IMG/VR virus record: IMGVR_UViG_3300043436_000341
Location: 1 to 27,876 of that record
From: a virus
Lineage: Duplodnaviria > Caudoviricetes
Reading direction: 5' to 3' (one strand)
Length of the DNA: 27,876 bases
Shown here: piece by piece, positions 1 through 27,876 of the stretch
Position numbering within the stretch: position 1 is the stretch's first letter
How the letters are laid out: every line of letters begins with the position of its first letter
Program-made: the position numbers and the translations under genes
Notes under the pieces: generated by a model
Seen by the model: only the letters and a program-made list of their open reading frames with translations
The model's database searches: none
Told to the model about the DNA's origin: nothing

Positions 1-420
1 GTCTTTGTGCCAGTCTGGTGTCAGATACACGATTAGATTTAATCGTCTCTCAAGCAAGAGTTTGGGGTGTATGGAGTAATCGAGATGCGGGTTTAACTTT
101 CCCCCAGAGATGTGCCTGTGCATACCAGCGCCATGCAGACCAGCGTCAGCGTAGAGCGTGCAGCCAGTCAGGTGCTCAATTTGTTGCACAAAGTCAGGAG
201 ACACAAGGTGCTGCATTGCTTTATAAATACTGGCAGGGAAAGCACCCCAGTAATTCATGGTTGACTTGTGCTCAAGTGCATTGTTGTAATGCACCCAAAA
301 ATCTTTTACTGCGTCAAAGTCTTGAGATATTTGTAACGCTAGTTGCGGTGGAAAGAAGTCATCAATTACCAAGTGCTTGAACGGGTGCTCGGACTGCCAA
401 GCGAATGTGTGTGTCTTCAT
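1..420 (-). CDS. 2OG-Fe(II) oxygenase, prolyl-hydroxylase-like (partial, runs off the window start)
   Basis: Not in the ORF track. Manual translation from ATG at 420 is open to base 1: MKTHTFAWQSEHPFKHLVIDDFFPP...GLHGAGMHRHISGGKLNPHLDYSIHPKLLLERRLNLIVYLTPDWHKD. It has the HxD iron ligand (HLD) plus PFxHxVIDDF and RRLNLIVYL segments typical of 2OG-FeII_Oxy_3 proteins, and an ATGA overlap with the upstream gene. Confidence 0.88.
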   Translation of the reverse strand, partial: MKTHTFAWQSEHPFKHLVIDDFFPPQLALQISQDFDAVKDFWVHYNNALEHKSTMNYWGAFPASIYKAMQHLVSPDFVQQIEHLTGCTLYADAGLHGAGMHRHISGGKLNPHLDYSIHPKLLLERRLNLIVYLTPDWHKD

Positions 421-788
421 ATCTCACCAAAGAATGCAGCAGTTAACGGGTCACGCTTAATCTTGCGTCTGAGTTGGTTCTGCTTGGTTAGTCTTCTTTC
501 CTTTGCGTCTGCATCTTCTTTGGCTCGGTGCTTACGCAACCGCGAGCTGCTGCTCACAGGCTCTGGCTTATCTGCATCCACTCCGATGCCGTAGCGATAC
601 ACAGCAGACCATTGCGTCACACTCGTCTTACGCCACGACTGGATGTGTACATTGCCTTCTTTGCGTAACTTGGCGATCATGTCTCTGCTGGACCTGATAG
701 TGCAGAACAGCACTTCAGCCAGCTCGACCGCGGTGTATCCCTTTTGAGTGATCAGGGCTATGAGTCGAGGCAACCTGACTGGCTTCAT
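417..788 (-). CDS. putative (winged) helix-turn-helix DNA-binding protein
   Basis: N-terminal YTAVELAEVLFCTIRSSRDMIAKLRKEG resembles an HTH; basic C-terminus; coupled to both neighbours by ATGA overlaps. Confidence 0.65.
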   Translation of the reverse strand: MKPVRLPRLIALITQKGYTAVELAEVLFCTIRSSRDMIAKLRKEGNVHIQSWRKTSVTQWSAVYRYGIGVDADKPEPVSSSSRLRKHRAKEDADAKERRLTKQNQLRRKIKRDPLTAAFFGEI

Positions 789-889
789 TTGTCGTCGAGT
801 CCAAAGTACAGAACTGCAAACATGACGGCTACTGCAATGACACCGCCAAGAATCAGCAAGACAATCATCGTCAGGATGTTTTCAATCAT
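785..889 (-). CDS. small single-pass membrane protein (34 aa)
   Basis: Below the ORF-track cutoff: MIENILTMIVLLILGGVIAVAVMFAVLYFGLDDK. It fills the gap exactly and overlaps both neighbours. Confidence 0.7.
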   Translation of the reverse strand: MIENILTMIVLLILGGVIAVAVMFAVLYFGLDDK

Positions 890-1079
890 AGTTAAGCCCT
901 TTCAGTTTTAACTCAATATTCTTGGCGGTCTGCTCAATCTCACATCCCCCTTTGCCGTAATGGATACACTCATGTATCTGCTCGTCGGTGAGGGATACCC
1001 ACGGCTTTTTGTAGGTCTGGATGTCGTCGTCGTCCACAACCTTGCGGTGCGGTACTGATATTCCTATGTGTCGTGTCAT
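882..1079 (-). CDS. hypothetical phage protein (65 aa)
   Basis: GGAG upstream, ATGA overlap with the HNH stop, contains a PWVSLTDEQI segment. Confidence 0.7.
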   Translation of the reverse strand: MTRHIGISVPHRKVVDDDDIQTYKKPWVSLTDEQIHECIHYGKGGCEIEQTAKNIELKLKGLNYD

Positions 1080-1564
1080 GCTGTCTTCTCCACATGAGTA
1101 AATAATTCTTCTCGTTTAAGTCTTGCTGCAAGTCCTGCTTCTTCTTTTGAATAAAACATTCCAACAATTATTCTTTTTTTATTGTGAGAAATTGAAGCTA
1201 TCCACTTTTTTGCAGATTCATGCCAGTGAACGCCTCTATACCCGCTAGTATTATCTTTTCGTGGAGATATGTTTTCACAATTTTGCTTTTGAGTTGCAAG
1301 TCTCAAGTTGCACATCCTATTATCTGAACAATCTCTGTTTATGTGGTCAATGTTCAACTCTGGAAAATGCCCGTAAACATAAAGCCAAGCCAGTCTGTGC
1401 GCTTTGTAATATTTACGGTCAACTCCAACATGGATATATCCACGCGGATGCTGTGTTCCAGCTATCTCTCCAACTTTTCTTCTTTTTACTTGTTTTATTC
1501 TCGTAAACAAGCCAGTTGTCTCACTGTAATGAAACAACTCTTTAAGTCTTAATTGATTAATCAT
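1076..1564 (-). CDS. HNH homing endonuclease with C-terminal AP2-like domain
   Basis: AHRLAWLYVYG...IDHINRDCSDNRMCNLR is the HNH_3 core; NTSGYRGVHW...KWIASI is AP2-like. The start is placed at 1564 because GAGGTG lies 4 nt upstream; the track start at 1579 has no SD. Confidence 0.92.
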   Translation of the reverse strand: MINQLRLKELFHYSETTGLFTRIKQVKRRKVGEIAGTQHPRGYIHVGVDRKYYKAHRLAWLYVYGHFPELNIDHINRDCSDNRMCNLRLATQKQNCENISPRKDNTSGYRGVHWHESAKKWIASISHNKKRIIVGMFYSKEEAGLAARLKREELFTHVEKTA

Positions 1565-1602
1565 GTCGCACCTCATCATTGGTGGAAGTCATCACTAAAA
1601 GA

Positions 1603-1660
1603 AAGTGACAGCAGGACGGTGATGAATCGCCTTTTCCTCCGCTAAAAGTAGCTGTCACTT
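1603..1660 (-). ncRNA. C4-antisense-like structured RNA (three-way junction)
   Basis: A perfect 10-bp closing stem (AAGTGACAGC 1603-1612 / GCTGTCACTT 1651-1660) encloses two hairpins on the minus strand (CTTTT-AGCGGAGG-AAAAG and GCG-ATTCATCAC-CGT). The loop TCATCAC is complementary to downstream GTGATGA and TGATGA. Confidence 0.6.
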
Positions 1661-1662
1661 GC

Positions 1663-1690
1663 ATCTTAGCATTTTTCATGTCTTTTCCAA
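1663..1690 (-). promoter_or_regulatory. putative sigma70 promoter for the C4-like RNA/HNH cassette
   Basis: Minus strand reads TTGGAA-16 nt-TAAGAT with an extended -10 (TGcTAAGAT), directly upstream of the stem. Confidence 0.45.
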
Positions 1691-2149
1691 TATTGGTCTA
1701 GCTCTACGCATCATGATCTCTTTAGTGACAATATCAAGTGCCTTCTCAAGTTCGCCAATGGTGGTTATCTCAAGCATTGCGTCATGCAAAGCCATGCCGT
1801 AGTTGATCGCCATCAGCTCGGATGCCTTCGCCACAAACCTGTCGTCTCGATTGATACCGCGACGCGATAACTCCAGCAAGGCATCCTGTCCTTGCTTGAT
1901 CTCGTCTACATACTCATGCCCAATGCCAAGCCTTGAGAGAGCTTCGGAGACATTGAGAGCAGAGATGATGGAGTCGATGTCGTAGCGCTTTGCCTGACCC
2001 GTCCTGAGAGCTTCTAGGGCAGAGTGATTCTTTATCTTTAGATCGAGTGCTGCACCGCCAGTCGTGGACACAAGTCTAAAACCGTTTAAGACATAGGTGG
2101 TGGCATCGAGGCGCACACCTTTGGGTTTGTATTTACTTCTTTTTCGCAT
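1676..2149 (-). CDS. hypothetical phage protein (157 aa)
   Basis: Long ORF in operon orientation with a basic N-terminus MRKRSKYKPK; helical character. Confidence 0.8.
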   Translation of the reverse strand: MRKRSKYKPKGVRLDATTYVLNGFRLVSTTGGAALDLKIKNHSALEALRTGQAKRYDIDSIISALNVSEALSRLGIGHEYVDEIKQGQDALLELSRRGINRDDRFVAKASELMAINYGMALHDAMLEITTIGELEKALDIVTKEIMMRRARPILEKT

Positions 2150-2279
2150 TGCGTTTTAACCTTGGGCAGTTTATGCAGAACACTTTTTCCTTGGACTGAC
2201 ACACGCCAAGGGTCTCGCACTTGGTGCGTAGCGTTACCCACGGTGGCGGTGTTACCCATCTAGTTTTGACTTCCGTCAT
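2133..2279 (-). CDS. small Cys-rich protein (48 aa), possible zinc binder
   Basis: Manual translation: MTEVKTRWVTPPPWVTLRTKCETLGVCQSKEKVFCINCPRLKRNAKKK. TAATG coupling and a GAGAAG SD-like sequence upstream. Confidence 0.65.
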   Translation of the reverse strand: MTEVKTRWVTPPPWVTLRTKCETLGVCQSKEKVFCINCPRLKRNAKKK

Positions 2280-2863
2280 TATGAATTCTTCTCTTTTAAG
2301 AATAATTGAACCAACATAATAAGATCGTATGTAGAAGTCTTTTGCAATTTTGAACAGATCAATATTGCGTCAATGTCTGCATGGTTTAGCAACTTAAAAT
2401 TAGAGTTACTGCTTTCAATATCTCCTTCAAACTGCTCGCCAACAAGCAGCTCAAACTTTTCGAGTATCTCTTTAGTTGGTTTACTTCTGGCGGTTTCCCA
2501 ATGAGCTATCGTTGATCTCAGCACGCAAAGTTCATTGGCTACATCTTCTTGTCTCAGGTTCTTGCGTTTTCTGGCGTAACGAAGCCAATGGGAAAGGCTA
2601 TTCATGTTTAACGCAACGGCTGGAATAACTGATGATGCGTCTCTTAGCTGTGACTCACTAGCAATCAGAGTAAATTCACATTCAAAGAAATTGCAAAGCC
2701 TATCTAGGGCTGCCATGCGTGGATAAGAGTTACCAACTTCCCACTTGGCTATTGACTGCTGGCTGATTGATACAGCGTCAGCAACCTGTTGCTGGTTTAG
2801 TCCTAGAGTAGTTCTCTCAAGCAGTAACTGCTTGGCAAACTTATTTGTGTAGTCTTCGCTCAT
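2279..2863 (-). CDS. transcriptional regulator with two tandem XRE-family HTH domains
   Basis: Two HTH_3-like units: LGLNQQQVADAVSISQQSIAKWEVGNSYP and KNLRQEDVANELCVLRSTIAHWETARSKP. Confidence 0.88.
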   Translation of the reverse strand: MSEDYTNKFAKQLLLERTTLGLNQQQVADAVSISQQSIAKWEVGNSYPRMAALDRLCNFFECEFTLIASESQLRDASSVIPAVALNMNSLSHWLRYARKRKNLRQEDVANELCVLRSTIAHWETARSKPTKEILEKFELLVGEQFEGDIESSNSNFKLLNHADIDAILICSKLQKTSTYDLIMLVQLFLKEKNS

Positions 2864-3120
2864 TGCATCGCAATCATTTGCATCTCTAACTCTTTGACGC
2901 GCTCGGTCAACTCTTTGACGGTCAGCTCTGCAACCTCCAGCTCGTTGCCGTGAGCACGCAAGGACATCTTCATGCCAGCGTCGTAACCAACCATTGCACC
3001 TTTGTGCATTGCCTCTCTGACCAGTTTACCGATGTCTGGTGGCGACATGATTCTGGCTTTGCCTTCGGCAGCAAGTATGTACTTCAAGACCATCTCGTCG
3101 ATTTTCTTTTCTACTGACAT
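2860..3120 (-). CDS. hypothetical protein with C-terminal coiled coil
   Basis: AGGA SD upstream, ATGA overlap downstream. Confidence 0.75.
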   Translation of the reverse strand: MSVEKKIDEMVLKYILAAEGKARIMSPPDIGKLVREAMHKGAMVGYDAGMKMSLRAHGNELEVAELTVKELTERVKELEMQMIAMQ

Positions 3121-3121
3121 A

Positions 3122-3265
3122 TTAGTTTCCTGTGGTTAAGATAAATCCAATGACACCGACGGTTACGCCAGCAAGAAAGATGAAGACGCAATCAACAAGG
3201 CTGATATTGTTGTCTTGATAAGGACCGTCGACTTCAAAGTTCTCGGTGTAGTTTTGGTGTTTCAT
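3122..3265 (-). CDS. small membrane protein (47 aa)
   Basis: Manual translation: MKHQNYTENFEVDGPYQDNNISLVDCVFIFLAGVTVGVIGFILTTGN. It fills the gap with an ATGA overlap. Confidence 0.7.
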   Translation of the reverse strand: MKHQNYTENFEVDGPYQDNNISLVDCVFIFLAGVTVGVIGFILTTGN

Positions 3266-3498
3266 TCGTCGCTTTCAGAGTTAAATGTTGTGAGGGCTTC
3301 TTCGCAGATATGATCCACGATGGACTGCATAAGAATGTGGGCGATGTCAATGTCACCACAAAAGGCATTGACGAGGTTCATGCACTCAGGGAAGTCTGGC
3401 GCTTCTCCGTGATTTAATTCTGCTGGTTCGTGTTCTAAGAAGCAAACGAGAGTTACCCCTTCCACTTCGCACTTGAATCTGTACAGGTCTTCTAGCAT
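3262..3498 (-). CDS. hypothetical acidic protein (78 aa)
   Basis: TAAGGA SD upstream; very acidic. Confidence 0.75.
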   Translation of the reverse strand: MLEDLYRFKCEVEGVTLVCFLEHEPAELNHGEAPDFPECMNLVNAFCGDIDIAHILMQSIVDHICEEALTTFNSESDE

Positions 3499-3509
3499 TG
3501 TTGTGTCCT

Positions 3510-3531
3510 TAAAAGATGGGGCTTTCGCCCC
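3510..3531 (-). terminator. short GC hairpin with GAAA loop; weak terminator or processing signal
   Basis: Minus strand reads GGGGC-GAAA-GCCCC-ATCTTTT between the first and second leftward genes. Confidence 0.45.
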
Positions 3532-3538
3532 GTTGGTT

Positions 3539-3799
3539 TTACTTGCGTTCTACTGTGCCGACTAACTCGCCATCCATGATCTGGAACATAATTGTTTTAG
3601 CAACATTCAATGTTTGACGAGCACGCTCTACATCACCGTGTGCCATCAATTCTTGAGCGTCAGACATAAGACCTGCGACGATCATATTTCCGCCAGTAAA
3701 TTTGTAAGTGATAGATTGTTTTACTGACTCAATGTATGCGTCAATATCAGCAAAGCCATACATTGCTTCGTTGCGTGTAGTTTGTGTTGCGTTTGTCAT
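3539..3799 (-). CDS. hypothetical protein, first gene of the leftward operon
   Basis: GGAG SD upstream; directly downstream of the leftward promoter. Confidence 0.8.
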   Translation of the reverse strand: MTNATQTTRNEAMYGFADIDAYIESVKQSITYKFTGGNMIVAGLMSDAQELMAHGDVERARQTLNVAKTIMFQIMDGELVGTVERK

Positions 3800-3831
3800 T
3801 TCATTTACTCCGTTGTGTTGTTGATATGCGT

Positions 3832-3859
3832 ATCATATCAAAGTTGACTACATCATCAA
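3832..3859 (-). promoter_or_regulatory. leftward sigma70 promoter
   Basis: Minus strand reads TTGATG-16 nt-TATGAT with an extended -10 (TGaTATGAT); overlapped by the inverted repeat TTGATATG/CATATCAA (3821-3841). Confidence 0.6.
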
Positions 3860-3915
3860 GAACTATTTATTAGACCCTACAACTTTGTCGGGTATTACCG
3901 CCATAAAATACATAG

Positions 3916-4014
3916 TGACAGGGTGTAGTTTCCCTGTCTGCTGTGCCTTATGTCTCCGCAAGAGGTGCAGTTGCCTTGATAGGGGCTGGGTGACAGGACT
4001 CAGCCCCTTTTTTT
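3916..4014 (+). ncRNA. candidate small RNA (three hairpins with its own terminator)
   Basis: TAAAAT at 3904-3909, hairpin GACAGGG/CCCTGTC (3917-3938), a second hairpin with a TCTCC loop, then an intrinsic terminator. No credible + strand gene lies upstream to explain the terminator. Confidence 0.45.
3981..4014 (+). terminator. intrinsic terminator
   Basis: 11-bp stem AGGGGCTGGGT/ACTCAGCCCCT (one G-U) running into a T7 tract. Confidence 0.8.
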
Positions 4015-4020
4015 GCCTGT

Positions 4021-4054
4021 CTTGTTGAAGTAGTCAATTCTAGGTTAACATACT
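4021..4054 (+). promoter_or_regulatory. rightward promoter/operator; probably gives a leaderless cro mRNA
   Basis: TTGTTG-18-TAACAT or TTGAAG-18-CATACT just before ATG 4059, with no SD. 4021-4039 matches the leftward promoter element at 16/19. Confidence 0.55.
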
Positions 4055-4058
4055 CAGC

Positions 4059-4271
4059 ATGAACTACATAACCGAAATCATAGAACGCGCTGACAAGGCG
4101 GGGTTCAAGATGTCCGATATATGCCGTGAAGCTGGCATAGATCAGGCTCAAATGTCTCGCTGGATAGCGGGGCATACCGTACCCCTGATCACCAGCATAG
4201 AGAAACTCAAAACCGCAACAGATCGCTTGATCGCTAACCGCATTGCATCACTAGGGGTCAAGAATGATTAG
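4059..4271 (+). CDS. Cro/C1-type HTH regulator
   Basis: MSDICREAGIDQAQMSRWIAGHTVP HTH; 70 aa; first rightward gene. Confidence 0.85.
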   Translation: MNYITEIIERADKAGFKMSDICREAGIDQAQMSRWIAGHTVPLITSIEKLKTATDRLIANRIASLGVKND

Positions 4272-4731
4272 ACAGCTTGGGATTGATGTTGGCAACAACG
4301 GTGCTCTGGCATTGGTAGTTGATGGCGTGCTGGAGTCTGTCGTCGATATGCCCATCGTCGAGATCAAGCGCGGTAAGACGACAAAGCGCCAAGTGTCTGC
4401 GCAAGCCTTGGTCGGTATCTTGAAGGATATGAACCCGACGCACGCAGCAGTCGAGAAGGTCAGCTCAATGCCAAACCAAGGCGTGAGTTCCATGTTTGCG
4501 TTTGGACGCTCTGCTGGTGTCATTGAAGGCGTATTAGCAGCGCTCCAAGTACCTGTGACTTATGTCCAGCCAGCAGTCTGGGCAAGGACTATGAATAAGG
4601 GCTACGGCAAGGACGCATCAAGACACCGCGCAATGGAGTTATTTCCAGACAAGCAAGAACTCTTTAAGTTGGTGAAGCATGATGGTCGTGCTGAAGCTGT
4701 GCTGATCGCAATGTGGGGGACTAAGCAATGA
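4264..4731 (+). CDS. ruvC: RuvC-like Holliday junction resolvase
   Basis: LGIDVGNNGALA, AAVEKV, SMFAFGRSAG and DGRAEAVLIA give the acidic RuvC active-site pattern. Confidence 0.88.
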   Translation: MIRQLGIDVGNNGALALVVDGVLESVVDMPIVEIKRGKTTKRQVSAQALVGILKDMNPTHAAVEKVSSMPNQGVSSMFAFGRSAGVIEGVLAALQVPVTYVQPAVWARTMNKGYGKDASRHRAMELFPDKQELFKLVKHDGRAEAVLIAMWGTKQ

Positions 4732-4925
4732 TCGACGAAGAACGAGGCGCAATGCGCGAGCACATTGTTTGGCTCACCAAGGAGCTGGAGGACACCAGAA
4801 TCAAACTCAAGGTAAGGGACGAGTTGCTGTCTGAGTTGCTTGATCCAGAGCAGCTCGGTCACGCAGTAACCAACGAGGTGCGCGGTCGCATCTACACACT
4901 TTTGCACTTACAGGAAAACAACTAA
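4728..4925 (+). CDS. hypothetical protein (65 aa)
   Basis: Coupled to both neighbours (ATGA, TAATG). Confidence 0.75.
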   Translation: MIDEERGAMREHIVWLTKELEDTRIKLKVRDELLSELLDPEQLGHAVTNEVRGRIYTLLHLQENN

Positions 4926-6025
4926 TGATCAAACTACGCCCATCGGCAGCGACACGCTGGCTCTCATGTCCTGCATCTGTGAGGCTGTGTGCAGACATCC
5001 CCTACCAGCCAGCAGGTGAAGCTGCGCAGATCGGTACTGCGATACATGAGGTGGCTGAGACTGCATTCTTGACTAACGCATCACCGTATGACTGGGTTGG
5101 CAAGACGATCAAGGACATTCTTATCACCGAGCAGAACGCTGACTTTGCAATGGCTCATGTGAACCACATCAGGGACTTGGAGTTGCGTCTTGGCACGCTA
5201 AAGGTCGAGCAGTATGTGACGGTGTACAAGGACAAGGACATCGAGCTGGGTGGTACTGCCGATGTGGTCGCATGGAACGACGAGAAGTCAACCTTAGTTA
5301 TTGCAGACCTCAAAACTGGCAGAGGTTATGTGGACGCTGACTCAGACCAGATGAAGATATACGCCATCGGTGCGATGCGTCACGCAAAGATTGAATTCAA
5401 CAACATTGAGCTGTCGATCATTCAACCTCACCACGGTGAACCCAGAACGCACAAGATCACATTCAAAGAGCTGAACGACTGGGCAGCGACTAGATTAACT
5501 CCAGCGATCCAAGCAATCAAGAAGGGCGACACCGAACCAACACCGACAGAAGACGGTTGTCAATGGTGTCCAGCAAAAGCAATCTGTCCTGCGCAACGCA
5601 AAGGCTTTGAGGTCATTGCTGCCACGCCAAACCTTGCTGTGATGTCTAAAGAAGAGATGAAGTCTGTGGTGGTAACACTATCACCAGAGCAGATCGCAGA
5701 CTTGCTAGAACGCGCTCCACTTGTTGAGAAGTTTATCGATGCAGTAAGAGACCACGCAGTCAAACGCATTGAGGCAGGTGAAGTGATCAAGGGCTGGCAG
5801 ATGCAGCCGAAGCGTGCGTACCGCAAGTGGATTGACGAGACTGAGGCAAAGATTCAATTACATGACGCTGGTATCCCAGCAGATCAGTTGGTCTCTAGCG
5901 AACTAATTAGCCCATCTGAAGCAGCCAAACTACTGCCCAAAGAATCAAAAGACTTAATTGACAAGTTAACACGCAAGGAGTCTAGTGGTCTCACTCTTGC
6001 GCGTGATTACTCTTTAGGTCAATAA
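4925..6025 (+). CDS. DUF2800-like / Cas4-like PD-(D/E)XK exonuclease
   Basis: PSAATRWLSCPAS, GTAIHE, GGTAD, IADLKTG, QMKIYA and CQWCPAKAICP (split four-Cys Fe-S ligand pattern). Confidence 0.88.
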   Translation: MIKLRPSAATRWLSCPASVRLCADIPYQPAGEAAQIGTAIHEVAETAFLTNASPYDWVGKTIKDILITEQNADFAMAHVNHIRDLELRLGTLKVEQYVTVYKDKDIELGGTADVVAWNDEKSTLVIADLKTGRGYVDADSDQMKIYAIGAMRHAKIEFNNIELSIIQPHHGEPRTHKITFKELNDWAATRLTPAIQAIKKGDTEPTPTEDGCQWCPAKAICPAQRKGFEVIAATPNLAVMSKEEMKSVVVTLSPEQIADLLERAPLVEKFIDAVRDHAVKRIEAGEVIKGWQMQPKRAYRKWIDETEAKIQLHDAGIPADQLVSSELISPSEAAKLLPKESKDLIDKLTRKESSGLTLARDYSLGQ

Positions 6026-6075
6026 TCCATTCCCCCAAACCGTTGCCTTGTGCAACATAAACTCGAAAGGCTCAA

Positions 6076-6684
6076 ATGCTTAATCTTTCATCATCATCTG
6101 GCGGTGGTAATTACATCCGCTTTATGCCAAGCGCAAACGCATGGCTCAACTCAAACAAGGAAGAGTTCACACCAAAGAAAATGGTTGTCGATACAGACTC
6201 ACTCCAAACAGGTTGGATGCACCTCGGAGAAGGTGTGCGCGACTGGCAACCAGACGCAATTCTTGGAAAGAAAGGTGCTCAACCGTCACCTGATCACAAG
6301 CGCGGTTTCTCCATCAAGTTTTATAACAAGGAGATGGGACTCGCTGAGTGGAGTGCTAACGGCACAGGTCCGAACATGGGGCTTGAAAAACTGTGGAAGG
6401 CAATCGAGGCGGGTCAAGCTGCCAATGCTGGCAAGTTACCTGTGATTGAGTACAAGTCCTCCACGCTAGAGAAGATCGGCAAGGGGACAACAAGAATCCC
6501 TAACTTTGATGTGGTGTCTTGGATCGAGAGACCTGCTGGCATGGATGCGGTGGACGACGGCACGCAGTCCTTCGACAGCGACGGCAAGATCAGCATGGCA
6601 GCACCAGCTCCAGTTGCACCACAACCAAAAGCAGCACCTAAGACTGCAATGGCGCAGGCAGTCGAAGACGACGAGATGTTTTAA
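6076..6684 (+). CDS. putative single-stranded DNA-binding protein
   Basis: Beta-rich core, Pro/Ala linker and acidic aromatic tail EDDEMF; located between exonuclease and primase. Confidence 0.6.
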   Translation: MLNLSSSSGGGNYIRFMPSANAWLNSNKEEFTPKKMVVDTDSLQTGWMHLGEGVRDWQPDAILGKKGAQPSPDHKRGFSIKFYNKEMGLAEWSANGTGPNMGLEKLWKAIEAGQAANAGKLPVIEYKSSTLEKIGKGTTRIPNFDVVSWIERPAGMDAVDDGTQSFDSDGKISMAAPAPVAPQPKAAPKTAMAQAVEDDEMF

Positions 6685-6696
6685 CTATTAAGAGAG

Positions 6697-6731
6697 GCGG
6701 GGCTGGCTGAAAGGTCAGTCCCGTTTTTTTT
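6697..6731 (+). terminator. intrinsic terminator
   Basis: GCGGGGCTGGCT-GAAA-GGTCAGTCCCGT stem running into a T8 tract. Confidence 0.8.
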
Positions 6732-6736
6732 CCTCT

Positions 6737-6853
6737 ATGGAAAACACACAAGAATTTTGGATGCTGCTTCTCATTGCGTTGGCTCAAAGGGTCTACGAAT
6801 TGGAGCAGAGATTAGAACTATTAGAAGGACAAGAATGCAAGCCGAACAAATAG
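6737..6853 (+). CDS. small hypothetical protein (38 aa)
   Basis: Manual translation: MENTQEFWMLLLIALAQRVYELEQRLELLEGQECKPNK; overlaps the primase start. Confidence 0.5.
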   Translation: MENTQEFWMLLLIALAQRVYELEQRLELLEGQECKPNK

Positions 6854-8883
6854 CGCAAGCGCTTGGCAACGCAAAGAAGGTGAATGGTCAATGGATGGCG
6901 AGCTGTCCTGTAAGCAGTCATGGGCAGGGTAACGGGGACAGGAATCCAAGTCTTTGCGTCAGCGAGACAGACGAAGGCAAGCCGTTGTTTAAGTGCTTTA
7001 GTGGGTGCTCTCAGGAGTCGGTCTTCAATGCTGTGAAGGACTACGGTCTGCTGCCAGACTTTCCCAATCCCACAGACTTCCTCACCCAGATCAAGCCGTT
7101 ACCAAAACAGCAAGAACCTGTGCTTGAACAAGAGTGGCACTACACCGACGAGGATGGCGTAGTCCAGCACATCAAGCAGAGATACAAGACCTTCGACTCC
7201 AAAGGAAAGACATACAAGCAGTACAGGGTGGATGAGAACGGCAGACGGCACGCATCAATGACGGGTGCGAACATCGTCCCGTACAACCTTCCCGAAGTTG
7301 ACTTTGCACGCAAGACTGGCAGAACTGTATTTCTCTGTGAGGGCGAGAAGGCAGCAGACGCTCTCAAGTCTTTAGGTGTGGTGGCAACCTGTACGCACAA
7401 CGGTGCAAGTAACTTCCCCGAAGATGTAGTCAAGCACCTAGTCGGACTGACTATTGCAATAGTCCCTGACAACGATGTCGTCGGCTGGGAGTACGCAAGG
7501 AAAGCAGTTGCAGCTCTCAAGTCGGTTACAAAAAGTATCCGAGTGGTGGACCTTGGACTTGAAGAGATCAAGGAAGACGCATACGAGTTCGTCCATAAGT
7601 ATGGCGGTGACAAGGACAGGCTGGTTGACCTGACAAAAGCCACGCAAGCAATAGCATCTGAACTGGATGTAACGACTCCTGCAAGATTAAATAATTCTGT
7701 TGAGACACCTGTATTGGAAGAGTTGGAGCTGCCACAAGTACCGCTTCAACGCGAAGGATTCAAGCTCGAAGCATGGGACGACATAGAGGACGAACCAGTC
7801 GAGTGGTTAGTGCAAGGAGTAATACCGCAGAAGTCTTTTGTGGCTTTATACGCACCGCCAGCCAGTTTCAAGTCATTCATTGCCTTGGACATTGCGGAGT
7901 GCATTGCCACAGGCAGAGCATTCCTTGGCAACCAGATTACTAGACAAGGTGCAGTCCTGTACATCGCAGGGGAAGGACATGGCGGTATCGGGTCACGGAT
8001 CAAGGCGCTCAAGACGCATCACAACACACCAGAGAACACACCAGTCTATTTCCTGCGCAGACAAGTCAACCTTCGGTCAAGTAAGACAGACCTGCAAGAC
8101 TTGGTGCAAGCCATTGACGACTTGAAGGCGATCCACGACATCAACTTCGAGCTGATCATCATCGACACATTGGCTAGAGCGTTTGGCGGTGGCAATGAGA
8201 ACGCATCCGAGGACATGGGTGCATTCATTACGGCTGCTGGCGCTATACAAGGCAGATATGAGTGCGGACTGCTGGTAGTTCACCACGCTGGTAAGGACGC
8301 AACCAAAGGACTCAGGGGACACAGCTCATTACTCGGAGCAGTAGACACCGAGCTAGAGATCATCAGGATCGAAGGCGCTCAACCGCCAAAAGGAATACTC
8401 CACATCTCCAAGCAAAAGGACGGGGAAGACGGGCAGAGGATCGGATTCAAGATGGTCGAGGTCACGACTGGATCAAGTGGAATCGTGGACTTTGAAGGCG
8501 CGTCTAGTCTGGCGGTTGAACCAGATGAAGAGATGGATACCGAAAGAAAGTCAATCAAACCGCCAGATAAGACAGGTAAGGGCATGAATCAGCGACTCGC
8601 TTTGAACTGTCTGCACGACTCAATTAAGAAGTTTGGCGAGATGAAGGTGATCGATGACAAACGCAATAAGTGCATAAAGCTAGACCTTTGGAGGGACGAA
8701 TTCAAGGCTCGGATGGGCAGCGATGTGCAGTTGGCGAGCTTCAACAAGGCATGGTATCGCGTCAAAGCAGACCTTGTTGATTTTAAGAAAGTAGTAATTT
8801 ATGGTGATATGTGCTGGGCGGTTTATGCGGAAGATGACGACGCAAAAACAGCCAATTCGGTGGTCGTATCGATCAAGAAATGA
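6835..8883 (+). CDS. primase-helicase (Zn-binding domain + TOPRIM + AAA_25/RepA-like helicase)
   Basis: CPVSSH...CFSGC zinc site; CEGEKAAD and PDND TOPRIM motifs; Walker A YAPPASFKS, Walker B LIIIDT, VVHHAGKD..RGHSSL. Start moved to ATG 6835 (AAGGA SD). Confidence 0.92.
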   Translation: MQAEQIAQALGNAKKVNGQWMASCPVSSHGQGNGDRNPSLCVSETDEGKPLFKCFSGCSQESVFNAVKDYGLLPDFPNPTDFLTQIKPLPKQQEPVLEQEWHYTDEDGVVQHIKQRYKTFDSKGKTYKQYRVDENGRRHASMTGANIVPYNLPEVDFARKTGRTVFLCEGEKAADALKSLGVVATCTHNGASNFPEDVVKHLVGLTIAIVPDNDVVGWEYARKAVAALKSVTKSIRVVDLGLEEIKEDAYEFVHKYGGDKDRLVDLTKATQAIASELDVTTPARLNNSVETPVLEELELPQVPLQREGFKLEAWDDIEDEPVEWLVQGVIPQKSFVALYAPPASFKSFIALDIAECIATGRAFLGNQITRQGAVLYIAGEGHGGIGSRIKALKTHHNTPENTPVYFLRRQVNLRSSKTDLQDLVQAIDDLKAIHDINFELIIIDTLARAFGGGNENASEDMGAFITAAGAIQGRYECGLLVVHHAGKDATKGLRGHSSLLGAVDTELEIIRIEGAQPPKGILHISKQKDGEDGQRIGFKMVEVTTGSSGIVDFEGASSLAVEPDEEMDTERKSIKPPDKTGKGMNQRLALNCLHDSIKKFGEMKVIDDKRNKCIKLDLWRDEFKARMGSDVQLASFNKAWYRVKADLVDFKKVVIYGDMCWAVYAEDDDAKTANSVVVSIKK

Positions 8884-8885
8884 TG

Positions 8886-8998
8886 ATGGACAAATGGACA
8901 AATGGAGGACAAACGATGGACAGCGAAAAATCCATTTGTCTATGCCAAAACGATGGACAGATGGATGGTGTGTGTATGTATACACACCATCTGTCCAT
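8886..8998. repeat. ATGGACA iteron cluster with terminal hairpin; candidate replication origin
   Basis: ATGGACA at 8886, 8894, 8916 and 8953; inverted copies at 8931-8943 and 8992-8998; perfect 12-bp inverted repeat 8953-8964/8987-8998. Confidence 0.75.
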
Positions 8999-9044
8999 TG
9001 TGGCAATGCGTCCGATTTGGAAAAGTTAAAAAAAGGAGAAGGTA

Positions 9045-9734
9045 ATGGTTAAGAAGAGTTTGAGTAAAGCACTTGGTGGTCTAAAACAGCCAGATTTCCC
9101 TATGAATACTTTCGAGGTATTTATGAATTCGAGGTTAGTTGAGCTGTCTGTGGTGAAGAGGGAGCACGAAAAGCGTTGGGGTATCAATCGCTTGATCGAG
9201 TTGGTGGACTCAGAGTTTCGGATCAAGGTATGGCGACAGGCTGAGAGAGTGTTCGAGGCTTCGGTGTCCAGAGATGAGGTGAAGTTGGATCGAGCTGTCG
9301 GTGGGATGGTCAAGGCTTATGCAGCGTTGGAGACTTGGGCGGTCGAGAACGGTGTGCCTGAGATGCCAGCGATAGTTGCAGTCGAGCATGAGATGCAAGA
9401 CGGGTCGGTGATGGTGGTGGTTGGGAATCATCACGACGCGACGCTTTACCAGCAGTTCAGACCAGATGTCCAGAACAGACACATCTGGACGATGGAGGAG
9501 CTGGAGTTGATCATGGAGTCACCAGTCATCAAGGACACGATGAAAGTCAAGGCTTTGATGCCTTGTGCAGCAATGGTCAGACTGGACAAGGATGCGAAGG
9601 AGTTTCCGATGGGTGGTGCGACAGGCTTTGATGATGTCAAGTCGGACGAGCTGGAGGCTTCGTCGTTGCCAAAGGTGTTCGATACCAGCAAGATGCGTAA
9701 AAATACGGCTAACAGGGCTTTGGAGGAGATTTAG
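9045..9734 (+). CDS. hypothetical phage protein (229 aa)
   Basis: Strong AGGAG/AAGG SD; long ORF. Confidence 0.8.
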   Translation: MVKKSLSKALGGLKQPDFPMNTFEVFMNSRLVELSVVKREHEKRWGINRLIELVDSEFRIKVWRQAERVFEASVSRDEVKLDRAVGGMVKAYAALETWAVENGVPEMPAIVAVEHEMQDGSVMVVVGNHHDATLYQQFRPDVQNRHIWTMEELELIMESPVIKDTMKVKALMPCAAMVRLDKDAKEFPMGGATGFDDVKSDELEASSLPKVFDTSKMRKNTANRALEEI

Positions 9735-9791
9735 ATGCGGGTTGATACTTTGTGGTGGGTAACGGGTTCTGATCGCTTGGAGGGCTTTTAA

Positions 9792-10232
9792 ATGGCTGGA
9801 AGACCAAAACGAAAAGCAGACATGGCAACGCTTGACTTGATGCCACGCGAACACATCGTCTCAATGCTTGAGGCTGGACAACCGATTGCACGCATCTGTT
9901 ACGCGCTCGGTGTTGGGCGTGTTGCACTTGAAGAATGGTTGAATTCACCCGATAATGAAGGTCTTGCCTCGCGTGCGCGTGCGAAGGCAGCAGATGACAT
10001 GGTCGCTGAAAGCATCCTGATCGCTGACGAAACCGAGGTGGAAGAGGTGCAGAAGGCGCGTCTGCGCGTCCAGACGAGGCAATGGGTAGCAGAGCGCTGG
10101 AATCCTGCCTCATACGCCCAAAACAAGATGCCTAGCGTGCAAGTGAACCTGTCTGGGATGCGACTGGACGCATTGCGACGCATTGAGGTGGTCGAGGACA
10201 TATCCACAGAAAACAGCGCGAAGTTGTCCTAG
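9792..10232 (+). CDS. terS: terminase small subunit
   Basis: MAGRPK start, HTH (IARICYALGVGRVALEEWL) and ARLRVQTRQWVAERWNP..Y segment typical of Sf6-like TerS; upstream of terL. Confidence 0.85.
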   Translation: MAGRPKRKADMATLDLMPREHIVSMLEAGQPIARICYALGVGRVALEEWLNSPDNEGLASRARAKAADDMVAESILIADETEVEEVQKARLRVQTRQWVAERWNPASYAQNKMPSVQVNLSGMRLDALRRIEVVEDISTENSAKLS

Positions 10233-10296
10233 TTGTCCACAGTTGTGTGGAAACTGGCAGAGTTATCCACATTTATGCTTACAAACCTGTGGATAA
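10200..10296. promoter_or_regulatory. cluster of DnaA boxes
   Basis: Perfect TTATCCACA (10263-10271) and TGTGGATAA (10288-10296); near matches ATATCCACA (10200), TTGTCCACA (10233) and TGTGGAAAC (10246). Confidence 0.75.
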
Positions 10297-10306
10297 CAGC
10301 AAAATA

Positions 10307-10334
10307 ACTTTACATAATGAACATAGTGTAAAGT
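10307..10334. other. dif-like (Xer-type) recombination site
   Basis: ACTTTACATAA-TGAACA-TAGTGTAAAGT has 11-6-11 geometry; the left arm matches the reverse complement of the E. coli XerD arm (ATTTAACATAA) at 9/11. Confidence 0.55.
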
Positions 10335-10569
10335 AGGAAAATACGACGATATGCGAATGTGTAGGATTCATGCTCTCTTCTAGGAGAGTGGTCACTCACT
10401 AACCGATTCTGCCTGACTGATTAGGGTTTACCCCCCCCTTCGATCTGCGCGACGGGGCGGGCTGAAACTGCACCCCGACAGATACCGAACCCACACCCCC
10501 CCCCACTACCCCTCCCCACAGCACCACACCCCCACAAAAAAATAAAAAAAATCAAGGCACAATCCTGAC

Positions 10570-12069
10570 ATGACGACAGAATCAACTGCACCAGAAAAAA
10601 AGAAACTACACCCCGATGTGGTGGCAAAGATAGACCGCATCCAAGACAAGAGGGAAGACGAACTCAACAATAATCCCTTTGTTGCGTTCACCATACGCTA
10701 CAAGAACAACCCCGTGCTCTTCGTCAGGGAAGTCTTAAAAGCAAACCCCGACACTTGGCAAGAGACCTTCCTAACGCACATCGCAAAGGGCAACCGACGC
10801 ATCTCTGTCAGATCAGGTCATGGCGTAGGAAAGTCCACAGCAGCGAGCTGGGCGATCATCTGGTACTTACTGCTCAGATACCCCGTCAAGGTGGTGGTCA
10901 CCGCACCAACATCAAGCCAACTCTACGACGCACTCTTTGCGGAACTAAAGCGCTGGGTGAAGGAACTGCCTGAGACTTTGCGGGATATGCTCGAAGTCAA
11001 GCAAGACAGGATCGAGGTTAAGGAGGCAGCGACAGAGGCTTTCGTCTCCGCAAGGACATCGAGGGCAGAGCAGCCCGAAGCCCTACAAGGTGTCCACTCA
11101 GAGAATGTGATGCTGGTGGCTGACGAGGCATCTGGCATCCCAGAGGCTGTCTTTGAGGCTGCTGCTGGCTCAATGTCTGGACACAATGCCGTCACCCTTC
11201 TGCTGGGCAACCCTGTACGCTCTAGCGGATTCTTCTACGACACCCAGAACCGACTGGCGAACGACTGGGTGACGATGAAGGTCTCTTGCGTTGACTCTCC
11301 AAGGGTCTCAGACGCATATGTCGAAGAGATGAAGTCGCGGTATGGTGAGGAATCCAACGCTTACAGGATCAGGGTACTAGGCGAGTTTCCAAGGTCAGAC
11401 GACGACACCATCATCCCGATGGAACTCTTGGAGTTGGCAAAGCACAGGGATGTCGAGACAAGCCAGCACGCCAAACTGATCTGGGGTCTGGATGTCGCAC
11501 GCTTTGGTGGCGACAGGTCTGCACTCTCGAAGAGACAAGGCAACGCATTGATCGAACCCACAAAGACTTGGAAAAACCTAGACTTGATGCAACTCACAGG
11601 AGCAGTCGTCGCGGAGTGGGAAGCATTACCGCCAAGCCAGAGACCACATGAGATCATGGTGGACTCTATTGGTCTTGGTGCTGGTGTCGTTGACCGTCTT
11701 AGAGAACTAGGTCTTCCCGCTAGAGGCATCAATGTCTCAGAGTCTCCAGCGATGGGTACGACTTACAGGAATCTAAGGGCAGAGCTTTGGTACAAGGCAA
11801 AGGCGTGGTTTGAGGCGCGTGACTGCCGTATCCCCAATGACGAGGAGCTGGTGGCTGAACTGGCGACTGTCAGGTACTTCTTTAGCAGCGCGGGGAAGAT
11901 GCAGGTAGAGGGCAAGGACGACATTAGAAAGCGTGGCTTGAAGTCCCCCGACAAGGCAGACAGCTTTGTGTTGACCTTTGCGAGTGACGCTGCCGTCTCG
12001 ATGTTTGGTGCGAATACAAGCCAGAAGTGGTCGCAACCGTTGAAAAGAAACCTGTCAAGGGTTGCATAA
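10570..12069 (+). CDS. terL: terminase large subunit
   Basis: Walker A SGHGVGKS, Walker B MLVADEASG, LLGNP coupling motif, nuclease domain WGLDVARFGGD...SPDKADS. Confidence 0.96.
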   Translation: MTTESTAPEKKKLHPDVVAKIDRIQDKREDELNNNPFVAFTIRYKNNPVLFVREVLKANPDTWQETFLTHIAKGNRRISVRSGHGVGKSTAASWAIIWYLLLRYPVKVVVTAPTSSQLYDALFAELKRWVKELPETLRDMLEVKQDRIEVKEAATEAFVSARTSRAEQPEALQGVHSENVMLVADEASGIPEAVFEAAAGSMSGHNAVTLLLGNPVRSSGFFYDTQNRLANDWVTMKVSCVDSPRVSDAYVEEMKSRYGEESNAYRIRVLGEFPRSDDDTIIPMELLELAKHRDVETSQHAKLIWGLDVARFGGDRSALSKRQGNALIEPTKTWKNLDLMQLTGAVVAEWEALPPSQRPHEIMVDSIGLGAGVVDRLRELGLPARGINVSESPAMGTTYRNLRAELWYKAKAWFEARDCRIPNDEELVAELATVRYFFSSAGKMQVEGKDDIRKRGLKSPDKADSFVLTFASDAAVSMFGANTSQKWSQPLKRNLSRVA

Positions 12070-12100
12070 TTCGGGTATCCAAATTCAAGGAGTCATTGAC

Positions 12101-12271
12101 ATGATGAAGAAGACAAAGACAGAGAAGAAAATCTCTAGCGCTTATAAAGAATTTAAGGCTGGCAAGATGCATAGCGGATCGAAGTCTGGACCAGTCGTCA
12201 AGAGCAAGGCTCAAGGTTTGGCTATTGCCTTGTCCTCTGCTGGCGTGAAGCCTAAGAAGGGAATGAAATAA
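12101..12271 (+). CDS. small Lys-rich protein (DUF6496-like)
   Basis: EFKAGKMHSGSKSGPVVKSKAQGLAIALSSAG; the AAGGAG SD supports a start at 12101 rather than 12062. Confidence 0.75.
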   Translation: MMKKTKTEKKISSAYKEFKAGKMHSGSKSGPVVKSKAQGLAIALSSAGVKPKKGMK

Positions 12272-12747
12272 TGGCAACCTCATACCCCAAGAGCTTACAA
12301 GGTGCGATGGATCAGATGATGTCCGACAGCGACACCAGCGAGTGTCCAGCACCCACGCAAGACATCACCCTTAATCTGAAGAACCGCGCCAAGGCGATCA
12401 CGGCTGCGAAGTACGGTCCAGAGAACCCAGATTTACCTAACGAGGCTTACTGGAAGCGCATGGCTGATGAGTGGGATGTGTCTACCGAAGACGCAAAGAA
12501 AAGCCGTTGCGGTAACTGCGCAGCGTTCAATGTCTCAGAAGACATCAAGCAATGTATCGCTGACGGCATCGGAAATGAAGCAGACCCGTGGGGGACTATT
12601 GAACTGGCTGACCTCGGCTACTGCCAGATTTTTGATTTTAAATGTGCGTCTAATCGTAGCTGTAGGGCATGGATTGTCGGTGGTCCGAATACTGGTGAAG
12701 CCAAGGACGAGGACATGGAAGAGGACGAGATGGAGGACGAGGAATGA
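12271..12747 (+). CDS. hypothetical Cys-rich protein with acidic tail
   Basis: CGNC...GYC...FKC...SC..W pattern (possible metal/Fe-S site); tail EDMEEDEMEDEE. Confidence 0.78.
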   Translation: MATSYPKSLQGAMDQMMSDSDTSECPAPTQDITLNLKNRAKAITAAKYGPENPDLPNEAYWKRMADEWDVSTEDAKKSRCGNCAAFNVSEDIKQCIADGIGNEADPWGTIELADLGYCQIFDFKCASNRSCRAWIVGGPNTGEAKDEDMEEDEMEDEE

Positions 12748-12902
12748 AGACTGGACTCTACGAGAATATTCGCGCAAAGAGAGCACGCATCGCTGCTGGC
12801 TCTGGCGAGAAGATGAACAAGGTCGGCTCTAAGGCAGCACCGTCTGCTGCCGACTTTAAGGCTGCTGCCAAGACAGCCAAGAAGCCGAAGGCTAAGAAGT
12901 GA
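12744..12902 (+). CDS. small Lys/Ala-rich basic protein (52 aa)
   Basis: Manual translation: MKTGLYENIRAKRARIAAGSGEKMNKVGSKAAPSAADFKAAAKTAKKPKAKK; ATGA and GTGA overlaps on the two sides. Confidence 0.8.
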   Translation: MKTGLYENIRAKRARIAAGSGEKMNKVGSKAAPSAADFKAAAKTAKKPKAKK

Positions 12903-13192
12903 GTGCAGCATGGCAACGCAAAGAGGGCAAGTCACCAACTGGTGGCTTGAACGCTAAAGGTCGTGCCTCCGCGAAAGCCGAAGGCATGACCTTGAAGCCT
13001 CCCGTCAAGTCAGGCGACAACCCCAGACGCGCCAGCTTTTTGGCTCGCATGGCGGGGAATGCTGGAGCTGAGTACAAGGACGGTGAAAAGACCCGTCTTC
13101 TCTTGAGTCTCAACGCATGGGGTGCGTCCAGCAAGGCAGATGCCAAGGCAAAAGCCAAGGCGATCACCGCAAGGAATAAGGCTAAGAAGTGA
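12899..13192 (+). CDS. small basic phage protein (DUF6321-like)
   Basis: AWQRKEGKSPTGGLNAKGRAS...RRASFLARM; coupled on both sides. Family name is from recall. Confidence 0.75.
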   Translation: MSAAWQRKEGKSPTGGLNAKGRASAKAEGMTLKPPVKSGDNPRRASFLARMAGNAGAEYKDGEKTRLLLSLNAWGASSKADAKAKAKAITARNKAKK

Positions 13193-13878
13193 TCCCCATC
13201 TGCATATCGACTGTCAACGGCAAGGGATTGCCAGTCCTACTCGAATCCATCAAGCAATACGCACCAGAGGCGTTTGTTTACTTGCGTGGCACAGAGAGAG
13301 TCGTCTCTGGCTACAAGAACGCAAGGCTAATCTTTGGTGAACCCCGTAACTTTGGCGACGATTACAACGAAGTAATCGACGACGCTCTGAAGTACGCACA
13401 GGCGTGCATCGTCTGCAATGACGATGTAGTCCTGACACCGACAAGTTACCAGCGACTCTTGGAAGATGTCGAAGTGATCCGCGAGCTGGAGGTCAATGTC
13501 GGCTGGGTTGGCGCAAGAAGTGACTATGTGAGACCAGCTCAAAACATTCGCTACAACCCCGATGGCGATCACCTAGAGATGTGCAGGTTCAAGTCTGAGC
13601 AGTTCATTCGCCATGCCAGCGCCATCGCACCGATCTTTGCATACATAAGCAGAGACGCATGGCATCACGGCAGATTTCCTCCGATCAACTGGTTTTCTGA
13701 CGATGTGAGCTGCGCAGACCTCAGTAATCAGGGCTACGAGCACTTTGTCTCTAGCGCGTATGTCCATCATGTCGGCAGCCAGACAACTGGCGACAACTCA
13801 AAACAACTAACTGCCGAGGCAATGCCTTGGGTAAAAGAGCACCGCCCCCAGTATGTCAAACGATTCTTTGGTACTTAA
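13189..13878 (+). CDS. GT2-like (GT-A fold) glycosyltransferase
   Basis: IVCNDDVVL (DxD-like), WFSDD and YVHHVGSQT motifs. Confidence 0.8.
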   Translation: MIPICISTVNGKGLPVLLESIKQYAPEAFVYLRGTERVVSGYKNARLIFGEPRNFGDDYNEVIDDALKYAQACIVCNDDVVLTPTSYQRLLEDVEVIRELEVNVGWVGARSDYVRPAQNIRYNPDGDHLEMCRFKSEQFIRHASAIAPIFAYISRDAWHHGRFPPINWFSDDVSCADLSNQGYEHFVSSAYVHHVGSQTTGDNSKQLTAEAMPWVKEHRPQYVKRFFGT

Positions 13879-14386
13879 CTTAGGCTCTGGAAAAGATTTC
13901 AGAGACGACTGCATCAACGCAGATATACAACTGCGCGTCAAGCACGACTGGTTACTCGACATCTGCAATGTGCCTTGGGGCGACGCGATTTCCACAAGGC
14001 TCGGAGACTTCGAGGTGCAGCCAGAGATGTTTGACGCAATACTGGCGAATGATGTGCTTGAGCACCTGCCCGATCTGGTCGGTGCAATGACGAGCTGTAA
14101 GAAGTTATTGAAAACTGGTGGCGAGATGCGCATCCATGTGCCTTATGACTTGAGCTATGGCGCGTGGCAAGACCCGACTCACCTGAGAGCGTTTAACGAG
14201 AAGTCGTGGCTTTATTACACCGACTGGCATTGGTATCTTGGTTGGGAAGATCGGTTTTATGTGACCCACTTGGAATTTAGGTTAAATCCCATCGCACAAG
14301 ACCTAAAATTGACGCAAGAAGAATTACTTAGGACTCCGCGAGCTGTGGACTCCATGTTTGTCGTATTGACTAAGGGTACAAAATGA
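13853..14386 (+). CDS. class I SAM-dependent methyltransferase
   Basis: LNLGSGK motif I, INADI, DVLEHL, LKTGG and AWQDPTH. Confidence 0.88.
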   Translation: MSNDSLVLNLGSGKDFRDDCINADIQLRVKHDWLLDICNVPWGDAISTRLGDFEVQPEMFDAILANDVLEHLPDLVGAMTSCKKLLKTGGEMRIHVPYDLSYGAWQDPTHLRAFNEKSWLYYTDWHWYLGWEDRFYVTHLEFRLNPIAQDLKLTQEELLRTPRAVDSMFVVLTKGTK

Positions 14387-16575
14387 ACATTACCAACGAG
14401 CTGGGATTGAGCACAGACATCGCGTCACAGGTTGACCCGACACTTATGCCTATGACAGACATGGATTTAGAAGCCATGATGGGTCAAGAGATCACAGACG
14501 CTGTGAGCTATATCGACTCTGACTTGAGTCCTATCCGCGCTCGCGGTACTGAATACTATCGTGGTGATCCTTTTGGCAATGAGGAAGATGGACGCTCGCA
14601 AGTCGTGGCGATGGAGGTGCGTGACACCGTGTCTGCCATGCTGCCGTCCTTGATGCGTGTGTTTTTCTCTACCGAGAACACGGTAGAGTTTGTCCCGCGT
14701 GGTCCAGAGGATGTAGAAAACGCACAGCAAGCCACAGACTACTGCAACTATGTTTTTAACAATGACAACAACGGTTTTATGGTGGCATACGCCACATTTA
14801 AAGACGCTCTTGTAAGGAAGTGTGGCATTGTCAAGGCGTGGATTGAGGACACCGAGTCTGTGCGAATTGAGGAATATTCTGGTCTTGATGACCAGACATT
14901 GCAGGTCGTCATGCAAGAGGGCGACGCAGATGTGCAGATCATTGCGAGTTACCCAGACGAGAGTATGCAAGGCGCGATGCAGATCGATCCTATGACTGGT
15001 CAGCCGTTACCCCCAGCCATGATGCACGATGTGCAGGTCAAGCGCAAGGTAACTGACAAGCGTATCCATGTGGCGTGCTTACCGCCAGAAGAATTGCTGC
15101 TTTCGCGTCAAGCAATGTCGTTTAAGGACGCACCTTTTATCGGTCACCGCAAGATGGCAACTGTGGCTGAGTTGATCTCTATGGGGTATGACGAAGACGA
15201 GGTGATGGACTATGTTGGCTCGTCCGACTTGAATGACAACGAAGAGGCTTTGGCACGCGCACCGTTGGCAAATAACCAGTATTTCAATGAGAGCGCTAAT
15301 CCGATGATGCAGCGCGTTCTCTATGTCGAGGGCTACGCTAAGGTTGACTTTGATGGCGACGGTATCCCTGAGCTGCGCAAGATGTGCTTTATGGGGTCTA
15401 GTTACAAGATGGTGCGCAATTTGCCAGCGTCATACATCCCGTTTATTGAATTCCCATGTGACCCAGAACCCCACACATCACCACTTGAGGCGATGTCGAT
15501 CTTTGACATTACGAGAGACTTACAAGAGATCAAGTCCGAAGTCATGCGCAATACGCTCGACTCTCTGGCGCAGTCTATCCATCCCCGCACCGTGATCGTT
15601 GAGGGTCAGGTCAACATTGACGATGCCTTGAATAACGAGACAGGCGCGATCATTCGTGCGCGTGCTCCGAACATGGTGCAGCCGTTGGTGACACCATTCG
15701 TTGGACAGGCTGCTTTCCCCGTCCTTGCGTACTTGGACGAGATCAAGGAGAGTCGCACAGGAATGTCCAAGGCATCTATGGGATTGAACCCAGATGCGTT
15801 GCAATCGAGCACAAAGGCTGCCGTGGCTGCCACAGTAAGCGCCAGCCAAGGACGCATTGAGTTGACTGCGCGTCTCATGGCTGAAGGCATGAGGGAGCTG
15901 TTTAAGACGATTCTTTTCTTGGTCACGACGCACCAAGACAAACCACGCATGATCCGATTGCGTAACCGTTGGGTGCAGATTGACCCACGCGCTTGGGACA
16001 ACACGATGGATGTCAACATCAACATCGGTCTGGGCAATGGCGACACCAATGAGCGTATCGCAACCATGATGCAGATACTCGCCAAGCAAGAATCCATCAT
16101 CAACCAGTACGGTCTTGAGAATCCTGTGGTGTCACCACAGATGTATGTGCGAACCTTGAAGAAGGTCGTCGAACTCTCAGGATTCAAGGACGCATCGAGC
16201 TACTTTGCGGACATTCCAGACGGTTGGAAAGCACCGCAAGCACCGCAAAAGCCAAGCCCAGAAGAGGTTTTGGCGCAGGTGCAAGCCGAGTCGATTAAGG
16301 CAGACATCCAGAAAAAGGCTGCCGATCTTGAGTTACAGCGCCAGAAGATGATGATGGACGACGACTTCAGACGCGATCAAATGAACCAAGATAGACTACT
16401 TCGTCAGTACGAACTTGAGTTAAAGTACAACACACAGGTGAGCACCGCGCAAATTGTTGCGGAGCAGAATGTCAACCGAGAGGTTGTAAAAGAGCAAAGT
16501 GCGTTGGTACAACAGGCGATGGCGCAAGCCCAGCCAGCACCAATGCAACCCATCAACCCACAAGGAATGGTCTAA
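14383..16575 (+). CDS. portal protein (P22-like, long)
   Basis: 730 aa between terL and scaffold/capsid; C-terminal Gln-rich coiled coil like the P22 portal barrel. Confidence 0.9.
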   Translation: MNITNELGLSTDIASQVDPTLMPMTDMDLEAMMGQEITDAVSYIDSDLSPIRARGTEYYRGDPFGNEEDGRSQVVAMEVRDTVSAMLPSLMRVFFSTENTVEFVPRGPEDVENAQQATDYCNYVFNNDNNGFMVAYATFKDALVRKCGIVKAWIEDTESVRIEEYSGLDDQTLQVVMQEGDADVQIIASYPDESMQGAMQIDPMTGQPLPPAMMHDVQVKRKVTDKRIHVACLPPEELLLSRQAMSFKDAPFIGHRKMATVAELISMGYDEDEVMDYVGSSDLNDNEEALARAPLANNQYFNESANPMMQRVLYVEGYAKVDFDGDGIPELRKMCFMGSSYKMVRNLPASYIPFIEFPCDPEPHTSPLEAMSIFDITRDLQEIKSEVMRNTLDSLAQSIHPRTVIVEGQVNIDDALNNETGAIIRARAPNMVQPLVTPFVGQAAFPVLAYLDEIKESRTGMSKASMGLNPDALQSSTKAAVAATVSASQGRIELTARLMAEGMRELFKTILFLVTTHQDKPRMIRLRNRWVQIDPRAWDNTMDVNINIGLGNGDTNERIATMMQILAKQESIINQYGLENPVVSPQMYVRTLKKVVELSGFKDASSYFADIPDGWKAPQAPQKPSPEEVLAQVQAESIKADIQKKAADLELQRQKMMMDDDFRRDQMNQDRLLRQYELELKYNTQVSTAQIVAEQNVNREVVKEQSALVQQAMAQAQPAPMQPINPQGMV

Positions 16576-16842
16576 GTGAGCAAACAAGAAGAAGATGTAA
16601 GAAAAGGCAAGAAGGCTGAGTCACTAATCGCTGACGAGGCTTTCTCAACTGCTTTGTTGAAGATGGAGAATGATGCCGTCTGGTTTTGGAAAGATACGAA
16701 GCCAGAGGACATCACGAAGAGAGAACACGCTTGGCATATGTTGCGTGCGATTGACAACTTCCGAACCGAGATTTCAAAGATCATGGATAACGGGAAAGTC
16801 GCACAGCGCCAGATTGAGCGTGAACAAAAGTCGTTGGTGTAA
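16576..16842 (+). CDS. small conserved head-module protein
   Basis: GTG start directly after the portal stop; helical 88 aa between portal and scaffold. Confidence 0.75.
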   Translation: MSKQEEDVRKGKKAESLIADEAFSTALLKMENDAVWFWKDTKPEDITKREHAWHMLRAIDNFRTEISKIMDNGKVAQRQIEREQKSLV

Positions 16843-16853
16843 AGGACTAGGAA

Positions 16854-17840
16854 ATGGAAATAACCCAAACCCCTATGTCTGTGGCTGATGCAGCCAGTGC
16901 TCTTGATCAGATGATGTTGCCGTTAGACGGAGAACAGCAGAAAACTGACAAGGCGCGTTTGACTGAGGAAGAAAACTCCGAGGTCGCGGTCTCTGTAGAT
17001 GAAGAACTCGATGTGCAAGACGACGAATTGAGTGACGAAACGACAGAGGAACAGTCTGAAGAAGGTGAAGAAACCGACGAAGAAGAAAAGCCAACCGAGG
17101 TCTACACCGTCAAAGTTGACGGTAAAGAGGTCGAGGTAACGCTAGACGAACTTCAAAAAGGATATTCCCGTACTCAGGACTACACACGAAAGACGCAACA
17201 GATCGCTGAGACCCGTAAGGCTGTCGAAGCAGAGGCTAGTGCGATTCGTGCCGAGCGTGAACAGTACGCCCAGTTATTGGGAGCGTTGCAACAGCAACTT
17301 GAGACGACTGAAGTACCAATAGATATGGATCGTCTTCGAGATGAAGACCCTATCGAATGGGTAAGACAGTCGGAGATTAGGCGACAGAAGCAAGAAAAAC
17401 TCGCAGCTATTCAGTTTGAGCAGCAGCGACTTTCTCAGCTAACAGCGCAACAAAGAGCACAGGAGATGAACGCTCACCTTGCGACACAGCAAGAAGCCCT
17501 GATCCAAGCCGTACCTGAGTGGAAAGATTCCAAGAAGGCACAGGCTGAAAAGGCTCTACTCGTCGAATTCGGAAAAAAGATCGGATTTAGCGATGATGAA
17601 CTCAAGAATGTCTATGACCACAGAGCTGTCATTGCGTTGCGTAAAGCAGCGCTCTATGACCAGATGATGTCCAAGCGTGGACAGATCAAGCCAGTCGTCA
17701 ACAACGGTCCTCGCCCCGCCAAGCCTAGTGCAGCAGGTCGCGTCTCCACAACAACTGAAAGTACACGCGCAAAACAGCGTCTTGCAAAGTCAGGTCGCGT
17801 CAATGACGCTGCCTCCGCAATAGAACTTCTTTTGAAATAG
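16854..17840 (+). CDS. capsid scaffolding protein
   Basis: Acidic N-terminus, YTVKVDGKEVEVTLDELQKGYSRTQDYTRKTQ segment and coiled coil; directly before the capsid gene. Confidence 0.85.
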   Translation: MEITQTPMSVADAASALDQMMLPLDGEQQKTDKARLTEEENSEVAVSVDEELDVQDDELSDETTEEQSEEGEETDEEEKPTEVYTVKVDGKEVEVTLDELQKGYSRTQDYTRKTQQIAETRKAVEAEASAIRAEREQYAQLLGALQQQLETTEVPIDMDRLRDEDPIEWVRQSEIRRQKQEKLAAIQFEQQRLSQLTAQQRAQEMNAHLATQQEALIQAVPEWKDSKKAQAEKALLVEFGKKIGFSDDELKNVYDHRAVIALRKAALYDQMMSKRGQIKPVVNNGPRPAKPSAAGRVSTTTESTRAKQRLAKSGRVNDAASAIELLLK

Positions 17841-17849
17841 GACACTCAA

Positions 17850-18812
17850 ATGGCAATCGTAACCAACACCTTTACAACCTTTGATGCAAAGGGTATCCGC
17901 GAGGACTTATCCAACATCATCACTAACATCGCTCCCGAAGAGACTCCTTACATGAGCAACATCGGTCGTGAGTCAATCAGCAACTCATTGTTTGAGTGGC
18001 AGACTGACACATTGGCTTCTGCTGCTGCTAACAAGCAGTTAGAGGGCGACGATGTAACTTCTTTCGATAGCGTAACTGCTACTGTGCGTTTGCAAAACTA
18101 TGCACAGATCAGCCGTAAGACTATCGTCTTGTCTGCAACTGAAGAGACCGTCAACAAGGCTGGTCGTCGCTCTGAATTGGCATACCAAATTGCCAAGCGT
18201 AGCGCTGAGTTGAAGCGTGATCAAGAGTTCTCAATGTTGAACGGTGCTGTCGCTGCTGCTGGTAACACCACAACTGCTCGCGGTACTGCTTCATTGCAAG
18301 CCTTCATCAAGACTAACTACGATATGCAGACGAACGGTGCTAACCCCACTTACACGACTGTGCCTACTGGCGCTCGTAGTGACGGCAATGTGCGTACCTT
18401 TACAGAAACCATCTTGAAGAATGTTATTCAACAAGTTTGGACTTCTGGCGGTACACCAAAAATCTTGATGACTGGTCCAGTCAACAAGCAGCGCGTGTCT
18501 GGCTTCTCTGGTATCGCATCTTCACGCTTCAACATTGATGGCGGTGCTCGTCCTGCAACCATCATTGGCGCAGCAGACATTTATGTGTCTGACTTCGGCA
18601 ATGTGCAAGTCGTTCCTAACCGCTTCCAGCGTGAGCGTGACGCATTCGTGATCGATCCAGATTACGCAAAAGTCACAACTTTGCGTCCTTACCAACAAGT
18701 TGAGTTGGCAAAGACTGGCGACGCTGAAAAGCGTATGCTGATCGTTGAGTGGGGTCACAAAGTATTGGCAGAGAATGCCCACGGCATTGCTGCTGACTTG
18801 GTTACTTCTTAA
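17850..18812 (+). CDS. major capsid protein (DUF5309/SU10-like family)
   Basis: REDLSNIITNIAPEETP, FEWQTDTL, NYAQI, ELKRDQE and YVSDFG; followed by a strong terminator. Confidence 0.92.
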   Translation: MAIVTNTFTTFDAKGIREDLSNIITNIAPEETPYMSNIGRESISNSLFEWQTDTLASAAANKQLEGDDVTSFDSVTATVRLQNYAQISRKTIVLSATEETVNKAGRRSELAYQIAKRSAELKRDQEFSMLNGAVAAAGNTTTARGTASLQAFIKTNYDMQTNGANPTYTTVPTGARSDGNVRTFTETILKNVIQQVWTSGGTPKILMTGPVNKQRVSGFSGIASSRFNIDGGARPATIIGAADIYVSDFGNVQVVPNRFQRERDAFVIDPDYAKVTTLRPYQQVELAKTGDAEKRMLIVEWGHKVLAENAHGIAADLVTS

Positions 18813-18823
18813 TTGAACTAACG

Positions 18824-18854
18824 AAGGGTCTGGGGAAACTCAGACCCTTTTTTT
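18824..18854 (+). terminator. intrinsic terminator after the capsid gene
   Basis: AAGGGTCTGGG-GAAA-CTCAGACCCTT running into a T tract. Confidence 0.85.
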
Positions 18855-18856
18855 AC

Positions 18857-19171
18857 ATGATTGAAAAAAGACTATTTAGTACAGACGCTGATCAGGGGAT
18901 CACGCGCACATTTGAATTTAACGATGAAACGAATCAGGCAACGATTCACACGCAGCAAGATGTGACGGCGATCATTGAAGAGAATAAGCAAGAGTACGCA
19001 CAGGTTGATGAGCGTGCTAGGTGGGGTGAGTGGAGCAGAGTCGCCAGCATCCCGATGTCTATCTACTTTCAGCTCAAGGCTGAAGGCAAATTAGATGATC
19101 AAGAGTACATGAAGAAGTGGCTCAACGATAAAGACAATCAGTATTTCAGAACAAGAGCAGGAAAAGTATGA
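18857..19171 (+). CDS. hypothetical protein (104 aa)
   Basis: QDVTAIIEENK...VASIP...KKWLND; ATGA overlap with the next gene. Confidence 0.8.
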   Translation: MIEKRLFSTDADQGITRTFEFNDETNQATIHTQQDVTAIIEENKQEYAQVDERARWGEWSRVASIPMSIYFQLKAEGKLDDQEYMKKWLNDKDNQYFRTRAGKV

Positions 19172-19851
19172 CACCAAACTACATTGCGGTATGCACCCCA
19201 GCGCGTGACATGGTTCACGCTAACTTCACCTTCTGTATGGTGAACATGGTGGCGCATCACACGATTAACACGACTGATGCCGTGTCCTTGAAGATTATGC
19301 AAGGGACACTTATCCAGACCCAGCGTGCTGATCTGTGCCTAGACGCAATGGCTGAAGGTTGTACCCATATCTTGTTTGTTGACTCAGACATGACCTTTCC
19401 GCAAGACATGATTGAGAGACTCTTGGTGCATGACTTGGACATCGTGGCAACGAACTGCGCAAGGCGCAGGATGCCCACAGGACCAACTGCACAGCGCTAT
19501 GACGAGAACGGTGAGCGAGTGCTCATCTACACAATGCCAGAGTCCACAGGGATTGAGGAAGTCGGCTCTATTGGCATGGGTGTCATGCTGATCAAGCGCA
19601 GAGTCTTTGAGGCTTTGAGTGAACCTTGGTTCGAGACTCCTTGGCGCAACGACAAGCGCGGTTATGTCGGTGAGGATGTTTTCTTCTGTCGTAAAGCACA
19701 GGCTGCTGGCTTTAAAATCTACATAGACCATGATGTGTCCAAAGAGATCGGACACATTGGGACATTTGAATTCAAGCACGATCACACTTGGGTGATGCGT
19801 GATCTTGAGAAAGCAGAAAAGGCTGAAGATGGCGTTAACAACCTATGCTGA
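19168..19851 (+). CDS. GT-A fold glycosyltransferase-like protein
   Basis: THILFVDSDMTFP (DxD), GMGVMLI, GEDVFFC and IGHIG. Confidence 0.82.
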   Translation: MTPNYIAVCTPARDMVHANFTFCMVNMVAHHTINTTDAVSLKIMQGTLIQTQRADLCLDAMAEGCTHILFVDSDMTFPQDMIERLLVHDLDIVATNCARRRMPTGPTAQRYDENGERVLIYTMPESTGIEEVGSIGMGVMLIKRRVFEALSEPWFETPWRNDKRGYVGEDVFFCRKAQAAGFKIYIDHDVSKEIGHIGTFEFKHDHTWVMRDLEKAEKAEDGVNNLC

Positions 19852-20449
19852 ACTGAAGACTTCGGTCGGGGACTGGCTTAATCGCTCAGACCTGACTACT
19901 GCTATTCCTGACTTTATTAGTTTGGCAGAGGCTCAGATCGAGCGTAATCTGCGCACCAGACAGATGATCGTGCGTGCTACCGCGTCGATCACTACCGAAT
20001 ACTCCGCAGTCCCAGATAACTTCTTGGAAGTTAAGTCCTTCAAACTCGATACCAATCCCGTCACGCCATTGCAGTTTGAGACTATCGACTCAATGGACAC
20101 TTTAGCGGTTACATATCGCACATCGACTAAACCTATATTTTTTACCGTGGTGGGTGAGCAGTTTCGCTACCTACCAGTACCAGATACTGCCTACACAGGC
20201 GAGTTGATCTATTACGCAAAGTTGAGTAAGTTATCAACTACCAACACAACAAACTGGCTATTGACTGCTGCACCTGATGTTTATCTCTATGGCGCTCTTA
20301 TGCAAGCAGCACCGTACCTGCAAGCTGATGCGAGAATTACGGTATGGGCATCGATGTACCGAGCTGGTCTTGAAGAGGTTACAAAGGCAGATGATCGTAG
20401 CTCTTCAACTGGTGGTGTACTGATCACACGCGCAAGGACTTTGGGATAA
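19829..20449 (+). CDS. head-tail adaptor/neck protein
   Basis: MALTTYAELKTSVGDWLNRSDL...FISLAEA..., NWLL..APDVYLYGAL; start moved to ATG 19829. Confidence 0.75.
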   Translation: MALTTYAELKTSVGDWLNRSDLTTAIPDFISLAEAQIERNLRTRQMIVRATASITTEYSAVPDNFLEVKSFKLDTNPVTPLQFETIDSMDTLAVTYRTSTKPIFFTVVGEQFRYLPVPDTAYTGELIYYAKLSKLSTTNTTNWLLTAAPDVYLYGALMQAAPYLQADARITVWASMYRAGLEEVTKADDRSSSTGGVLITRARTLG

Positions 20450-20452
20450 CAG

Positions 20453-20644
20453 ATGCTAGTGAACACAACAAAAGGCGAGATGGATGTCTCCTTGCTAGAG
20501 AAGCGAGAAGGTTCTATCGATACCGACAACGAGACAACGAACTGGGTGGAATATTGGCTAGAAGGCGAGCTTGTGCATCGCTCAGTCCATATGACCTTAA
20601 AACGAAATGTGACTGGTGAAGCAGTCGCTCAATCTTTAAGTTAA
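20453..20644 (+). CDS. hypothetical protein (63 aa)
   Basis: Fills the gap in the late operon; WVEYWLEGELVHRSVH. Confidence 0.75.
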   Translation: MLVNTTKGEMDVSLLEKREGSIDTDNETTNWVEYWLEGELVHRSVHMTLKRNVTGEAVAQSLS

Positions 20645-20652
20645 GGAAATTT

Positions 20653-21111
20653 ATGGCTAACACACAAGCCCTCTGTACATCATTCAAGGTTGATCTGCTC
20701 AACGCTGTACACGCATTCTCTACTAGCGTCCCAGCTCACACAGCGGGTACTGCCGACACATTCAAGGCTGCCTTGTACCTTGCGTCTGCCACGGTTAACG
20801 CAACAACAACCGCCTATTCGTCTACTGGTGAGGTAACAGGAACTAACTACACGGCTGGCGGTGCTACGGTGACATTTGGCACAGCGCCAAGCTCTACCAG
20901 CACGACAGCATTTGTGACTCCAAGTGCATCGATTAGTTTCTCTAATGTGACCTTATCAACTGCCTTTGATGCCGTCTTGATCTACAACTCAAGCCAGTCT
21001 AATAAAGCAGTCAGCGTCCATACCTTCGGTTCACAGACCGTTACGGCTGGAACATTTACCTTAACCATGCCGACAAATGATTCAAGCACAGGCTTGATCA
21101 GACTCGCTTAA
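20653..21111 (+). CDS. virion structural protein (Thr/Ser/Ala-rich, beta-rich)
   Basis: TAAGGA SD; FKAALY...GEVTGTNYTAGG; located in the tail module. Confidence 0.7.
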   Translation: MANTQALCTSFKVDLLNAVHAFSTSVPAHTAGTADTFKAALYLASATVNATTTAYSSTGEVTGTNYTAGGATVTFGTAPSSTSTTAFVTPSASISFSNVTLSTAFDAVLIYNSSQSNKAVSVHTFGSQTVTAGTFTLTMPTNDSSTGLIRLA

Positions 21112-21126
21112 TAAAGAGGCAGCAAG

Positions 21127-21648
21127 ATGGCTGCTTACGGCTCTGGCTACTACGGCAAGGGTGTTTATGGCATCGGTAATGTCGTCATTAGTGGCAACTC
21201 GTCTACTACTGCGGTTGGCACATTACTAGACGACAGATCAATCCAAGAAGACGGCAATGTCGCCACGGGTAATGTCGGAACGGTCGGCATCTCTTTAAGT
21301 TTTGCGATCACAGGTAACGATTCAACCTTATCTGTTAACTCGGTCTTAGTATCTCCAATTCTTACGGGTAGCTCGTCAACTGGTGCTGTCGGCACGATGT
21401 CGCCAGAGACAATCTCCTTTGTTGCTATTACTGGCGTTGAAGGTACTGGCTCAGTCGGTAGCGTTACAAACGGCATAAGTATTGAGATAATTGGGGCTGA
21501 GGCATCTGGCTCGGTCGGGACAATGATTGGCTTTGGATGGGGTGCAATACCAGACACGGCAGAGACTTGGACGGCAGAGGCAGATACGCCAGAGACTTGG
21601 ACAGCAATCGCAGACAATTCAGAAACATGGACGCAAGTCCCAGCATGA
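21127..21648 (+). CDS. repetitive putative tail/virion protein
   Basis: YGxxxYGxxxYG N-terminus, GxxxTGxVG(T/S) repeats and three DxxETWT repeats. Confidence 0.7.
   Translation: MAAYGSGYYGKGVYGIGNVVISGNSSTTAVGTLLDDRSIQEDGNVATGNVGTVGISLSFAITGNDSTLSVNSVLVSPILTGSSSTGAVGTMSPETISFVAITGVEGTGSVGSVTNGISIEIIGAEASGSVGTMIGFGWGAIPDTAETWTAEADTPETWTAIADNSETWTQVPA
21551..21633 (+). repeat. 30-bp coding tandem repeat (about 2.8 copies)
   Basis: cagacacggcagagacttggacg / cagatacgccagagacttggaca / cagacaattcagaaacatggacg at a 30-nt period. Confidence 0.8.
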
Positions 21649-21657
21649 AGGTGAACT

Positions 21658-22158
21658 ATGGCGAACACTAATCTATTAACGCAAGAGCGATTAAAAGAAG
21701 TGTTGAACTATGACGCTGAGTCTGGCGTGTTCACATGGAAGATCACCAGAACTAAAGCAGTAAAAGACATGGTAGCTGGAAACATTGATAGTCATGGATA
21801 TTGGATTATTGGAGTAGATGGCGTAAGACATAGCGCACATAGACTTGCTTGGTTATATCTTTATGGTTTTTACCCAAAAGAGATTGACCATCAAAATCAC
21901 AATAGGATTGATAATAGGCTTGTCAATCTTGAAGCAACTGACAGGTCTGGAAATGCTCGTAACATTTCAAAACCAATGAACAACAAGTCTGGCGTTATGG
22001 GAGTTTCTTGGACTAAAAGACTTGGCAAAAGAAACGACAAATGGGAAGTTAGGGCTTGCGGAAAGTTTTTAGGATATTTTGATAACTTTTTTGAGGCTGT
22101 TTGCAAGAGAAAATCGGCAGAACTTCAATTTGGCTTTCACCCCAATCATGGAATTTAA
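21658..22158 (+). CDS. HNH homing endonuclease (second copy of the family)
   Basis: AHRLAWLYLYG...IDHQNHNRIDNRLVNLE; NKSGVMGVSW; visibly AT-richer than its flanks. Confidence 0.92.
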   Translation: MANTNLLTQERLKEVLNYDAESGVFTWKITRTKAVKDMVAGNIDSHGYWIIGVDGVRHSAHRLAWLYLYGFYPKEIDHQNHNRIDNRLVNLEATDRSGNARNISKPMNNKSGVMGVSWTKRLGKRNDKWEVRACGKFLGYFDNFFEAVCKRKSAELQFGFHPNHGI

Positions 22159-22170
22159 TGGAGATTCATA

Positions 22171-23019
22171 ATGGCTGACTCAACTACAACAAACCTATTA
22201 CTTACTAAACCAGAAGTAGGTGCAAGTACTGATTCTTGGGGTACAAAGGTAAATACGGACCTAGATTTGGTGGACTCAATCTTTGCAGCAGCAGGTACTG
22301 GAACATCGGTCGGTCTTAATGTTGGCTCTGGCAAGACAATTACTCTTGCTGGAACAACTAAATTTGCTGGCTCTACTTCTGGAACTACAACGGTTCAAGC
22401 AACTGCGGTTGCTGGCACTACCACTTTGACGCTACCAGCAGCAACCGATACTTTAGTTGGTAAGGCAACGACAGATACTCTGACAAATAAGACTTTAACT
22501 TCGCCTACTTTAGTTACACCAGCATTGGGTACTCCCGCATCTGGAGTCTTAACTAACTGCACTGGATTACCACAGGCTGGTTTGGGTACAAATGTCGCAG
22601 GCAATGGTCCAGCGTTTCTTGCGTACCCAGCTTCAAATCAAGTGCTTTCAGCGGCAACTTGGACAAAAGTTACTTTGGGTAATGAAATATTTGATACAAA
22701 CAATAATTTTGCGTCAAGCAGATTTACACCTACTGTTGCTGGTTATTACCAATTTAATGCTACTGTAGGTGTTACTAGTCAAACTGCTGGGTCAGGAGCA
22801 CAAGGGGCAATTTCTTTATATAGAAATGGTGCTCTTTATATGCAAGGCGTTAACTTGGCTATAACAGGTATAAATATACTGACAGTATCAGCACTAATAT
22901 ATTTTAATGGTTCATCAGATTATCTTGAGTTATATTGTTATTTAAGTGGCACATCATTGACAATAAATGGAGTTTTAGAAGCTACATTTTTTAGTGGTGC
23001 ATTAGTGAGGAGCGCATAA
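22171..23019 (+). CDS. tail fibre / receptor-binding protein with C1q/TNF-like C-terminal domain
   Basis: N-terminal anchor ([18 protein letters not shown]), Thr-rich shaft ([13 protein letters not shown]), and PAF..Y...FDTNNNF...[12 protein letters not shown]...DYLELY...FSG pattern. Confidence 0.8.
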
Positions 23020-23183
23020 TGACTTTAATAAAAAAAATCTTATCCATTTATCCAGAGTTAGTAACTTTTGATTTTTCTAATGGCGTAATCACACTACAAA
23101 ACGACTCTGACGGCAAAGGCGATTACATAGCAAAGTGGGAACACCCAACATTGGCTAGACCTACTGACCAACAATTAGCATGA
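23019..23183 (+). CDS. small XkdW-like tail-fibre-associated protein (54 aa)
   Basis: Manual translation: [54 protein letters not shown]; TAATG/ATGA coupling and a GAGGAG SD. Confidence 0.75.
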   Translation: MTLIKKILSIYPELVTFDFSNGVITLQNDSDGKGDYIAKWEHPTLARPTDQQLA

Positions 23184-23368
23184 CCACAGAGCACACAACT
23201 GAGACGGCTACTGCAATCGTCGCCAAGGCAGCACCGCCAGTAGGCGTGTCATTGGCGACTGTCGCTGGCTTTCAGGTCAGCGAAGTCTTGATCTGGGCGA
23301 CTCTGATCTACACGGTCTTGATGATCTGCCACAAGCTGTACCAGATTTATAAAGACATAAAGAAGTGA
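23180..23368 (+). CDS. small membrane protein, holin-like
   Basis: Hydrophobic VLIWATLIYTVLMI followed by a basic C-terminus. Confidence 0.6.
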   Translation: MTTEHTTETATAIVAKAAPPVGVSLATVAGFQVSEVLIWATLIYTVLMICHKLYQIYKDIKK

Positions 23369-23369
23369 T

Positions 23370-24092
23370 GTGTTTGATCCCATCACCATTGGCGCTGCTT
23401 TCAAGGCAATGCAACTGGCTTATGACGGGATCACATACTGCTGCGATGCCTTGTCTCAAGGCAAGGTCGCTGTACAGAAGATAAAGAAGGCAACCGATGA
23501 TGCCCAAGCAATCGCAAAGGAAGTCAAAGGGATATGGGGATTCTTTAGTGGATTATTTGGTGGCTCAAAGCCAGCCGAGTCCAAGCCAGCAGCCACAGAC
23601 GCAAAGCCTGTGGCGAAAAAGAAGGAAACCTATACAACCCACATCCCTAATGAAGCCGAGATCGTCCAGCAATTCATTAAGCACTTAGGTGCTTTTTTTA
23701 GACACCACAAGGAGTTAACCGAGTATGTGGAAATCAAATATGAAGAAGTATTTTCAAGCGTTGACCCAGACCCTGAGACAATTCTGGAACTCTCTGTTTA
23801 CAAAAACGAACTAGACCAGAGCTATGTCAAGTTGAGTGGAATGATGAGGGGTGCAAATGTGCCTTATCAGCTCGGACCACTCTGGGAGAACTACAACAAC
23901 ATCTACTCCAAGGTTCAACTAGAACAGCAAAAACGCAAGGAACAAATTAGAATCAGAAGACAGATAGAGGCATACAGACAAGAAAGGTTCAGACAAGAAA
24001 AGATTGAGCTTGGCATGGGATTGTTTATCACGCTGCTCGTAGTTTCTTGGCTATACGCGGTATGGATAAATTCATTTATCGAAGCATTCTGA
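23370..24092 (+). CDS. hypothetical coiled-coil protein with C-terminal transmembrane helix
   Basis: 240 aa; DPITIGAAF N-terminus; TM LGMGLFITLLVVSWLYAVW. Confidence 0.75.
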   Translation: MFDPITIGAAFKAMQLAYDGITYCCDALSQGKVAVQKIKKATDDAQAIAKEVKGIWGFFSGLFGGSKPAESKPAATDAKPVAKKKETYTTHIPNEAEIVQQFIKHLGAFFRHHKELTEYVEIKYEEVFSSVDPDPETILELSVYKNELDQSYVKLSGMMRGANVPYQLGPLWENYNNIYSKVQLEQQKRKEQIRIRRQIEAYRQERFRQEKIELGMGLFITLLVVSWLYAVWINSFIEAF

Positions 24093-24247
24093 TCCTTGTG
24101 TGTGTAATGCTGACTATTATCTTAATCATCACGCCAGTCTTGATTAGTATGTGGATCAAGATACAAAAAGCCGAGGTGAGGTTGGAGAAAAAAGAGAGAC
24201 AAATAAACCGACAATTAAGGTTAATGGAAAGGCAGAGCAATGAATGA
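24047..24247 (+). CDS. small membrane protein with basic coiled-coil tail (start uncertain)
   Basis: SILILVCVMLTIILIITPVLISMWI TM segment, then a charged helix. Confidence 0.6.
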   Translation: MAIRGMDKFIYRSILILVCVMLTIILIITPVLISMWIKIQKAEVRLEKKERQINRQLRLMERQSNE

Positions 24248-24737
24248 CTTACTCAATCTTCTCAAGGGTGTCGCACCCACGCTGGCAATGGCTGTCGCTG
24301 GTCCTTTGGGTGCTTCTGCTGTTACCGCTTTGGCTAGTAAGTTTGGCGTGTCTGATTCTGTTGATGCCGTTGCAAAGGCTATTGCTGGCGATCCAAAGGC
24401 TGCTGAGAAGATAGCAGAGCTTGAGCTGGAGATGGCGAAGATTGATGCAGCCAATACTGCCGACGCAAGGAAGATGAATTCAGAGATACAGAACTCTGCC
24501 ACAGCGTCTTGGTTAGCAAAGAACATTGCCTATGTCATAGACACATCAATCATTGCTGGCGCTCTCACCATGACCTTTGTGGTGTTTATTGTTGGCGTAC
24601 CAGAGCAAAACAAGTCGATGGCTTTCACGGCTCTAGGATCGTTGTGGACTCTGACGGGTACGGTGGTGAACTTCCATCGCGGTAGTTCTGCTGGTAGCAA
24701 GGCTAAAACTGAAGAAATGATGAAAGGTGTGAAATGA
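24240..24737 (+). CDS. holin-like membrane protein
   Basis: VAPTLAMAVAGPLG N-terminus, two C-terminal TM segments and an FHRGSSAGSKAK tail. Confidence 0.65.
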   Translation: MNDLLNLLKGVAPTLAMAVAGPLGASAVTALASKFGVSDSVDAVAKAIAGDPKAAEKIAELELEMAKIDAANTADARKMNSEIQNSATASWLAKNIAYVIDTSIIAGALTMTFVVFIVGVPEQNKSMAFTALGSLWTLTGTVVNFHRGSSAGSKAKTEEMMKGVK

Positions 24738-25051
24738 TTGAATTCTTAAAGCAACTATTGCTGGCTAAGGTCAACCGTCCGAAGCCTACTGTCGAAGAGG
24801 TCGAAGTCCAAGTCTGGGCATTCGTCGTCAAGTCGATCACCATCATGGTGCTTGGCATTGCGTTTGGTGTTTTGTACCTGATCGGGTTTGAGAAGCAAGA
24901 CGCTGAACTCGCACCAATCGACTCTGTATTCTTGGAAATCTTGAAAGCCATTGCGTTTATGGGTGTCGGCACTATGGGCGGTATCTCAGGACGCAAGGCA
25001 TCGACTGCCATTGCAAAAGCCATTGTGGGAGAAGACGATGCAATTAAGTGA
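24734..25051 (+). CDS. two-TM membrane protein (lysis-associated)
   Basis: Two hydrophobic segments; directly before the endolysin. Confidence 0.65.
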   Translation: MIEFLKQLLLAKVNRPKPTVEEVEVQVWAFVVKSITIMVLGIAFGVLYLIGFEKQDAELAPIDSVFLEILKAIAFMGVGTMGGISGRKASTAIAKAIVGEDDAIK

Positions 25052-25505
25052 ACACTTCAGTCTTGAGGAGGCAACGCACTCCGATACTGCAACCCGTCTT
25101 GGTATCAGCAACCAGCCTTCACCACAGCAACTTGAGAACATGAAGGTTGCTGCTGCTGGCATGGAGAAGGTCAGAGAGCTACTTGGCAAGCCTATCAACA
25201 TCAATTCATGGATTCGTCTGCCAGAGGTCAATGTGGCGGTGGGTGGATCGAAGATCAGCTCGCACATGGACGGCTGGGCTATTGACTTTGTGTGTAGAGG
25301 CTTTGGCACTCCACTAGAGGTCTGCAAGGCTATCGACGCAGCAGGTATTAAGTTTGATCAGATGATTCACGAATTCGGTGAAAAAGGGTGGACGCATCTC
25401 TCCTTTGCGCCAGCATTGCGTCAGCAAAAGCTCACCATCTTCAGACCTCAGAATAAGTACGCCATCGGTTTGCTGACTCAAGACGAGTACAACAAGGCTC
25501 TATGA
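25038..25505 (+). CDS. endolysin, peptidase M15A family
   Basis: MQLSEHFSLEE start (GGAG SD); INSWIR..VNVAVGG..SSHMDGWAIDF and WTHLS zinc ligands. Confidence 0.9.
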   Translation: MQLSEHFSLEEATHSDTATRLGISNQPSPQQLENMKVAAAGMEKVRELLGKPININSWIRLPEVNVAVGGSKISSHMDGWAIDFVCRGFGTPLEVCKAIDAAGIKFDQMIHEFGEKGWTHLSFAPALRQQKLTIFRPQNKYAIGLLTQDEYNKAL

Positions 25506-26155
25506 CGAACTTCTACCAGCAGCTCCAGACTCCTGCCGTACCAGACCTGCCTAATCCGCAAGACAGGTATGACCGTCTGACTGTTGCGCAGACGAATGGT
25601 GCGTTGCGTACCTTCTTCTTGAAGTTAACCAATGCCTTGCAATCCATTGCGTCACCTCGCGGTGGTAGGTTTATAAACAACCCTTACGGGGCATTCCAAG
25701 ACGGCACAGACCAGACGGCAGCCAATACGACGACTGCGTACGCAATCACATTTGACACAACTGACTTCAATAATGGAGTTACCTTGTCTAACTCGTCAAG
25801 GCTTAATGTGTCTCAGGCTGGAATTTATAACATTCAATTCAGCGTGCAGTTAGTAAACACGACAAATGCTTCGGTAGACATTGACATCTGGTTTAGAAAG
25901 AACGGCACAAACATCGACAAGTCAAACTCACGCTTTGGACTAGCACCGCGAAAGAGCGTAGGAGACCCATTCCATGTTATCTGTGCAATTAACTTCTTTG
26001 TAAGTCTTGACACAAACGACTATGTTGAACTCATGTGGCGCACTTCAGATGTTGGCGCATACATTGAGCACTACGCTGCCAGCTCCACACCAACAAGACC
26101 ATCTATACCGTCTGTCATCGCGACGGTTACCTTTGTGTCCAATCTTTCAGCATAA
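25502..26155 (+). CDS. putative virion/tail protein with beta-sandwich domain
   Basis: PYGAFQD...AGIYNIQFSVQL...DYVELMW; coupled to the endolysin. Confidence 0.65.
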   Translation: MTNFYQQLQTPAVPDLPNPQDRYDRLTVAQTNGALRTFFLKLTNALQSIASPRGGRFINNPYGAFQDGTDQTAANTTTAYAITFDTTDFNNGVTLSNSSRLNVSQAGIYNIQFSVQLVNTTNASVDIDIWFRKNGTNIDKSNSRFGLAPRKSVGDPFHVICAINFFVSLDTNDYVELMWRTSDVGAYIEHYAASSTPTRPSIPSVIATVTFVSNLSA

Positions 26156-26164
26156 TTAGACCCT

Positions 26165-27646
26165 ATGGCACTCGTACCACTCAAAATCCCTGCTGGCGTA
26201 TACCGTAACGGTACTGAGTACCAGTCTGCGGGGCGCTGGTATGACTCCAATCTAGTCAGATGGTTTGAGAACACATTGAGACCTTGGGGCGGGTGGCGTA
26301 AGAGGTCAGAGTCTCAGATGACTGGTGTCAGTCGTGGGATGCTGACTTGGCGCGATAACTCCAATTTGCGTTGGATTGCTGCTGGTACTCCCACAAAGCT
26401 CTACGCCATGAATGAGGCGGGAACTCTCAAGGACATTACCCCCACAACCTTTACTACTGGTGCGACAGACGCAACGATAAAGACTGGTTACGGTTACAGC
26501 ACATACGGTTCTTTCTCTTATGGTGTGGCGCGTCCAGACTTGGGCGACATAGTGCCAGCCACAACTTGGACAATGGACTCTTGGGGCGAGTATCTGGTCG
26601 CGTGTTCTAGCAAGGACGGTCAACTCTTGGAGTGGCAGTTAGGCTTTACCACACCAACAAAGGCGGTTGCCATTACTAATGCGCCAACGAGCTGTGCAGC
26701 CGTGATGACTACGGCAGAGCGATTTGTCTTTGCCCTTGGCGCGTCAGGCAATCCACGCAAGGTCTCTTGGTGTGATCAAGAAAACAATACAACTTGGACA
26801 CCATCTGCTACCAATCAGGCTGGTGACTTTGAACTCAACTCTGTCGGCTCTTTGAAATGCGGTAAGCGCGTCAGGGGTATCAATCTTCTGTTTACCGATG
26901 TAGATGTCCACGCTGCTACCTATATTGGACTGCCTTATGTCTACTCCTTTGAGAAGGCTGGATCAGGCTGTGGCGTGATCAGCTCTCAGGCTGTCGCAGC
27001 CATTGACACCGCAGCCATTTGGATGTCTAAGTCAGGCTTCTGGGTGTACGACGGCTATGTCAAGCCCTTGGTGTCGGATGTTGGCGACTACATCTTCCAG
27101 AATATCAACTACAACCAAGCCTCTAAGGTCTACGCTGTCCACAATAGTAAGTATGGCGAGATCATCTGGTTTTACCCGTCTAGCGCCAGCAATGAGAACG
27201 ACTCCTATGTCGTCTACAACTACCGCGAAGGACATTGGGCTATTGGCACTTTGTCTCGTACTGCTGGAACTGACAGGGGTGTCTTTGTCAATCCTTTAAT
27301 GATCTCGTCAGATGGTTACATCTATGAGCACGAGGTTGGATTTGCGTATGACAGCGCTGTCCCATATGCTGAGTCTGGTCCTTACGAGATTGGCTCTGGC
27401 GACAACATCATGTCGGTGCGTCGGGTTATCCCAGACGAGCAAACGCTTGGCGAGGTCGTTGTGTCCTTCAAGACTCGGATGTACCCGATGGCGACTGAGA
27501 CGACTTATGGACCATATTCCGCAGCTCAACCCACAGATGTGAGGTTTGCTGCCAGACAGGTCAAGGTTAGATACACGGGCAATGTCTTAGACGATTGGCG
27601 CGTTGGCGTTAACCGTTTTGATGTTGTCGCAATGGGTAAGCGGTGA
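26165..27646 (+). CDS. P22 gp10-like DNA stabilisation / tail hub protein
   Basis: 493 aa, beta-rich propeller-like; NLVRW, VSWCDQEN..TW, GCG..S, WMSKSGFWVYDG and EIIWFYPS segments. Confidence 0.7.
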   Translation: MALVPLKIPAGVYRNGTEYQSAGRWYDSNLVRWFENTLRPWGGWRKRSESQMTGVSRGMLTWRDNSNLRWIAAGTPTKLYAMNEAGTLKDITPTTFTTGATDATIKTGYGYSTYGSFSYGVARPDLGDIVPATTWTMDSWGEYLVACSSKDGQLLEWQLGFTTPTKAVAITNAPTSCAAVMTTAERFVFALGASGNPRKVSWCDQENNTTWTPSATNQAGDFELNSVGSLKCGKRVRGINLLFTDVDVHAATYIGLPYVYSFEKAGSGCGVISSQAVAAIDTAAIWMSKSGFWVYDGYVKPLVSDVGDYIFQNINYNQASKVYAVHNSKYGEIIWFYPSSASNENDSYVVYNYREGHWAIGTLSRTAGTDRGVFVNPLMISSDGYIYEHEVGFAYDSAVPYAESGPYEIGSGDNIMSVRRVIPDEQTLGEVVVSFKTRMYPMATETTYGPYSAAQPTDVRFAARQVKVRYTGNVLDDWRVGVNRFDVVAMGKR

Positions 27647-27876
27647 CTTAGAATTGAGTCAAGAATTAAGGGCGGGGAAAGTACCTGTATGTATCCGAGA
27701 GGATTACACCGTGTACTTGGAGTTCTTCAGAGGTAATTTGTGGATTCATGTGGAGATCAGAAGATGGTCTTCTGGGGTCAAAAAGGACTGCTTGAAGAGC
27801 ATTGCTCTGATTGAGAATTTAATTGGGAAGCCTCTCGTCGCGCTAATACGCGAAGAAGACATCAAACTTGCAAGAT
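27621..27876 (+). CDS. hypothetical protein, partial (start uncertain; possibly GNAT-fold)
   Basis: Open frame to the window end: ...KVPVCIREDYTVYLEFFRGNLWIHVEIRRWSSGVKKDCLKSIALIENLIGKPLVALIREEDIKLAR. The GNAT guess rests on gene position only. Confidence 0.55.
   Translation, partial: MLSQWVSGDLELSQELRAGKVPVCIREDYTVYLEFFRGNLWIHVEIRRWSSGVKKDCLKSIALIENLIGKPLVALIREEDIKLAR

Follow-up and report, generated by a model that had tools for sequence, protein, structure and literature searches.

A predicted loop-target pairing in the int-alpA leader RNA of a phage HNH endonuclease gene

The DNA considered in this study, called the window below, is the whole of a 27,876-nt stretch from IMG/VR record IMGVR_UViG_3300043436_000341, a linear phage record of 27.9 kb that is about 79% complete. 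Genes called in it include those for terminase, portal, scaffold, major head, endolysin, primase-polymerase and exonuclease, and neither tRNA nor tmRNA was found in the window. An RNA element lies on the minus strand, in a part where small genes of early type follow one another, and is flanked by a gene of 157 codons (1676..2149, minus strand; phrog_20828, function unknown) and a nuclease gene of 162 codons that starts at 1564 (1076..1564, minus strand). The nuclease is an endonuclease of the HNH-AP2 homing type (Pfam HNH_3, E 9.5e-14; phrog_99, E 7.8e-64), and its DH..N..N..N residues align with those of the HNH homing endonuclease in PDB 1u3e (E 0.0023). Its putative C-terminal AP2 DNA-binding domain scores an E-value of 1.3e-5 and 25.9 bits, below the Pfam cut-off of 33.3, and the same domain in a 92%-identical protein (from the relative L003) passes that cut-off with 33.9. 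The next gene on the same strand (882..1079) encodes 65 amino acids, belongs to no family, and is the one that adjoins the 157-aa gene in empty alleles of the locus.

The promoter, RNA, leader and HNH gene together make up an optional cassette of about 597 bp (1079..1676, minus strand) that is inserted at the SD-ATGA junction between the two flanking genes, with the junction motif present at both ends. The cassette is missing in 30 of 32 relatives (82-100% identity in the 157-aa gene), while two near-copies of the phage carry it, and in 14 of the 30 cassette-free relatives (two of these 14 only 40% identical) the flanking genes are directly joined. Two other records, L003 and L004, have a near-identical leader and an HNH protein that is 87-92% identical, with a flanking gene that is only 65% identical. 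Over its last ~140 nt, the 157-aa gene becomes less similar to the relatives with empty sites (mean identity 0.79-0.95 before, 0.58-0.77 here) and more similar to L003/L004 (about 0.5-0.7 before, 0.71-0.83 here). From these alignments, the end of the flanking gene looks to have been transferred together with the cassette, as co-conversion during homing would give. An earlier note on this DNA had supposed that a loop-target RNA switch in front of the HNH gene travels as a selfish element, and that view is supported by the absence of the cassette from most relatives and the covariation described below.

Some other features of the neighborhood may be recorded here. The 1079/1676 junction is a hot spot for insertion, where many relatives (L019-L047) carry varied small ORFs, the SD-ATGA overlap serving as the join in every case. 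The window has another HNH_3 gene (21658-22158, plus strand), which shares about 41% identity with the first; it is found among the late genes, 10 nt after the previous gene and without an int-alpA leader. An AT-rich gene at 2279-2863 (minus strand) encodes a protein of 194 amino acids with two repressor-type HTH stretches; it too is optional, occurring in three contigs among the relatives of the flanking gene (L001/L017, L002/L016 and L037). Finally, an ORF of 40 codons (1557-1679, minus strand) starts at an ATGA overlap with the 157-aa gene, spans the whole RNA and stops just past the HNH start; it is open in L001 and L003 as well. Coupling through this ORF, after the manner of icd/orf45, was considered and rejected: a frame started by ATG crosses the element in only about 12 of 114 homologues, and the ORF is for this reason treated as incidental.

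Of the 4227 families in Rfam, one alone matches the window at E<=1. It is int-alpA (RF02996), at 1593-1658, covering model positions 1-71 of 71 with 39.3 bits (cut-off 35.8) and an E-value of 5.9e-5. The earlier note had called the element C4-like and proposed that it be compared with the Rfam models C4, c4-a1b1 and c4-2. Neither these nor the IsrK model match anywhere in the window (E<=1), and in 20 sampled homologue loci the C4 family and IsrK models again found nothing (E<=0.1), while the int-alpA model matched 16 of the 20 at E<=0.1, 12 of them above its cut-off. The element is real, and its identity is int-alpA, not C4. It is a further member of a family that has been catalogued but left unexplained, the motif presumably stemming from the 224-motif survey (Weinberg 2017).

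The RNA occupies 1603..1660 (minus strand; 58 nt). The earlier description of a three-way junction of this length with a perfect 10-bp closing stem is borne out by the sequence at 1660-1603, and the junction is backed by the Rfam match and by covariation in its inner helices. The closing stem, P1, pairs 1660-1651 with 1612-1603. P2 pairs 1648-1645 with 1640-1637, the sequence GAAAA (1636-1632) follows between P2 and P3, and P3 (1631-1628 with 1618-1615) carries a variable loop of 9 nt (1619..1627, minus strand), the last 7 nt of which are complementary to the targets discussed below. What had been described as loop AGCGGAGG is no loop: covariation within the family makes GGAG the 3' strand of P2, paired with CUUU around the loop UAGC, and L003/L004 show a double change from U-A to C-G in this helix. 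The partial pairing of GGAG with a downstream CTTCC that had been suggested must also be given up, there being no cognate excess (3.47 vs 3.40 bp, with 1489 of 5000 permutations as high). Folding of the single sequence 1601-1658 gives modest support (z -2.4), and the minimum-energy fold for the window (-16.3) has an inner fold unlike the three-way junction of the family (-13.6), so the case rests on homologues.

Homologues were collected with a degenerate pattern that fixes the invariant core and leaves P2, the variable P3 pair, the loop and the leader free. The pattern finds 121 stretches in 9 of the 64 parts of IMG/VR, from which about 920 are estimated. In all there were 128 pattern matches, which came to 118 distinct elements after removal of 10 duplicates and to 116 after removal of two with short flanks; counts given over 114 elements leave out two of the 116 that have no called ORF. 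The span of the RNA from P1 to P1 is 54-58 nt, and the 116 distinct homologues display 38 loop types. Sixty of the 116 were placed in a structure alignment made from sequence only. In that alignment two base pairs of P2 are formed in 100% of the sequences and show 15 and 17 double changes, the variable pair of P3 is paired in 60 of 60, with 21 double changes, and inner P1 is 94.6% paired; columns that are invariant were fixed by the search pattern and are uninformative for covariation.

The family was also sought elsewhere. A scan of species genomes gave 23 matches, seven of which looked real by eye. Four of the seven were run against Rfam and all proved to be int-alpA, three over the cut-off; the remaining matches of the scan have neither P1/P2 nor targets and look fortuitous. 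No host is claimed, since the labels of metagenome-assembled genomes may reflect mis-binned phage contigs. Cultured or annotated phages gave one informative match (MW202520.1), in which the element again precedes an endonuclease. A few observations stand apart from these counts. Two records labelled Planctomycetaceae (L235, on a contig of 190 kb, and L239) have int-alpA-type elements with matching loop and targets, under labels outside Pseudomonadota. Some elements before DUF1376 genes (L281, L283 and L092:455-583) have a P2 arm of far greater length and escape the strict pattern, and in one locus (L137:370-1366) the element and its EndoVII-like nuclease directly follow a cluster of six tRNA genes.

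The sequence reported earlier as an extended -10 promoter on the minus strand is present as TGnTAAGAT at 1663..1671 (TG at 1671-1670, TAAGAT at 1668-1663). Its hexamer matches the consensus at 4 of 6 positions, and a promoter scan did not list it. Of the 116 homologues, 95 have a TAnnnT box at a distance of 9-16 nt 5' of the anchor, as compared to 8 of 116 in a control interval, and in 91 of the 96 elements scored the box ends 1-7 nt 5' of P1. From this arrangement the transcript likely starts at P1, with a predicted start here near 1658-1656, in which case a transcript from the local promoter would include only 6-8 of the 10 base pairs of P1. Since the -10 box directly precedes P1 and leaves little or no leader, trimming by RNase P looks unnecessary, though RNase P may cut transcripts that read through from upstream.

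On its 3' side the RNA is followed by a U-rich linker (1597..1604, minus strand) in which 7 of 8 positions after an 8-bp P1 are U, possibly a partial terminator or a point of trimming. A terminator scan did not list it, and its U content varies over the family: 62 of 116 elements have at least five T in 9 nt, and 25 of 116 have two or fewer. In six elements (L103, L120, L125, L146, L175 and L194) a C-rich, CCACC-like flank resembling the 3' end of a tRNA replaces the U tract after P1. Ten public runs have small shares of matching words, and the four of them that were aligned, all assembled contigs, show a peak of depth over 1615-1655; the peak is present also in runs that are probably DNA and reflects the many phages that carry the motif.

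Two complements of the P3 loop lie downstream of the RNA, and both had been noticed in the earlier note. T1 (GTGATGA, 1589..1595, minus strand) is complementary to the loop over 7 bp and is predicted to serve as a decoy in cis, the partner of the loop in a pseudoknot. T2 (TGATGA, 1573..1578, minus strand) is complementary over 6 bp and overlaps the Shine-Dalgarno sequence GAGGTG (1574-1569) of the HNH gene, so that the predicted pairing would cover part of the ribosome binding site. The calculated duplex energies in the window are -8.6 kcal/mol for T1 and -6.6 kcal/mol for T2. A feature absent from the earlier description is a hairpin, P4 (1569..1584, minus strand), whose 4-bp stem (CACC 1584-1581 with GGTG 1572-1569) encloses an 8-nt loop that holds T2, and whose 3' strand is part of the Shine-Dalgarno sequence. 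P4 with its extension amounts to -5.7 kcal/mol, and a stem of at least 4 bp encloses T2 in 97 of 114 homologues, as against 44.7 expected from shuffles.

The placement of the two targets is regular. T1 forms 6-7 bp in 100 of 114 elements, at an offset of 11-18 nt after the core, and its pairing leaves 2-3 nt of the loop free in 102 of 114. The distance from the end of T2 to the start codon is 6-12 nt in 103 of 114 elements; T2 is of 4 bp or less in 37 of 114, and forms the weaker duplex of the two in 91 of 113.

The earlier note had proposed that covariation of loop and target be sought upstream of homologues, and such covariation was found. The longest perfect duplex of a loop with its own leader averages 6.24 bp, as compared to 4.19 bp with swapped leaders, and the second site of the loop averages 5.06 bp with the cognate leader and 3.53 bp with others. 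None of 20,000 permutations over the 38 loop types reaches the cognate complementarity at either the first or the second site. In the alignment of 60 homologues, 94% of cells in the five pairs between loop and T1 are paired, and these pairs account for 67 double changes. When the whole structure is slid along the alignment as a control, pairing is 32-56%. Kinship was controlled by pairing elements according to the similarity of their client proteins, giving 43 disjoint pairs, 22 of which differ in loop. The element's own leader beats that of its partner in 21 of these 22 for T1 and in 19 of 22 for T2, with 3 ties, and in one of the loop-differing pairs the clients are 99% identical over the first 80 amino acids. 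Nine elements found only by the model, their loops read by eye, follow the same pattern (6.6/4.9 bp own vs 4.2/3.3 bp swapped), the second-best site lying beyond the start codon and not at T2 in three of the nine. The P3 loop, judged by these comparisons of sequences, is seen to covary with two downstream copies of its complement, and the predicted pairing scheme of the int-alpA leader is well supported. I consider it very probable that the loop pairs with T1 and T2 to control translation in some way, and likely that the leader RNA limits the amount of nuclease made.

Clients were assigned from Pfam and PHROGs on 114 downstream ORFs and tallied over all 116 elements. The element is not specific to nucleases: 64 of 116 lead replication initiators (49 with DUF1376, which in five checked are primosomal or initiator-like, and 15 others), 28 lead nucleases, 11 a small ORF, and 13 something else or an uncalled gene. 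Despite the name of the family, neither an integrase nor an AlpA family is present among the Pfam hits of the 114 downstream ORFs, and no antirepressor family is among the client hits listed. The loop type of the window precedes nine nucleases and eight initiators. Eighteen nuclease loci have long flanks; an ORF lies downstream in 15 of them and an initiator in none, and the neighbors of nuclease loci include RusA, NinB, NinG, Erf, Gam, terminase, major head and tail genes. The lack of a downstream initiator and the diversity of neighbors imply that nucleases carry their own leader into many operons. A single leader background precedes HNH-AP2, other HNH and NUMOD4-HNH nucleases, with two loop codes and both targets changed between them.

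Two further kinds of ORF were noted near the element. A family of 75-80 amino acids with a weak match to phrog_17352 (L104, L126, L147, L172 and seven more) lies behind the RNA and is followed by a replication initiator in the two cases checked; it is possibly a leader or a regulatory gene. In L103, the element is immediately preceded by a short ORF (1164-1481) that resembles DUF1376 and duplicates the N-terminus of the downstream initiator.

A search of 100 phage records with the model found eight that have two or three elements, with nucleases and initiators as clients, giving 12 co-resident pairs, all with different loops. The second set of 50 among these records gave no extra pairs. The chance of seeing no same-loop pair in 12 is about 0.14 (at 0.15 per pair), and the difference is for that reason a hint only. 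Two records (G047:C1:837-2721, L284-L286; and G016, L271-L273) each have three int-alpA-type leaders before different nucleases, with three loops, those of G047 all within 2 kb.

How might a single loop and two copies of its complement work together? The model I find best, at just short of an even chance, is a self-limiting translational switch in which T1 acts as a decoy in cis that keeps the mRNA on, and a released short RNA pairs with T2 and so stops translation. On a new transcript, the loop would be caught in cis by the nearer and stronger T1, as an H-type pseudoknot with 2-3 free loop nucleotides and a helix of 6-7 bp. With the loop on T1, only the weak P4 would lie over the Shine-Dalgarno sequence, and nuclease would be made. 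Partial termination or 3' trimming within the U-rich linker would give rise to short RNAs without T1, and these would accumulate with their loop free. Such a short RNA could pair with T2, or displace the loop in cis from T1 onto T2, and in either way the ribosome would be blocked. The outcome would be a brief early pulse followed by silence, with the loop sequence as the code of specificity. The logic would resemble that of the C4/CI RNA on a different scaffold, serving mainly phage replication initiators. Both the repression and the action in trans by an excised RNA are steps I infer; the fast switching of loops and the different loops of all 12 co-resident pairs are hints of the latter. Several observations weigh against the model. 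Recombination between identical copies would also remove same-loop pairs, the U tract is weak in a fifth of the family, the narrow spacing of T1 fits a pseudoknot purely in cis equally well, and IsrK, the closest architecture, activates (PMC4825925). The short T2 of 37 of the 114 elements, the three model-only elements in which the second-best site is not at T2, and the minimum-energy fold of the window also count against it.

The sequences bear on other readings as well. A short offset and few free loop nucleotides, such as those of T1, are the geometry of an H-type pseudoknot, and the switch could be one in cis alone, the loop forming a pseudoknot now with T1 (on) and now with T2, where it would mask the Shine-Dalgarno sequence (off), with no free small RNA. 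The balance might be set by folding kinetics, by where the transcript starts (read-through or the local promoter), by temperature, or by a protein or ligand on the conserved junction. That the U tract is not universal accords with this, as does the use of a cis pseudoknot by the repZ leader (PMC8053102). Such a switch, however, gains nothing from joint changes of loop and targets, yet there are 38 types of loop, with switching between near-identical clients; the loops of co-resident elements differ, though not significantly; and Rfam types int-alpA as an sRNA gene. A switch confined to cis is a possibility I regard as rather unlikely. The sign of the effect might instead be the opposite of that in the preferred model. 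A 6-bp helix formed within an 8-nt loop could strain the 4-bp stem of P4 (-6.6 vs -5.7 kcal/mol), so that pairing with T2 would open P4 and free the Shine-Dalgarno sequence, the short RNA then activating late, with a delay like that of IsrK, or the pseudoknot activating in cis as in repZ. The short form of IsrK does activate its own read-through mRNA in trans (PMC4825925), and homing endonucleases are often expressed late (PMC2988022). Against activation, T2 overlaps or abuts the Shine-Dalgarno sequence by its position before the start codon, and the loops of several elements are complementary to the Shine-Dalgarno sequence proper, so that binding would cover it. I judge activation to be improbable.

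Two readings do without a switch made of RNA. A word of 6-7 bp occurs twice in direct and once in inverted orientation upstream of DNA-binding proteins, and these copies could be operator or iteron sites through which the downstream protein regulates itself, the RNA fold being incidental. The same word, however, serves clients as unrelated as the nucleases and initiators that share the loop of the window, near-identical clients use different words, and P2, P3 and P4 covary as RNA helices, which makes operators a very remote prospect. The earlier note had also allowed that the RNA might be a guide or cofactor of the HNH nuclease, and indeed RNA and nuclease move together. But nucleases are the clients of only 28 of the 116 elements and belong to several unrelated architectures, initiators being the clients of 64, and all 11 of the more distant HNH relatives (36-49%) are without the RNA. 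Because the same loop precedes unrelated proteins, and because its complements sit in its own leader, a role as guide or cofactor is unlikely in the extreme.

Returning to the model of decoy and released RNA, a broader proposal may be built on it, which I put forward only tentatively and think more apt to be wrong than right. The int-alpA RNAs would be a portable, protein-free module of 100 nt for feedback and immunity, in which the decoy keeps a new mRNA on while the released RNA counts its own copies and silences messages with the same code. Swappable codes would set the dose of initiator and define incompatibility groups. Homing nucleases of at least five kinds (HNH-AP2, other HNH, NUMOD4-HNH, EndoVII-like and GIY-YIG-type) would have adopted the module, using codes that do not match one another within a genome, each gaining its own insulated timer in any operon. 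Whatever the fate of this proposal, an orphan catalogued RNA family, with its estimated 920 or so viral stretches by one strict pattern, gains a concrete candidate mechanism that can be tested cheaply. Were the trans model true, the family would offer a compact feedback circuit made only of RNA, with natural orthogonal codes, by which phages would control the dose of replication and keep selfish nucleases in check, and which could be taken as it is into synthetic regulation.

Mentions of the family in the literature are few. The int-alpA RNA appears in a table of PMC12370729, and in PMC13612085 'int-alpA' is the name for a gene module. The accession RF02996 was not found in the full-text literature searched, and 'alpA' is absent from the main text of PMC5737381. 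No paper with this pairing or mechanism was found in a literature made up mostly of journals outside subscription; the supplement of PMC5737381 may comment.

Comparison with known systems begins with int-alpA itself. The Rfam family (RF02996, of type 'Gene; sRNA') has the same P1-UA-P2-GAAAA-P3-CU-P1 junction as that described here. Its consensus ends just past P1, without the loop-target pairing, T2 or P4, unlike the element as extended here, and whereas the name speaks of int and alpA, the clients found are initiators and nucleases. The C4 RNA of P1/P7 (RF01695) and the CI RNA of P4 resemble the leader as modelled here in being three-helix RNAs from the transcript that they control, with a loop over the ribosome binding site and a loop that gives specificity: in C4, b' partly occludes the binding site and the a' loop sets specificity (PMC5320573). 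C4 is about 77 nt (77+/-1), cut by RNase P from a longer precursor (PMC5320573), whereas the RNA here is 54-58 nt and its promoter abuts P1. C4 has two loops (a' and b') for two targets, where here one loop faces two copies of one target, and the clients here are not antirepressors. The likeness to C4 that the earlier note had proposed thus fails on length, on the arrangement of loop and targets and on the position of the promoter, as it does on the models.

IsrK corresponds to SeqA as C4 does to CI (PMC3632133). In IsrK of Salmonella Gifsy-1 and SeqA of P4, as in the int-alpA leader, a read-through mRNA begins at its very 5' end with a short, structured RNA, which acts there, and would act here, on the long form of the same transcript (PMC4825925). 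They differ in that no Rfam match to IsrK exists here, and in that IsrK activates by means of refolding and a coupled leader ORF (PMC4825925), while the homologues of the present element do not conserve an ORF that crosses it. T4-type homing endonucleases are also held down by RNA that sequesters the ribosome binding site, and in the T-even phages (I-TevI-III, segB, mobE) an RNA structure lies over that site with a promoter just upstream (PMC2988022). Those hairpins are described as simple and as relieved by the choice of a late promoter, with no three-way junction, variable loop or duplicated target. Finally, the repZ leader of IncI1/IncB plasmids resembles the leader as predicted here in its pseudoknot between a loop and a downstream sequence beside the Shine-Dalgarno sequence of an initiator, opposed by an antisense RNA (PMC8053102). 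The antisense RNA of repZ is encoded on the opposite strand, and the system requires a leader peptide (PMC8053102), whereas in the int-alpA leader the loop, both targets and the putative regulator all lie on one strand within 100 nt.
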